Positions 1 to 64,000 are shown, counted from the stretch's first letter. The stretch: DNA of 64,000 nt from an uncultured Candidatus Binatia bacterium (GCA_965213675.1 OZ243916.1:3424001-3488000), one strand, 5' to 3'. Numbers and translations: made by a program. Notes: a model not told the origin generated them from the sequence alone.

Positions 1-550
1 GGTGCAGCAACCCCATGTGGTGCGTCTGGAGACCCGCACCATGAGCGCCGAGGGGACCGGCGAAGTGAACATGCGCGCGTTGGTCATCAACGCGCTACGG
101 ATGCGTCCGGACCGCATCATCGTTGGAGAGGTGCGCGGGGCCGAAGCCATGGAGATGCTGCAGGCCATGAACACCGGTCATCCGGGATCCATGTCCACCA
201 TCCACGCCAATACGCCGCGGGACGCGCTGATCCGGCTCGAGAACATGCTGCTGATGGGCACAGCGGAGATGCCGCTCCAGGTCATTCGCCAGCAGGTGGC
301 GTCGGGCATCGATCTCGTGGTTCAGGTGGAAAGGATCCCTTCCGGTAAACGCTGCGTGACCAGCATCACCGACGTGGCCGGGATGGAGAACGATGTCGTT
401 CTCACCGAGGAAATGTGGCGTCTTGTGCGCGACGGGACGGACGAAGTCTTCGAGGGTAGCGGCCGGCAACCGTCATGGATGACCGCGGTGGACCGGGCCG
501 GTTTGCGCGCCGAGTTGCAACAGGCGCTTCAGTCCGGCCGCCAGGGATAG
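1..550 (+). CDS. cpaF: Flp/Tad pilus assembly ATPase CpaF/TadA, C-terminal part (runs off window edge)
   Basis: [16 protein letters not shown] (Walker B) and [16 protein letters not shown] (His box) motifs of TadA/VirB11 ATPases. Confidence 0.92.
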
Positions 551-570
551 CGGCACGAGGAGGCGAGCCC

Positions 571-1530
571 ATGTTGACAGCGTGGAGCGTGGCGGGAACG
601 TTTCTCGCGGCCTTTGTGTGCTTGGGCTTGTGGCTGAGCACCCGGGCCAGTGATAAGGCCCTGGATCGCCGGGTGCGTCGTGTGGCCGCCGTACTTGCCG
701 GGGACTTGGACGAGGACTTGGCCCGGAATCAAGCCAACGACGCCAAGGTCAGTGTCTTCCGCACGCTGCAGGCCAAATCACGGTGGCGCGAGTCCCTCGA
801 GAAGCGGTTCTGTATGCTCGAAGGCCACGACGCGCTTCCCAAGGCAGGCCTGGCGGGCGTGTTGGCCGCGGTGCTGGTAGCGGCTGTCGCCAACGCCATG
901 CAATTCGGCCTTCTGGTGTTGCCCTTGGCGCTGGCGGCTTGGGCCGCCGGCGGTTGGACGTTCCTTTCCGCCTGGGATGTGCGGGTGCGCGCCAAATTCG
1001 TGAAGCAGTTCCCCGAGATCGCGGATCAGATCGTGCGTCTAGCGCGCGCCGGGTTGCCCGCGGTGGAGGCCATCGCCGAGGTAGCCAGGGAGGTGGCGGA
1101 GCCTGCCAAGCATATTCTGCAACGGATCTCGGATGAGTTGTCTTCGGGTCTGGATCCCGAGACCGTGCTGCGCGATGCCTCGTCGCACATCCGCGTGCCG
1201 GAGTTCACCCTGTTTACCTCGGCCCTCACATTGCAGCGAACCACCGGCGGCAGCATCGCGGTTACCATCGGCAATCTCGCCACCACCGTGCGCGCGCGCA
1301 TGGAGGTGCAAGCCAAGGCCCAGGCTGGCACGGCGCAGACCCGCATGACACTGTGGGTGCTGGCCGTGGTTCCATTGGTGGCTTTGTTGGGCCAGTCTTT
1401 CACGAGTCCGGAGACCGTGCAGGTGCTGTTCAACACCGAAGGAGGCGCCACGTTGTTGCGCTGGGGTTGCGGCCTGATCGTGGCGGGATTGCTGACGGCA
1501 CGCACCATTGCCGCACGGTTCATGCGATGA
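571..1530 (+). CDS. tadB: Tad pilus inner-membrane platform protein TadB (T2SS F family)
   Basis: Follows cpaF; N-terminal TM; QFPEIADQIVRLARAG and QRTTGGSIA motifs; GAGGAGG upstream of ATG 571. Confidence 0.85.
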   Translation: MLTAWSVAGTFLAAFVCLGLWLSTRASDKALDRRVRRVAAVLAGDLDEDLARNQANDAKVSVFRTLQAKSRWRESLEKRFCMLEGHDALPKAGLAGVLAAVLVAAVANAMQFGLLVLPLALAAWAAGGWTFLSAWDVRVRAKFVKQFPEIADQIVRLARAGLPAVEAIAEVAREVAEPAKHILQRISDELSSGLDPETVLRDASSHIRVPEFTLFTSALTLQRTTGGSIAVTIGNLATTVRARMEVQAKAQAGTAQTRMTLWVLAVVPLVALLGQSFTSPETVQVLFNTEGGATLLRWGCGLIVAGLLTARTIAARFMR

Positions 1531-2519
1531 TGTCATCTCCGTTCATGGTATGGGTGTTGGGGTTTGCCGCGCTGGCGTCGCTGGTTCTGCTGGCGGCGTC
1601 CATCCGCTTTCTGTTCCAGGACAGCCGCAAGGCGCTGGCCCTGGACCGGCGCTTGCAGACGGTTCGGAAACAGGCTCTCTCCGCATGCGGCGGGATGGAT
1701 TTGCGGGTGGAGGACGGTTCCATGCGCGTCGTCTCGCTTCCGATGTTGTCCGTGTTCGCAGCGGGCGCATTCAGGATGGCTGCCATGCTGGCGCCCATCG
1801 AAGCCTCCGAGCGCGCCAAGATTGGCGTCCTGATAGTGAAGGCCGGCTTCCAGCACCGCGATGCGCTGGCGATCTTCCTGTCGCTCAAGCTGACCCTGAT
1901 GCTAATCGTGGGTGGGCTTGCCGGCTTCCTGCCGTGGTACATGCAGTTGCTGGGCGGACACCCCGTGGTCATCAGCATCGCCGTTTTGGTTGGCTTGGTG
2001 TTGGGCGGGCTGTTGCCCGAAGCGGGATTGCGGCGGGTGCTCGCCCGGCGGAAGCTCAACCTGTCTCGCGCACTTCCGGACGCACTGGACCTCATGGTGC
2101 TGTGCGTCGAGGCCGGGTACACTTTCGAACGCGCTCTCGCTATTGTTTCCAGAGAACTGCAGCCCATTGCCCCGGACCTCGCCCGGGAACTCGCCGCGGT
2201 GGAGGCCGAGTTGCGTGTGGGCGCGGAGCGCAAGAGGGTGCTTATGGAGCTCTACGAGCGCACCGAAACCGAGGGCATACGCGATTTCGCGATGACCGTC
2301 ATTCAGGCCGAACGCTACGGCACCCCTATTGGCCAGTCCATTCAGAACATCGCGGCCAGTGAACGGACGCAACGCGCGGCTCGCATTGAAGCCCAAGCCG
2401 GCCGCCTGCCCGTCGTCATGAGCCTGCCCATGCTTCTTTTCGTGGTCCCCGGCATCCTGCTCTTGCTCGGCGGTCCAGCCTTCATTCAAGCGTTACGGTC
2501 ACTGCAGGGAGGCTTGTGA
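1527..2519 (+). CDS. tadC: Tad pilus platform protein TadC
   Basis: ATGA overlap with tadB; LPDALDLMVLCVEAG and QAERYGTPI motifs. Confidence 0.88.
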   Translation: MMSSPFMVWVLGFAALASLVLLAASIRFLFQDSRKALALDRRLQTVRKQALSACGGMDLRVEDGSMRVVSLPMLSVFAAGAFRMAAMLAPIEASERAKIGVLIVKAGFQHRDALAIFLSLKLTLMLIVGGLAGFLPWYMQLLGGHPVVISIAVLVGLVLGGLLPEAGLRRVLARRKLNLSRALPDALDLMVLCVEAGYTFERALAIVSRELQPIAPDLARELAAVEAELRVGAERKRVLMELYERTETEGIRDFAMTVIQAERYGTPIGQSIQNIAASERTQRAARIEAQAGRLPVVMSLPMLLFVVPGILLLLGGPAFIQALRSLQGGL

Positions 2520-2531
2520 TCGTCCGAGTCT

Positions 2532-3539
2532 TTACTGCGCCACCTTCACGTCCTCCTGTTTGTTGCCCCGAAGGACCTTCACCGTGATCCCCGGTGGTTC
2601 CATCACCTCCGGCGGCAAGGGCGGGGGCGCTAGTGCGTGGGGTTGGAGCGCGGTAGGAGCTGGAGTCATGGCGGGAACCGGCGCTGACGTTGTGCTTGGG
2701 GTCCCGTCGGGTACCGGTATCGGCTCGGGTTCCGGCGGCGTCGGCAGCAGGTTCTCGAAGGCGGTGGGCGTGCGGTTCTCGCGTCGCCGGACGTCCGTAA
2801 GGGATCGCATGGCCAGCGAGATGGTGCCCTTGTTCTTGGCCAGGATCAGGCGCTCGGCGTCCGGCGGCGGCAGTTCGAGTGTCACCGTGCTGGCGGCGTT
2901 TCGAGAAAATCTTCCTCCGATCCCGCTTCCGCTGCCGCTCACACTGCTCTCCACCTGACGGTTGACGGCCACGACGCGGATGTACTCCAGGATCGTGGCG
3001 GTCACGGTATTGGTCCCGCGCCCGTCGCGCCCGTCGAGTTGCGCCGTCAGGATCACGTCGACATGGTCGCCAGGATAGATCAAGGCCGCTTCGCTGGTGG
3101 CCGCGTCCACCCGGATGGTCACGGCGCGGTGGTCTGGCTTGAGAGCCGCGGCCAGGAAGCCGTGATCCCCCGGGCGCACGATGGCCGACCAGTTCAGCGG
3201 CATCCCCTTGAACACTGCCCGGCGCACCACCGAACCGATCACGTCGGCTTCGTTGGTCTTGCCTTGGAGCATGTGCGTCGACAGCACCGAGCCGTCGCGG
3301 ACCGGTTTCCACGCGAGGTCGCCGGTGGTGATCAACCTGCCGATATTGAGGTCGTTGGCCGCGGTCAATACCACGGGCACGGGTTTCGGCGGCGGCTCCG
3401 GCTTCGGCGGGGGCGGTGCGGGTTCCGGGCGCAGGTACAGCCAACCACCCCCCAAGGTGGCGACCACGGAGACGATGCCCAGGACAAGGAAAAGCATCGC
3501 GGAGCGCGAACTTTTTGCCAAGCGGGATCTCTGCATCAC
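2532..3539 (-). CDS. cpaB: Flp pilus assembly protein CpaB/RcpC
   Basis: N-terminal TM, SAF-like region, RAVTIRVD...IYPGDHVDVILT motif, Pro-rich tail. Confidence 0.88.
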   Translation of the reverse strand: MMQRSRLAKSSRSAMLFLVLGIVSVVATLGGGWLYLRPEPAPPPPKPEPPPKPVPVVLTAANDLNIGRLITTGDLAWKPVRDGSVLSTHMLQGKTNEADVIGSVVRRAVFKGMPLNWSAIVRPGDHGFLAAALKPDHRAVTIRVDAATSEAALIYPGDHVDVILTAQLDGRDGRGTNTVTATILEYIRVVAVNRQVESSVSGSGSGIGGRFSRNAASTVTLELPPPDAERLILAKNKGTISLAMRSLTDVRRRENRTPTAFENLLPTPPEPEPIPVPDGTPSTTSAPVPAMTPAPTALQPHALAPPPLPPEVMEPPGITVKVLRGNKQEDVKVAQ

Positions 3540-3548
3540 AGGCTCCCT

Positions 3549-4013
3549 TCAACTGTTCCCGGTGACGGGAAAGGCTTGCAGCACCGGGACCAGCATGGCT
3601 GGCGGCGCGATGGCCACCGCAAATGGAATGTTGTTGCGCAGCCGGCGCGTTGCGTCGAAAGGAAGCAGGCAGACGAGGCCGATGGCCAGACCCAGCAAAC
3701 CCACGCCGAACAGGAAGGTGCTGAGGCCGGCCGGTCCGATCCACAGCGCCGCCACGGCCATGAGCTTGCCGTCCCCGGCCCCCAGCGCGCCCATCAGGAA
3801 CAATCCGAAACCCACCCCGAAGAGCACCCCCCCCGTGACGAAGTGTGACCACAGCGGCATCATCCCGTGATGGCCCACCACCCCGAGCTGGACCAGGAAC
3901 AGTCCGAGAATGGCCAGCGGAATCAGGTTCGGGACTTCGCGGCTGCGCAAGTCGAATACCATCGCCGCGCCCATCAGCCCGCAATAGCCCGTCAGCAGCA
4001 ACAGTTCAGGCAC
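3549..4013 (-). CDS. cpaA: Prepilin peptidase CpaA/TadV (A24 family)
   Basis: DLRSREVPN and GAGDGKL aspartate motifs, hydrophobic, IPFAVAI C-terminus. Confidence 0.88.
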   Translation of the reverse strand: MPELLLLTGYCGLMGAAMVFDLRSREVPNLIPLAILGLFLVQLGVVGHHGMMPLWSHFVTGGVLFGVGFGLFLMGALGAGDGKLMAVAALWIGPAGLSTFLFGVGLLGLAIGLVCLLPFDATRRLRNNIPFAVAIAPPAMLVPVLQAFPVTGNS

Positions 4014-4062
4014 GGGAACCCCTTCTTCGTCTCACGATGTCTCATGATATTCCTGGTGTACC

Positions 4063-4084
4063 GTCACATGAGGCCTCATGTGAC
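4063..4084. promoter_or_regulatory. Perfect 22-bp palindrome upstream of cpaA (candidate operator)
   Basis: GTCACATGAGGCCTCATGTGAC is its own reverse complement and lies about 50 bp before the cpaA start. Confidence 0.45.
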
Positions 4085-4129
4085 AGGATTGATAGGATAC
4101 GGGTGTGGGCAGGTCTTCGCGCCGGAGCA

Positions 4130-6145
4130 CTATGGCCGGACAAAGCACTCCCGGCCGCGGCCCTTCAACGTACCACACACACGTCCCGCCTCGGTGACGT
4201 CCGGGAATGGCCCCGCGAAGAGTCGATAGAAAACCTGTTTGGGGATCTGGACCTTCACCACCCGTGGAGCCAGCGAGCCGAGCAGGTCCGTCTCGCCCCT
4301 GGACAGCCTCTTCCAAGCCGCCAGCGCCGCGGCCCGTGAGTTCGCCGCGTGAAGTTGCACCAGAACTCCCGCGCCTGAGGCCTTCTTCCCGGCTGCCACT
4401 TCAACCGCACCCGCCCCGCCGCTTCCGGCCCAGTTCTCCAGCGGAACGAAGCATTCCCGGCCGCGCCCCTTCAACAGCCGGCACAGGCGCTTGGCCGCGG
4501 CCTTGTTCGCCAGCGGACCCGCGCGAAGCCGGTAGAACACGCCCTTTCCGGGAATCCGGTTCTTCACCACGTCCGGGTTCAACGATCCGAGCAGGTCCTT
4601 CTCCGCCGCGAACAGCCGTCCCCAAGCCGCCAGCACCCCCGCCTCCGTACGCGCCGCGTAGATCTGCACCTGGGCGCCCGGCGCCGCGGAAGCCACGGCC
4701 GAACCCGCCGTCGCCGCTGGAACGGATGGCGTCTCCGAACCGGAAGTTGCCACCGAACCGGAAGCTGCCGCTACGTCCGAAGCCGCGGCCGAATCAGAAC
4801 TGCCTGCTGCATCCGATGTTGCTACGGACTCCGAAGCCGCCACCGCACCGGAACCCGCGGCCGAGTCGGGTGTGGCCGCTGCACCCGATGCCGCCCCTGG
4901 AGCCGAACTCGCTGCCTGGTCCGCGATTCCCGGTGGAGTCGGTTCAGCCGCGGTGCCGGAACCCGCCGCGGGATCCGAAGCTGCCACTTGGCCCGCCACA
5001 TCGGCTGGAGCCGAAACTGCCCCGGAACCGTGAGTTGCCGTTGGGTCCGATGCCGCTTCCCGCTGCGATGTCGTTCCCAGCCCGGCCGTGGCGGGCTTGC
5101 CCGAAAGCGCCGCCGGGTCTGCCTCACGGCCCGACTCCGTTGCCGCCCCCGCGGCCCCCGCCGTCTCGCCCCCCGAAGCCGTTTCGGAAGCGGAAGCCGT
5201 TTCGGGAGCCGAAGCCATTGCGTCGACGGAACCAGCCTCCACCGAAGTGCTCGCCACCCGGTCGCCGTCCTTGACTGGCGGCTCCCGGATCACCGTCGGG
5301 CCAAGGTCTTCCTCGACGATTCGCGCCGATGTATCGCCCGGCCCGTCGTCTTCCGCCTGCCCCGTCACCGGCCCTTGACCTTCCACGGCCAACGCGGTCT
5401 GCTCCGACCCCGATCCTGCCGCGCCTCCGCTCGAAGCCACCACCGGCTGTTCTGCCTCTTGGCCTTCTTCCAGCAGCTTCGACAGGTCGGCGGCGTCGTT
5501 GCCCAGCCAGTGGGATGCGGAGTGTCTGGCGTACAGCCGTCGCGCCTCTGCCGTCTCACCGGATTGCGCGAGTGCGCGGATCAGGTTGGCCGCGATCATC
5601 GGGTGCGACGACGACAGCCTGTCGGCTTCTTCGTAGTGCTTCCGCGCCAGTGCGTGGTCGCCTTCCAGTGTTGCCACCACGCCGAGTCCGTTGGCCACCC
5701 AGGCGGCCGCCGGCGTGTCCTTGGCCAGTTCGGACGCGGCGACGAACTCCTTCTTGGCCCCGGCCACATCGTCTTGGCCCAAGTTGGCCCGGCCCGCGCC
5801 CAGCAGTGCCGCGGCCTTGCTGCCCGGGGTGGTCGAGCGCTCTTCCGCCTCGGCGAACAGCTTGCCGGCGAGATTGAAGTCGCCGCTTCTCATGGCCAGG
5901 TATCCGAGCCCGAGTCTGGGCTCCGCGGCGTTGGGGTAGTGGCGGGAGAGTTCCCGGTACAGTCGTTCCGCGGCTGCGAACTGCCCCGCGTCAGCCGATG
6001 CGGAGGCCACGTTCAGACTGCTCTTCAACTGCTGCTGCTCTGCGGCGTCGAGTCGTTCCGGATTCTTGAAGAACGCGCAGCCGCTGGCGCCTAGGGACAG
6101 TGCTAGTCCCAGCGCCAGCATGCACGACTTCCAGAAGAACCTCAT
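4130..6145 (-). CDS. TPR lipoprotein (TadD-like) with long Ala/Ser linker and two C-terminal SPOR domains
   Basis: Lipobox LGASGC; TPR-type helices; two copies of VQ(I/L)xA...AW..L...LLGSL...(G/Q)VFYRL.AGP...C..LKGRGRECFV. Confidence 0.75.
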   Translation of the reverse strand: MRFFWKSCMLALGLALSLGASGCAFFKNPERLDAAEQQQLKSSLNVASASADAGQFAAAERLYRELSRHYPNAAEPRLGLGYLAMRSGDFNLAGKLFAEAEERSTTPGSKAAALLGAGRANLGQDDVAGAKKEFVAASELAKDTPAAAWVANGLGVVATLEGDHALARKHYEEADRLSSSHPMIAANLIRALAQSGETAEARRLYARHSASHWLGNDAADLSKLLEEGQEAEQPVVASSGGAAGSGSEQTALAVEGQGPVTGQAEDDGPGDTSARIVEEDLGPTVIREPPVKDGDRVASTSVEAGSVDAMASAPETASASETASGGETAGAAGAATESGREADPAALSGKPATAGLGTTSQREAASDPTATHGSGAVSAPADVAGQVAASDPAAGSGTAAEPTPPGIADQAASSAPGAASGAAATPDSAAGSGAVAASESVATSDAAGSSDSAAASDVAAASGSVATSGSETPSVPAATAGSAVASAAPGAQVQIYAARTEAGVLAAWGRLFAAEKDLLGSLNPDVVKNRIPGKGVFYRLRAGPLANKAAAKRLCRLLKGRGRECFVPLENWAGSGGAGAVEVAAGKKASGAGVLVQLHAANSRAAALAAWKRLSRGETDLLGSLAPRVVKVQIPKQVFYRLFAGPFPDVTEAGRVCGTLKGRGRECFVRP

Positions 6146-6187
6146 GGGTTCCGCCGCCACGCGTCGTGTCCCGCCTTCCACAGTAGC

Positions 6188-7642
6188 CTAGGAGCGGCCG
6201 GGCGGAGTTGTCGCCCCGGCTTCCCGAGACGCCCGCCCCGCGGCGTTCTGTTGCAGGCGTTCCGCCATCTTGACGATCATGTTGCGGATTCGGTCCAGCG
6301 CGCTGGCCAACTCCGCGAATTCGCCGGTGGCCGCCACGGTGACCCGGGCACTCACGTGGCCCTGCTCCATGCGTTGGATACGGTCGGTCAACGCGCGTAC
6401 CGGGGACAGCACCCAGCGGCTGAACACCCAGCACAACAGCAGCGAAGACAGCAGCAACGCCCCGCACAGCGTGGCGCCGAGCAACAGGAGTTGCTGTCCG
6501 AGGTTCGGCTGCTCGGCCGCGGGCGATCCGTCGAGTTCCGGCAGGGCCGTGTGATTGCTCAGATTCGGCGCCTCGGCGATGACCATCCAGTTGAAACCGG
6601 AGAAGCCGTCGATGACGGGAGCGAAGTAGGGAGTGTCGGCCGAACGCGCGAAGGCCACCAGTTGGCTGGGTGCGCCTTCCGAAGGATCCGGAGCGTTCGT
6701 CCGGGCGGCGATGAAGGATCCGGCTCGTCCGCCTTCGTAGGTTGGAGTCAAGTGTGCGAGGGATGCTTCCGTGAGCACGTTGACGTCCGGTTGCATGATT
6801 CGCCCGCGGTCGTGGGACGTGCGAGTTTCCGCGAGCAGCAACCCGTCACGGGTCACCACGGCGAATTCCGTCCGCTGCGCCGCCTCGGCGCCGTTGAGCG
6901 CGGGACCGGAAAGCCGCACGTGCAAGAGTTGGCCGGGAGCGGACAGGCGGCGCGCCACACGGTCGGAAAATAACTGGACGAAGCGCAACGGCACCACCGC
7001 CTTCATTACCCCCACGGGCTCCCCGGACCCTGGGTCGCGCATGGCCACCGCGATGTCCATGGCCCAAACGTGAGTGGATGAATTGAACACGATGTCGCCC
7101 ACGTAGAATCCTGAAGCCCAAGCCTGTTTCCACCAGTCCTCGTCGGACTGAACGAAATCCGTGGCCGGCCCGCTCAGCGCCACGTTGAAACCCATGGCGT
7201 CGGTGAAGAAGACGCCTCCGTAATTGGGGGAGCGTCTGATCTGCTCGCCCAGGAACCCGCGCGCCTCGGGCGCCAGTCCCAGGCTCTTGCGGGTTCGAAA
7301 CTTCGTCTCCAGTTGCCGCAGATTGAGGTTGTCGAACCCCTCCTTGACGTGAGCGGCCCGCGCATTTCGCGCCGCCTGGAGCACCACCGGCGACGCGGCC
7401 CAACTCCGCACCTCGGTGATGCGCTCGAGCAGGAATGCGTCGATGTTCCGCGACAGCCGCGCCGCGGCTTCCTCGAGTTTGAGCGTGTCGCTGCGCAAGG
7501 CCAGGGATTGAAGCCCGGAGGACGGGCCGCTCCCCATGCCGATCCACAACCAGTACGCTCCCGACCCGGCCGCAGCCATCAGCGGAACCCAGAGCAGAAA
7601 AAATATGGCCAACCCGAAACGAACGCCAAGGGATTGAGTCAT
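6188..7642 (-). CDS. Membrane Cache (PDC) sensor domain + HAMP protein without output domain
   Basis: Two TMs, FFTDAMGFNVA...DFVQSDEDWWKQA Cache signature, HAMP (PVRALTD...GEFAELASALDRIR), short tail. Confidence 0.75.
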   Translation of the reverse strand: MTQSLGVRFGLAIFFLLWVPLMAAAGSGAYWLWIGMGSGPSSGLQSLALRSDTLKLEEAAARLSRNIDAFLLERITEVRSWAASPVVLQAARNARAAHVKEGFDNLNLRQLETKFRTRKSLGLAPEARGFLGEQIRRSPNYGGVFFTDAMGFNVALSGPATDFVQSDEDWWKQAWASGFYVGDIVFNSSTHVWAMDIAVAMRDPGSGEPVGVMKAVVPLRFVQLFSDRVARRLSAPGQLLHVRLSGPALNGAEAAQRTEFAVVTRDGLLLAETRTSHDRGRIMQPDVNVLTEASLAHLTPTYEGGRAGSFIAARTNAPDPSEGAPSQLVAFARSADTPYFAPVIDGFSGFNWMVIAEAPNLSNHTALPELDGSPAAEQPNLGQQLLLLGATLCGALLLSSLLLCWVFSRWVLSPVRALTDRIQRMEQGHVSARVTVAATGEFAELASALDRIRNMIVKMAERLQQNAAGRASREAGATTPPGRS

Positions 7643-7698
7643 GGTCTCATCTCCAGCAACGGAGTCAACGAGCCAAACTGCAAGAATGCTCTATTTTC

Positions 7699-9603
7699 TC
7701 ATGGGTTGTCAAGCAATCTTGCTTCCTCGTAAAGGCGTTGGGCGTCGTCGACGTCGCCTCGGGACTCGTGGATCTTGCCCATGGCACCCAAGACGGCCGC
7801 CTCTCCCTTGCGGTTGTCCAGTTGGCGGTACAGGATCAGCGCGCTGTCGAGATACGCGAGGGCGCGCGTCAACTGGTCCTGGGCCATGAAGGCCACGCCG
7901 ATCCCGTGTTGCACCAGCGCGGCGCCGGGCCGGTCCCCGGTTCTCAGGCAGATGCGGATTCCTTCCTCCAGGTTCCTCACGGCCAGGTCGTGGGAGCCCG
8001 CTTCGGTCAGGATCGAGCTGAACTCCGCAATGGCCTGGACGTGCCCCGCGTCGTCGCCGGAATCCCTGAACAGCCGGACCGCATCGGAAAAGTGCATGCG
8101 CGCCTTGTCCGTCTGGCCCGTGCGCCGGTGCAGCCGGCCGGCGTTCAGGTGCAGCCGCGAAACCCAGCGCGCGTCCCCTTGCTGTCCCAGGCCGTCGATG
8201 GCTGTTTCGTAGGCTTCGGCCGCCTGGGCTTCGTTGCCCTGGAGGCGGTAGAATTCCGCCAGGTTGGATGAAGCCGTGGCGCGCACGCCGTCGTCCCCGC
8301 CGGTCTCCTGGAGGGCCTCCCTGGCGTAGACCACCGCCGGGGCGATCCTCCCGCGCGCCACGCTTGTGACCGCCAGCGCATTCAGGACAGGCCCCAGGCG
8401 GTCGCTGCGCGGCAGCGCCTCCTTGAGATGCGCTTCGGCCTCCTCGTGAAGGCTCAGGACGTTCTCCACAATGGCCAGCCGAAGGTACTCGGCGGCGTCT
8501 ATGGGCTGGCGCGCCGCCGCCCGCTGTTCCAGGTCTTCGCGGGCCGCGGCCACCGCGGTTTCGGCCGATTCCGGCAACGAAGTGCCGATCATCTCCAACA
8601 TCAGCAGATCGCCGGGACAGAGATCGGCCGCAAGCGCGAGTATCGCGTCCCCGGGGCGGTCTTCGGAACGGGGCGCTGCCGGCGCAGGCGCCGCCGCCGG
8701 GGTGAATACGGCTGGGGCCGCCGCGGGTATGGCGCTGCCAGGGGCAGGTTCTTGTTCGGCGAAGCCTCCGGCGAAAGACGCGGTTCTCTCGCCGCCGGGC
8801 CCCTGTTCCAGCGGTTGAGGCGCGAGGGGGCGCTCCTCCGCGTGCGCGCCTGCCGGCTCAGCCGGTCTCGCCGGTGGGGGCTGCGGCGCCGCCGCCGGTT
8901 CTTCCTGGAGTGGCTCTTGCGAGTGTGGAAAATCAGGGTTGGCAGCGGGTTCGGTCGCCTCCGTTGCCACGGGCTCCGCGGAGGTGGGCTCCACGGACAT
9001 TGGAGCGCGTCTCCACCACGGACGATCAAATTCGGGTTCTGGCGCAGTCCCGGCATCCTCTTCCGCAGGGGCGGTCCGCGGTTCCTCCGGTTCCTCGACC
9101 GGCAGTTCGGGCTCGGGAGCGCCGTACCGGATGCCCTGGTAGAAGAACCCGGGGCCGCTGTCCGCCTCGGGCTCGCCGGGGTCTTCCCCGGGCTGCTCCG
9201 GGGCCTGGGTTGGCGCCTGGGGCTGTCTCGGGGGTTCGGGCTCGGCCGCGGTTTCGCCGAACGTCGAACCGGTCTCCCACCAGGGGAGCTCGCCGGCCGG
9301 CCTCGGCGGCTCTTTCTGTGGATCGGGGACGGCCGGCTGATCCTCCGACATCACGGACCGCACGGACGGATTGACCGGATCACCCGTGGCCGCGGGTTCT
9401 TTCGCGGGCTCGCCTGAGAGTACGGACAGGACGGAGAGGTTGATCGCATCATCGGTTGCCACGGGCTCTTCCTCCGTCTGCTCCTCCGGGGTCTCATCCA
9501 TGGACGCCCCGTACCGCACTCCGCGATAGATATATCCCGTCGGCCGGGACGCATCCGTCGCCTGTTCGGTAGGATCACTGTCTTCCCTTTTCTTCCGTTC
9601 CAT
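7699..9603 (-). CDS. Tetratricopeptide repeat protein with acidic Pro/Glu-rich N-terminus
   Basis: C-terminal tandem TPR-like helices (e.g. ASSNLAEFYRLQGNEAQAAEAYETAI); low-complexity N-half. Confidence 0.75.
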   Translation of the reverse strand: MERKKREDSDPTEQATDASRPTGYIYRGVRYGASMDETPEEQTEEEPVATDDAINLSVLSVLSGEPAKEPAATGDPVNPSVRSVMSEDQPAVPDPQKEPPRPAGELPWWETGSTFGETAAEPEPPRQPQAPTQAPEQPGEDPGEPEADSGPGFFYQGIRYGAPEPELPVEEPEEPRTAPAEEDAGTAPEPEFDRPWWRRAPMSVEPTSAEPVATEATEPAANPDFPHSQEPLQEEPAAAPQPPPARPAEPAGAHAEERPLAPQPLEQGPGGERTASFAGGFAEQEPAPGSAIPAAAPAVFTPAAAPAPAAPRSEDRPGDAILALAADLCPGDLLMLEMIGTSLPESAETAVAAAREDLEQRAAARQPIDAAEYLRLAIVENVLSLHEEAEAHLKEALPRSDRLGPVLNALAVTSVARGRIAPAVVYAREALQETGGDDGVRATASSNLAEFYRLQGNEAQAAEAYETAIDGLGQQGDARWVSRLHLNAGRLHRRTGQTDKARMHFSDAVRLFRDSGDDAGHVQAIAEFSSILTEAGSHDLAVRNLEEGIRICLRTGDRPGAALVQHGIGVAFMAQDQLTRALAYLDSALILYRQLDNRKGEAAVLGAMGKIHESRGDVDDAQRLYEEARLLDNP

Positions 9604-9840
9604 ATTGCGGGACCCCCGGAATGCAGATTTTCATGATTGACGAATCGCGGATCACACGCCGCGGATGACACACGGCAAATGATCGCGGCAAGCACTCTGC
9701 CATCTTACGACAACTAGGGCAAAGATATCAACATGGAGCCTTTTTCACTCTTCACTCAGGGCTCTTCAAAAGACGGAAGATGCGAACCGGGAATGACGAA
9801 GGAGAATCCGGACTCTTGAATGCACCTGCTTTTTCACTAC

Positions 9841-9876
9841 TGGAAGACGCTTACGCTGCAATTGGAAGACGCTTAC
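9841..9876. promoter_or_regulatory. 14-bp direct repeat with 22-bp period in the divergent TPR/amt promoter region
   Basis: TGGAAGACGCTTAC at 9841-9854 and 9863-9876. Confidence 0.45.
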
Positions 9877-9970
9877 TCTACAAATGCGTCGAACACGGTG
9901 GTATCCTGACGGACAGGTTTACGCGAACGCTGCGGACGCCTTCCACAAGACACGGAGGAGGAACCCATTC

Positions 9971-11317
9971 ATGACGAGACAAGCGCGTATCGTGCGTCTA
10001 TCCATTGCCGTTGGGCTGGCGTCGGTGCTCTGGCCCGCCGTCGCGTTCGCGCTGGACGGCAGGGTGGACGGCAGCCCGGTGCCGGAGTGGCGCGTCACGG
10101 TGGATACGGTGTGGGTCTGCATTGCGGCCATGCTGGTGTTCCTCATGCAGGCGGGCTTCGCCATGATCGAGGGCGGGTTCATACGCGCCAAGAACACGGT
10201 CAACATCATGATGAAGAACGTGGGGGATTTCTCCATCGCCGCGCTGGGTTTCTGGATGCTGGGTTTCGGTATCATGTTCGGCGACGGCAACGACATCATG
10301 GGAACCACGGGATTCTTCACTTCGCCCGGTACGGGCGACCTGTACCCCTCCCTGGGCTGGACCTCCGTGCCGACCATGACGGCGTGGCTCTTTCACCTGA
10401 TGTTCTGCGCCACTGCTGCCACCATCGTGGCCGGCGCCATGGCGGAACGCACCAAATTCGTCAGTTATCTCATATTCAGTTTCTTCATTTCCCTCGTCTT
10501 CTATCCCATGGTGGGACACTGGGTGTGGGGCGGTGGCTGGCTTGCGAAGCTGGGCATGGTGGACTTCGCCGGCGGCACGGTCGTGCACTCCACCGGCGCC
10601 TGGTTCGCATTGGCGGGGGTGATCGTACTCGGACCCAGGGTCGGGAAATTCAGCGAGCGCGGCCTGCCGCAGGCGCTTCCAGGCCATAACATGATGATGG
10701 CGACCCTCGGGATGTTCGTCCTGTGGTTCGGCTGGTTCGGCTTCAACATGGGAAGCCTGATGAACAGCAACGTCTACGACATTGCGCTGGTCGCCGCCAA
10801 CACCGGCCTCGCGGGCGCCGCCGGCGTCATCGGCGCCACCGTGACGGCGTGGTTCCTCTTCGGAAAGCCCGACATCACCATGTCGCTCAACGGCGCGCTG
10901 GGCGCTCTGGTGGCCATCACCGCCGGCTGCGCCTACGTGGAACCGTGGGTCGCGGTCGTCTTCATGGGGTTCCTGCCGGGAGCCGTCGTGGTATTCTCCG
11001 TGCTGGCCTTCGACTGGATGCATGTGGACGACCCGGTGGGCGTCATATCCGTTCACGGCACCGGCGGCGTCCTCGGAACGCTTCTGGTGGGGCTGTTTCA
11101 CACCGAGGCCGGCCTGTTCTACGGCGGAGGTCCCAGCTTGCTGATGGCCCAGTTCGTCGGCGTGGTGGCCGTCTTCGCCTTCAGCGTGATCTGCGGCTTG
11201 GCGGTGTTCAGCCTGATCAAGCTGGTGGCGGGTCTGCGCGTCTCGCCACAAGCCGAGAGGGCCGGTCTGGACATGGCCGAACACGGCAACGACGCCTACC
11301 CCGAATTCCACGCATAG
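9971..11317 (+). CDS. amt: Ammonium transporter Amt
   Basis: FLMQAGFAMIEGG, DFAGGTVVH, LWFGWFGFN, DDPVGVISVHG; both pore histidines present. Confidence 0.96.
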   Translation: MTRQARIVRLSIAVGLASVLWPAVAFALDGRVDGSPVPEWRVTVDTVWVCIAAMLVFLMQAGFAMIEGGFIRAKNTVNIMMKNVGDFSIAALGFWMLGFGIMFGDGNDIMGTTGFFTSPGTGDLYPSLGWTSVPTMTAWLFHLMFCATAATIVAGAMAERTKFVSYLIFSFFISLVFYPMVGHWVWGGGWLAKLGMVDFAGGTVVHSTGAWFALAGVIVLGPRVGKFSERGLPQALPGHNMMMATLGMFVLWFGWFGFNMGSLMNSNVYDIALVAANTGLAGAAGVIGATVTAWFLFGKPDITMSLNGALGALVAITAGCAYVEPWVAVVFMGFLPGAVVVFSVLAFDWMHVDDPVGVISVHGTGGVLGTLLVGLFHTEAGLFYGGGPSLLMAQFVGVVAVFAFSVICGLAVFSLIKLVAGLRVSPQAERAGLDMAEHGNDAYPEFHA

Positions 11318-11390
11318 TTGGAACCGATGACGCTTCGCCGACCGGACCCAGGGGTTCCGGTCGGCGCGTTTCGCGGGCGCTGCACGGAGA

Positions 11391-11530
11391 CTGTCCCGAG
11401 CCTGTCGAAGGGCTCAGGACAGGCCTGCCAAGGGCTCGGAACGAAGAAAGGCACGACGGACAGGAGGGTTCGTGAAGGGTCTGCCGACTCTCTTCACCGT
11501 TCGTCCTGGGCGGAGCGAAGTCGAAGGGCG
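11391..11530. repeat. REP-like palindromes between convergent genes
   Basis: CTGTCCCGAGCCTGTCGAAGGGCTCAGGACAG hairpin and ...GCGAAGTCGAAGG, related to the inverted copy CCTTCGACTTCGC near 23275. Confidence 0.55.
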
Positions 11531-11579
11531 CCCTTCCGGCGCCGGCAAGGGACCAGAGCCTACCGGGGGGTGGCGCCCC

Positions 11580-12185
11580 TCAATTCAACCGGATGCGTAC
11601 GACCACGCCGCCCATCACGTCGCCGTCCTTGAAGTCCGTGCGCGGGCTGTCCGGATGGTTGTTGTGGCACCTCGCGCAGGCGGGTGAGGTTGCGATGCTG
11701 GCATAGACGGCGGTCAGTTGCTTGCTCCCGTCGATGGTCGTCTCCCGGCCGTAATAGGGCTTCGTCGGATTCGCGAGGACCGTTTCGAGTCCCATGTCCT
11801 CGGTGTCGGTGCGCGGCAAGTTGCCCTTCCTGAGGGGCCACTTGGAAATGAGCGCGAAGCTGAACCGGTCGCTCTGCTTGGCCGAGCGTTCCGAGGTCAT
11901 TCGAAACATCTGGGCCGGCAACGGCAATTTGTCATGTTCGGTGGGCCATTGCTCGCTGGCCCTGATGACCCCCGCGACATCCTGCAAGCGGTACACCACC
12001 TGATTGGAATAGATGGAGAGGGCGGACGACGCCGCGACGAACAATGCGTCGGCCATCATTTCCGGGGTTACCTCGGCCTTTTTCTCAACCACGACCTGGG
12101 GTTTCCTGTCACAGGAGACAAGCGTGGCGCCGAGCAGGGCGACGGCGATGCAGAGAAGACGTTGTCTGGTGGGAAAGTGTTTCAT
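11580..12185 (-). CDS. DUF3365/Tll0287-like c-type heme lipoprotein, paralog 1
   Basis: Lipobox LVSC; LPLPAQMFRM; CARCH heme motif; GDVMGGVVVRI end. Confidence 0.8.
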   Translation of the reverse strand: MKHFPTRQRLLCIAVALLGATLVSCDRKPQVVVEKKAEVTPEMMADALFVAASSALSIYSNQVVYRLQDVAGVIRASEQWPTEHDKLPLPAQMFRMTSERSAKQSDRFSFALISKWPLRKGNLPRTDTEDMGLETVLANPTKPYYGRETTIDGSKQLTAVYASIATSPACARCHNNHPDSPRTDFKDGDVMGGVVVRIRLN

Positions 12186-12334
12186 GGCTCCAGGTTCCTT
12201 CCCTGAGAGGCGAATCCCGCGTATCGTTGAAATGAGCTTCACCGACTCGGTTCATCAGGACCGGTTGGCCCAACGAATGCCCGTTAGCAAAGCCCGGTCC
12301 CGTGTGTCAATGGGAGCCTCGCCCGCAACTGGAT

Positions 12335-12463
12335 GATCCCACGCTGGCCGAGCATCCGCGTCGAGGGCCGGAACGGGGTTGGGCCAAGCCCTCACGAGGC
12401 CCGTTCCGTGGAAAGGGCGCTGTTCGACCCTCCGATTGCCGCGCGAATCGCCAGCGTGGCATC
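12335..12463 (+). mobile_element. ~130-bp miniature inverted-repeat element, family B, copy 1
   Basis: Ends GATCCCACGCTGG...CCAGCGTGGCATC; highly similar to the reverse complement of 45945-46074. Confidence 0.75.
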
Positions 12464-12613
12464 GTGCGCCGCTGGTTGGCCCCGTGGGCGCCTGCGAGAG
12501 TCCGGAGGCGTTCCGGATCGTGATGGCGGATGATTGCCGAGTCCAGGCGAAGGCGCGGATCCTGTCGCAACTCCCTCACGGGCGCTTGATCGCCGGCCCT
12601 TGACCGCGCGCGG

Positions 12614-13300
12614 TTACTGCAAGGGGATGCGAATGACGACGCCGCCCATCACGTCGCCCGCCTTGAAGTCCGTTCGCGGGCTGTTGGGATGGTTGTTGTG
12701 GCAGGACACGCAGGCGGGTGAAACCGCGACATCGGCATACACCGCGGTGAAGTGCTTGACGCCCCTGATGGTTTCCTCGCCATAGGCGGGCTTCGAGGCA
12801 TTCTCGGCGACACTGTCCAGTCCGGACCGCTCCACTTCGGTTTTGGGAGAGTTGTTCTTGTTGATGGGCCAATTGGACAGGAGGGCGTAGTTGAACGTAT
12901 CGGTCTGCTTGGCGACCAATTGCGCGCCCATGCGGAACATCTGGGCCGGCAGCGGGAGGTCCTTCCGGTCGTGCCAGTCCTCGCTGGCCGTGATCACCTC
13001 ATCCACATCCTGAAGACGGTAGACGACCTGATTCGAATAGACGTTGCGGTCGGCTGACATGAGCGCGAACAGCGCGTCCGCCATGACCCTCGGGGGAATC
13101 CCGGTGGGCGCGCTGTCCGAGTTTCCGTTCGATGCGCCGGAATGACTCGGTGGAGAAACCGCGGCCGACAGGCTGGATTCGTCCGAGGGCGCGCTGTCGC
13201 AGCCGGAAAGGCCCGCAACGAGCGCCATCAGGCTCACGAGGCACACCAGATGGACTCGTTGCGGCAAGGCTCGTGTCGACAAGTGTCTCATCAATCGCAT
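12614..13300 (-). CDS. DUF3365/Tll0287-like c-type heme lipoprotein, paralog 2
   Basis: Lipobox LSGC; LPLPAQMFRM; CVSCH heme motif; strongly similar to 11580-12185. Confidence 0.8.
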   Translation of the reverse strand: MRLMRHLSTRALPQRVHLVCLVSLMALVAGLSGCDSAPSDESSLSAAVSPPSHSGASNGNSDSAPTGIPPRVMADALFALMSADRNVYSNQVVYRLQDVDEVITASEDWHDRKDLPLPAQMFRMGAQLVAKQTDTFNYALLSNWPINKNNSPKTEVERSGLDSVAENASKPAYGEETIRGVKHFTAVYADVAVSPACVSCHNNHPNSPRTDFKAGDVMGGVVIRIPLQ

Positions 13301-13403
13301 GATACCTTCGCGTAACAAACACGTTTGCCGCTGTCAACGAAATTGGCATCTGGAATTCAAGAAAATGCAAAGAAAATACAAATAAAATAGAAACGTATGC
13401 CGT

Positions 13404-13418
13404 AGCATGTAACATGCT
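13404..13418. promoter_or_regulatory. Palindrome in AT-rich upstream region of the heme-protein pair
   Basis: AGCATGT-A-ACATGCT next to an A-tract-rich segment (about 13360-13393). Confidence 0.4.
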
Positions 13419-13533
13419 GCTACAGATGTTGCACTTTGCACTAATCGCGATATTATTTTGATTCCGCCGGGGGCTAATGGTCGTTAAAAATCACTTGTGC
13501 CATAGGCGGACACGAACGAACCGCGACGCTTGA

Positions 13534-13645
13534 AGGAGACGGAACGGGAGAAGGGACAGAATACGGGTTGGGAGCCGGAATGGGAGACGGAACAGAAGAC
13601 GGAACAGGACAGGGGACAGGAGAAGGAACGGTAGACGGAACCGGC
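13534..13645. repeat. Degenerate purine-rich 6/12-bp tandem repeat
   Basis: Recurrent GACGGAAC(A/G)G / GGGACAG units downstream of the NYN gene. Confidence 0.65.
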
Positions 13646-13688
13646 GGCCGTGGGCACTCGACGGGAGACGAGGAAACGGGGCGGCGGG

Positions 13689-14204
13689 TCACAGCTTGGC
13701 GAGGCGTTGGCGGCGCGCCCGCTCGGTCTTGGAAGGCTGCCGCGGGTTACCCTTCTTGCGCCGGTCAAGGCTGCCGGGAAAAGGCTCGTCGCCGGTGGCA
13801 TCCTCCTCGGACTCGGCCGCGTCCGGGTCCAACCGCAACTTCGCGAGGAACTCGTTGACGTACACGGCCACCGCCCCGCCGTTCTCCACGCTGCGGCGCA
13901 GGTCCCGGTCGGAGGTCACCACGACGCATGAGTTCCCGATCTCGCGGGCCAGGCGCTCGATCACCGCATCGGCCTTCTCGCCGTAGCGGGAGAACACCAC
14001 TGTCACGTCGCCTGCCTGCTGCCGCGTCTCTTCAATGCGTCCGTTGCGCCAACCGTCGAAGACCGTGGTCACCAAGTGCCCCGTGCGCGCCCGGTACGCC
14101 GCCATCTCCTTGACGAGCGCCGTGCGTTTCGGCTCCAGGTCGCCGCGCAACCCTTGTTCACTGCCGATGACGTTGTAGCCGTCTACGACGATATGGAACG
14201 GCAT
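13689..14204 (-). CDS. NYN domain (YacP/Rae1-like) ribonuclease
   Basis: IVVDGYNVI, TVFDG, KADAVIE, VVTSDRDL PIN-like motifs. Confidence 0.9.
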   Translation of the reverse strand: MPFHIVVDGYNVIGSEQGLRGDLEPKRTALVKEMAAYRARTGHLVTTVFDGWRNGRIEETRQQAGDVTVVFSRYGEKADAVIERLAREIGNSCVVVTSDRDLRRSVENGGAVAVYVNEFLAKLRLDPDAAESEEDATGDEPFPGSLDRRKKGNPRQPSKTERARRQRLAKL

Positions 14205-14546
14205 GGGTGCTCTCTCCGTGGGATTGGAAGTGTCGAACTTGTCAGAAACTTGTCGGAATATAGCCGTTCCGGCCCTTTGCCGCGAATGCCTGTCCTTGTC
14301 GAGGAATGGTCCTCCCTGCCTTTCCGGACCTCGATTGACACGGACACGCGTTGCGGCCTATCTTGATCGCGGTTGAACGGCGCAAACCCCAATCTTGCAG
14401 AAGCCGGAAGCCAGGAGAGGATCGGGAGGCAAGTGGGATGGGATTGGCAGGGGGAGGGGATCTGCAAGGGAGGAGGGGATTGTTGGGGAATGTCGCTGTA
14501 GGTGAAGTTGACTGGCAGAGTCGGGTTATCGGAAAACTTTCGAAGC

Positions 14547-14641
14547 GTCATTCCCGCGAACGCGGGAATCCAGAGCGAGGGACCCACTGGCCGGTGTCCC
14601 CGCCCAGGCCCCGCCTGGATTCCCGCGTTCGCGGGAATGAC
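14547..14641. repeat. dRS3-like palindromic cassette (ATTCCC-N8-GGGAAT pair)
   Basis: GTCATTCCCGCGAACGCGGGAATCCAG...CTGGATTCCCGCGTTCGCGGGAATGAC; same family as cassettes at 16.9-17.7 kb. Confidence 0.85.
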
Positions 14642-14841
14642 TTTCCGTAGGCCGTGTCTCGAACCGCTCCCCGCGAACCATTTGCGCGGGGATGACGCTT
14701 CGTAGGCCGTGTCCCGAATCGATCCCCACGAACCTTTTGCAACATTGGGGTAAACGGTGCAGACAGAGCTGTCTGGAGACAGACAGCGACAGACAGCGAC
14801 AGACGATCTCATCCAACATCCCGCATTATTCGAGTCATGCC

Positions 14842-15594
14842 ATGAAAGTACGTGAACGCATTCTTACGCCCGAGAGAGACGGCATCTACGGTTATCTGGC
14901 CGCGCCGGAAAGGGACCAGCCGGGGCCGGCGCTGCTCATGACGCACCAGAACACCGGCGTCACCGACTACATCAAGATCGAGGCGTTGAAGTTCGCCCAC
15001 CTCGGCTACACGGTGGTGATTCCGGACCTGTACTCGATGTTGGGCTACCCTGACGTGACCCACATCCACACCGGCCGGCAGATCCAGGCGCGCACCCGGG
15101 ACGGCGAGTTCGTACGGGTGATCCGGCAGGGCTGGGACTACCTCACTTCGCGAAGCGACGTGGACGCCGGCCGCGTGGCCGTGTCCGGGTACTGTATGGG
15201 CGGGCGCATCGCCATCCACTTCGTCGCGGCGACCCCGGAGGTCCGGGCCTTTGTCGGCTACTACCCCACCATTCGGGACGAACCGGCGACGGAAATCAGG
15301 CCCGTTCATCCGTGTGACGCCGCGCGCCGCATCCAGTGTCCGTCCATCATCCTCTACGGCGTGAACGACCGCATCTCCACCGTGCCCATCCAGCAGCGGG
15401 TGTGGGAAAGCTTCCTCGCCAACGGTCAACCGTTGGAGTGGCACTTCTTTCCTTTCGGCGGCCACGGCTTCGTCGACCCCGGCACCGAGGGCTACCACCC
15501 CCACACCGCCCGTCTCTCCTATCCCCTGGTGGTGGACTTCATGGGCCGGGAGCTCGGCAACGAGGTCGATGGCCTGACGTTCTCGGGAAACTGA
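14842..15594 (+). CDS. Dienelactone hydrolase family protein
   Basis: GYCMGG nucleophile motif, YGVND and GHGF triad positions. Confidence 0.9.
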   Translation: MKVRERILTPERDGIYGYLAAPERDQPGPALLMTHQNTGVTDYIKIEALKFAHLGYTVVIPDLYSMLGYPDVTHIHTGRQIQARTRDGEFVRVIRQGWDYLTSRSDVDAGRVAVSGYCMGGRIAIHFVAATPEVRAFVGYYPTIRDEPATEIRPVHPCDAARRIQCPSIILYGVNDRISTVPIQQRVWESFLANGQPLEWHFFPFGGHGFVDPGTEGYHPHTARLSYPLVVDFMGRELGNEVDGLTFSGN

Positions 15595-15687
15595 ACCACT
15601 GGCACCGCGCCGCAGTCCGGCATCGCATGACCGCCGTGTCTTCCAGCCCACATGTTTCGACAAAACCGAGAAAGCGAGTTGCCCCTC

Positions 15688-16851
15688 ATGTTCCACAAGG
15701 CCAAACGCATTCAGGAATTACCGCCTTATCTGTTCGCGGAGATCGACCGGAAGAAACGCGCCGCCTTGGCCAAGGGCGTCGACCTCATCGACCTGGGCAT
15801 CGGCGACCCCGACATCCCCACGCCGGGAAGGATCATTCAGAGGCTCACGGAAACCGTGACGCAACCGGCCAACCACCGCTATCCCAGCAGCGCGGGCATG
15901 ATGGAGTTCCGCCAGGCGGTGGCGGACTGGTACGACCGGCGGTTCGGCGTGACGCTGGACCCCGCCACCGAAGTGGTGTCGCTCATCGGCTCCAAGGAGG
16001 GCGTGGCCAACATGGCGGTGGCTTACGTGGACCCCGGCGATGTGGTGCTGGCGCCCACCCCGGCCTACCCCGTTTACGCCATCGGCACCCGGTTCAACGG
16101 CGGCGACGTACACTTTCTGCCGTTGACGCGCGACAACGGTTTCCTGCCGGATCTCGCCGGCATTCCCGCCAGCGTGCTCAAGCGGGCCAAGATGCTGTGG
16201 ATCAACTACCCCAACAACCCCACCGGAGCGGTGGCGGACGAGAGCTTCTTCAGGGACGCGGTGGAGTTCGCCCACAAGCACGGCATCATCCTGTGCCATG
16301 ACGCCGCGTATACCGAGTTGGGCTTCGACGGGTACCGTGCGCCGAGCATCCTGCAGGTGGACGGCGCCAAGGAGGTCGCCATTGAGTTTCACAGCCTCTC
16401 CAAGACCTTCAACATGACCGGCTGGCGCATCGCCATGGCGGTGGGCAGTCCGGAGTTGGTGGGCACTCTGGCGCAGGTGAAGGGCAACGTGGACTCGGGC
16501 GTCTTCCAACCGGTGCAGGAGGCGGCCATCGTCGCCCTCCAGCACGCGGAGGAGTTCCTTGAGCCCATCCGGCAAGTGTACCAGGAGCGGCGCGACGCGG
16601 TGGTGGACGGCCTGCAGCGCGCGGGGTTCGAGCTGCCCGCGCCCCGGGCCACCTTCTACGTCTGGCTGCCCGTGCCCGGGGGATGGACTTCCACGGATTT
16701 CGCCGCGCGCCTGCTCGACGAGGCCGGTATCGTCGCCACTCCCGGCAACGGTTTCGGAGATCCCGGCGAGGGCTTCATCCGCATGACCCTGTGCTCCCCG
16801 GCCGAGCGGTTGCGGGAAGCGGTGGAGCGGCTCCAGCAACTCAGCCTGTAG
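15688..16851 (+). CDS. dapL: LL-diaminopimelate aminotransferase (class I PLP aminotransferase)
   Basis: LPPYLFAEID start, LIGSKEG, NYPNNPTG, HDAAY, SLSKTFNMTGWR. Confidence 0.82.
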   Translation: MFHKAKRIQELPPYLFAEIDRKKRAALAKGVDLIDLGIGDPDIPTPGRIIQRLTETVTQPANHRYPSSAGMMEFRQAVADWYDRRFGVTLDPATEVVSLIGSKEGVANMAVAYVDPGDVVLAPTPAYPVYAIGTRFNGGDVHFLPLTRDNGFLPDLAGIPASVLKRAKMLWINYPNNPTGAVADESFFRDAVEFAHKHGIILCHDAAYTELGFDGYRAPSILQVDGAKEVAIEFHSLSKTFNMTGWRIAMAVGSPELVGTLAQVKGNVDSGVFQPVQEAAIVALQHAEEFLEPIRQVYQERRDAVVDGLQRAGFELPAPRATFYVWLPVPGGWTSTDFAARLLDEAGIVATPGNGFGDPGEGFIRMTLCSPAERLREAVERLQQLSL

Positions 16852-16857
16852 CGTTCT

Positions 16858-17730
16858 CCCCAGTGCTGCAGAAGCTGGAATCCAGAGCGATGGACCCACC
16901 GGCGGTGTCCCTGCCCCCGCCCCGCCTGGATTCCCGCCCCCGATCGGGGTCGAGGGCAAGCTTTCGCGGGAATGACATTTCGTAGGCTGTGTTTCGGTTC
17001 GCTGGCCACGAACTTTTTGCAACATTGCGGTCAACTAACAGATTTTTGCAAGCTTGGGGTCAAGCTTGGGGTCAATTCACAGATCGTTGCAGTATTGGGG
17101 CCAATACACGGCTCATTGCGACGTTGGGGTCAACTAACAGCCTTTTGCAGCATTGGAGTGGGGTCATCGTAAATCTTACGAAATGTCATTCCCGCGAAAG
17201 CGGGAATCCAGGCGGGGCGGGGGTGGGGAAACCGCGAGTTGGCCCGTCTGCCTGGATTCCCGCCCCCGATCGGGGTCGAGGGCAAGCTTTCGCGGGAATG
17301 ACGCTTCGTAGGCTGTGTTTCGAATCGCTGTCCACGAACTTTTTTGCAACATTGCGGTCAACTAACAGATTTTTGCAAGCTTGGGGCCAACTCACAGCTC
17401 TTTGTGACATTGGGGTCAATTCACAGTTTTTTGCAAGTTTGGGGTTAATTCACAGATCGTTGCAGTATTGGGGCCAATACACGGCTCTTTGCAACGTTGG
17501 AGTCAACTCACGGCTTTTTGCAGCATTGGAGTGGGGTTATCGGAAATTTTACGACACGTCATTCCCGCGAAAGCGGGAATCCAGGCGGGGCTTGGGCGGG
17601 GATACCGCGAGTTGGCCCGTCTGCCTGGATTCCCGCCCCCGATCGGGGTCGAGGGCAAGCTTTCGCGGGAATGACGTGTCGTAGACTGTGTTTCGAATCG
17701 CTGTCCACGAACTTTTTTGCAACACTAGGG
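16858..17730. repeat. Composite repeat: three dRS3-like cassettes alternating with 29-bp tandem arrays
   Basis: Cassettes at about 16877-16976, 17185-17302 and 17558-17675; 29-bp units at about 17017-17155 and 17344-17530; bounded by imperfect IR CCCCAGTGCTGCAGAAG / CTTTTTTGCAACACTAGGG. Confidence 0.88.
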
Positions 17731-17930
17731 TTCTGCCGGTTCGTCCGCATGATGACATGCGGACGATGATTCGCGGATGACGGTTCGTCGTCGGTCGCGC
17801 GCGACGACCGGCCGCGCGCGACGACGAGCCATGCGGGGGCTAGGCGAGGAATGCCCCGGGCTGGGGCGGTGTACTCAGCCCACGGCGTAAGGAATCCCAT
17901 GCGGATGAACGGGACAGGACGCCAACGCCC

Positions 17931-18470
17931 GTGACGCATCGTGCCTACATCGGGGTGGGCTCCAACCAGGGAGACAAGGAGCGAAACTGCCGCCGCGCCG
18001 TCGAAGAGATGGGGAAGTTCCCGGAGACACGGGTGTGTGCGGTATCGTCCTGGTTCGCCACCGAGCCTTGGGGCGCGGCGAGCACCGAATGGTACGTCAA
18101 CGGGGTGGCCGCCATTGACACGGGCCTGGAACCGAATGTCCTGCTGCAACAATGCCAGACGCTCGAGCGGAAGATGGGTCGCCCGGCCACGCGCCCGCGC
18201 TGGGCGGATCGTGTCATCGATCTGGACATCCTGTTCCATGATGATAGGGTGTTGGAAGGACCCGAGTTGATCGTTCCGCACCCGGAACTCCACCGGCGCC
18301 GATTCGTGCTCGCTCCGCTCTGCGAGCTTGCGCCGGAATTGAAGCACCCGCGCCTGGGAATCCGCATCCGGGAGCTGCTGGACCAATTGGATGACGGAAA
18401 ACGGGTGCGCGAGATCGCCGGTCACGACGCGCGGGAGACGCCTCGACCACCGACGGTGCCGATGAGATGA
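17931..18470 (+). CDS. folK: 2-amino-4-hydroxy-6-hydroxymethyldihydropteridine diphosphokinase
   Basis: AYIGVGSNQG, RWADRVIDLDIL, VPHPELHRRRFVL. Confidence 0.95.
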   Translation: MTHRAYIGVGSNQGDKERNCRRAVEEMGKFPETRVCAVSSWFATEPWGAASTEWYVNGVAAIDTGLEPNVLLQQCQTLERKMGRPATRPRWADRVIDLDILFHDDRVLEGPELIVPHPELHRRRFVLAPLCELAPELKHPRLGIRIRELLDQLDDGKRVREIAGHDARETPRPPTVPMR

Positions 18471-18694
18471 TCCTCAAGTTCCTCATACTGGGCCTGCTCG
18501 TCTACCTCTTCATCGTGCTGTTCTACTCGAGCCTCAAACGCAAGGGGAGCAACCGCGACCCCTCCGAGGGCGACTCCATGGTGCTGGACCCCCACTGCAA
18601 GAGCTACGTGCCCAAGAACGACGCCTACCGCTCCGCCGGCCACTACTTCTGCAGCGAAGAGTGCGCCCGCGCCCACGCCGCCCAACAGGTCTGA
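18467..18694 (+). CDS. Small membrane-anchored metal-binding protein (PP0621/TRASH-like)
   Basis: N-terminal TM, MVLDPHCKSYVP...YFCSEEC; ATGA overlap with folK. Confidence 0.78.
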   Translation: MILKFLILGLLVYLFIVLFYSSLKRKGSNRDPSEGDSMVLDPHCKSYVPKNDAYRSAGHYFCSEECARAHAAQQV

Positions 18695-18712
18695 GTTCCG
18701 CCCCGATGTTGC

Positions 18713-18874
18713 CAGTGTGGTGTCTGGTTAATTCGCGTCATAATCTGCGGGTCTTATTCGCCGTCGGCTGCGTTGCTCTTCCTCGCGTGGTACCCGCCAC
18801 TGCTCGTCATCGCGCCTTGCCGACGACAAAAATCCTCCGCAGATTATGACGCGAATTATCCAGACACCACACTA
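18713..18874 (+). mobile_element. ~163-bp hairpin miniature element (family A), copy 1
   Basis: Arms AGTGTGGTGTCTGGTTAATTCGCGTCATAATCTGCGG and their inverse; nearly identical to 23055-23217 and 44358-44520. Confidence 0.88.
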
Positions 18875-19004
18875 GGAGCTTCGTGGAGGCGATTCCAAAA
18901 GAGCGATTCCATCCACGGCCTGCTGCACGTCATTGCCGCGAGAGTCTATCCGCGACCCTGATCGGGGGCGGGAGGGGCGGGTTGAGGTCGGCGCCGCAGG
19001 GCGT

Positions 19005-19574
<570 letters not shown>

Positions 19575-19683
19575 CGTGCCGCCAGTGTGGTGTTCCGCGA
19601 AACCGTGTAAGACGTCGCGCCGCCATTTTCGCCGCCGGCTGCGTGACTCCGGCGCCCGCCGTTGTGCAACCTGGCATCGGATC

Positions 19684-21189
19684 TCATGGGACAGGACACG
19701 GATCTTTTCTCCACGACTCCGCCAGTTCGATGGCCTTGAGCATGCCGCGGGCCTTGTTGAGGGTCTCCTGGTACTCCGTGTCGGGATCGGAGTCGGCGAC
19801 GATGCCGGCGCCGGCCTGGATCACCGCGGTGCCGTTGTGAAGGGTGATGGTGCGGATGGCGATGCAGGTGTCGAGGTTGCCGTTGAAGCCCAGGTAGCCC
19901 ACGGCGCCGGCGTAGAGCCCGCGCCGCTCGGGTTCCAGCTCGCTGATGATCTGCATGGCCCTGATCTTGGGCGCGCCCGATACCGTGCCCGCGGGGAAGC
20001 AGGAGCTGAACAACTCCAGCGTCGTCTTGCCTTGGTCGAGTTCCGCCTTGATGTTGGAGACGATGTGCATCACGTGGGAGTAGCGCTCGATGGTCATGAG
20101 CTGATCCACCTCCACCGAACCCACCTTGGCCACGCGCCCCACATCGTTGCGCCCGAGATCCACCAGCATGATGTGCTCGGCGCGCTCCTTGGGGTCGGCG
20201 AGGAGGTCTTCCTCCAGTTCCCGTTCCTCCCGGGCGTCCTTGCCCCGGGGGCGCGTGCCGGCGATGGGCCGCAGCGCGATCTGGCCGTTGGTGAGCCGCA
20301 CCAGGATCTCCGGCGAGGAGCCGATGATCTTGAGGTCGTCCAGCTCCAGGAAGAACATGTAGGGGGAGGGGTTGGTGAAGCGCAGCGCGCGGTAGATCTC
20401 CAGCGGCTCGGCCTGGGTCTTCGCCTCCAGCCGCTGGGACAGCACCACCTGAATCACGTCGCCGGCCGCGATATACTCTTTCCCTTGGCGCACCATGGCG
20501 CGGAACGTGTCCGGCGCGACGTTGGAGCGGTAGCGGACGCTCTCGCCGGACCCAGTGAGACCTCGGGCTTCCAGGGTGTTGGGCGATTTCCGCAGCGAGG
20601 ACCGCAGCCGCTCGATGCGGGCGACGGCCTCGCCGTAGAGGACCTGCGGGCTCTTGCCCTTGTCGATGTGAACGTTGTCGATGATGGTGATGGTGTGCTT
20701 GAGGTTGTCGAAGCTCACCAGGGTGCGCACCAGCATGAAGTAGACGTCGGGATAGCCGCTGCCGGCGCGGCGCACGGGGTTGGACACCCCGTGCAGCATG
20801 TCCACCGCGTCATAGGCCACGTACCCCAGGGCTCCGCCCGTGAACGGCAGGTCCGGGATGCCCGCCGCGGGCTGGTAGCCGTCGAGGATCTCGGCGAGGG
20901 CCTTCAGCGGGTCGTCGCAGGTCCAGGTCCGCTTTTTCCGTCCTTCGGTGACCTCCACCTCGCGCCCCCACGCCTTGAACACCATCTCGGGCGCGGTGCC
21001 CAGGAACGAATAGCGCGCCCAGCGTTCGCTCCTTTCCACGCTCTCCAGCAGGAACGAGTGCCCGCTCTTGCGCAGACGGTTGTAGAACGACACCGGCGTC
21101 TCGAGGTCCATGAGGGTTTCCTCGTACACCGGCACCACGTTTCCCTGATTGGCGAGGGCCTCGAATTCGCGGTACGAAGGTTGGATCAT
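19684..21189 (-). CDS. trpE: Anthranilate synthase component I
   Basis: LLES, NPSPYM, PIAGTRPRG, EHIMLVDLGRND, GTVSGAPK. Confidence 0.94.
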   Translation of the reverse strand: MIQPSYREFEALANQGNVVPVYEETLMDLETPVSFYNRLRKSGHSFLLESVERSERWARYSFLGTAPEMVFKAWGREVEVTEGRKKRTWTCDDPLKALAEILDGYQPAAGIPDLPFTGGALGYVAYDAVDMLHGVSNPVRRAGSGYPDVYFMLVRTLVSFDNLKHTITIIDNVHIDKGKSPQVLYGEAVARIERLRSSLRKSPNTLEARGLTGSGESVRYRSNVAPDTFRAMVRQGKEYIAAGDVIQVVLSQRLEAKTQAEPLEIYRALRFTNPSPYMFFLELDDLKIIGSSPEILVRLTNGQIALRPIAGTRPRGKDAREERELEEDLLADPKERAEHIMLVDLGRNDVGRVAKVGSVEVDQLMTIERYSHVMHIVSNIKAELDQGKTTLELFSSCFPAGTVSGAPKIRAMQIISELEPERRGLYAGAVGYLGFNGNLDTCIAIRTITLHNGTAVIQAGAGIVADSDPDTEYQETLNKARGMLKAIELAESWRKDPCPVP

Positions 21190-21371
21190 TCTGGAAGACC
21201 AACTTATCCGAAACGGCCTTGTCGCGCGAATCCCGACCCTGTCGGGTTCATCGAATCGTGGCGAGAGGCAACGCGACAGCGCCCGGTTTCGGGCGGACTT
21301 GAGGAGAAACTTGGGGAGGTCATGGGTCCTGTTGGACGAAACTCCAACCGAAATAACTCCAACAGAAATAA

Positions 21372-21426
21372 TTGACAGGATGATCGTGGATTGTCATGAT
21401 AATCCACAACTTTCTTGTGGATTATC
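21372..21426 (+). promoter_or_regulatory. sigma70-like promoter with overlapping inverted-repeat operator
   Basis: TTGACA-N17-CATGAT; perfect IR GATAATCCACAA-CTTTC-TTGTGGATTATC (21398-21426) plus a third half-site GTGGATTGTC. Confidence 0.65.
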
Positions 21427-21431
21427 GTATC

Positions 21432-22580
21432 ATGCCCTCGCCCACCATCGCGCGTTACCTCAACGCTGGAGACTTGTTGCAGCGGAGGTCTTGCTTCCTC
21501 TTCGGTCCGCGCCAGACCGGCAAGTCCACTCTGATCCGCCAACAACTCGCGGATGTCCAGGCCTACAATCTGCTCGATCAGGCGCTTTTCGTCCGTCTCT
21601 CCCGAAATCCATCCTTGATCCGGGAGGCGCTGACGCCGGCGACGCGGATGATCGTGATCGACGAAATTCAGAAGTTGCCGGTGCTGCTGAACGAAGTCCA
21701 ACTCATGATCGAGGAGCACGGCGTCCGTTTCTTCCTCACCGGCTCCAGTGCCCGCGCCTTGCGACGCAGGGGCATCAACCTGCTCGGCGGCCGGGCGCGC
21801 ACCCGTGTGCTGCATCCTTTCGTCAGTGCCGAGCTGGGTGACGACTACCATCTGCAACGCGCGATGGAGTACGGTCTCCTCCCGTCCATCCACTTCTCGG
21901 ACGAACCCGCCGAAGACCTTGCCGCTTACGCGGGTGATTACCTCAAGGAAGAGATCGCGGCCGAGGCCGTGACCCGGAATATCGGGGCCTTCAGCCGTTT
22001 CCTCGAAGTGGCGGCGCTGTCGCATGGTCAGATGGTCAACTACACTCGGGTCGCCAGCGATGCGCAGGTGCCCGCGTCCACGGTCCGGGAGTATTATGGA
22101 ATACTCAAGGATACGTTCATTGCGAGGGAGGTCGCCGCCTACACGAAGACCCGCACACGCAAGGCGGTATCCACATCGAAGTATTACCTGTTCGACATCG
22201 GGCTGGCGCGCCATCTGCAGGGGCGCCGCGGCCTGCCGCCGGGAACGCCCGAGTACGGCGAGGCGTTCGAAAGCGTCGTGTTTCAGGAAATCAGCGCGTA
22301 TTGTGACTACCATCGGATCGGCCCGCCGCGGTACTGGCGGTCGACGTCGCAGTTTGAAGTGGATTTCGTTGTCGAAGGACTCGCGGTGGAAGTGAACGCC
22401 AAACGGACGGTCTCGAACCGGGACCTGAGGGGATTGCAGGCGCTCCGCCAGGAAAACCTCCTGTCGCATTACGTGGTGGTGTCCCTGGAGCCCTTGGCTC
22501 GCCGCGTCGACGGCATCGACATCCTGCCGTGGCGCGAGTTTTTCTCCCGGCTGTGGGGCGGCGCATGGCCGCTTTCGTGA
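21432..22580 (+). CDS. AAA+ ATPase with DUF4143 domain
   Basis: GPRQTGKST, IDEIQK, TGSSAR, KYYLFDIG, EVDFVV...VEVNA. Confidence 0.9.
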   Translation: MPSPTIARYLNAGDLLQRRSCFLFGPRQTGKSTLIRQQLADVQAYNLLDQALFVRLSRNPSLIREALTPATRMIVIDEIQKLPVLLNEVQLMIEEHGVRFFLTGSSARALRRRGINLLGGRARTRVLHPFVSAELGDDYHLQRAMEYGLLPSIHFSDEPAEDLAAYAGDYLKEEIAAEAVTRNIGAFSRFLEVAALSHGQMVNYTRVASDAQVPASTVREYYGILKDTFIAREVAAYTKTRTRKAVSTSKYYLFDIGLARHLQGRRGLPPGTPEYGEAFESVVFQEISAYCDYHRIGPPRYWRSTSQFEVDFVVEGLAVEVNAKRTVSNRDLRGLQALRQENLLSHYVVVSLEPLARRVDGIDILPWREFFSRLWGGAWPLS

Positions 22581-22591
22581 AGGCGTCCGGC

Positions 22592-23041
22592 ATGAGCGCG
22601 CGGCAACGGCAGTGGCCGCTCAGCGCTCTGCTGCTGCTCTGTCTGCTGGCAGCGTGCGAGCGCGCGCCGGGGGTCGCCATCATCGGTCCGGACGGCGCGG
22701 TCAAGGCCCGGTTCAGCGTGGAACTGGCCGACACCCCGGAGAAACGGCGTTGGGGCTTGATGTACCGGAAGGACCTGGGAACCGGCGAAGGCATGTTGTT
22801 CGTTTTTCCCAACGAAGAAGATCACGCTTTCTGGATGAAGAATACCCCGTTGTCCCTGGACATGATCTTCATGGACGGGCGCCGCCGGGTGGTGGGGATC
22901 ATCCACGGCACCGTGCCGTTCTCCACGCGATCCGTGGGCGTGGGCATTCCCAGCCGCTACGTGCTGGAGGTTCGCGCCGGAACAGCGCGGCGCCACGGCA
23001 TCGCGGCGGGCGACACGGCCCGCTTCGACGGGCTGCCGTAA
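22592..23041 (+). CDS. DUF192 family protein (putative lipoprotein)
   Basis: VELADTPEKRRWGLMYR, GMLFVF, FWMKNTPLSLDMIF; LLAAC lipobox. Confidence 0.9.
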   Translation: MSARQRQWPLSALLLLCLLAACERAPGVAIIGPDGAVKARFSVELADTPEKRRWGLMYRKDLGTGEGMLFVFPNEEDHAFWMKNTPLSLDMIFMDGRRRVVGIIHGTVPFSTRSVGVGIPSRYVLEVRAGTARRHGIAAGDTARFDGLP

Positions 23042-23054
23042 GAACCCATTCGTC

Positions 23055-23217
23055 TAGTGTGGTGTCTGGTTAATTCGCGTCATAATCTGCGGGTTTTTTT
23101 CGCCGTCGGCTGCGTTGCTCTTCCTCGCGTGGTACCCGCCACTGCTCGTCATCGCGCCTTGCCGACGACAAAAAATCCTCCGCAGATTATGACGCGAATT
23201 AACCAGACACCACACTA
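23055..23217 (+). mobile_element. Family A hairpin miniature element, copy 2
   Basis: TAGTGTGGTGTCTGG...CCAGACACCACACTA, about 38-bp perfect terminal inverted arms. Confidence 0.9.
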
Positions 23218-23218
23218 C

Positions 23219-23300
23219 GGGCGACCGCGGGTCGCCCCTACCGGACTATTACCATGGCCGTCGCGGGATGGCGTCCTTCGACTTCGCTGCGCTGCCCTCG
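23219..23300. repeat. REP-like palindromes abutting family A copy 2
   Basis: GGGCGACCGCGGGTCGCCCCTA (related copies near 41305 and 44580) and CCTTCGACTTCGC. Confidence 0.55.
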
Positions 23301-23306
23301 GGACGT

Positions 23307-24374
23307 TCAGATCTCTTTGAAGAAGTACGGCCGGATGGGCTGGAGGCGGTCCTCGTAGGTGTCGGGATTCAGCAGCCACAGGGTGGCGGCGATGCTGCTC
23401 AGGAGCGAGTTTCCGTCCTGGGAGGTGAAGCACATGCCCACCACCTCCCGGTCCCCGCGCAGCGCGATGCTCTGGGTGACGATGGCGGTGTGGTTGAGGA
23501 TGCGTCCGAACAGGCCGTGGTCGCGGCCGAAGGAGAACACCGACGCCGACGACTTCTTGTTGGTGGTCGCGATGCGCGCGTTGGCGCGAATCCGCTGCAT
23601 GAGCTGATCCAGGGCGATGGCGCGCTTGAGGATCAGGTTGAAGTGGATGGTGTGCATGTATTGGGTGTTGATCTTGAGCGCGGACGAGTAGATGTTGAGA
23701 TCGAGACCCAGGGATTTGAACAGGAAGTAGGCGTCCCGTCCCTGGTGGGTGCCGAACCTCTCGTCGTCGTGGCGTCCCACCTCCGGCGCGGGAATGAAGT
23801 CCCCCTCCTGGCTGATGTCGTTGGCCCGGCGCATGCACACGAACCGCCCGGCTTCCAGGTTGTCTTCCTTCTCCGGCCCCAGGGCCAGGGTGTCGATGAG
23901 CACCGCTAGGTTGTGCGTGTTGCAGCTCACCACCTGGATGAAGCGGTCCTCCTCCCGGTCAAGGGCCGCGTCGTTGATGCCCCGGGCATACATCTTGCCG
24001 AACCCGAACTCGCTGCCCTGGGCGATGAACCCCTTGCCGTTCCGGCTGGCGTAGTGCTGGTAATGCTTCTCCTTGTTCTGGTTGCCCACGGGGGTGCAGT
24101 CCACCACCACCGACGCCCGTTCGATGGCGGCTTCCGAGTCGAACGACGGGTTCATCCCCAGCTTCACGAACTCGTCCCAATGGTCCCTTTCCACGCTCAG
24201 CCGGGCGCCCTTGCTCTGGAGCGCCGTGACCTTGGAACGGTCGGTGACCCGCGGCGTCTGCTTGTTGAACGTCACTTCGTCGACACCGAAGGCTTCCCGG
24301 AAGCTTGCCAGGATGCCGATCAGCGGCTCGCCGATGGTGCCCGTGCCCACCACGTGAACGATTTTCTGGTCCAT
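23307..24374 (-). CDS. Archaeal/class II GAPDH-like NAD(P)-dependent dehydrogenase
   Basis: VVGTGTIG, VVDCTP, AQGSE, VVSCNTHNL (catalytic Cys), RRAND, THQGRD, TQYMH. Confidence 0.75.
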   Translation of the reverse strand: MDQKIVHVVGTGTIGEPLIGILASFREAFGVDEVTFNKQTPRVTDRSKVTALQSKGARLSVERDHWDEFVKLGMNPSFDSEAAIERASVVVDCTPVGNQNKEKHYQHYASRNGKGFIAQGSEFGFGKMYARGINDAALDREEDRFIQVVSCNTHNLAVLIDTLALGPEKEDNLEAGRFVCMRRANDISQEGDFIPAPEVGRHDDERFGTHQGRDAYFLFKSLGLDLNIYSSALKINTQYMHTIHFNLILKRAIALDQLMQRIRANARIATTNKKSSASVFSFGRDHGLFGRILNHTAIVTQSIALRGDREVVGMCFTSQDGNSLLSSIAATLWLLNPDTYEDRLQPIRPYFFKEI

Positions 24375-24633
24375 GGCGTCAACTCCTCGAAACAGCCTCC
24401 AGGCGCGCGCCGCGTCGTTTGATGTTCGCTTGTATTGCCTTCACGCGGTTTGCCGTTACACTGTTGCTGACGCGGCCGGGGAGGCAAGCAGCCGCAACGG
24501 GTGTCATAGCATACGAGCACGCCTGAAGTAAGAAGAGCAGTGGTTCGGGCGTCCGCTTCCGCGGCGGCGACCCGCGGGCGGAACGGACTTTCGAACGAAT
24601 CCGGGAAGAGAATCCGGAAATAAGGGGAATCTC

Positions 24634-26121
24634 TTGGACAAAAGCGACGCGAGCCTGCCGGTCTTCTCGCCGGCGGGGTTCTTCGATGAGCGGTTCGGGG
24701 TTACCGCGCGGGACCTGGACCAAGTGCTGGGCCGGGCCATGGCCGGGCAGGCGGACTACGCCGATCTCTTTTTCGAGTACCGGACCCACGATCAGGTGCA
24801 TCTTGAAGAGGGGATGGTCAAGCACGCGTCGGTATCCACCGCCAACGGCGTGGGCGCCCGCGTGTTGGCCGAGGCCAGAACCGGGTACGCTTTCACCGAC
24901 GACGTCACCATCAAGAATCTCGACACGGCCGTGCGCACGGCCAACGTCATTGCCAACGACCGGGGATCGGCGCGTCCCCAGCGGGTGCCGGCGCCGGCCG
25001 TGCCGGGCCACGACCTCTACCCCGTGCCCCAGTCCTGGACCGACATACCCCTGCAACGGAAGATCGACGTCTTGCAGGACCTGGACCGGTTCGCGCGCCA
25101 GGCCGATCCGCGCGTCAAGGGCGTGTTCGCCACCCTGTCGCTGGAGAACAAGGTGGTGCTCATCGCTTCGTCGCAGGGGTGGGTGATGGGGGACTTCCAG
25201 CCGCTGGTGCGCTGCAACGTCCGCTGCATTGTCGAGGACAAGGGCAACCGCCAGTCCGGCTATTTCGGCTGGGGCGGACGCATGACGCTGGATGACTGCG
25301 TCGACGCGGAGTGTTGCGCAGCCAGTGCCCGCGAGGCCGTGCGCCACGCGCTGGTGAATCTCGACGCGGTGGCCGCGCCCGCCGGACCCATGGACGTGGT
25401 GCTGGGTCCCGGCTGGCCCGGCATTCTCTTGCACGAGGCCATCGGGCACGGCCTGGAGGCGGACTTCAACCGGCGCAAGACCTCGGCCTTCTCCGGACGC
25501 ATCGGCGAGCGCGTGGCCACCGAGCTGTGCACGGTGGTGGACGACGGCGCCATCCCGCGGCGGCGCGGCTCCCTCAACGTGGACGACGAGGGCACCCCCA
25601 CCCAACGCACCGTGCTCATCGAAAAGGGCATCCTGCGGGGCTACATGCACGACCGGCTGAACGCCGCCCTTCTGGGCATGGAACTCACCGGCAACGGCCG
25701 GCGCGAGAGCTACGCCCACGTCCCCATGCCGCGCATGACCAACACCTTCATGCTGGCGGGGGAGGAGGACCCCGAAGACATCATCCGTTCGGTGAAGGAC
25801 GGCCTCTACGCGGTCTCCTTCGGCGGCGGACAGGTGGACATCACCAGCGGGAAGTTCGTCTTTTCCGCCAACGAGGCGTACCGCATCGAGGACGGCAAGG
25901 TGACCCGGCCGGTGCGCGACGCCACGCTCATCGGCAACGGGCCGGACGTGCTCACTCGGGTCAGCCGGGTGGGGGCGGACCTGGCGCTGGACGACGGCAT
26001 CGGCACCTGCGGCAAGGACGGCCAGGGCGTGCCCGTGGGCGTGGGCCTGCCCACCATCCGCGTGGATCAGCTCGTGGTGGGCGGCACGTCGGTGCGTGGG
26101 CCGGGCGAAAATCAGGGCTGA
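24634..26121 (+). CDS. tldD: Metalloprotease TldD
   Basis: GWPGILLHEAIGHGLEADFNR, PMPRMTNT, GTCGKDGQGVPV. Confidence 0.95.
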   Translation: MDKSDASLPVFSPAGFFDERFGVTARDLDQVLGRAMAGQADYADLFFEYRTHDQVHLEEGMVKHASVSTANGVGARVLAEARTGYAFTDDVTIKNLDTAVRTANVIANDRGSARPQRVPAPAVPGHDLYPVPQSWTDIPLQRKIDVLQDLDRFARQADPRVKGVFATLSLENKVVLIASSQGWVMGDFQPLVRCNVRCIVEDKGNRQSGYFGWGGRMTLDDCVDAECCAASAREAVRHALVNLDAVAAPAGPMDVVLGPGWPGILLHEAIGHGLEADFNRRKTSAFSGRIGERVATELCTVVDDGAIPRRRGSLNVDDEGTPTQRTVLIEKGILRGYMHDRLNAALLGMELTGNGRRESYAHVPMPRMTNTFMLAGEEDPEDIIRSVKDGLYAVSFGGGQVDITSGKFVFSANEAYRIEDGKVTRPVRDATLIGNGPDVLTRVSRVGADLALDDGIGTCGKDGQGVPVGVGLPTIRVDQLVVGGTSVRGPGENQG

Positions 26122-26138
26122 GGCGGATCGAGGGGAAC

Positions 26139-27494
26139 ATGGAACGTTTGCCGATGGATCGGGATCTGGCGCTGGGGCTGCTGGCGCGGGCGAAGGAGAA
26201 GGGCGCCTCCCAGGTCGACGTTACGCTCGTCGAGCACCAGGGCGTTCAGGTGAAGGTGCGGCTCGGCGAGGTGGAGACCGTGAGCCAGGCCCACGAAATG
26301 CGGCTCGGTCTGCGGCTGTTTTTCGGCCAGAGCGCCGCCGCCACCTCCACGTCCGACCTGTCGCGGGCGTCGCTGGACCGTCTGGTGGACGACACCTGCG
26401 CCATGGCCCGGGCCACGGCCCGGGACGAGTTCGGCGGTCTGCCGGAAGCGGCCGAGATGGCCGGCGAGGTGCCGGACCTGGACCTGATGGACGAGGAAGG
26501 GCGCGGCCTTCCCATCGAGCACGGCATCGAGGCCGCCCGAACGGCGGAGGAACAGGCGCTGCAATGCGACCCGCGGGTGACCAACTCCGAGGGGTCCGAG
26601 TTCGCCAGCTCCTTCAACCGCATGATTCACGCCAATTCCCACGGCTTCACCGGAGAGTACGCCGCCTCCAGTTTTCACCTTTCCGTGGCCCCGGTGGCCA
26701 CGTCCAACGGCTCCATGGAACGGGACCACTGGCACACCGCCGCGCGCCGCCGCGCCGCCCTGGACTCCCCGGAGGACGTGGGCCGGGAAGCAGGCCGGCG
26801 CGTGATCCGCCGGCTGGGCGCCCGCAAGGTGCGCACCTGTGAGGCGCCGGTGGTGTTCGACGCGGCCATTGCCGGCACTTTGGTGCGGCACGTGGCCCAG
26901 GCGGTGTCCGGCTACGCGCTCTACCAGCGGGCGTCGTTTTTGTGCGACCGGCTCGGCGAGCGCGTGGCGTCCGACGTCGTCCACATCGTCGACGACGGCA
27001 CGATACCGCGGGCGCTGGGCTCGCGCCCCTTCGACGCCGAAGGCGTGGGAGTGAGGCGCAAGCACGTGGTGGAGGCCGGCTGCCTGCGAAGCTACCTGCT
27101 GGACGCCTACAGCGCCCGCAAGCTCGGCGGCCGGTCCACCGGCAACGCGACGCGGGGCGCGGGCCAACCCTCCGGAGTCTCCCCCATGAACCTCCGCCTC
27201 CTTCCCGGCGCCCACGGCCCCGAGGAAATCATCGCCTCGGTGGCGGATGGCTTCTACGTCACCGAACTCATGGGCTTCGGCTTCAACGCCGTCACCGGCA
27301 ACTACTCCAGGGGCGCGTCCGGCATCTGGATCGAGAACGGCGCGCTGGCCTACCCCGTATCCGAGCTCACCATCGCGGGAAACCTCAACGACATGCTGAA
27401 CCAGGTCGAGATGGTCGGTAACGACCTCCGCGCGCAGAGCCCAGTGGCGGCTCCCACGGTCAAGATCTCGCGCATGACGGTAGCGGGGGAGTAG
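26139..27494 (+). CDS. pmbA: TldE/PmbA protein
   Basis: SRPFDAEG, TGNYSRGASG, ELTIAGNL; follows tldD; AGGGGA RBS. Confidence 0.93.
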   Translation: MERLPMDRDLALGLLARAKEKGASQVDVTLVEHQGVQVKVRLGEVETVSQAHEMRLGLRLFFGQSAAATSTSDLSRASLDRLVDDTCAMARATARDEFGGLPEAAEMAGEVPDLDLMDEEGRGLPIEHGIEAARTAEEQALQCDPRVTNSEGSEFASSFNRMIHANSHGFTGEYAASSFHLSVAPVATSNGSMERDHWHTAARRRAALDSPEDVGREAGRRVIRRLGARKVRTCEAPVVFDAAIAGTLVRHVAQAVSGYALYQRASFLCDRLGERVASDVVHIVDDGTIPRALGSRPFDAEGVGVRRKHVVEAGCLRSYLLDAYSARKLGGRSTGNATRGAGQPSGVSPMNLRLLPGAHGPEEIIASVADGFYVTELMGFGFNAVTGNYSRGASGIWIENGALAYPVSELTIAGNLNDMLNQVEMVGNDLRAQSPVAAPTVKISRMTVAGE

Positions 27495-27697
27495 GCCCGT
27501 GAAGTCCTCAAATGGCGTCATTTTGCGGTTGATAACGGCTGAAGTCACCGTCCTGCCCATCGAACATGCGTTGGGAAATCTCCAAGAGATTCTCGCCAAC
27601 GGCGCATAAGCTCTGCCGCCAGGCGAAAGACGGCTCGCATGCAGGTGCTTCATGTCGGATCCGGATATCGTGTTAGTTTGATGATCCGATCACCGAA

Positions 27698-27955
27698 TTG
27701 ACACGACGGGACCCGCCCCTCTACTTCTGGAGAGACGCCACCGGCCACGAGATCGACATCCTGATCGGCGCCGGCGGACGGCTCGTCCCGATGGAGGTGA
27801 AGTCCGGCCGGACCGTGGCCGCCGACGCCGTCGACACCCTCGTCTGGTGGACGGCGATCCCCTCCAATCCGAACCGTGGGGGCGTCCTGGTCCACGGCGG
27901 CGAGGAGAGCTTCGACTTCAAGGGGTTCCGGGTGTTGCCGTGGTTCCTGAGGTGA
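27698..27955 (+). pseudogene. C-terminal remnant of a DUF4143 ATPase
   Basis: LYFWRDATGHEIDILI...PMEVKSG matches the DUF4143 tail; ATPase domain absent. Confidence 0.75.
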
Positions 27956-28174
27956 CGAGGCCGCAGTTTCCACTCCAAGCGTACGCCGGTCAAGAAGCAA
28001 GACAATGGTTGGTCCCCTTTCCCGTGCGCTATTGTTCAGGGAAGTGAGGTGGTCCCACGGCATGGCGCGCGCCGGAGCCGCGGAGCGTCCAGTCGTGGAG
28101 TTCTCGCGGCGTGCCTGGATTCGTTCTTGTGTTGCGTGGGCCTGGCGGGGGACGGCTCGGGAATCACGCGGCGT

Positions 28175-28384
28175 TCACAGCACCTGATAGCCTTTGCCCA
28201 GTACCACGCGCATCAGCGTGTCGATGTGGGTGACCACGGGATCGAACTCGATGACGGCGACCTGCCGCTCCACCGAGAAGTCCACTTCGGCGACGCCGGC
28301 AGTGTTCTCGAAGGCCTTGGTCAATTCGGGCACTGCGGCCTCGGTCAGGTCGCCGATGGAGATGATGGCGGTCTTGGTGTTCAT
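28175..28384 (-). CDS. Heavy-metal-associated (HMA)-fold protein lacking CxxC
   Basis: 69 aa with HMA pattern (GVAEVDFSVERQVAVIEFDP...GYQV); overlaps upstream gene by 4 nt. Confidence 0.65.
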   Translation of the reverse strand: MNTKTAIISIGDLTEAAVPELTKAFENTAGVAEVDFSVERQVAVIEFDPVVTHIDTLMRVVLGKGYQVL

Positions 28385-28878
28385 GGCGTGTCGGAACCCG
28401 CCTCGGAATGGGCGCCGGGGTTCCCTTTCAGCACTCGCTCGATGTCCTGGCCGGCACGCGCGGCGTCGGCTTCCGGTACAAGGGCTTCGAAGGCGGGAAA
28501 GAGTTGGCGTTCCTCGCTGCGGATGTGTTGCTCCAGCAGATCGCCGAAGTCGAAGAGGAACTTCTTCAACCCCCTCGCGTCGCCGGATCGGGCGATGATC
28601 TCACGGAACTTGCCATGCTCGCCTTCGAGCCGGACCACCAGGTCCCGGCACGTTTCATGGGCGGCCATCAAGGGAAAGAGCACCGTTTCCTCGGCCTCGA
28701 AGTGCGGTTTCAGGTTCTCGTTGAAGAAGCGCGACGCTTCTGCCGCGCATGCATCCAGGGCCGCGGGGTCGCCGGGGTTCAGTTGGCCGAGGGCGTACTT
28801 GCGGCAGCGCAGGGCCAGGACCAGGCCGTGGTGGTGGTCGTGGGACAGGGGAATGAGAGCGGGGTGTCGCTTGGCCAT
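28381..28878 (-). CDS. Hemerythrin-like (HHE) domain protein
   Basis: KRHPALIPLSHDHHHGL, HFEAEE...LFP, EH, HIRSEERQLFP. Confidence 0.88.
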   Translation of the reverse strand: MAKRHPALIPLSHDHHHGLVLALRCRKYALGQLNPGDPAALDACAAEASRFFNENLKPHFEAEETVLFPLMAAHETCRDLVVRLEGEHGKFREIIARSGDARGLKKFLFDFGDLLEQHIRSEERQLFPAFEALVPEADAARAGQDIERVLKGNPGAHSEAGSDTP

Positions 28879-28964
28879 GGAAATCGTGATGGAGCTCGAC
28901 GCAAATTGACCGTGCCGGGGCGATGGGCTACCCTTCCGGACACATATTCCTCGGAGGTTGTTAT

Positions 28965-29450
28965 ATGGCAGATGACATGATCGTCAAACGCGAAGTGGTC
29001 ATGGAGGCCGACGCCGAGATGCTGGAACGGCAGCAGAAGCGCGGCGAGGCGCGCGGCTTCACGGTGATGTGCGACGAGGGCGGGCGCATCGGCGGCGACA
29101 ACACGGCGCCTCCGCCCATGGCGTATTTCGCGCTTTCCGTCGGATTCTGACTACTCACCCAGCTTTCCCGGTACGGGGAAATGATGAAGGTGAAGATCCA
29201 CAAGGCGCGCGTGCACGTGACTGCGCGCTTCAGGAACGAGGGCTCGGTGCTGCGGGAGACGGTGCAGGCGGAAGGCGTCGGCGTGGAGACGAAGCTCGAT
29301 GTGGAGTCCGACGAGCCTCCGGAACGCGTGGCCGCGGTGATCCGCAACTCGGAGCAGGGCTGCTACATCATGCAGACGATTCGGAATCCGACCCCGGTGG
29401 AAACGCACGTCACGCTCAACGGAGCGGATTTCGACACGAGCCGGAAGTAG
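28965..29450 (+). CDS. OsmC-like protein, probable selenoprotein (in-frame UGA at 29148-29150)
   Basis: GGAGG RBS; [15 protein letters not shown]...SVGF-UGA-LLTQ continues in frame to CYIMQT; UGA sits at the OsmC first-Cys position. Confidence 0.85.
29151..29193 (+). promoter_or_regulatory. Candidate bacterial SECIS element
   Basis: Hairpin TTTCCC-GGTACG-GGGAAA (29164-29181) with G-led loop 19 nt after UGA; possible lower stem TCACC/GGTGA. Confidence 0.7.
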
Positions 29451-29455
29451 CCGGG

Positions 29456-29476
29456 AATTCCTGCGGCGCAAGCTCC
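29456..29476. repeat. REP-like half element, family C
   Basis: AATTCCTGCGGCGCAAGCTCC, identical to the arm of the 62144-62203 palindrome. Confidence 0.7.
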
Positions 29477-29521
29477 CAGGGAAGGATCGGTTCGGGAGTC
29501 GCTCCGCGGGCGGAAAGAACA

Positions 29522-30391
29522 ATGCAGGGTTTTCAGGAAGAGTTGAACGCGCTGGTGTTCGACGTCGATCAGTCGGAGTTCGAGGCGCAGGTGCTGGAAC
29601 GTTCCCGGGAGACGCCGGTGGCGGTGGATTTCTGGGCGCCGTGGTGCGGTCCGTGCCGGGTGCTGGGGCCGGTGCTGGAGCGGCTCGCCGAGGAGTACGG
29701 CGGCAAGTTCGTGCTGGCCAAGGTCAACGTGGACGAGAACCAGGATCTGGCGGCGGGTTTCGGCATTCAGGGCATCCCGGCGGTCAAGGTGTTCAAGGAC
29801 GGCGCCTTGGCCGCCGAGTTCACCGGCGCGTTGCCGGAAACCGGCGTGCGCGAGATCCTCGACCGGGTGGTGCCCTCGCGCGAGGACGAGTTGACCGCCG
29901 AGGCGGACGGATGGTGGGCCCAGGGGGATGCCGGGCGGGCGCAGGCCATCTACCAACGGGTGCTGGAGACCGCGCCCAACCATGCCGGCGCGCTCCTGGG
30001 ACTCGGCCGCGGCCTGCTGGAAACGGATGCCGAACGCGCCCTGTCCCTGCTGGAGAGGGTCCCGTTGGGCGACCCGGAACGCCACGAGGCCGACAGGCTG
30101 ATCGCCCGCCAGAAGCTCAGCGCGGCCGAAGGCGCGGACATCGAGTCGCTTCGCCAGGAACTGGCGGCGGCCCCGGGCCGCCTCGACCTGCGTTTCCGCC
30201 TGGCCCAGGCGCTGGCGGCCGAAGAACGCTACGAGGCCGCCCTCGAAGAATTCCTGGCGGTGCTCAGGCAGGATCGTGCCTTCGAGGACGACGGCGCCCG
30301 CAAGGCCATGGTGCAGATCTTCGAGGTCCTGGGCCGGAGCGAACTGGCCGACCGCTTCCGCTCCGAGATGGCCAAGGTGCTGTTCAGTTGA
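29522..30391 (+). CDS. Thioredoxin-TPR chaperedoxin (CnoX/YbbN-like)
   Basis: [10 protein letters not shown] thioredoxin domain followed by TPR helices, [17 protein letters not shown]-terminus. Confidence 0.9.
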
Positions 30392-30469
30392 ATGGCGCAA
30401 GCTCCTGGCGGGTGCGCGGGGCGCCCATGGCGCGATGGGAACAACCACGACGGCCCGATGGGAACAAGG

Positions 30470-30941
30470 ATGCGGCGTCACTGAACGGTTTGCCGGCCAT
30501 ATCCGTACACTGGGGAAATTCGGCAAACTCAAGGACTTCATTTTCGTGCTGGACGGAGACTCCCGCGGCCATGAGGGGCGTCTCCAGGTGATCGCGGAAC
30601 AGTTTGGACACCGGGTGCAGCCGTTGTTTCTCCCGGGAGAAACGTCGCCCGAGCCGTGGATATGGGAGGCTCTCCGAAGCCGCCCCGAAGACTATGCCAC
30701 GAGCCTCGGCCTCTCCGTCGTGGATGTCCAACGAACCATGCAGGAGTTTTCCCAATTGACGGGCGGCGCAGTTCGCGGGCGCCACGATGCCAAGACGGCG
30801 TTGGGAGCGTTCGCGGCCGCGCTGGACCGGACCGTGCCCGAAGTGGCCCGAGTCGTCGGACAGAAGGAAGCGGCCGCTGGCCGCGTAGCCGAGTTCATGG
30901 TGGACCTGAGAGAACAGATCAGTGCCTGGAGACAGCTATGA
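30470..30941 (+). pseudogene. Probable 5'-truncated gene fragment (TOPRIM/ATPase-associated C-terminus-like)
   Basis: Protein-like frame FIFVLDGD...LFLPGETSPEPWIWE with no credible start; preceded by a REP fragment; start coordinate approximate. Confidence 0.45.
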
Positions 30942-31026
30942 TTCTCTTCGACGGTTTGTCGCCCGCACTCCTCTGGGTCGATTCCGCGTCAACCCTTCCC
31001 GTCGGGTCACCCGACCTGCCTGTCGC

Positions 31027-32139
31027 CTACGCCTGAGCCCGGTTGGCCTCCGCTGGCGCCACCGTGGTGGCATCCAGCCGCGCCCGTAGCCGCGGATAGA
31101 ACCTGAGCGGGTTCTCGAACAGGATCTTGTGCTTCAGTTCGTCGCTCATGTCGTCGCGCCCGAGCAGGTGCGGGATGTCTTCGCTGAAGTCCCGCTGATC
31201 CCGTTCGTGAGGATAGTCGGACGCCCACAGCAGCGTGTGTTCGGGAACCAGCCGGGCGGTTTCCGGCAGGAGCGTCTCCTCCACCTCGGCGGCAAAGTAG
31301 ATGTTGCCTTCCCGGAAATATTCGCTGGGCTTGCGCTTGCAGTTGGGCGAGTAGTGTCCTTTGCGCTCGTACTCCTCGTCCAGACGGTCCATGAGGTATG
31401 GGACCCAGCCCGCGCCGCATTCCAGGACGCCGAAGCGCAGGCTCGGGAACAGTTCGAATACGCCTTCACAGATCATCGCCACGATTTGCCGGAACTGCGC
31501 GAACGGATGCTCCAACGTGTGGGCCACCATGAAGTTCCGGGTGTCGTCGATGCCCAGGTCCGGGAAACTCATGCCGCCGTGGGGCGACACCGGCACGTCC
31601 AACCGCTGGGCTTCCTCCCATAGCGGGTGGAAATCCGCTCCGCTGAACAGCTTTCCTCCCGGAGTGGCCGACGGCAGCACCGCGCCCACCATCCCCAGAT
31701 CTTCCACCGCGCGCCGCAGCTCCTTCACGGCCTCGTCGATGTCCTGGATGGGCAACAGCGCCACGCCCACCAGGCGCGGGCTCACCCGCATGAAGCGGTC
31801 GTGCAGCCAGTCGTTGTAGGCCCGGGCCATGGTGATGGCCCATTCGTGGTCGCGGATGGCCGCGTGGGTCAGGCCTTGGGTCGGGTACAGCACGGTCAAC
31901 TCGATGCCGTTCTTGTCGAGGAAGTCGAGCCAGTGCCCGGCGTTGGGTCCGGTGCCGGCGCCGACCCAGCCGCCCGGCTGCCGCAGCGAGCGAAGGTAGC
32001 CGTCCATGGTGAGCCCCGGCCAGAAACCGTAGGAGCGGTGCCATTCCAGTTTCGCATACGGGCCGCCGATGTAGTCGCGAAGCTCGTCGTCGAGTTCCAT
32101 CACATGTCCGTCCGCGTCGATAATGCGTGGTTGCGTCAT
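31027..32139 (-). CDS. Amidohydrolase_2 family protein
   Basis: IIDADGH, ARAYNDWL, ECGAGW, WASDYPH. Confidence 0.92.
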   Translation of the reverse strand: MTQPRIIDADGHVMELDDELRDYIGGPYAKLEWHRSYGFWPGLTMDGYLRSLRQPGGWVGAGTGPNAGHWLDFLDKNGIELTVLYPTQGLTHAAIRDHEWAITMARAYNDWLHDRFMRVSPRLVGVALLPIQDIDEAVKELRRAVEDLGMVGAVLPSATPGGKLFSGADFHPLWEEAQRLDVPVSPHGGMSFPDLGIDDTRNFMVAHTLEHPFAQFRQIVAMICEGVFELFPSLRFGVLECGAGWVPYLMDRLDEEYERKGHYSPNCKRKPSEYFREGNIYFAAEVEETLLPETARLVPEHTLLWASDYPHERDQRDFSEDIPHLLGRDDMSDELKHKILFENPLRFYPRLRARLDATTVAPAEANRAQA

Positions 32140-32325
32140 GGCATTCTCCCTTCGGTTCAACGGGTAGCGATGCCGCAGATGGTAGCCTGGATAGCGTGCA
32201 CGGGCAAGCTGGAAAGTATGGTGGCAGCGCCCCGTTCTCTACCCATACCGAAATGGATTCTCTATAATCACGCGCATTCATATCAGGATCGCATCATGGC
32301 GTGCTCATCCGGGGAGGCTATCGCA

Positions 32326-34035
32326 ATGTCGAAACCGCGCACTCTGTTGCTGGCAGTGGCCCTTCTCGTCGCGGTCACCACCGCGGCCTACGCGCAACGC
32401 GGGGCCGACGGCGAACTCAGGATGCTCTACTGGCAGGCGCCGTCGATCCTGAATCCGTTCCTCTCGGGCGGGACCAAGGACATTCACGCCGCGGCGTTCG
32501 TGCTCGAGCCGCTGGCGCGATACGACGACGATGCCCGAATGGTTCCGGCGCTGGCCGCGGCAATCCCCACCGTGGCGAACGGCGGTGTCGCGGCCGATCT
32601 CAAGTCCGTCACCTGGAAGCTTCGGAAGGACGTGACGTGGTCCGACGGGACGCCGTTCACCGCGGCCGACGTTGTTTTCTCGGCCGCCTTTTGCATGCAT
32701 CCGGACGGCGGCTGCAACGCCGCCGCCCGGTTTCAGGACGTGGAAGCGGTGGAGGCGCTGGACGACCACAGCGTGCGGATCTCCTTCAAGGTCGCCATGC
32801 CGTTTCCCTACGCGCCATTCGTGGGGGCCACCTGTCCGGTGATCCAGAAGAAGCAGTTCGAGGGCTGTCAGGGAGCCAGGGCGCCGGAGTGCACCGAGCA
32901 GAACTTCGCCCCCGTCGGCACCGGTCCCTTCAAGGTTCAGGAATTCCGGCCCAACGACGTGGTGCGCTACGAGATGAACGAGCGCTATCGCGACCCGGAT
33001 CAGCCGAACTTTGCCTCCGTGCTGGTGAAGGGCGGCGGCGACGCCGTGTCCGCGGCCCGGGCGGTGCTGGAAACCGGCGAGTTCGACTACGCCTGGAACC
33101 TTCAGGTGGAACCCGAGATCCTCGCGGCCATGGAGAAGGCGGGCAAGGGCAAGGTGGTGTCGGCCTTCGGCACCCTGGTGGAGCGGTTGATCGTGCAACT
33201 CACCAACCCCGACCCCGCGCTGGGCGAGAAGCGCGCCACCTATCAGGATGGCAAGAACCCCCACCCCTTTCTCTCGGACCCCGCGGTGCGCCGCGCGCTG
33301 TCCCTGGCCATCGACCGGAACATTCTGGTGGAGGCGGGCTACGGCCAGGCCGGCCGCGTGACCTGCAATATCCTGCCGGCCCCGCCGGTGTACGCCTCCA
33401 CGGCCCACGACTGGTGCAAGACCCCGGACGTCGCCGCCGCCAACAAGCTGCTGGACGACGCCGGCTGGGTGCGCGGCCCCGACGGCATCCGCGCCAGGGA
33501 CGGAGTGCGCCTTTCGATCCTCTACCAGACCTCCACCAACTCCGTGCGCCAGGGAACCCAGGCGCTGATCAAGCAGATGTGGCGGCAGATCGGCGTTGAG
33601 ACCGAGCTCAGGAACATCAGCGCTTCGGTGTTCTTCGGCAGCGACCCGGGGAGCCCGGACACCTACCAGAAATTTTACGCGGACATCCAGATGTACGCCA
33701 ACCAGTTCAACGGCACCGATCCCCAGGCCTACATGCAAAGCTGGCTGTGCAAGGAAATTCCCGCCCCCGGCAACCAGTGGATCGGCAACAACATGCCGCG
33801 CTACTGCGATGCGGAATATGAGAAGCTCGCCGCGCAGTTGGCCAAGACCGCGGGCATCGAGCCGCGCGCCGCCATCGCCCGGCGTCTGAACGACATGCTG
33901 ATGGAATACGGCGCGTTGATCCCGCTGGTGCACCGCGGCGAGGTGGGGGCGCACGCTCTGTCCCTGGGCGGCGTCCGCATCAATGCCTGGGACGCGTTGC
34001 AGTGGAACATCGCGGAGTGGCGCCGCCTGAAGTAG
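32326..34035 (+). CDS. Peptide/nickel ABC transporter substrate-binding protein
   Basis: Signal peptide, YWQAPSILNP, WSDGTPFTAADV, PVGTGPF, VRRALSLAIDR. Confidence 0.92.
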   Translation: MSKPRTLLLAVALLVAVTTAAYAQRGADGELRMLYWQAPSILNPFLSGGTKDIHAAAFVLEPLARYDDDARMVPALAAAIPTVANGGVAADLKSVTWKLRKDVTWSDGTPFTAADVVFSAAFCMHPDGGCNAAARFQDVEAVEALDDHSVRISFKVAMPFPYAPFVGATCPVIQKKQFEGCQGARAPECTEQNFAPVGTGPFKVQEFRPNDVVRYEMNERYRDPDQPNFASVLVKGGGDAVSAARAVLETGEFDYAWNLQVEPEILAAMEKAGKGKVVSAFGTLVERLIVQLTNPDPALGEKRATYQDGKNPHPFLSDPAVRRALSLAIDRNILVEAGYGQAGRVTCNILPAPPVYASTAHDWCKTPDVAAANKLLDDAGWVRGPDGIRARDGVRLSILYQTSTNSVRQGTQALIKQMWRQIGVETELRNISASVFFGSDPGSPDTYQKFYADIQMYANQFNGTDPQAYMQSWLCKEIPAPGNQWIGNNMPRYCDAEYEKLAAQLAKTAGIEPRAAIARRLNDMLMEYGALIPLVHRGEVGAHALSLGGVRINAWDALQWNIAEWRRLK

Positions 34036-34077
34036 CGCGATCCGGTATTCCAGCAGCCGGGCAGACGAGTCCCCCGC

Positions 34078-35091
34078 ATGTCCCGTTACCTGGGCAGACG
34101 CCTGCTCTTTGCGATCCCGACGCTTCTGGTCATCAGCTTCATCGTTTTCGCGCTGCTGGACCTTGCCCCCAACGACCCCACGGCCCAGCTTCCGCTGACC
34201 ATTCCGCCCGAGACCCGGCAGGCCATTCGGGAGAGCCTGGGCCTAGGGCAGCCCTTCCACATCCGCTACCTCAAGTGGCTCGACCAGTTCCTGGTGAGCG
34301 AGCCCCTGAATCTGCTGGAGCGGATGTGGGGCGTCGAGATCGGCGATTCCGCTGGCCGCCTGCGGGTGCGTTCCTGGGCCACGCGCGCGCCGGTGGTGGA
34401 CCTGATCGCGTCCCGGCTGCCGCAAACCCTCACCGTCGTCGGCGTCTCCTACATCGTGGCCATCCTCATTGCCGTGCCGGTGGGCGTGTTCTCGGCATAC
34501 CGGCAGTACTCCGTCTTCGACCAGGTGGGCACCTTCGTCACCATGGTGGGGTTCTCGGTGCCGACGTTTTTCACCGGCACGGTCCTCATCGTGGTCTTCA
34601 GCGTGGGCCTCGACTGGTTCCCGTCCATCTATGACACCACGCACCGGGTCACGGACCTGGAGAGCTTGCTGGTCCAGGTCCGACAGATGGCGATGCCGGT
34701 GATGGTGCTCGGGCTTTTCAACGCCGCGCAGCTCAGCCGCTTCACCCGCTCCGCGGTGCTGGAGAACCTGAACCAGGAATACGTGCGCACGGCCCGCGCC
34801 AAGGGATTGGCCGAGCGCGCAGTCCTTCTCGTTCACGTGCTGCGCAACAGCCTTGTCCCGGTGGTGACGGTCATCGCCCTGGGGCTGCCCACGACCTTCG
34901 CCGGGGCCATCATCACCGAGCAGATCTTCCGCATCAACGGCGTCGGCCAGTTGCTCATCGGCGCCATCGAAGGCGGCGACATCCCCACGGTGCAGACCGT
35001 GACCTTCATCTTCGCGGTGCTGATCGTCGCCTTCAATCTCATGGCGGACGTGCTCTACGGCGTGCTCGACCCGAGGATTCGCTATGAGTGA
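34078..35091 (+). CDS. Peptide ABC transporter permease (DppB/OppB-like)
   Basis: EYVRTARAKGL EAA motif, ITEQIF, LDPRIRYE. Confidence 0.93.
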   Translation: MSRYLGRRLLFAIPTLLVISFIVFALLDLAPNDPTAQLPLTIPPETRQAIRESLGLGQPFHIRYLKWLDQFLVSEPLNLLERMWGVEIGDSAGRLRVRSWATRAPVVDLIASRLPQTLTVVGVSYIVAILIAVPVGVFSAYRQYSVFDQVGTFVTMVGFSVPTFFTGTVLIVVFSVGLDWFPSIYDTTHRVTDLESLLVQVRQMAMPVMVLGLFNAAQLSRFTRSAVLENLNQEYVRTARAKGLAERAVLLVHVLRNSLVPVVTVIALGLPTTFAGAIITEQIFRINGVGQLLIGAIEGGDIPTVQTVTFIFAVLIVAFNLMADVLYGVLDPRIRYE

Positions 35092-36001
35092 CGCCAGCGC
35101 CGGTCTCACGGCCGCCGGGCCGCGGCCACCCGCGCCCGCCCAGGGCGTGTGGCAACAGTTCCGGCGCCACAAGGGCGCGGTGGCCGGCGCCGCGGTGTTC
35201 GCCTTCATGGCGCTGGCAGTCCTGCTCGGCGCTGCGGCGCACGGCGTCGACCCCCAGCATCTCGACTACCTGTCCCGGAACCAGGGCGTGTCGCTGGCGC
35301 ATCCCATGGGCACGGACAATCTCGGCCGCGACACGCTGGCGCGGGTGCTGGCCGGCGGGCGGATTTCCCTGGCGGTGGGGGTCGCCGCCATGGGCCTGTC
35401 GCTCACCCTCGGCGCCTTCGCCGGCGTCATGGCCGGCTTCTTCCAGCGGCTCGACGGCCCGCTGATGCGTCTCACCGACCTCTTTCTGGCGCTGCCGGTG
35501 CTGCCGCTGCTGCTGGTGGGGATCATGCTGTTCCGGGACCCGTTGCGCGCCGCTCTGGGACCGGAGGCGGGAATCTTCATCCTGGTGGTGGCGGTCATCG
35601 GCCTGACGAGCTGGATGCAGACCGCCCGGCTGGTGCGCGGCGAGGTCCTGGCCGTCAAGGAGCGCGAGTTCGTCGTCGCCGCCCGCGGCATGGGCGCGTC
35701 CCCGCGCGCCATCATCCTGCGCCACATTCTCCCCAACGCCCTGAGCCCCATCACCGTCGCCGCCACCCTGGGCATCGCCAACGCCATCATCACCGAAAGT
35801 GCCCTGAGCTTCCTGGGCCTGGGCTTCCCTTCCGACTTCCCCACTTGGGGCCGCCTTCTCTTCGACGGCGTCCCGTTCCTGGAAATCGCCCCCGCGCGCG
35901 TGCTCTGGCCCGGCTTGGCCATCTCGCTCACGGTCCTGAGCGTGAACTACATGGGCGACGGCCTGCGCGACGCCCTGGACCCCAGGGTCCGGCGGCACTG
36001 A
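35084..36001 (+). CDS. Peptide ABC transporter permease (DppC/OppC-like)
   Basis: HPMGTDNLGRD, HILPN, ESALSFLGLG, GDGLRDALDPR. Confidence 0.93.
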   Translation: MSDASAGLTAAGPRPPAPAQGVWQQFRRHKGAVAGAAVFAFMALAVLLGAAAHGVDPQHLDYLSRNQGVSLAHPMGTDNLGRDTLARVLAGGRISLAVGVAAMGLSLTLGAFAGVMAGFFQRLDGPLMRLTDLFLALPVLPLLLVGIMLFRDPLRAALGPEAGIFILVVAVIGLTSWMQTARLVRGEVLAVKEREFVVAARGMGASPRAIILRHILPNALSPITVAATLGIANAIITESALSFLGLGFPSDFPTWGRLLFDGVPFLEIAPARVLWPGLAISLTVLSVNYMGDGLRDALDPRVRRH

Positions 36002-36044
36002 GGCTGCCCAGGCAATCGGGCGGCCCGCGTTGGGCACCTCGAGT

Positions 36045-36710
36045 TCAAACCTGGATCCGCGGGCGCGGCGGCGGTGCGCGTCTGGCGAGCGAGCGGATAC
36101 CGGCTTCTTCGGTGACGGCGTACCAGAACCGTTCGCCGTCCAGAGCCATGCACGCGGGTCGGAAGGGAACCACCCGGCGTTCCATGACCTGCTCGCGCGC
36201 CGGGTCGAAGCGTAGAAACGCGTAGACGGCCTGGCGCTCATCGCTCCAGTCGCCGAGGGGGCCGGGGTCGCACTCGGCGCACCAAATCTCGTCGCCGAAC
36301 GAAGTAGGGCTGTAGACCTGATGCTCCATGCGGATGGTCCAAAGGTTCCGTCCGCTCTCGGGGTCGATGCAGAAGAGCTTGCGGTTGCGCCGGTGGGTCA
36401 GCCACAGCTTGCCGTTCAGCACCGTGGCGCCGGACGCGGCGCCGTCGGGACAATCGAAGCGGCGCACCACGCGATTCGTTTCGCGGGACCAGAGCAGCAG
36501 TTGCTGTCCCAACCTGCCGCCGCCGGTGATGAGCCACAGGCCTTCGCTGCACGGACAGGCGTGGCGGACTCCAGGGAGCGAGAGAACCTCCTCGCACGAT
36601 TCACTGGCGGGATCGTAAGCCAACACGACGGACTCGTCGGCCGACGCAAGCCACAGGCGCCCCGAGTGCCACTGCATGTCCGTTACGGAGATTGACCGGA
36701 TGTCGATCAT
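36045..36710 (-). CDS. Hypothetical beta-propeller-like protein
   Basis: Repeated G-x-LW...YDP/IDP/FDP blade-like motifs. Confidence 0.6.
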   Translation of the reverse strand: MIDIRSISVTDMQWHSGRLWLASADESVVLAYDPASESCEEVLSLPGVRHACPCSEGLWLITGGGRLGQQLLLWSRETNRVVRRFDCPDGAASGATVLNGKLWLTHRRNRKLFCIDPESGRNLWTIRMEHQVYSPTSFGDEIWCAECDPGPLGDWSDERQAVYAFLRFDPAREQVMERRVVPFRPACMALDGERFWYAVTEEAGIRSLARRAPPPRPRIQV

Positions 36711-36782
36711 GGGCGTGAGGCGGTGGGCGGCGATTTCCTCTGGTCTCCCGAAAGCCCCGAACTACGCCGAGTTGTGCCCCGT

Positions 36783-38642
36783 CTATTGCGAGGGATGATG
36801 CGCGCTCGACGTATTCGTCGTCTCGACGGTATTCATGAACGGCGGCGTTCGCGGAGTCTCGCCCCCAATAAGCAAGCGAATGTCCGCCAAATCTTTGACG
36901 AATACGTCCGCACTCACCCGATAGTAGCGCCAGCAACTGAACTCGTGCGCCCAGCGCGTTGCATGGATGGCGTGCTCTGCCTTGTCAACGTATTGGGCCG
37001 CTTCGGGTTCGTGACCTGTAGCCCAGTAAGCGATCGCCATGCACTGATAGAAGTTGGCACCCTTGTCTGAGTTCACGCCCGACCGGTCCAGCTCAACCAC
37101 ACGTGCAAACGTTGGTTCTTGTACCTCCCCGCTTTTACCCCATGAGGCCATCCCATAGTTGAAAGCGTCCTGGATCGTCATTTCATCCACCGGTTTGCCA
37201 TCGGCCCGAAGTACCCTCACAGCATCGGAGAATCTGCCGGTGCCGATATGGCACAGGATCAACTGTTGCCGTGCCTGCTCGCGCCGGGTCGGGGAAAGTT
37301 CTTCGCAATCGATGAGCCGTTCCCATATTGGGATTGCGATGCGCATGGTCCCGAAAGAACGGTCCAGACCGTCCGCAAGCCATATCTGGTCGTGCGGTTC
37401 CAGCGATGTTACCGCGACCGCGTGGGCCACTCGTTCCGGTTCTTGTGACCTTATCCGCGATAGGGCCTCCCGTACCATGGGGGGAGGAAGATTCGGAAAT
37501 TGAAGGACTTCCAAGGCGTCCTGCTCCGCGCCGCCGGCGTCGTTGCATTGCGCGCGACTCCGCGACCTTTGCAGAAATACTTCCGGCTTGGCATATCCTG
37601 CTGCGATTGCGCGTGACGCGATTGCGCTGGCCCAAGCTGTTTCGCCGTCGCGTTCGCGGATCTCCGCAAGCCGGTACAGGACCTCGCCGTCGGTCGGATG
37701 CGCCTTCTCGATCTTGTCGAGCATCGCATCTCTTGCCTGTATGGACTCGCCCCGGATTCGCAGTCTGCCCGTGGCTCGGCTTATGTAGCCCAATGCGCCG
37801 TCGCGGTCATCCGGGTTGAGTCGGGAAAGTTCGCGGACCAACTCTACGTATTCCTGCGCGAGGCGGCTTCTGGGGCGATCCTTCGTAAACACGACTTGGT
37901 TCAGCAACGAAAGGCTGTCGTATCTGTGAATCATCAGCAGCTCACGCTGGAAGCCGAGCTGGCTTTGGAACGCCTTGATCTTTTCGTCGAGAATGCTGTC
38001 CTCGTCGTCCAAATCCGGGACATTGGACATGACGAAATGGAGTTCGATGTCCTTGTTACGTGGTTCGTCGCTTTCGCTGCGAATCTCCCGGACCACCCGC
38101 GTCAGTCCACGCAGGTTTTGTTCGTTCGGAAAGAACAGAATCACTACCGCGTCCGGAAGTTGACGGGTGCAAATGCCGCCGACGTCGGTGTGTCCGGTGC
38201 GCGAGTCGATCAGCACGTAGTCGGGGTTGATGGTTTGCCTCCATTGCTCCTTGAGATCCTCGAACAGCAGGTAGCCGTCGCGTTCCGCATAGAGTGCGCC
38301 CCAGTCGATCTGACTGAGTCGTTGCGCGTATGTCGCGTGCCGGCCGGAGGGCATGATCCACAATCTGCCTCCGGTGTCACCGAAATCGGCCGGTGTCTCG
38401 CTGACAAAACGAGCGGCGTCTGGAGCTTGGCCCGAATCCAGGTATTCGCTGACGAAGTCAACCATTCCTGGAACCGGATCCCGTGGTGTCGTGACGTCGA
38501 AGGTGTCAAGTCCGGGAGCTTCCAGGTCGAAATCCACGACAAGTACGCCGCGTCCCCGGTTGGCCAGTTCCACGGCCACGTTCACCAAGGCCATGGAGCG
38601 GCCGACGCCACCCTTGAAGGAGTAGAAGGCTGTTATGTACAT
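36783..38642 (-). CDS. KGGVGR-motif ParA/MinD-type ATPase fused to helical (TPR-like) repeats
   Basis: FYSFKGGVGRS, VDFDLEAPG, YVLIDSRTG, PNEQNL; helical C-terminal half. Confidence 0.85.
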   Translation of the reverse strand: MYITAFYSFKGGVGRSMALVNVAVELANRGRGVLVVDFDLEAPGLDTFDVTTPRDPVPGMVDFVSEYLDSGQAPDAARFVSETPADFGDTGGRLWIMPSGRHATYAQRLSQIDWGALYAERDGYLLFEDLKEQWRQTINPDYVLIDSRTGHTDVGGICTRQLPDAVVILFFPNEQNLRGLTRVVREIRSESDEPRNKDIELHFVMSNVPDLDDEDSILDEKIKAFQSQLGFQRELLMIHRYDSLSLLNQVVFTKDRPRSRLAQEYVELVRELSRLNPDDRDGALGYISRATGRLRIRGESIQARDAMLDKIEKAHPTDGEVLYRLAEIRERDGETAWASAIASRAIAAGYAKPEVFLQRSRSRAQCNDAGGAEQDALEVLQFPNLPPPMVREALSRIRSQEPERVAHAVAVTSLEPHDQIWLADGLDRSFGTMRIAIPIWERLIDCEELSPTRREQARQQLILCHIGTGRFSDAVRVLRADGKPVDEMTIQDAFNYGMASWGKSGEVQEPTFARVVELDRSGVNSDKGANFYQCMAIAYWATGHEPEAAQYVDKAEHAIHATRWAHEFSCWRYYRVSADVFVKDLADIRLLIGGETPRTPPFMNTVETTNTSSAHHPSQ

Positions 38643-38646
38643 GGCG

Positions 38647-39210
38647 TCAGGCCGCCATACGTAACCTGAAGTTCTCCTGGTCGCTGCGCACCTTGTCGGA
38701 GACCTTCAACGCCCGAAACGGTTGTTCACCAGTGATTGGCGTCGCTCCCGTCGCAGACTTCTCAGGCTTGATGATATCCATGAGGCGTTGCAGCGTCCCT
38801 GGCAATGCCAGTAGCCGGAGGTACCTGTCGTATGCGTGGGTCTGGATGTTGATGCCCTTTTCCCATCGATTCAGCGACGCTTCTCCGATCCCCGTGATCG
38901 CGGCAAACTTTGTGCGCGTCATGCCGAGGTCCTCCCTGATGCGACGAATCTCACGCGGGGCGAGCACGCCGAAGTGTCTGCAGACGGCCTCGTGCTGCCG
39001 GTCTTCGGCAACCTCGTCCAGATAGTCGTAGTCGCAAGGTGTACAGCGGCGCACCGGCAGTTCCACGGTCAACTCAATCGCCGACTCCCCCGTCCCATAG
39101 TCGAATGTGTGGCTGTGCATGGTGGTGGCGACAGTGTCTCGTCCGCACAGTGGACACTGGAGACCGCGCTGGGCGGGTTCTCTCGGCGTCGTCTTCTGTT
39201 CCGAATCCAT
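38647..39210 (-). CDS. MqsA-like antitoxin (zinc ribbon + XRE HTH) with C-terminal extension
   Basis: CPLC...CTPC, then EIRRIREDLGMTRTKFAAITGIGEASLNRWEKG. Confidence 0.85.
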   Translation of the reverse strand: MDSEQKTTPREPAQRGLQCPLCGRDTVATTMHSHTFDYGTGESAIELTVELPVRRCTPCDYDYLDEVAEDRQHEAVCRHFGVLAPREIRRIREDLGMTRTKFAAITGIGEASLNRWEKGINIQTHAYDRYLRLLALPGTLQRLMDIIKPEKSATGATPITGEQPFRALKVSDKVRSDQENFRLRMAA

Positions 39211-39221
39211 TCCAAGTTCCC

Positions 39222-39578
39222 TCAATCGTTCGGTTCCGAGTAGTGAAAGCTGCGTCCAATGATCCACCCGGATCCCAGCTGAAGCTTGATGTAGAGTTTG
39301 GTTTGCCCCGGTTCCAGATCGACCAACATGACGTAGCCCGTTGCTCCGGGCGGTTTGTCCAATCTGATTGCTTCCAGAGGATGACCCTCCTCAAGTTTGG
39401 AGGCAATCAGGTCCCATGCGGCGGAGTCTGAAAAGTGCGTGTCCAGTAAACCGTTTGGGTTGCGGACCTGTCGAGGTCGCCAGTCTGTTGGGCGGCTGAG
39501 GTTGAAGTCCATGCGACGGGCGTCCTTTCGCCTGGCAAGCACGACCAATGCATGCCGTGTTGCCGCGTCTACAGGCAA
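39222..39578 (-). CDS. Putative MqsR/RelE-superfamily toxin
   Basis: 118 aa upstream of the antitoxin; LYIKLQL...IIGRSFH C-terminus typical of MqsR-like toxins; GGAGAG RBS, TTG start. Confidence 0.68.
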   Translation of the reverse strand: MPVDAATRHALVVLARRKDARRMDFNLSRPTDWRPRQVRNPNGLLDTHFSDSAAWDLIASKLEEGHPLEAIRLDKPPGATGYVMLVDLEPGQTKLYIKLQLGSGWIIGRSFHYSEPND

Positions 39579-39617
39579 AGGTCTCTCCGAGAAGTCGCGA
39601 AGAAACCGTTGGCGGCA

Positions 39618-39668
39618 ATCATATGATCGATATCCTTGTTTATCAAGGGTAGTAGTCGATCATTTGAT
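39618..39668 (-). promoter_or_regulatory. sigma70 promoter of the toxin operon embedded in a long palindrome
   Basis: Minus strand TTGATA-N17-TATGAT (39646-39618); IR ATCATATGATCGA...TCGATCATTTGAT with inner CCTTG/CAAGG. Confidence 0.72.
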
Positions 39669-40151
39669 AGTCCGTGTGCTGACCGGTACACGTGTTGCCG
39701 CTTTGCGGTCTGGATCGTCGTCGCTGGAACCCCATGGGTCGTAACTGCCGAAGTTCCACAGGTTGCCTTCGGGGTCGCGGCAGGAGTAGAGGCGGCCGCC
39801 GTAATGCTGGTCCTCGGGGGGCATCACGATCCGCGCGCCGGCGGCAAGCGCCCGGGAGTGGTGTGCGTCAACGTCGGAGACGATGACGTAGGGGCTTTGC
39901 GATACCGGGCCGCCAGAGTCGGTCAACGGCCGCTGTATGACTCCGAAGTCGTCGTCTCTGGCCGACCCCAGCATGACCATGCCGTTGCCGAAGACGAGCT
40001 GGGCATGGTCGATGGCGCCGTCCTTGCCGGGGATGACCCGATGGCGCTCAAAGCCGAACGCCCTGCATAGCCACTCGATGGCCGCGGCCGCGTCGCGGTA
40101 GCGGATGGTGGGAATCAGGGTGCTCTTCGTGTCCTTCGCGAGCGTGTTCAT
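39660..40151 (-). CDS. VOC/glyoxalase family protein
   Basis: YRDAAAAIEWLCRAFGF, HAQLVFGNGMVMLGS, DPEGNLWNFGSY. Confidence 0.9.
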   Translation of the reverse strand: MNTLAKDTKSTLIPTIRYRDAAAAIEWLCRAFGFERHRVIPGKDGAIDHAQLVFGNGMVMLGSARDDDFGVIQRPLTDSGGPVSQSPYVIVSDVDAHHSRALAAGARIVMPPEDQHYGGRLYSCRDPEGNLWNFGSYDPWGSSDDDPDRKAATRVPVSTRTIK

Positions 40152-40387
40152 GGGTGCAGTGTTCCACATCGGGTGGGTTCCGCCAAGGTGGTCCGGAACC
40201 GGGAGACGCCGCGGCAACCGGGGTTTGACTCGCCATGCGGCCTGCGTTATCAACGGGCGCATTCGCAGTGTCTGACAGTGGCGGAAGCGGTTTCGGGTCC
40301 TGGCGCGCGTCCCGATTCTTATGCGTCGTGCCCTGGTCATGCCTTGTTTCGCCATGGAGTTGCGTCAACCAGATTCGTAGTTTCGTC

Positions 40388-41290
40388 ATGTACCCCGCCG
40401 CTTTCGACTACACCGTCGCCGAATCCGTAGGCCACGCCATCGAACTGCTCCAGCGCTTCGGGGAAGGGGGCAAGCTCTTGTCCGGCGGGCAGAGCCTTGT
40501 GCCGTTGATGAAGCTGCGGCTGGTGCAGCCGGCCCATGTCATCGACATTGGGCGGGTCGAAGGACTGTCGGACGTACGCATCGACGATGCGGCCGGTGTC
40601 GTGCGCATCGGCGCTCTGGCCACGCACGCGCAGGTGGGGGCGTCGCCCGTGGTTCACGAGCGGCTGCCCTTGATGACGGAGGCCGCAAGCGTCATCGGCG
40701 ATGCGCAGGTGCGGGGTTGGGGGACTCTGGGCGGGGCGCTGGCGGAGGCGGACCCGGCAGGGGACTGGGGTCCGGTGATGCAGGCGCTGGAGGCGCGCGT
40801 GGCGTGCGCCGGGCCGTCGGGCGTCCGTTGGGTGGATGCGGCGTCGTTCTTCGTGGACGCCTACACCACGGTGCTGGCGGACGATGAGGTGATCACCGAG
40901 GTCGAGGCGCCGCTGCCCTCACCCGGCAGCGCGGGGGCCTACCTCAAGATGGAGCGCCGGGCCGGGGACTTCGCCGTGGCCAGCGTGGCGGTGCAGCTCG
41001 GCCTGGACGGCGCGGGAAATTGCACGAAGGCCGGGGTGGCCTTGGGTGCGGCGGGATTGACCCCCATCAAGGCGGTGGCGGCGGAGGAATCGCTTTGCGG
41101 GCAACCGCCGGCGCTGGAGGTGGTGGATGCCGCGGCCGAGCGGGTGATGGAGGCGGCAAGTCCGCTCGCGGATGTGCGCGGTCCCAGCGATTACAAGCGG
41201 GCGGTGTGCGGGGCGCTGTTCCGGAAGGCCGTGGACATCGTGCTCAGGCGCCGTCGGGGCGAGAGCGTGAAAGGTGGGCACGTCCGTTAG
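40388..41290 (+). CDS. Xanthine dehydrogenase/CoxM-family FAD-binding subunit
   Basis: MYPAAFDY, LSGGQSL, GTLGGALAEADPAGD. Confidence 0.92.
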   Translation: MYPAAFDYTVAESVGHAIELLQRFGEGGKLLSGGQSLVPLMKLRLVQPAHVIDIGRVEGLSDVRIDDAAGVVRIGALATHAQVGASPVVHERLPLMTEAASVIGDAQVRGWGTLGGALAEADPAGDWGPVMQALEARVACAGPSGVRWVDAASFFVDAYTTVLADDEVITEVEAPLPSPGSAGAYLKMERRAGDFAVASVAVQLGLDGAGNCTKAGVALGAAGLTPIKAVAAEESLCGQPPALEVVDAAAERVMEAASPLADVRGPSDYKRAVCGALFRKAVDIVLRRRRGESVKGGHVR

Positions 41291-41443
41291 GAGCCAGTCC
41301 GTGTGGGGCGACCGCAGGTCCGTTGCGTGGTAATGACGGCGCCCTTGGGCTTCGTTACGCGGAGCCGAAGGGCATGAGAGTCTTTCTGGCGCAGCCGCTG
41401 GCCTCCATTGTGAATTGCGTGTCCCGGGGCGCAGGGAATTTCC

Positions 41444-41935
41444 ATGTCCGACAAGTCGAAGATCCGCATCACCATCAACGGCGCGCCCCACGAGGGTGAG
41501 GCCCAGCCGCGCATGCTGCTGGTGGACTACATCCGCGACATCGTGGGCCTCAAGGGGACGCGCTACGGCTGCGACACCAGCAACTGCGGCTCTTGCACCC
41601 TTGTCATGGACGGCAAGAGCGCCAAGTCCTGCACCTTCCTGGCGGTCCAGGCGGACGGGCGCGAGGTGACCACCATCGAGGGACTCGCCCAGGGGAGCGC
41701 GTTGCATCCCTTGCAGGCGGCCTTTCAGGAGAAGCACGCGCTCCAGTGCGGCTTCTGCACTTCGGGCATGGTCATGTCGGCGCATGCGTTGCTGGCTCGG
41801 AATCCGGCTCCATCGGTCGACGAGATCCGCGAGGGGATCGTGGGCAATCTGTGCCGCTGCACCGGCTACCTGCCGGTGATCGAGGCGGTGCAGGCGGCGG
41901 CGCGCAAGCTGGCCCCCGAGGGAGGCAACCCATGA
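41444..41935 (+). CDS. CoxS-family [2Fe-2S] subunit
   Basis: GCDTSNCGSCT...SC, QCGFCT, NLCRCTGY. Confidence 0.95.
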   Translation: MSDKSKIRITINGAPHEGEAQPRMLLVDYIRDIVGLKGTRYGCDTSNCGSCTLVMDGKSAKSCTFLAVQADGREVTTIEGLAQGSALHPLQAAFQEKHALQCGFCTSGMVMSAHALLARNPAPSVDEIREGIVGNLCRCTGYLPVIEAVQAAARKLAPEGGNP

Positions 41936-44349
41936 GCGCCGCCACTCGCCGGCCGCTGGTGGGCGCGCCGGTGCCGCGCAAGGAAGACCCGGAGATTCTC
42001 CGGGGTCAGGCGCGTTATACCTTCGACATCGACCTGCCGGACATGCTGCACGTGGCGGTGTACCGGAGTCCGGCCGCCCACGCGCGCATCCGTAGCGTGG
42101 ACCTGTCCAAGGCATTGGCGCTGCCCGGCGTGGTGACCGGTTTGACCGGCGAGCAGGTGCGGCAACTCGGCTACGTCAACCCGCTGTCACCGTTCCCCTT
42201 CCAGAGCCGGGATCCGTTCAAGCGCGGCAACCCCACCATCAAGTTCTTCGACCACTACTGCCTCGCCTACGACAAGGTGCGGTTCGTGGGCGAGCCGGTG
42301 GCCGCGGTGGTGGCCACGGACCGGTACATCGCCGAGGACGCGCTGGATCTCATAGAGGTGGAACTCGACCCGCTGCCGCCGGTGGTGGATTCGGAAGCGG
42401 CCCTGCAACCGGATTCCCAGCGCCTCTACGAGGACTGGGACGACAACGTCATGCTGACGTTCCGGGTGTCCGGCGGCAACGTGGACGCCGCTTTCGACGA
42501 GGCGGACGTCGTCGTCAAGGAGACCATCCACAGCGGCCGCTTCACCGGCACTCCCATTGAGACCCGCGCGGTGGTGGCCGATTACGACGCCAGCGTCAAA
42601 ACCCTGAGCCTGTGGAGCACGACCCAGATCGGCCACGCCATCGGCACGCTGGTGGAGAACACCATCGCGCTCCCGGGCCTGAAGGTCCATGTGAATTTCC
42701 GGCGCATCGGCGGCGGCTACGGGCAGAAGTGGGCGTTCTACCCGGAAGAGATCCTGGTGCCGTTGCTGTCGATCCTCACGGACCGGCCCATGAAGTGGGT
42801 GGAGACCCGGCGCGAGCACATGACCGGCACCATCCACGCCCGCGAGCAGACCCACCACATCGAGGCGGCGGTGCGCCGGGATGGGACGATCCTGGGGGTC
42901 CGGGACCGCATCGTGGCCAACATCGGCGCGGCCTATCCCACCGGCGGGCTGGCGTCCATCGTCACCACCGGCATGTTCGTGCCTGGCGCCTACCGCATCG
43001 CCAACTACGAGGGTCAGGTCCAGGGGGTGGTGAGCAACAAGACGCCCTACGGCGCGCACCGGGGTTTCGGCAAGTCGGAAGCCTGCTTTGTCATTGAGCG
43101 CATGGTGGACCGTATCGCCGTGAACCTGGGCCTCGACCCGGTGGCGGTGCGCCGGCGGAACTTTGTCCCGCCCGACGCCTTCCCCTACCGCTCGGTCACC
43201 GGCCCGCGCTACGACAGCGGTCGCTACCAGGAGGCCCTGGACAAGGCGCTGGGGTTGCTGGACGTGGACCACTGGCGCCAGGCGCAGAAAGAGGCGGTGG
43301 CCCAGGGCCGCTACCTGGGCATCGGCACCTGTCTGGTCATCGAGCCGTCCAGCTCGACGCGCATGGGTTCCTACAACGCCGGCTATTACAGCGTGCGCAT
43401 GCGCATGGATCCCAACGGCAAGGTCTACGTCTTTCCCGGCGGCAGCGACGAGGGCCAGGGCCATGCCACTTCCATCTCGCAGCTCGTGGGCGACGAACTT
43501 CAGGTGTCCTTCGACGACGTCATGGTGGTGGAAGGGGACAGTCTGGCCTGCCCTTACGGCTCCGGTTCCTACTCCAGCCGTTTCTCCGTGGTGGGCACCA
43601 CCGCGGTGACCCTGGCGGCGCGGGCGCTGCGCGAGAAGATCACCCAGATCGCGTCCGTGATGCTCCGGCATCCCCCCGGCGGGCTCGTGTTCGAGGATGG
43701 CCGGGTGTCCGTGGAGGGGCGTCCGGCCGAGGCGGTTTCCCTCATGCAGATCGCCCGGGTCGCGTACTTCTATCCGTTCCAGTTGCCCGAGGGCATGGAT
43801 CCCGGACTGGAAACGCTGTACCACTTCCGCGATCCCAACATCGAGTTCGAGGCGGACGAGCGCGGCCGCGTGGCCATGTTCAGCAGCTTCCCGTATGACG
43901 CCGAGGCTGCGGTGGTGGAGGTGGAGGCGGACACCGGGCTGCTCAGGATCCTGAAGTTCGTTTCGGTGCACGACTGCGGCAACATGCTGAACCCGCTCAT
44001 CGTCAGGGGCCAGCACGTGGGCGCCCTGGCCCACGGCTTCGGCGGAGCCCTGTACGAGGAACTGCCCTACTCCGAGGAAGGCCAGCCCTTGGCGGCGAGC
44101 TTCAAGGACTATTTCCTGCCCACGGCCATGGAGATGCCCGACATGGTGATGGAGCACATCGAGACCCCCAACCCGTTCACCCCCGGCGGCTTCAAGGGCG
44201 CGGGCGAAACCGGCACGGTGGGGCCGCCCGCGGTGCTGGCCAACGCGGTGGAGGACGCATTGAAGCCGCTGGGCATCGCCATCCGCCGCCTGCCGCTCAC
44301 GCCCCCATACCTGTGGTCGCTGATCCAGGAGGCCCGGCGCGGACGGTAG
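41932..44349 (+). CDS. Xanthine dehydrogenase-family molybdopterin-binding large subunit (not a canonical CODH)
   Basis: GGGYGQK, PYGAHRGFG active-site loop, GSYSSR, KGAGETG. Confidence 0.9.
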   Translation: MSAATRRPLVGAPVPRKEDPEILRGQARYTFDIDLPDMLHVAVYRSPAAHARIRSVDLSKALALPGVVTGLTGEQVRQLGYVNPLSPFPFQSRDPFKRGNPTIKFFDHYCLAYDKVRFVGEPVAAVVATDRYIAEDALDLIEVELDPLPPVVDSEAALQPDSQRLYEDWDDNVMLTFRVSGGNVDAAFDEADVVVKETIHSGRFTGTPIETRAVVADYDASVKTLSLWSTTQIGHAIGTLVENTIALPGLKVHVNFRRIGGGYGQKWAFYPEEILVPLLSILTDRPMKWVETRREHMTGTIHAREQTHHIEAAVRRDGTILGVRDRIVANIGAAYPTGGLASIVTTGMFVPGAYRIANYEGQVQGVVSNKTPYGAHRGFGKSEACFVIERMVDRIAVNLGLDPVAVRRRNFVPPDAFPYRSVTGPRYDSGRYQEALDKALGLLDVDHWRQAQKEAVAQGRYLGIGTCLVIEPSSSTRMGSYNAGYYSVRMRMDPNGKVYVFPGGSDEGQGHATSISQLVGDELQVSFDDVMVVEGDSLACPYGSGSYSSRFSVVGTTAVTLAARALREKITQIASVMLRHPPGGLVFEDGRVSVEGRPAEAVSLMQIARVAYFYPFQLPEGMDPGLETLYHFRDPNIEFEADERGRVAMFSSFPYDAEAAVVEVEADTGLLRILKFVSVHDCGNMLNPLIVRGQHVGALAHGFGGALYEELPYSEEGQPLAASFKDYFLPTAMEMPDMVMEHIETPNPFTPGGFKGAGETGTVGPPAVLANAVEDALKPLGIAIRRLPLTPPYLWSLIQEARRGR

Positions 44350-44357
44350 CGTGCCGC

Positions 44358-44520
44358 TAGTGTGGTGTCTGGTTAATTCGCGTCATAATCTGCGGGTCTT
44401 TTTCGCCGTCGGCTGCGTTGCTCTTCCTCGCGTGGTACACGCCACTGCTCGTCATCGCGCCTTGCCGACGACAAAAAATCCTCCGCAGATTATGACGCGA
44501 ATTAACCAGACACCACACTA
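44358..44520 (+). mobile_element. Family A hairpin miniature element, copy 3
   Basis: Same arms and core as copies 1 and 2; CTAG at both ends. Confidence 0.9.
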
Positions 44521-44674
44521 GGGACACGGACCGGGAGGTGGTCCCCGCGCGGATGGCGCCACATCCGCTTTGGCCGGCAAGGGCGACCGGCGGTCGCCCC
44601 CATACACGGACAGGCTCCCGGAGCGGGCGCGGTCGAAAGCAGCGGGAGCCGTAACCGGCTTGGAAAGGCATCAC

Positions 44675-45391
44675 ATGTCCGACACGGTTCTTCTCGAAAA
44701 GACGGGCGACATCGCCACGCTGACCCTGAACCGCCCCGAAAAGGGCAACGCCGTCGACCTGGAGTTGATGCTCGCGCTGACGGACCGGCTCGCGGCAGCC
44801 GCGGCGGACAAGACGCTCCGGTTGATGGTCCTTGAGGGCAGGGGCGCCGATTTCTGCTCTGGACGCGAGCCCGACGTGCCCCGCCCGGAGAACGCGGCGC
44901 AGTTCGCCGAGGCCCTGGGCCGGATCGTGCGCGTCAACGAATTGCTGCAGTCATTTCCGGGAATCAGCCTGGCGGTGGTGCGGGGGAGGGCCTTCGGGTT
45001 CGGTTGCGGCCTGGCGGTGCAGAGCGACGTGACCCTGGCCGCGGCCGACGCGCGCTTTGCCTTTCCGGAAATAAAGGCCGGGTTCCCGCCCACTATCGTC
45101 ATGTCCTACCTGAGTCGCTGGATACACAGGAAGAAGGCTCTGGAGTTGGTGATGACCGGCGGCGAACTCAGTGCCGCGGAGGCCGAACGGCAGGGTCTGG
45201 TGAACCAAGTGACGCCGCCGGAACAGTTGGAGGGCGAGAAAGGACGCTGGATCGAGATGCTCGCGGGGGGAAACCTGGAAGGGCTTCAGGCCACCAAGGC
45301 GTTCTTCAGGGATACGGCGGAATGGCCCACCGGCGCCGCGGCACAGTATGGCATCACCCGGTTGGCGAATTTCTTCGCAAGCCGCCGATAG
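44675..45391 (+). CDS. Enoyl-CoA hydratase/isomerase family protein
   Basis: TLTLNRPEKGNA, DFCSG, AFGFGCGL, FAFPE. Confidence 0.9.
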   Translation: MSDTVLLEKTGDIATLTLNRPEKGNAVDLELMLALTDRLAAAAADKTLRLMVLEGRGADFCSGREPDVPRPENAAQFAEALGRIVRVNELLQSFPGISLAVVRGRAFGFGCGLAVQSDVTLAAADARFAFPEIKAGFPPTIVMSYLSRWIHRKKALELVMTGGELSAAEAERQGLVNQVTPPEQLEGEKGRWIEMLAGGNLEGLQATKAFFRDTAEWPTGAAAQYGITRLANFFASRR

Positions 45392-45478
45392 GGCGCCAGA
45401 ATCCTTGATTCTTTTCGGAGTCGTCGCCCGTACACGGTTCCCGCGCCGTGCGATACGTTCCCGATGGTGGACCAACTC

Positions 45479-45661
45479 CTAGCGTCTGAAGTCCACCTTG
45501 CGTCCGTAGCTGACCTCGCCCTTGTCGATCCTGAGGGAGAAACCGCAGTCCGGATGGGTGCACACCCAAGCCTTGAACATGACCGATGCGCCATCCTGAC
45601 CGTAGTCCGATAGTGGTATCAAGATGCCATTGTCGCATTTCTGACACGTCGGCAGTTCCAT
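45479..45661 (-). CDS. Small Cys-rich (zinc-ribbon-like) protein, 60 aa
   Basis: AGGAGG RBS; CQKC...CTHPDC. Confidence 0.72.
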   Translation of the reverse strand: MELPTCQKCDNGILIPLSDYGQDGASVMFKAWVCTHPDCGFSLRIDKGEVSYGRKVDFRR

Positions 45662-45944
45662 CTCCACTCCTCCTTTGCGGCGAAACCGGCTCGCGGGATC
45701 GCCATAGAACCGTCCTTGCCTGCCCTGCTCACTACGACTCGGCACGCGGCGACTCGGCAAGTTGGCAGATACCTCAAACCATATAGAAGTCTCCCCTCGA
45801 AATCAATGTTCCCGATGGTCCGCGCAGGGCTTTCAAGCGCCGGCGAACGCATTCCTCATTCTCGTGCAAGCGGGACTTCAAGGGCGCGGGCGCGGCGGGC
45901 CGGCGAGTTCCGGCGCCGGGCGTGGAACACCCATCTGGCAGGCC

Positions 45945-46074
45945 GATCCCACGCTGCCGATTCGCACGGCAGTCGGGGGGTTTGGACAGCGCCCTGTCCA
46001 CGGAACGAGGCCGTGTGAGGGTTGGAACGGGTCCCATTCGGCGCTCGACGCGGATGCTCGGCCAGCGTGGGATC
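45945..46074 (-). mobile_element. Family B miniature inverted-repeat element, copy 2
   Basis: GATCCCACGCTG...CAGCGTGGGATC; reverse-complement homolog of 12335-12463. Confidence 0.75.
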
Positions 46075-46185
46075 AGCCTGCGCTCTTGGTTTGACAGCTT
46101 CGCCGGGCCGGGGATATGATGACGGAGTGCCTCTTGCGGGTGCGTTCTCGAAGAGGCCTCCCCTCGCTCCGCAACATTTGCTTTC

Positions 46186-46944
46186 ATGTCCGTTGTGGCC
46201 ATCATACCCGCGCGTTACGGGTCTACGCGGTTTCCGGGGAAGCCGCTCGCCAGGATCGGTGCGAAGCCGATGATTCAACACGTCTACGAGAGCACGGCGG
46301 CGGCGGATGTGGTCCAGCGCACGCTCGTGGCCACGGACGATGCGCGGATTCTGGACGCGGTCCGGGGCTTCGGCGGGGAGGCGGTGATGACGTCCGGAAA
46401 GCATTTGAGCGGAACCGACCGCCTGGCCGAAGTGGCCGCCGGCCTTGAGGCGGAATGGATCGTCAACGTGCAGGGGGACTTCCCGTTCGTTCAGTCGGAA
46501 ACCGTCCGCGCCAGCGTGGACTGTCTGGTGCGGGACGCGTCCGTGCCCATGGCGACGGCCTGCACCGCCATTGCCTCGGAGGACGAGTTTCTCGACCGCA
46601 ACGTGGTGAAGGTGGTGCTCGACCGTCAGGGCTTCGCCTGTTACTTTTCGCGCGCGCCCATACCCTTTCACCGGGAGCCGCCGGCCGGGGGCGCCGGCTG
46701 GGGGCGCCGGCACTTGGGCATCTACGTGTACCGGCGGGATTTCCTCTTGCGCTTTGCCGGCATGCCGCCCGCGGAACCGGAGATTGTGGAGGGCCTGGAG
46801 CAGTTGCGCGCCCTGTTTCACGGTTTCCGCATCCGGGTAGTGGACGTGGCGGAACCGGGCGTGGAGGTCAACACTCCGGACGACCTGGAGCGGGCCGAGG
46901 CTTGGTGGACAAGGGTTCACGCGGAGAACGGGCACCATGGCTAA
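46186..46944 (+). CDS. kdsB: 3-deoxy-manno-octulosonate cytidylyltransferase
   Basis: [33 protein letters not shown]. Confidence 0.95.
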
Positions 46945-48595
46945 GTTGCCACAGAAGTTCATCTTCGTGACCGGCGGGGTGATGTCGTCGCTGGGGAAGG
47001 GGCTGGCGGCGGCTTCCATCGGCGCGCTTCTGGAAAGCCGTGGCCTCAACGTCACTCTGCTGAAGATGGATCCATACATCAACGTGGATCCGGGGACCAT
47101 GAGCCCGTTCCAGCACGGCGAGGTTTTCGTGACCGACGACGGCGCGGAGACGGACCTCGATCTGGGGCACTACGAACGCTACGTTTCGTCGACCACCGGA
47201 CGGGCGAACAACTTCACCACGGGGCAAGTCTACGACACGGTCATCGGCAACGAACGGCGCGGCGACTATCTCGGCGGCACGGTCCAGGTCATTCCCCACA
47301 TCACCGACGAGATCAAGCGGCGCATCGAGGTGGCGGCCGGAAATCACGACATCGCCATCTGCGAGGTGGGCGGCACCGTGGGCGACATCGAAGGGCTGCC
47401 GTTTCTGGAGGCCATCCGCCAGTTCGCGCGCGACCGCGGGCGGCACAACGTCATCTACGTTCACCTCACGTACGTGCCGTACATCGCCGCCGGCGGTGAG
47501 CTCAAGACCAAGCCCACGCAGCACAGCGTCAAGGAGCTGACCGGCCTGGGTATCCAACCGGATTTTCTGCTGTGCCGCACCGACCGCCTGTTGAGCCGCC
47601 CCCTCAAGGCCAAGATCGCCAGCTTCTGCAACGTGGACGAGGATTCGGTGATCACCGCCAAGGACGTGGAGTGGATCTACGAAGTGCCGTTGGTCCTGCA
47701 CCAGGAAGGTCTGGATGACCGCATCGTGGAACGGCTGCAGATGTGGACCGGCACACCGAACCTGCGCAAGTGGCAGAACACCGTGAACATTCTCAAGAAT
47801 GCCGATGAAACGGTGCGCATCGCGGTGGTGGGCAAATACATGCAGCTCAAGGAGTCGTACAAGAGCCTGATGGAAGCCTTGGTGCACGGCGGCATCGCCA
47901 ACGGCGTGCATGTCGAGCTGGAGTGCATCGAGGCGGAGAAGATGGAAAAACGCTACGTCCAGAAGTTCCTGGACGGCGTCGATGGCGTCCTGATTCCGGG
48001 CGGGTTCGGCGACCGCGGCACGGAGGGCAAGGTGCGCGCGGTGCGCTATGCGCGCGAGAACCGGGTGCCGTTCTTCGGCATCTGCCTGGGGATGCAGATC
48101 GCCGTGGCCGAGTTTGCGCGCAACGTCTGTTCCCTCAAGGGCGCCAACTCGGTGGAGCTGGACGCCAGGACGAAACACCCCGTGATTCACCTGATGGAGG
48201 ACCAGAAGGCGGTGGAACAGAAGGGCGGCACCATGCGCCTTGGGGCGTATCCGTGCGTGCTCGCCTCCGACTCCCTCTCGGCCAGGTTGTACCGCAAGAA
48301 GAAGATCTCCGAGCGCCACCGGCACCGCTACGAGTTCAACAACGACTACCGGGAGACGATGGCGGAGAAGGGGCTGCGCATCAGCGGCCTGTCGCCCGAC
48401 GGCAAGCTGGTGGAGGTGGTGGAGCTGGCCGACCACCCTTGGTTCGTCGGCTGCCAGTTCCACCCGGAGTTCAAGTCCCGCCCGACCGAGTGCCACCCGC
48501 TGTTCAAGGGTTTCATTCGCGCCGCGCTGCAGCACCGCGGGTCGGTGAAGGAAGTTCCGCGCATGCGCATTGTCGCGGACGCCACGAGGTCATGA
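46937..48595 (+). CDS. pyrG: CTP synthase
   Basis: [36 protein letters not shown]. Confidence 0.97.
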
Positions 48596-49428
48596 GCGCC
48601 CGCGAGGTTCAGGTCGGGGACATCCGCGTCGGCGGCGGGCGCCCGCTCACGTTGATCGCGGGTTCGTGCGTCATCGAGAACCGGGACTCGGCGTTGCGGC
48701 ACGCGGCGTTCCTGAGCGACCTCACCCGGCGCCTCGGCATCCCCTTCATCTACAAGTCCTCCTACGACAAGGCCAACCGCACCTCGCTGGAGTCCTTTCG
48801 CGGCTTGGGGCTCGACGAGGGCCTGCGCATCCTGCAGGACGTGCGCCGCGAGACCGGCGCCCCCGTGCTCACCGACGTGCATGAGCCCGGCCAGATCGGT
48901 CCGGTATGCGAAGTGGTGGATGTGGTGCAGATCCCCGCGTTCCTGTGCCGGCAGACGGACTTCGTGGCCGGGGTGGCGCGCGCCGCCAGGGTCGTGAACG
49001 TGAAGAAGGGGCAGTTCCTGGCGCCGTGGGACATCCGCAACGTCGTGGCCAAGATCGTGGCCGCGGGCAACACCAACGTGCTGCTCACCGAACGCGGCGT
49101 TTCCTTCGGCTACAACAACCTGGTGTCGGACATGCGCTCCCTGGTGATCATGCGCGAATCGGGTTTCCCGGTGGTGTTCGACGCGACCCACAGCCTGCAG
49201 CTCCCCGGCGGCCTGGGGCAGGCTTCGGGCGGCGACCGGCAGTTCATCGCGCCACTGGCGCGGGCGGGCGCCGCGGTGGGGGTGGACGCGCTCTTCATGG
49301 AGGTCCACGAGGACCCGGACCGGGCCTTGAGCGATGGTCCCACTTCGTTTCCCCTGGCCGGCCTCGATGGGTTGTTGCGCGCGGTGAAGGACATCGACGG
49401 CCGGGTCAAGTCCCAGGAGAGCGGGTGA
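48592..49428 (+). CDS. kdsA: KDO8P synthase
   Basis: [30 protein letters not shown]. Confidence 0.96.
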
Positions 49429-49429
49429 C

Positions 49430-50413
49430 ATGGACAGGCCGGGGGACGCGCTGCGCAAGGCCCGCGAGGTGCTCGACATCGAAATCCGCGGCATCGCCGC
49501 GGTACGGGATCGGGTGGGCGAGGCGTTCCTGCGCGCGGTTGGCCTCCTTCACGACTGCACCGGCAAGGTCATCGTCACCGGTGTGGGCAAGTCGGGGCTC
49601 GTCTGCCACAAGATGGCGGCCACGCTGGCGAGCACCGGAACGCCGGCGTTCTTCCTGCACGCGGCCGAGGCAAGCCACGGCGACCTGGGCATGATCATGC
49701 GCGACGACATCGTTCTGGCCGTTTCCAACAGCGGCGAGTCCGAAGAAGTCCTGCGGATGCTGCCCCTGATCAAGCGCTGGGGTCTCAAGCTCATCGCCAT
49801 GACCGGCAACGCGCAGTCGAGCCTGGCCCATTCGGGGGATGTCGTGCTGGACGTCGGGGTACCGGAGGAGGCCTGTCCCTTGGGGCTTTCACCCACCGCC
49901 AGCACCACCGCGGCCCTGGCCATGGGCGACGCCCTCGCCGTGGCGCTGCTGGAGCGCCGGGAATTCAAGGAGGAAGACTTCCTGCTGCGGCATCCCGGCG
50001 GCGCTCTGGGCCGCAGGCTGCTGCTGCGCGCGCGTGACCTCATGCACTCCGGCGACGACATTCCTCTGGTGTTCAATGACACGCCGCTCCGGGACATCCT
50101 CCTGGAGATCACCTCCAAGCGCCTCGGCGTGACCGGCGTGTTGAACCGGGAGCAGGCGCTGGTGGGAGTCATCACCGATGGCGACCTCCGCCGTTGCCTG
50201 GCCCAAAGCGATGGCAGCGACATGCTGGAACGCCGGGCCTCGGAAATCATGACTCTGAACCCCAAGACCATCGCCGCGGACGCGCTCGCCGCCGAAGGCG
50301 TGGCGCTGATGGAAAGGTTCTCCATCACCTCTCTGTTCATCGAGGCACAGGACTCGGCCAGACCCCAGGGGATACTGCACCTCCATGACCTCCTCAAAGC
50401 CGGCCTCCTCTGA
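49430..50413 (+). CDS. kdsD: Arabinose-5-phosphate isomerase (KpsF/GutQ)
   Basis: GVGKSG, HGDLG, PTASTT, HPGGALG, CBS pair. Confidence 0.94.
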   Translation: MDRPGDALRKAREVLDIEIRGIAAVRDRVGEAFLRAVGLLHDCTGKVIVTGVGKSGLVCHKMAATLASTGTPAFFLHAAEASHGDLGMIMRDDIVLAVSNSGESEEVLRMLPLIKRWGLKLIAMTGNAQSSLAHSGDVVLDVGVPEEACPLGLSPTASTTAALAMGDALAVALLERREFKEEDFLLRHPGGALGRRLLLRARDLMHSGDDIPLVFNDTPLRDILLEITSKRLGVTGVLNREQALVGVITDGDLRRCLAQSDGSDMLERRASEIMTLNPKTIAADALAAEGVALMERFSITSLFIEAQDSARPQGILHLHDLLKAGLL

Positions 50414-50957
50414 CGCTCGGCTGTCGGCCCGAACCGACGCGTTGCGCGCCAGGGTCCGGGACGTCAGGCTGCTGTTGCTCGACGTCGACGGCGTGCTCAC
50501 CGACGGCGGCATCGTCATCGACGAACGCGGCGAGGAGGTCACCCGCTTCGACGTTCAGGACGGCCACGGCATCAAGCTCCTCCAGGATTCGGGGATCCGT
50601 GTCGGGCTGCTCACCGGACGCGCTTCCCGGGCCGTGTCGGTGCGCGCCCAACGCCTGTCCATCGGACTCGTCTACCAGAACGTCGCCGACAAGCTGCTCG
50701 GCTACGAGCAGGTCAAGGCGGAGACCGGTCTCGCCGACGCCGAGATCGCCTACGTGGGCGACGACATGCAGGATCTGCCGGTGCTGCGCAGGGTGGCCTT
50801 CGCGGTGGCGGTGAAGGACGCTTGGGATGGCTTGAAGGCGCATGCCCACTACGTCACGGAGCGGCCGGGCGGCCACGGCGCGGTGCGCGAAGTGGCGGAA
50901 CTGCTGTTGCGTCTTGCAGGGAAGTGGGACGCCGTGCTGAAGCGGTACGACCGCTGA
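50385..50957 (+). CDS. kdsC: KDO8P phosphatase
   Basis: DVDGVLTDG, YVGDD, GGHGAVRE. Confidence 0.93.
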   Translation: MTSSKPASSDARLSARTDALRARVRDVRLLLLDVDGVLTDGGIVIDERGEEVTRFDVQDGHGIKLLQDSGIRVGLLTGRASRAVSVRAQRLSIGLVYQNVADKLLGYEQVKAETGLADAEIAYVGDDMQDLPVLRRVAFAVAVKDAWDGLKAHAHYVTERPGGHGAVREVAELLLRLAGKWDAVLKRYDR

Positions 50958-51073
50958 CCGCGGCGGGCGCGGGTTTCATGAAGCAAGGCATGCGGCAAAT
51001 TCGTGGAGCCATATCATGAAGCCATTGGATGAAGCGATGTTCATGAAGCGATCATGGTAAGGCAATTGTCGCA

Positions 51074-51090
51074 AGCAATTTTCATGCCCA
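51074..51090 (-). promoter_or_regulatory. Candidate sigma54 (-24/-12) promoter pointing antisense toward kdsC
   Basis: Minus strand TGGGCATGAAAATTGCT, GG-N10-GC spacing exact. Confidence 0.35.
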
Positions 51091-51313
51091 CGGCTTTACA
51101 CGCGGCGGCCGAGTTGGTATTCGGAAGCGGATGATCCGACGGGTGCGGCCCGCCGCAAAGAGGTTGACCAACAGCCACGGGCATTCTTGCCGCCGGCAAG
51201 GCGCGATGACTTGCGGGGGCGGACCGGCGGTCATCGCACGGGGAAGACTCCGGGGCGACCCCCGGGTGACTTGACGCAGCCGGCGGCAAACCGGCAAATC
51301 ATCGCCGGTTGAA

Positions 51314-51479
51314 CTCGTGTCGTGTCCCACGTAAATGTTGACCAAATCTGCTTGTCTTTTTCGCCGTCGGCTGCGTGGCTCTTCCTCGCGTGGCAACCGC
51401 CACTGCTCGTCATCGCGCCTTGCCGATCACGAAAAATCCTGCGCACTTTGCTCAACATTTACGTGGGACACGACACGAG
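51314..51479 (+). mobile_element. Family A element, variant arms (type 2)
   Basis: Same central core; 28-bp perfect arms CTCGTGTCGTGTCCCACGTAAATGTTGA. Confidence 0.85.
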
Positions 51480-51527
51480 CGCTGTAATTTGCCGGACACG
51501 ACGACACGGGTCCCCGGAAGGTGGCGC

Positions 51528-52148
51528 ATGAAATCCAAGCGGTTGTGGCTGTTGCTGGTTGCCGCCGCCGGGGTGATCTTCGTGGGCGTCGAGGTGGCGC
51601 GGCACCTGCGGGAACAGGCGCTCCACGACCCGCGGGCGTCGTTGGAGTTCACGCCTGGGGCGGCCTTGCAGGTCAAGAACTTCCGTCGCAGCCGGATCGA
51701 AGACGGGCGCAAGGCTTGGGAAGTGAAAGGGGTCGAAGCGACCTATTTCAAGTCCGAAGAGATGGCACTGATTACGCGGCCGGCGTTGGTCTTCTACCAT
51801 GAGGATGGGCGGATTCTCGAGGCTACCGGCCGCCGAGGGCACGTTTTCCTGCCCGACGGGGAGTTGCTGCGGGCCGAACTGGACGGCGCCGTGGACATCA
51901 TCTACCAGGGTGTGCGATTCCACGCCGAGAAGCTCATCTACTTTCATGCCGAGAACCGCGTGGTCTGTCCCGGCAGGGTGGCGGCCAATGTGGACGGCGT
52001 GGACCTTGAGGGCGAAAACATGACCTACTCCCTCACCGACGACACCATCGAGCTTCAGAGCGGCGTACGAACCACCATCCATACGGGGCGCCTGGGCCAC
52101 GCCGAAGTGGTCCGACGGCTGACTCGGGGAAAGGACGCGGGTCGATGA
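51528..52148 (+). CDS. lptC: LPS export periplasmic protein LptC
   Basis: Single N-terminal TM, beta-rich body, position between kdsC and lptA. Confidence 0.8.
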   Translation: MKSKRLWLLLVAAAGVIFVGVEVARHLREQALHDPRASLEFTPGAALQVKNFRRSRIEDGRKAWEVKGVEATYFKSEEMALITRPALVFYHEDGRILEATGRRGHVFLPDGELLRAELDGAVDIIYQGVRFHAEKLIYFHAENRVVCPGRVAANVDGVDLEGENMTYSLTDDTIELQSGVRTTIHTGRLGHAEVVRRLTRGKDAGR

Positions 52149-52690
52149 GACAACCAGGGACAGGCAACGGATTCCGATGGACGTTGGCTCTGACGGTGGC
52201 GCTGTTTCTGCACGCCGCGGGTCCGGTGGCGAGCGCCTCCGAGGATCCCGCGGGGCGCGCAAGCGCCACCGCCGGTCTGTTCGCCGACAAGGACACGCCC
52301 GTCGAGATCACCGCCGACCGCATGGAGTTCCAGCGCAAGCAGAGCACCATCGTTTACAAGGGCAATGTCCTGGTGGTGCGGGACGGCGTCCGGATCGCGA
52401 GCGATGTCCTGATGGCGCGCTATGACGCCCAGGGCGGCGTGTTGACCAGCGTGGTGGCGGAGGGCGGGGTGCGGGTCAGCCACGGGGGACGGGAGATGAC
52501 CGGAGAGAAAGCCGTTTTCGACGGACTGAACGAGATCATTACGGTGTCCGGCGACACGGTCGTGCGTGACGGCAACAGCAGCATCTCGGGCAGCCGCATC
52601 ACCATCTACGTCCGGGAGGACCGTAGCGTCGTGGAGAACAGCGAGGGACGCGTGAAGGCGGTGATCTTCCCGGGGCAGTTGACTCAGTAA
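52145..52690 (+). CDS. lptA: LPS transport periplasmic protein LptA
   Basis: Signal peptide, PVEITADRM, YKGNV, AEGGV, GRVKAVI. Confidence 0.88.
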   Translation: MRQPGTGNGFRWTLALTVALFLHAAGPVASASEDPAGRASATAGLFADKDTPVEITADRMEFQRKQSTIVYKGNVLVVRDGVRIASDVLMARYDAQGGVLTSVVAEGGVRVSHGGREMTGEKAVFDGLNEIITVSGDTVVRDGNSSISGSRITIYVREDRSVVENSEGRVKAVIFPGQLTQ

Positions 52691-52708
52691 ACGGAACCGG
52701 CGCGGGCG

Positions 52709-53431
52709 ATGAGCGTTCTCAATGCGGACGGGATCGTTAAGGCGTATCGAGGACGCCGGGTGCTGGACCAGGTCACTCTTCAGGTCCAAAGCGGCGAGGT
52801 CGTGGGCCTTCTTGGGCCCAACGGAGCGGGCAAGACCACGCTCTTCCACATCCTCATCGGCCTGGTCCGGGCCGATGGTGGCCGGGTCAGCCTGGACGGC
52901 GCCGATCTGACGGAGGCCCCTATCTACCGCCGAGCGCGCGCTGGCCTAAGCTATTTGCCCCAGGAGTCCTCGGTGTTCCGCGGCCTCACGGTCAGGCAGA
53001 ACCTGTTGGCCATCCTCGAGACCTTGCGGCTCGGCAGGGATGAAGAAGAGGCGCGGAGCCAGCGACTGCTCGAGACCTTCGGCCTGGAGCATCTGGCGAA
53101 TCAGAAGGCGCACACGCTTTCCGGCGGCGAGCGGCGGCGCGTGGAAATCGCCCGGGCGCTGATCCTGTCACCGTTTTTCGTGCTGCTGGACGAGCCCTTC
53201 ACGGGGGTCGATCCCATCGCATTGGCCGATATCAAGTCCGTGATCCAGCGGCTGGCCAACGCCGGCATCGGCATCCTGATCACGGATCACAACGTCCGGG
53301 AAGCCCTCGAAATCTGTACCCGAGCCTACATCCTCGGTCCAGGCGCCGTGCTCGCGGAAGGAACGCCCGCGGACATCGCCGCCAGCGATCGGGCCCGCGA
53401 GGTCTACCTTGGGGAAGGGTTCAGGCTCTAG
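52709..53431 (+). CDS. lptB: LPS export ABC ATPase LptB
   Basis: GPNGAGKTT, YLPQE, LSGGERRRVEIARAL, ITDHNVRE, VYLGEGF. Confidence 0.95.
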   Translation: MSVLNADGIVKAYRGRRVLDQVTLQVQSGEVVGLLGPNGAGKTTLFHILIGLVRADGGRVSLDGADLTEAPIYRRARAGLSYLPQESSVFRGLTVRQNLLAILETLRLGRDEEEARSQRLLETFGLEHLANQKAHTLSGGERRRVEIARALILSPFFVLLDEPFTGVDPIALADIKSVIQRLANAGIGILITDHNVREALEICTRAYILGPGAVLAEGTPADIAASDRAREVYLGEGFRL

Positions 53432-53591
53432 TGTCGGGTCCCGTAAATCACTGCGACAAGTTGCGCAGGAAATTTTGTTGTCGGCAAGGCGCGATGACGA
53501 GTAGTGGCGGTTACCACGCGAGGAAGAGCCACGCAGCCGACGGCGAAAAAGACCAGCAAATTATCGCAGGAATTTGCGGGACACGACACTA
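53429..53591 (-). mobile_element. Family A element, variant arms (type 3), inverted, overlapping the lptB stop codon
   Basis: Core in reverse orientation; arms TAGTGTCG(G/T)GTCCCG(T/C)AAAT; the left TAG is the lptB stop. Confidence 0.85.
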
Positions 53592-53634
53592 CCTTGGTGT
53601 AGCGCCCAGCCCCTTCCTGTGACGGAACGCCCGA

Positions 53635-55077
53635 ATGGCATTGGAAATCAAGCTCTCCCAGAAGATGGCGCCGCAGCTGGTGTTGACGCCCCAGTTGCAA
53701 CAGGCCATCAAGCTTCTCCAACTGTCCCAACTCGACCTCCAGCAACGCATCTCGGAGGAGATGCAGGAGAATCCCGCGCTGGAGGAAGCCCATGACGATA
53801 ATGGCGCCCCGGAGCGTGTGCGCGAGCCCGAGGCGACGCAGGAGACGCTCGTCACCGACCGCATCGCGGATTGGCAGGACTATCTCGACAACCACTCCAA
53901 TGGGCGCCACGACATGGTCGCGTCCGAGGTCGCGCGCCACGAAGACGATCTCCCGTCCCTCGAAGACACCGTCACGCGCCGGGAGACCCTCCATGAACAC
54001 CTGCTGTGGCAGCTCCGCATGACCGGGCTCGATCCGGTCAGCCAGGGAATCGGGCTGTGCATCATCGGCAACCTGGACGAACGCGGATACCTGGATGCGT
54101 CGCTGGAGGAGGTCGGCGAGCTGGCCAAGGCGACGCCGGACGAAGTTGAGGATGTCCTGGCGCAGATCCAACGCTTCGATCCCGTGGGCATTGCGGCCCG
54201 CGACTTGCGCGAGTGTCTCCTGCTGCAATTCCACGAGGCGGGGTTGGGCGAAAGCGTGGCGGCTCGTGTGGTGGACGGCCACCTTCGGGAATTGGAGCGC
54301 AAGCAGTACGAACGGATCGCCGCGGCTCTGGACGTCGGCGTCGAGGAAGTCGTCGAGGCGGCCCATGCCATTGCCTGTCTGGAGCCGAAACCGGCACGGA
54401 ACCATGATAACGCCGAGATTCACACCATCATACCCGACGTGATGGTGCAGAAGATCGCGGATGAGTACGTGGTCCTGCTTAACGACGATGGAGTGCCGCC
54501 GTTGAGAGTCAGTCCGCTGGCGCGGCGGCTCGCCGGCGCGTCGAACGAAGAGGCGCGCGAGGCCAAGGAGTACCTGGACGGCAAGATCCGTGCCGCCACC
54601 TGGTTGATCAAGAGCATTCAATGGCGCCAGCAGACCCTGTGCCGGGTCAGCGAGAGCATTTTCAGCTTCCAGCGCGAGTTCCTCGATCACGGCGTCGACC
54701 GGCTGAAGCCGCTGGTGCTGCGCGATGTCGCGAACCAGATCGGCATGCATCCGTCCACGGTCAGTCGCGCCACCTCCAACAAGTTTGCGCACACGCCGCA
54801 GGGCGTGTTCGAGTTGAAATACTTCTTTCAGAGCGGCATACCGCGTAGCGACAGTTCCGTGGTGGTGTCGGCGGAGTCCGTGCGGGAGCGGATCCGGGTG
54901 CTGGTGGAATCCGAGGACCCGCGCAAGCCGCTGAGCGACCAGGACATCGCCGGCGCGTTGCGGGACCTGGGAATCGGCATCGCGCGCCGGACGGTCGCCA
55001 AGTACCGCGAGCAGTTGGGAATATTGCCGTCGTCGCGGCGGCGGGATCCGTATGGCCAACGAGTCGAACCGGACTGA
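53635..55077 (+). CDS. rpoN: RNA polymerase sigma-54 factor
   Basis: LTPQLQQAIKLLQL, HPSTVSRA, RpoN box ARRTVAKYRE. Confidence 0.97.
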   Translation: MALEIKLSQKMAPQLVLTPQLQQAIKLLQLSQLDLQQRISEEMQENPALEEAHDDNGAPERVREPEATQETLVTDRIADWQDYLDNHSNGRHDMVASEVARHEDDLPSLEDTVTRRETLHEHLLWQLRMTGLDPVSQGIGLCIIGNLDERGYLDASLEEVGELAKATPDEVEDVLAQIQRFDPVGIAARDLRECLLLQFHEAGLGESVAARVVDGHLRELERKQYERIAAALDVGVEEVVEAAHAIACLEPKPARNHDNAEIHTIIPDVMVQKIADEYVVLLNDDGVPPLRVSPLARRLAGASNEEAREAKEYLDGKIRAATWLIKSIQWRQQTLCRVSESIFSFQREFLDHGVDRLKPLVLRDVANQIGMHPSTVSRATSNKFAHTPQGVFELKYFFQSGIPRSDSSVVVSAESVRERIRVLVESEDPRKPLSDQDIAGALRDLGIGIARRTVAKYREQLGILPSSRRRDPYGQRVEPD

Positions 55078-55111
55078 CGCGGCGCTTCGACGGGGGACAA
55101 GGGGGGTCGGC

Positions 55112-55573
55112 TTGCGAATCACGGATGTTCTGGATCCGGAAGCGGTCATACCGAGTCTCGAGGCGCGGGACAAGCATGCCGTCCTCGAGGAGATGGTGAA
55201 CCGCGTGGCGAGCCACTACGGATTCGAGGACTCGCAACGGTTGCTCGACGTGGTGCGCGCGCGCGAGCGGATCTGCAGCACCGCCATCGGCGAGGGCGTG
55301 GCCATCCCCCACGGCAAACTGCCGGGGCTGAAACGGGTGTTCATCGCCTTTGCCCGCAGTCGCGAAGGGATCGATTTCGACGCCCAGGACGGCACGCGCA
55401 CACACCTGTTCTTTCTTCTGGTGGCGCCCGAGGGGTCCGCCTCGGAGCACCTGAGCGCGTTGGCCCGGGTGTCCCGGCTGGTCAAGGACGCCTCGTTGCG
55501 CGAGCGCCTCATGCGCGTGCAGACCCCCGAAGAAGTGGTGCTCCTCATCGAGGAGAAGGAACGGGAACTCTGA
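55112..55573 (+). CDS. ptsN: PTS EIIA (Ntr/Fru-type) protein
   Basis: [17 protein letters not shown]; TTG start after G-rich RBS (alternative ATG at 55052). Confidence 0.88.
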
Positions 55574-56435
55574 CCAGTCTGCTCGACATCGTGGTCGTCA
55601 CCGGCCTTTCGGGGTCGGGGAAGAGCGTTGCCATGCGCGCGCTGGAGGACAACGGTTTCTTCTGCGTCGACAACCTCCCGGTTCTGTTGATCCCCGGTTC
55701 ATCGAACTCTGCCAGGGCTACCGTGAAGGCATCGAACGGGCCGCCTTCGGTATCGATCTCCGCGGCGGCCACTTCATCGAAGGCTGGCGCGAAGTGCTGG
55801 ACGCCACCCGCAAGGCCGGCCACCGGGTGGAGGTCCTCTTCCTGGACGCCAGCGACGAGCTGCTGCTGCGCCGCTTCAACGAGACGCGCCGGCCGCATCC
55901 GCTCCAGGCCGGCGGGTCAGTGCAGGAAGGCATCGCGCGGGAGCGCGCCGCCCTCACCGGCTTGCGCGACCTGGCTGCACGGGTCATCGACACCACCCAT
56001 CTCAACGTCCACGACCTCAAGAAGGTCATCGAGGACTCGTGCATCCAGGCCTGGGGCCGGCGGCGCATGTCGGTCTTCCTGATGTCCTTCGGTTACAAAT
56101 TCGGCATTCCGGCCGAGGCGGACATGGTCATCGACGTGCGTTTTCTTCCCAATCCGTTTTTTGTTAATGGGTTGGGGACTCGTAGCGGGTTGACGCCGGA
56201 AGTACGCGATTTCGTTCTCAGCCGGCCGGAGACGCACACTTTCGTCGAACGAATGAGCGCGTTGCTCGATTTCACGCTGCCCAGCTATGAGCGCGAGGGC
56301 AAGAGCAATCTGACCGTGGCCTTCGGCTGCACCGGCGGCAAGCATCGGTCAGTGGTGCTCGCCGCCGAATTCGCGCGGCGCCTGAATGGGAGCCCATGGC
56401 GCATTCAGTTGCGGCACCGGGACGTTGACAGATGA
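55570..56435 (+). pseudogene. rapZ: RNase adapter RapZ, split by a 1-nt frameshift at about 55692-55695
   Basis: TGLSGSGKS and CVDNLP in one frame; [40 protein letters not shown] in the other; start appears to be CTG/GTG. Confidence 0.88.
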
Positions 56436-56438
56436 CCC

Positions 56439-56714
56439 ATGCACCGCGTTAAGAGGAAGCTCGAGATCAAAAACCGCCTCGGAATGCACGCGCGCGCCTC
56501 GGCGCTGTTCGTGCAGACCGTCAATCAGTTCTCCTCGGAGGTCAAGATCTCCAAGGACGACAACGTCGTCAACGGACGAAGCATCATGGGCGTCCTGACC
56601 CTGGGAGCGGCCAAGGGAAGCAAGATCCGGGTCGAGACCCGTGGCGAGGACGCCCACGAGGCCATGCTCGCCATCGAGCAACTCGTGGAGGACAAGTTTC
56701 GCGAGAGTGACTGA
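56439..56714 (+). CDS. ptsH: HPr phosphocarrier protein
   Basis: [10 protein letters not shown] (His15) and [11 protein letters not shown] (Ser46). Confidence 0.94.
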
Positions 56715-56797
56715 CCCGGATTGCAAGACCGTCCGCAACCGGGTTTTCCGTGGAACTGGGACTGGACGTAACGGAAAGGGTCGAACAGGGATTATCC

Positions 56798-57973
56798 ATG
56801 ACGAACAAGGATTTTGTCTTCACCTCGGAGTCGGTGTCGGAGGGCCATCCCGACAAGATGTGCGATCAGATCTCGGACGCGGTGCTCGACGCCCACCTGG
56901 CTCTGGACCCCAACAGCCGTGTGGCGTGCGAGACCCTGGTCAAGAACGACCTGATCGTCATCGCGGGCGAGATCACCAGCAAGGGACAGGTGGACTACGA
57001 GAGTCTGGCGCGCCGCGTCGCCCTCGACATCGGCTATGATGATGCTTCCAAGGGCTTCGACGGCAACACGTGCGAGGTGCTGGTAAGGCTGGTAAGCCAG
57101 TCCCCCAACATCTCCCAGGGAGTTACCGAGGGCGAGGGACTCTTCAAGGAGCAGGGCGCCGGCGACCAGGGCATGATGTTCGGCTATGCCTGTGACGAGA
57201 CCGAGGAGCTGATGCCGCTGCCGATCCAGCTCGCCCATGAACTCGTCGGCTATCTGGCCAAGATCCGGAAATCCGGCGAGGCGCCGTTCCTGCGGCCGGA
57301 CTCCAAGTCCCAGGTGAGCGTCGAGTACCGCGACGGGCGGCCCCATCGTGTCACCAACGTGGTGGTGTCCACACAGCACACGCCGGAGGTGCCGTACGAC
57401 AAGCTCCGGGGAACCCTCATCGACAGCGTCATCCGCGCGGTGGTGCCGTCCCGGTACCTCGACAACGACACCGAGTTTCTCGTCAACCCCACTGGCAGCT
57501 TCGAGATCGGCGGTCCCCAGGCCGACGCCGGCCTGACCGGCCGCAAGATCATCGTGGACACCTACGGCGGCATGGGCCGCCACGGCGGCGGCGCCTTCTC
57601 CGGGAAGGATCCGTCCAAGGTGGACCGCAGCGCGGCCTACGTGGCCCGCTACGTGGCCAAGAACGTCGTCGCGGCCAAGCTGGCGCGCCGCTGCGAGATC
57701 CAGCTCGCCTACGTCATCGGCGTGGCGGAGCCCGTGTCCATCGCCATCGACACCTTCGGCACGGGCGTTGTCCCGGACGCCGAGATCGTCAAGCTCGTGC
57801 GCGAGAACTTCGAGTTGACGCCCAAGGGCATCATCGACGCCCTCCATCTGCGCGCGCCCATCTACCAGAAGTCCGCCGCCTACGGCCATTTCGGCCGCAA
57901 GCCGGAAAACGGTTTCTTCACCTGGGAGCAGGCCGATCGGGCGGCGCGCCTGAGCGGTGCGGTCAAGGGTTAG
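56798..57973 (+). CDS. metK: S-adenosylmethionine synthetase
   Basis: [28 protein letters not shown]. Confidence 0.97.
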
Positions 57974-59437
<1,464 letters not shown>

Positions 59438-59583
59438 GGCCCGCAGCGCCCCGGTCGATTGAAAGCAACGTCTTGTCTTGTTCGTTCGTTTTTCGTCTTC
59501 GCTGAATGGCTTCCCGGCCTGTCGCGCGGACGTAGGGGTCTCGGCTACCGTATGCATGGTAGCCCCCAGGTCAGTGCAGACGT

Positions 59584-60804
59584 TTACACAAGCCGGACGA
59601 AGAGCTCATTGGCCAGCAGCAAACCTCGTGGCGTAAACCGGATGTGGTGTTCTTCTTCGACCAGCAACCGCTCCGACAGCCATTCGGCCATTGCAGGAAA
59701 AGCGCTCTCGGGCGTTGCCCCGAAACGCCGCTCAAACTCCGGCATCGAAACCCCGCTGATCATCCGCAGCCCGGTGAACAGGCATTCCGCCATGGCTTGG
59801 CGAAGCTCCGGCTGCTCCCGCTCGGTCACCGCGTGGCCGGCCTCGCTCGCGAGCCGCATGTAGCCTGCCGGCAGGCGCTCGTTCTGCCAGCGTTCTCCCA
59901 GGGGGTCGTTGGGCCTTCGGTGGTGGCTGTGGGCGCCGGCGCCGATGCCGAGGTAGTCGCCGCTGTTCCAGTAGTTGATGTTGTGGCGGGATTCGAGGCC
60001 GGGGCGGGCGTGGTTGGAGATCTCGTAGCGTTCCAGGCCGGCGTGCGCCAGGGTGTGCTGGATGCGCTCGGCCATCTCGATCTCCAGTTCCTCGTCCAGC
60101 GGCCGCAGCAGGCCCTGGCGGTAGCGGGTGTGGAAGGGCGTGCCTTCCTCGATGGTGAGGTTGTAGGCGGACAGGTGCGGGGGGTCGTATGCCAGGGCCG
60201 CGGAGAGGTCCCGGCTCACTCCGTCAACGGTCTGTCCAGGAATGCCGTAGATCAGATCGAGGCTGAAGTTGTCGAATCCCGCCTTGGGGATGGCGCACAG
60301 GGCCGCGCGCGTTTCGCCGGCGCTGTGGACGCGGCCCAGAAACTTGAGCAGGTGGGGGTCGAAGCTCTGGGCGCCGATGCTGATGCGGTTGACGCCGCTG
60401 GCGCGGTAGTCGCGGAAGCGGCCCGCATCCACCACGCCGGGATTGGCTTCGAGCGTGATCTCCGCGCGCTCGGTCAACCCGAACAACCCGGCGGTTTCAT
60501 CGAGAACCGCGCCGATGCTGCTTCCCTGGAAGGTGGAAGGGGTGCCGCCGCCGAAGAAGACCGTCTTCACCGGCCGGCCGGCCCATGCCTCCGACTCGGA
60601 GTAGTGGCGCAATTCCCGCAGCAGCGCCCGCGTGTATGCCTCCTCGGGTATCCGGGACGCGACGTGGGAATTGAAGTCGCAGTAGGGGCACTTGCGGACG
60701 CAGTAGGGGATGTGGACGTAAAGGGAGAAAGGCTTTCGCGGGTCGTCGTCCACCGTGGAATCGGGGTGCGCCGCGCCGCGATTGGCCGGACCTTGCCGTG
60801 CCAT
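59584..60804 (-). CDS. hemW: Radical SAM heme chaperone HemW
   Basis: LYVHIPYCVRKCPYCDFNS, GGGTPS, YEISNHA, HNINYW (HNxxYW). Confidence 0.9.
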   Translation of the reverse strand: MARQGPANRGAAHPDSTVDDDPRKPFSLYVHIPYCVRKCPYCDFNSHVASRIPEEAYTRALLRELRHYSESEAWAGRPVKTVFFGGGTPSTFQGSSIGAVLDETAGLFGLTERAEITLEANPGVVDAGRFRDYRASGVNRISIGAQSFDPHLLKFLGRVHSAGETRAALCAIPKAGFDNFSLDLIYGIPGQTVDGVSRDLSAALAYDPPHLSAYNLTIEEGTPFHTRYRQGLLRPLDEELEIEMAERIQHTLAHAGLERYEISNHARPGLESRHNINYWNSGDYLGIGAGAHSHHRRPNDPLGERWQNERLPAGYMRLASEAGHAVTEREQPELRQAMAECLFTGLRMISGVSMPEFERRFGATPESAFPAMAEWLSERLLVEEEHHIRFTPRGLLLANELFVRLV

Positions 60805-60860
60805 GATTCGTGGCGTCGCGGGCTGCCGGTTCGAATCGCCTTCCGTCAATCCGTACCCCG

Positions 60861-61916
60861 TCAGGGCTTGATATCCTGCAGGAACCAGTCGGTGGAAATT
60901 TCCTTGCCCAACCCCATCTTTTCGGCGGCCTTGAGGATGCAGTGCCCCATGGCGGCGAACTGGATGCCGGTGCCGATGTTGTTGAGGAAGAAGGTGGTCT
61001 GGTCGGCACGGGTGCGGCCGGAGACGCGCCCCGCCAGGAAGTCCGAGATCTCCGGGTAGACGCTCCAGTCCCGCGGCTTCTCCTGGCGGATGCCGGGCAG
61101 GTGATCGACGCTCGGGGGCAGGTGGTGCCGGATGCCGCCCATCTGCGTGTGGATGCCGGTGATGTCGGCCTTGGCGAAGACGGTGTCGTCGTGCTCGAAC
61201 TCGCGGATGGCGTTGTAGTGCACGCCGGGCTGCAGCATGTCGCCGGTGATGATGGGAGACGACGTGCTGGTGGCGGTGCAGATGATGTCGCATCCCGCAA
61301 TGGCCGACGCGACGCTGCCCGTGGGCTCCACTTCGATGCCGCCGGCGCTCATCTCCTCGGCGAAGGCCTGGCGGTGCTCGGGCCGGGGGCTGTACACCTT
61401 GACCGTCTTGATGGGGAGCACGTGGGTCAGCAGGCGGAAGTGGGCGCGCGCCTGGCCGCCGGTGCCGATGAGCCCCAAGCGGGCGGCGTCCGGCCGGCAC
61501 AGCGCCTGAGCGCCCAGGGCGCTGGTGATGGCCACGCGGGTCTGCTGGATGACCCCGTCCGGCATGATACCCATGAGTTCACCGTTCTCCAGGCTGTACA
61601 ACTGCACCAGCCCGAGAAACAGCCCGCGTCCGGCCAATGGCAGCTTCTCCAGCCGGACGGAGCCGTTGTACGTTTCCTCGCGCACCACGTCCGAAGTAAC
61701 CCGCAGGGCCAGGGTGCCGAAGCGCTCCACCGCCCCCTCCACGGACTTGAAGCTGTAGGAGGCCTCGTCCATGGTGTGGTGCGTGTAGATGTGGGTGGTG
61801 GGCCGGTTCACCGAACGGCCTTCGGGCAGGTCGCCATAGGCCGTGGCCATGGCCTCCAGGCATTCGTCGATGTTCATGGCCTGCCGGACGTCGTCGTTGT
61901 CGAGTATGCGTGTCAT
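60861..61916 (-). CDS. Ornithine cyclodeaminase/mu-crystallin family protein
   Basis: RVAITSALG, GLIGTGGQA, DIICTATS, GTGIQFAA. Confidence 0.88.
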   Translation of the reverse strand: MTRILDNDDVRQAMNIDECLEAMATAYGDLPEGRSVNRPTTHIYTHHTMDEASYSFKSVEGAVERFGTLALRVTSDVVREETYNGSVRLEKLPLAGRGLFLGLVQLYSLENGELMGIMPDGVIQQTRVAITSALGAQALCRPDAARLGLIGTGGQARAHFRLLTHVLPIKTVKVYSPRPEHRQAFAEEMSAGGIEVEPTGSVASAIAGCDIICTATSTSSPIITGDMLQPGVHYNAIREFEHDDTVFAKADITGIHTQMGGIRHHLPPSVDHLPGIRQEKPRDWSVYPEISDFLAGRVSGRTRADQTTFFLNNIGTGIQFAAMGHCILKAAEKMGLGKEISTDWFLQDIKP

Positions 61917-62143
61917 GGTCCCTCGTGATGGATACGGCCCCTTTCCGAGCTTCGGGCCTGAATGGTGTGCCCGCGTTGCCGGTCGCGCGCGTCGTCGGTG
62001 TGGTTCATAACCGGCCGCGGCCGGAATGTAAACGGTCCGGAGATTCCACGGCCGGCGCCGCCGGTAGAATGGCGAGGAAGCGTCGGGCGATCACCTTCCA
62101 TGGTAAATTGCGTCAGACGACACGCTATGCTTTTATGATTTGC

Positions 62144-62203
62144 CCAGGAGCTTGCGCCGCAGGAATTTGCGCTTTCGCGAATTCCTGCGGCGCAAGCTCC
62201 TGG
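62144..62203. repeat. Family C palindrome with 24-bp perfect arms
   Basis: CCAGGAGCTTGCGCCGCAGGAATT / AATTCCTGCGGCGCAAGCTCCTGG. Confidence 0.8.
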
Positions 62204-62249
62204 CAACGTTTGGCCCGCCACGCGCGCTGGCGGCGCCTTGGAGGTTCCC

Positions 62250-63110
62250 ATGCTGACGAACAAGGTGAGCGAGATCATGACCACCGCGGTGATCACGGCC
62301 GAGCCTTCGAGCTCCATCCGCGAGGTGACGCAGCTCATGGTGGACCGGCGAGTCGGGCGGGTGGTGATTACGGAAAACGACGAGCCCACCGGCATCTTCA
62401 CCGAGCAGGACATCCTGCGCCGGGTCATGAACCGGATTCTTGACGTGCGCGAGACGCCGGTGCGCCGGGTCATGACCACGCCGATCCAGGGAGTGCCGCA
62501 GGGCACGACCATCGTGGACGTGCTGGGCCGGATGTACAAGGGGCGCTACCGGCACCTGCTGGTCTACGGCGACGACAAGCGCATGGTCGGGCTGGTGTCG
62601 ATGCGGCGCGTTCTCAACCTCGTGGTGGAACTTGGCGCGGACATGCGCGACGCCCGCACGGTGGGGGACATCGTGTCCGGCCCGATTCCCACGGTGGAGG
62701 CGCACACCCCCGTCACCGTGGTCATCGACCGTCTGGTGCGCGATCATCTGGGCTGCGTCGTGGTGCTGGCGGACGGCAGCATCGCCGGCATCTTCACCGA
62801 GCGCGACGTGCTGAAGCGGGTCGCCCTGGAGGACCGCGACATGGGGCAGGTGCCGGTAGCCGAGGTGATGACCGCGGAGCCGTTGGTCATGCCGGGCTCG
62901 GCGCCGGTGCAGGAGGTGCTGGGGACCATGCGTGAGAACGGCTTCCGTCATCTCCCGGTGGCGGGCGACGGCGGCGACCTGGCGGGCATTGTCTCCATGG
63001 GCGACGTGGTGCAGTACGCCAAGGCTCTGGATATCGACGACGCCGTGCGCAAGGCCTGGAAGGAGATCGAGGAGTTCTGGGAATCCGAAGAGAACTACAC
63101 GCCGGGATGA
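62250..63110 (+). CDS. Tandem CBS-domain protein (four CBS)
   Basis: Two repeats of GIFTE(Q/R)D(I/V)L...VMT...RHL..GI/LVSM. Confidence 0.9.
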   Translation: MLTNKVSEIMTTAVITAEPSSSIREVTQLMVDRRVGRVVITENDEPTGIFTEQDILRRVMNRILDVRETPVRRVMTTPIQGVPQGTTIVDVLGRMYKGRYRHLLVYGDDKRMVGLVSMRRVLNLVVELGADMRDARTVGDIVSGPIPTVEAHTPVTVVIDRLVRDHLGCVVVLADGSIAGIFTERDVLKRVALEDRDMGQVPVAEVMTAEPLVMPGSAPVQEVLGTMRENGFRHLPVAGDGGDLAGIVSMGDVVQYAKALDIDDAVRKAWKEIEEFWESEENYTPG

Positions 63111-63181
63111 CACCGACCAGCAAATACCCGACCACGGAGCCGGGTTGCGCGGGCGGAAACCGCTGGAAGCCGGTTAAGTAC

Positions 63182-63210
63182 TTGTTTAATTTGGGTTCTT
63201 TTGTTAAGAT
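63182..63210 (+). promoter_or_regulatory. Candidate sigma70 promoter for the oxidoreductase
   Basis: TTGTTT-N17-TAAGAT with TG extension in an AT-rich patch. Confidence 0.45.
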
Positions 63211-63248
63211 TCTCTCCCATCACCATCTCCCCAAAACTGGAGAACCAC

Positions 63249-64000
63249 ATGCCCGTTGTGAACGACCTGAGCATTTGCGTCGCGACCGCCAACGGTTCCG
63301 GAAGTGCTTCGTCCAATAACATCCTGTTCAAGTCCATCTTCAAGATGGGCATTCCCTGCTCCTCCAAGAACATGTTTCCGTCCAACATCCAGGGACTGCC
63401 CACGTGGTATCAGATCCGCGCCAACGCCGACGGCTATCTGGGCCGCAAGGACGTCATCGACGTCATGGTGATGTTTAACGACGACACCGCGGACAAGGAC
63501 ATCTATCGGGTGCGCGACGGCGGTCTGATCATCCATGACGACACCAAGCCGTTGCCCGACCACCTGAAGCGCGACGGCGTTCAGTACGTCGGCGTTCCGG
63601 CCAACGCTCTCGTTCAGAAGCACGTGGACGCGGGGCCGCTGCGCGCCAAGCAGCGCAACATGCTGTACGTGGGCGCCCTCGCGTGGCTCTTCGGCATCGA
63701 CATGGAAACCATCCGCGAGGTGCTCAGCGACACCTTCGGCAACAAGCCCGCGGTCATCGAATCCAACCTTCTCTGTATCCAGCTCGGCTACGACCACATG
63801 CGCGACAACAACCTGAGCCAGTCCCTCGCCATGCTGGAGAAGATTCCGGGCGGCAACGAGGGCAAGATCGTCACCGAGGGCAACACGGCGTGCGCCCTGG
63901 GGGCCATCTACGGCGGGGTTACGTTCTGCGCCTGGTATCCCATTACCCCGTCGAGTTCTCTGGCCGAGGCGCTGGAGCGCTACCTGCCGCGGCTGCGCAA
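63249..64000 (+). CDS. 2-oxoacid:acceptor oxidoreductase alpha subunit, N-terminal part (runs off window edge; not in ORF track)
   Basis: My translation from ATG 63249: MPVVNDLSICVATANGSGSAS...KNMFPSNIQGLPTWY...EGNTACALGAIYGG...WYPITPSSSL. Confidence 0.92.
   Translation, partial: MPVVNDLSICVATANGSGSASSNNILFKSIFKMGIPCSSKNMFPSNIQGLPTWYQIRANADGYLGRKDVIDVMVMFNDDTADKDIYRVRDGGLIIHDDTKPLPDHLKRDGVQYVGVPANALVQKHVDAGPLRAKQRNMLYVGALAWLFGIDMETIREVLSDTFGNKPAVIESNLLCIQLGYDHMRDNNLSQSLAMLEKIPGGNEGKIVTEGNTACALGAIYGGVTFCAWYPITPSSSLAEALERYLPRLR

Follow-up and report, generated by a model that had tools for sequence, protein, structure and literature searches.

The three-gene locus described here, which lies on the minus strand of a 64-kb stretch of DNA (the window), is a member of the predicted TA-ParA class as that class is set out in the preprint that defines it. 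We think it probable that the locus also operates in the way such a system would, with an MqsR-fold toxin and an MqsA-family antitoxin controlled by an Arg-P-loop ParA protein whose TPR-like sensor half switches toxin release. TA-ParA systems represent a newly predicted route to the control of a toxin-antitoxin (TA) pair by an NTPase sensor, and this locus is a clean and intact example, with a defined putative operator made of two boxes and a short tail that is predicted to link the antitoxin to the ParA protein.

The toxin-like gene (39222-39578, minus strand; 118 aa) starts with a TTG at 39578 that is preceded by GGAGAG, the MqsA-family antitoxin gene (38647-39210, minus strand; 187 aa) starts with an ATG, and the KGGVGR ParA-type ATPase gene (36783-38642, minus strand) encodes a 619-aa protein with a helical-repeat C-terminus. 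The toxin and antitoxin genes are 11 nt apart (39211-39221), and 4 nt (38643-38646) lie between antitoxin and ATPase; the first-pass annotation had given the same close-set arrangement, and its remark that the segment is lower in GC than its flanks is also correct (0.586 for 36783-39668 versus 0.654 in the remainder of the window). None of the three reading frames is interrupted. The genes around the trio in the window are devoted to transport and metabolism, and form no defence island.

TA-ParA ternary systems were defined in silico by Li, Burroughs and Aravind (22 Oct 2026; bioRxiv 10.64898/2026.10.19.760177). According to that preprint's main text, each combines a type II TA pair with a ParA of the ConB2 clade, in which an Arg stands for the second Lys of the Walker A motif (KGGxGR[ST]) and a PG motif lies just downstream of the sensor-1 DxD; the C-terminal sensor is 'most commonly TPRs', gene order is conserved, and toxin subtype (iii) consists of BECR RNases 'such as MqsR-MqsA'. 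The same text places this Arg-P-loop clade elsewhere in fusions with SAVED, NACHT and TIR modules and in conflict contexts. Our locus shares the KGGVGRS motif with its Arg15, D37-F-D39 followed by P43-G44, the helical-repeat C-terminus, and the conserved operon with an MqsR-fold toxin and an HTH antitoxin; nothing in the preprint's main text contradicts membership. Because the locus matches a class that the preprint already describes, MqsR-MqsA toxins and TPR sensors included, the initial view of it as an undescribed system no longer holds, whereas the composition and the conserved three-gene unit proposed at that time do. The accompanying idea of an NTP-dependent sensor that releases the toxin, possibly against phage, is the same model that the preprint offers for TA-ParA, in which the ParA switch unleashes the toxin and an immune role is a prediction as well. 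The docking of the antitoxin tail, the paired ATCAWATGAT boxes, the toxin without a Pfam family and the pattern of decay, all described below, are not in the preprint's main text. Our literature searches on this class found no laboratory study, only the computational preprint.

The toxin is recognized by its modelled fold. When its AF2 model (pLDDT 94.1) was compared with known structures in a wide VIA-align search, the closest was E. coli MqsR (3hi2_D; Z 9.2, rmsd 2.6, 88/91 aligned), followed by RelE-type toxins (RelE, YoeB and HigB; Z 4.5-5.1); Foldseek against the PDB gave nothing at E <= 0.001. As modelled, the toxin has an MqsR-like fold of the RelE/BECR superfamily. The earlier 'MqsR-like' label is sound at this level but not by sequence: the 118-aa protein matches no Pfam family at E <= 0.1, PF15723 included, and no PADLOC model; the 96-aa form, which is the one searched there, has no NCBIfam match; and a profile of 55 toxin sequences aligns with E. 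coli MqsR at an hhalign probability of 0.5. Likewise, MqsR was absent from a search of PDB sequences with the toxin-alignment profile, in which the best match, a CRISPR-associated protein at E 0.27, is not meaningful. The 96-aa form starts at an ATG (39512) that we considered and rejected as the toxin start, because the N-terminal helix of the TTG form is conserved and database homologues are ~116-119 aa long. A homologue search recovered 176 proteins at E <= 0.001, with a Pfam domain on none of the 120 listed; in one Atlas cluster near the toxin (0.90), 17% of members have PF15723, a lead only. The catalytic residues of MqsR are given as Lys56 and Tyr81 (PMC9636575). In the toxin, the motif LYVKLQL holds the invariant Tyr95 and Lys97 (toxin-alignment numbering) and pairs with VYLKITV of MqsR in hhalign, over 11 columns that are not significant; the candidate equivalent of the MqsR Tyr rests on that short alignment, in which no equivalent of Lys56 was identified.

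The antitoxin is of the MqsA family, as first proposed, matching both NCBIfam TIGR03830 (65.6 bits, cutoff 61.8) and Pfam MqsA_antitoxin (PF15731; 33.8 bits, cutoff 30). An N-terminal zinc ribbon with two CxxC pairs (C19, C22, C56 and C59, each invariant in 63 sequences) is followed by an XRE-type HTH, and together residues 18-140 align with residues 2-127 of E. coli MqsA (hhalign probability 86.6, E 4.4e-6). Beyond them lies a C-terminal tail of ~47 residues (141-187; 38650..38790, minus strand) that is absent from E. coli MqsA and consists of a variable linker and then a conserved motif (F165 ... F181, L183). E. coli MqsR-MqsA (PDB 3HI2) and the present pair are alike in having the toxin gene first and the antitoxin gene second, palindromic sites at the promoter, an antitoxin with a zinc ribbon and HTH, and a toxin whose model is closest to MqsR. 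They differ in the missing sequence match between the toxins, in an extra N-terminal helix of the 118-aa toxin ('D..TRxQLxxLARR') that is conserved in its relatives, and in the antitoxin tail and the third gene.

The product of that third gene has two halves: a ParA/MinD-type NTPase domain (residues 1 to ~285; 37788..38642, minus strand) and a helical-repeat, TPR-like half (residues 286-619 plus stop; 36783..37787, minus strand). Residues 2-187 match NCBIfam NF047398, 'KGGVGR-motif variant AAA ATPase', at 175.9 bits (cutoff 90), which agrees with the original call of a KGGVGR ParA-type ATPase, and the best Foldseek matches are Soj/ParA/MinD proteins (8jml_B, E 2.4e-7, TM on target 0.75). The Walker A motif is KGGVGRS (residues 10-16), in which Arg15 replaces the P-loop Lys, and Walker B is formed by D141...D146; across 50 sequences R15 is conserved in at least 90%, and K10, G11, G12, V13 and G14, like D37, F38, D39, E41, A42, P43 and G44, never vary. 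With Arg instead of Lys in the P-loop, hydrolysis may be weak or absent. From about residue 260 to 600 the model (pLDDT 87.3) consists entirely of helical repeats, so the first description of this protein as an ATPase-TPR is right about the repeats, but Pfam TPR_19, TPR_14 and TPR_2 match this half only below cutoff. The repeats are likely TPRs; the nearest Atlas clusters that bear a name are, without exception, TPR families (0.90-0.91), as leads only. Mean pairwise identity in the C-terminal half is 0.367, compared with 0.668 for residues 1-285, and we presume that this half is the sensor, evolving faster than the ParA domain. A PADLOC search brought out a partial match to a predicted defence component: residues 4-218 align with positions 131-349 of the 438-position PDC-M28B model (E 5.1e-33). 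Component B is the only part of PDC-M28 that is matched, and the toxin and antitoxin match no component of it; a literature search found no paper naming PDC-M28.

Comparison across genomes shows that the three genes travel together. Among 67 loci in which the ATPase was found, with seven phylum labels, 66 also encode antitoxin and toxin, so the co-occurrence on which the first reading depended is present; in nearly all the antitoxin and toxin genes lie directly upstream of the ATPase gene with their order kept, and the distance from antitoxin to ATPase is at most 20 nt in 59 of 65. The pairwise-identity matrices of the three proteins correlate at a Mantel rho of 0.79 for each pair (42 loci), a value that none of 500 permutations reached. 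The three genes are a conserved unit that co-evolves as a block. Mobility of the system is suggested by the ATPase tree, on which 11 changes of phylum label are required and the minimum is 6, and likewise by the low GC of the module relative to its flanks, its patchy presence within the genus and its plasmid-borne copies, all detailed below.

Conservation extends to the region upstream of the toxin gene (39618..39668, minus strand), which contains both promoter and putative operator. A promoter scan identified the -35 hexamer TTGATA (39646..39641) and the -10 hexamer TATGAT (39623..39618), separated by 17 nt and together giving 10/12 matches (39646..39618, minus strand), and the near-consensus promoter reported at first pass is therefore present; there are 2 promoter-like sites in 36400-40000, against 0.9 +/- 0.9 in shuffles. 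The 51-bp palindrome said to enclose this promoter exists as an inverted repeat, with 13-nt arms (39618-39630 and 39656-39668) that are 92% complementary over a 51 bp span, but a pair of 10-bp palindromic boxes, set apart from each other, describes it better. Box 1 (39618-39627) overlaps the -10 hexamer and box 2 (39659-39668) lies ~41 bp away; both match ATCAWATGAT perfectly, and the whole 64-kb window contains no other copy at one mismatch or fewer. Of 55 regions examined upstream of the operon, 53 contain such boxes and 39 contain at least two, and 26 of 41 adjacent pairs are spaced by 40-42 bp; the background level, from 713.5 kb of these loci, is 27 boxes. The pair of ATCAWATGAT sequences constitutes conserved putative operator boxes, whose sequence we take to differ from the E. 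coli MqsA palindrome.

We predicted the complex of ATPase and antitoxin, which scored 0.65, while the best of three controls scored 0.01. Of 80 solved complexes 58 reached that score, as did 2 of 110 mismatched pairs; these counts apply only roughly here because user-made alignments were used in the run. Agreement in contacts between runs was at least 56%, and partner pLDDT was at least 72. On the antitoxin side the predicted interface comprises residues 164-168, 170, 174, 176-178, 180-181 and 183-185, all within the conserved tail missing from E. coli MqsA, and on the ATPase side it comprises residues 71-76, 114-136, 153-161 and 186-195. Docking on the repeats had been expected; in the prediction the tail sits on the ParA domain instead, which makes it a predicted docking peptide for that domain. 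The score is a measure of model confidence, and memory of ParA-peptide complexes could explain it. By a hand count, 15 of the 27 residues on the ATPase side of the interface vary little or not at all, as do ~135 of 285 in the ParA domain, which is no real enrichment and is not taken as support for the contact.

Together, these features suggest how the locus might work. In what follows, the toxicity and RNase action of the toxin, repression of the operon, sensing, an anti-phage role and the direction in which the switch acts are all inferred. At rest, the N-terminal zinc domain of the antitoxin would neutralise the toxin, an antitoxin dimer would keep the operon repressed by binding both ATCAWATGAT boxes, between which the -35 lies and one of which overlaps the -10, and the extra C-terminal tail would tether the antitoxin to the ParA domain of the ATPase. 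A signal, presumably phage or another invader, would meet the fast-evolving repeat domain and alter the nucleotide or dimer state of ParA; this change would pull on the antitoxin or release it, and the freed toxin would cut RNA and so stop growth of the infected cell. Within this scheme there is a more specific possibility that we advance tentatively and with some doubt, namely that the tail is a ParA-engaging peptide, comparable to the terminal peptides of ParB, ParG and MinE, placed beside the ParA switch region, and that the ATPase is an ATP-driven 'antitoxin extractor'. Once the repeat domain had bound its ligand, ParA would be driven to dimerise and so pull MqsA off the toxin and off both operators, freeing the RNase and de-repressing the operon in one step. 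If true, this would amount to a mechanistic rule that couples sensing to toxin release across TA-ParA, one that does not appear in the preprint's main text.

The predicted contact between the tail and the third protein can be read in another way. TAC systems, MqsRA-type TACs included, have a SecB-like third gene, and the C-terminal extension of their antitoxin is thought to be held by the third component. The likeness to the present locus, that is, three genes and an antitoxin with a C-terminal extension, is an analogy only; the third gene here encodes a ParA-type NTPase with repeats, and SecB is not among the Pfam and NCBIfam matches. By this analogy the trio could be a chaperone-type addiction module in which the ATPase-repeat protein holds or protects the antitoxin tail, making it a selfish stabilisation cassette with no dedicated sensing of invaders. 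The added, conserved tail resembles the chaperone-addiction tail of SecB-type TACs in being predicted to bind the third component, the trio is found on plasmids of cultured bacteria (Massilia forsythiae GN2-R2 and Rhizobium phaseoli N831), the GC content of the module is below that of its flanks in 52 of 53 loci, and the context in the window is not a defence island. We nonetheless consider such a module unlikely. A simple holdase needs neither an NTPase switch nor fast-evolving repeats; genomes that have lost the repeat half (L052, L057 and L059) still keep the TA pair, its tail intact, so the repeat half is dispensable for keeping the pair; and, according to the preprint (bioRxiv 10.64898/2026.10.19.760177), the same ParA clade is elsewhere joined to the SAVED, NACHT and TIR modules that immune sensors typically carry. 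The occurrence on plasmids would also fit a partition-like or regulatory role, in which the MqsA-type protein acts on the boxes as an adaptor, like ParG or ParB, its tail stimulates ParA, and the outcome is the positioning or regulation of DNA or of the operon and not cell death. The architecture of type Ib partition loci is like that of this trio, and the locus pairs a ParA-type NTPase with a DNA-binding protein whose flexible terminal peptide is predicted to touch the NTPase near the region after Walker B, and has repeated palindromic sites upstream of its genes that also overlap the promoter. This role is very unlikely given the MqsR-fold toxin gene within the conserved block, the 330-residue repeat domain borne by the ParA, and the distribution of the loci, most of which are chromosomal, at differing sites and in single copy. 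A replication initiator belonging to the Massilia plasmid lies close to the trio, with no evidence linking the trio to partition, and the Arg-P-loop clade has been placed in conflict contexts (bioRxiv 10.64898/2026.10.19.760177). The locus further differs from ParABS and type I partition systems in its MqsA-family and MqsR-fold partner genes and in having no match to a ParB family in Pfam or NCBIfam.

It is also conceivable, if quite unlikely, that what this genome carries is only the inert or decaying remains of a module acquired long ago and now without function, as the module decays often among relatives. It is patchy within the genus, being present in 11 of 24 congeners: 13 of the 24 gave no ATPase match, and 4 more have a truncated ATPase, which in one congener lineage is shortened to ~280 aa. 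Three of five ATPase-less congeners examined retain antitoxin relics alone at the same site, and in 11 of 66 loci the toxin seems to be disrupted. In the window, however, no frame is broken, the promoter is kept along with both boxes, and the proteins retain all invariant residues of the three families, the last of these because the window supplies the reference row of all three alignments. A recent insertion into this genome was considered separately and rejected, as the module or its relics lie between the same neighbour genes in congeners.

For the sensor-switched toxin release that we favour, the relatives offer natural 'experiments' in the form of repeat-less ATPases, toxin-first decay and antitoxin relics, and the plasmid-borne copies in harmless cultured bacteria open the model to bench work without synthesis of genes from an uncultured organism. 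A search of 50,697 phage records with the ATPase gave no match, which is uninformative on defence either way. The flanks of 58 related loci supplied 229 ORFs, greedy longest-ORF picks and not gene calls, in which the few PADLOC matches, counted as members per family, are to a CBASS cyclase with E1-E2, to pAgo with SIR2 and to type I RM.

The toxin, antitoxin and ATPase genes lie head to tail and tightly packed on the minus strand in our ORF listing of the window: a toxin ORF at 39222-39578 (118 aa from a TTG), an antitoxin ORF at 38647-39267 (187 aa counted from the ATG at 39210) and an ATPase ORF at 36783-38642 (619 aa). When the middle gene starts at its ATG, the gaps of 11 and 4 nt reported in the first-pass annotation are reproduced. 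The GC content of the segment 36783-39668 is 0.586, versus 0.654 in the remainder of the window.

The first-pass annotation had proposed checking whether the three genes co-occur across genomes, and they do. A scan for the ATPase with one genome per species yielded 67 loci, and tblastn placed the antitoxin and toxin in 66 of the 67; the sole locus without them, L067, has a fragmentary ATPase match. The pair is almost always directly upstream of the ATPase with the order kept, and the antitoxin-ATPase spacing is 20 nt or less in 59 of 65 loci (with heuristic start choices). The exceptions are L012, which has only a toxin fragment (2928-3080) 1.3 kb further upstream; L038, with an internal stop in the toxin and ~1.37 kb (3627-5001) inserted between antitoxin and ATPase; and L058, in which the trio is rearranged. 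The proteins' pairwise-identity matrices are correlated over the 42 loci that all three alignments share: each protein pair has a Mantel rho of 0.79, a value reached in none of 500 permutations. In a FastTree tree, 50 ATPases require 11 changes among the 7 phylum labels, which were assigned by submitters (minimum 6, shuffled mean 25.3); the block is thus vertically inherited within groups and has also moved between phyla. In 52 of 53 loci the module is less GC-rich than the flanking DNA, and full-length relatives with 35-39% identity occur on five plasmid records. Two plasmids were examined, Massilia forsythiae GN2-R2 plasmid unnamed2 and Rhizobium phaseoli N831 plasmid pRphaN831c; in both, a toxin-family ORF is found upstream of the annotated MqsA antitoxin gene (L085, 2060-2392, and L086, 2124-2468, respectively); both are missing from the plasmid collection's gene table, which is incomplete. 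The ATPase had no match among phage records.

The toxin starts at a TTG, which is preceded by GGAGAG, and a helix N-terminal to the ATG is conserved in relatives. Its 118-aa form has no family match in Pfam or PADLOC, and comparison with NCBIfam, made with a 96-aa form only, also returned none. A homologue search gave 176 proteins at E <= 0.001; no Pfam domain is found on any of the 120 that were listed, and the few named ones are annotated as hypothetical. An AF2 model built from a 55-sequence alignment (pLDDT 94.1) had no Foldseek match at E <= 0.001. In a VIA-align comparison with 48,161 chains, the closest structure to this model is E. coli MqsR (3hi2_D; Z 9.2, rmsd 2.6, 88 of 91 residues), and the RelE, YoeB and HigB toxins rank next at Z <= 5.1. 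Because VIA-align puts MqsR first while no family match exists, we regard the modelled toxin as MqsR-like by fold only; the earlier label of 'MqsR-like toxin' thus stands for the fold and falls for the sequence family. MqsR catalysis depends on Lys56 and Tyr81, according to the accessible part of the published account (PMC9636575), and an invariant Tyr-x-Lys in the toxin ('LYVKLQL') is aligned with 'VYLKITV' of MqsR in the sole hhalign segment, which is not significant.

The antitoxin scores above the curated cutoffs of TIGR03830 (MqsA family) and Pfam MqsA_antitoxin, and its 63-sequence profile gave an hhalign probability of 86.6 against E. coli MqsA. Residues 18-140 align to residues 2-127 of the 131 in the E. 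coli protein, and because this alignment ends at residue 140, residues 141-187 are an addition. Within this tail, the alignment shows a linker that varies and, after it, a conserved C-terminal motif (F165, F181 and L183).

The ATPase belongs to NCBIfam NF047398, 'KGGVGR-motif variant AAA ATPase' (175.9 bits against a cutoff of 90, residues 2-187); Pfam AAA_31 and CbiA are barely over cutoff, several TPR models are under it, and the PADLOC candidate PDC-M28B is matched at E 5.1e-33 over part of the model only. Its AF2 model (pLDDT 87.3) has an N-terminal Soj/ParA/MinD fold, with 8jml_B as top Foldseek match (E 2.4e-7, TM on target 0.75), and a second half made entirely of helical repeats. Among named Atlas clusters, those closest to residues 286-619 are without exception TPR families, at 0.90-0.91, and count as leads only. 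Mean pairwise identity is 0.367 in the C-terminal half versus 0.668 in the ParA domain, and such faster evolution would be expected of a sensor surface.

Complex prediction with ATPase and antitoxin, using a separate alignment for each, gave a score of 0.65 (runs 0.65, 0.65 and 0.66), and the best of three controls scored 0.01. Of 80 solved complexes 58 attain this mark, against 2 of 110 mismatched pairs; this is a rough yardstick here, as our own alignments were used. The runs share at least 56% of contacts, with a partner pLDDT of at least 72, and the confident interface joins antitoxin residues 164-185 to ATPase residues 71-76, 114-136, 153-161 and 186-195. The predicted contact surface for the tail is on the ParA domain, beside the stretch after Walker B, and not on the repeats. 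On model confidence, we propose the antitoxin tail seated on the ParA domain as a candidate physical link, and note that the score could also echo known ParA-peptide complexes.

Upstream of the operon, a promoter scan found TTGATA-17-TATGAT at 39646..39618, with 10 of 12 consensus matches; promoter-like sites number 2 in 3.6 kb versus 0.9 +/- 0.9 in shuffles. The 51-bp palindrome described in the first-pass annotation does have its inverted-repeat arms (13 nt each, at 39618-39630 and 39656-39668) and is better resolved as a pair of 10-bp palindromic boxes, ATCAWATGAT, set 41 bp apart: the first is upstream of the -35 element, and the second overlaps the -10. We surveyed 55 upstream regions (the window and 54 loci with an intact toxin, leaving out 13 of 67), calling boxes with at most one mismatch. 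At least one box is present in 53 of the 55 and at least two in 39, and 26 of 41 adjacent pairs are spaced 40-42 bp. As background, the remaining 713.5 kb of these loci contain 27 boxes, and the 64-kb window has none besides the operon's own two. The conserved box pair is consistent with an HTH antitoxin that, as a dimer, represses its own operon; we infer that it binds the boxes.

Within the genus, the ATPase is matched in 11 of 24 congeners, and in four of these (G003, G004, G013 and G021) it stops at ~280-290 residues, with the repeat half absent; 16 further genomes of the same order gave one weak match. The same shortened form, ParA domain only, runs from 5001 to ~5855 in loci L051, L052, L054, L056, L057 and L059. 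Because the module in this lineage adjoins a gene that also flanks the window's copy, and that most members share, it is old at the window's site. All of these relatives have an antitoxin with its tail intact; the toxin is broken in L051, L054 and L056 and looks intact in L052, L057 and L059. Antitoxin relics persist at the syntenic site, between the beta-propeller-like and coxM-like genes, in three of five ATPase-less congeners examined, covering residues 1-160 with a frameshift, residues 1-70 and residues 120-137 (L079 7496-7980, L080 7647-7850 and L081 2166-2219); of the other two, one has no recognisable trace and one is rearranged. Apparent disruption across 66 loci affects the toxin in 11 and the antitoxin in ~4, and some breaks may be errors, as the loci come from assemblies of uncultured organisms. 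A real toxin would be expected to disappear ahead of its antitoxin, as is seen here; the same pattern also means that the system can often be dispensed with.

ParA-clade NTPases of conflict systems are the subject of a survey in a preprint of 22 October 2026 (Li, Burroughs and Aravind, 10.64898/2026.10.19.760177). In its accessible text, TA-ParA systems combine a type II TA pair with a ParA fused to a sensor, 'most commonly TPRs'; toxin subtype (iii) comprises BECR RNases 'such as MqsR-MqsA'; and in the proposed model a ParA switch reorganises the TA complex so that the toxin is unleashed (10.64898/2026.10.19.760177). Both hallmarks of TA-ParA (clade ConB2), a Walker A Arg and a PG motif, are in the locus, invariant or nearly so, and the locus shows each class feature that we tested. 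As the accessible text sets out the class, this locus is a further member of TA-ParA, which was predicted computationally. We found no experiment on these systems in the literature, and the preprint, as far as it is accessible, is computational. The likeness to SecB-type toxin-antitoxin-chaperone systems is one of analogy with no family match, and PDC-M28 matches one component only. The trio seen in the first-pass annotation is confirmed, corrected for the TTG start, the two-box operator and the fold-only MqsR likeness. Its reading of the ATPase as an NTP-gated sensor, possibly anti-phage, survives in substance; 'undescribed' does not, as the preprint's accessible text already defines the class. 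New here are the candidate link between antitoxin tail and ParA, the conserved operator, evidence that the three genes are transferred and decay together, and cultured bacteria in which the model can be tested.

The window context is not a defence island: the neighbours are ABC-transporter permeases, a beta-propeller-like gene, a glyoxalase-family gene and a CoxMSL-type dehydrogenase. Of 229 ORFs flanking the module in 58 related loci, a few are clear defence genes by PADLOC, namely type I RM, a CBASS cyclase with E1-E2 and pAgo with SIR2. The glyoxalase-family ORF (39660-40355, minus strand; Pfam Glyoxalase, 50.8 bits) is directly upstream of the operon promoter; tblastn with query residues from 39660-40130 matched nothing at the syntenic site in the five congeners examined, and the ORF is possibly another variable gene of this spot. 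The beta-propeller-like protein (36045-36710, minus strand, 221 aa) has only sub-threshold matches (PQQ_2 and SGL) and is conserved across all five of these congeners, with identities of 70-81%. One Binatia-labelled subgroup has a long ORF (~1,140 aa) 3' of the ATPase on the same strand (L013 6795-10229, L014 6891-10301, L039 6891-10286, L045 6223-9669 and L064 6240-9674), and in L045 and L064 the ATPase is ~410 aa with a different C-terminus; this ORF may be a further component or a mere neighbour.
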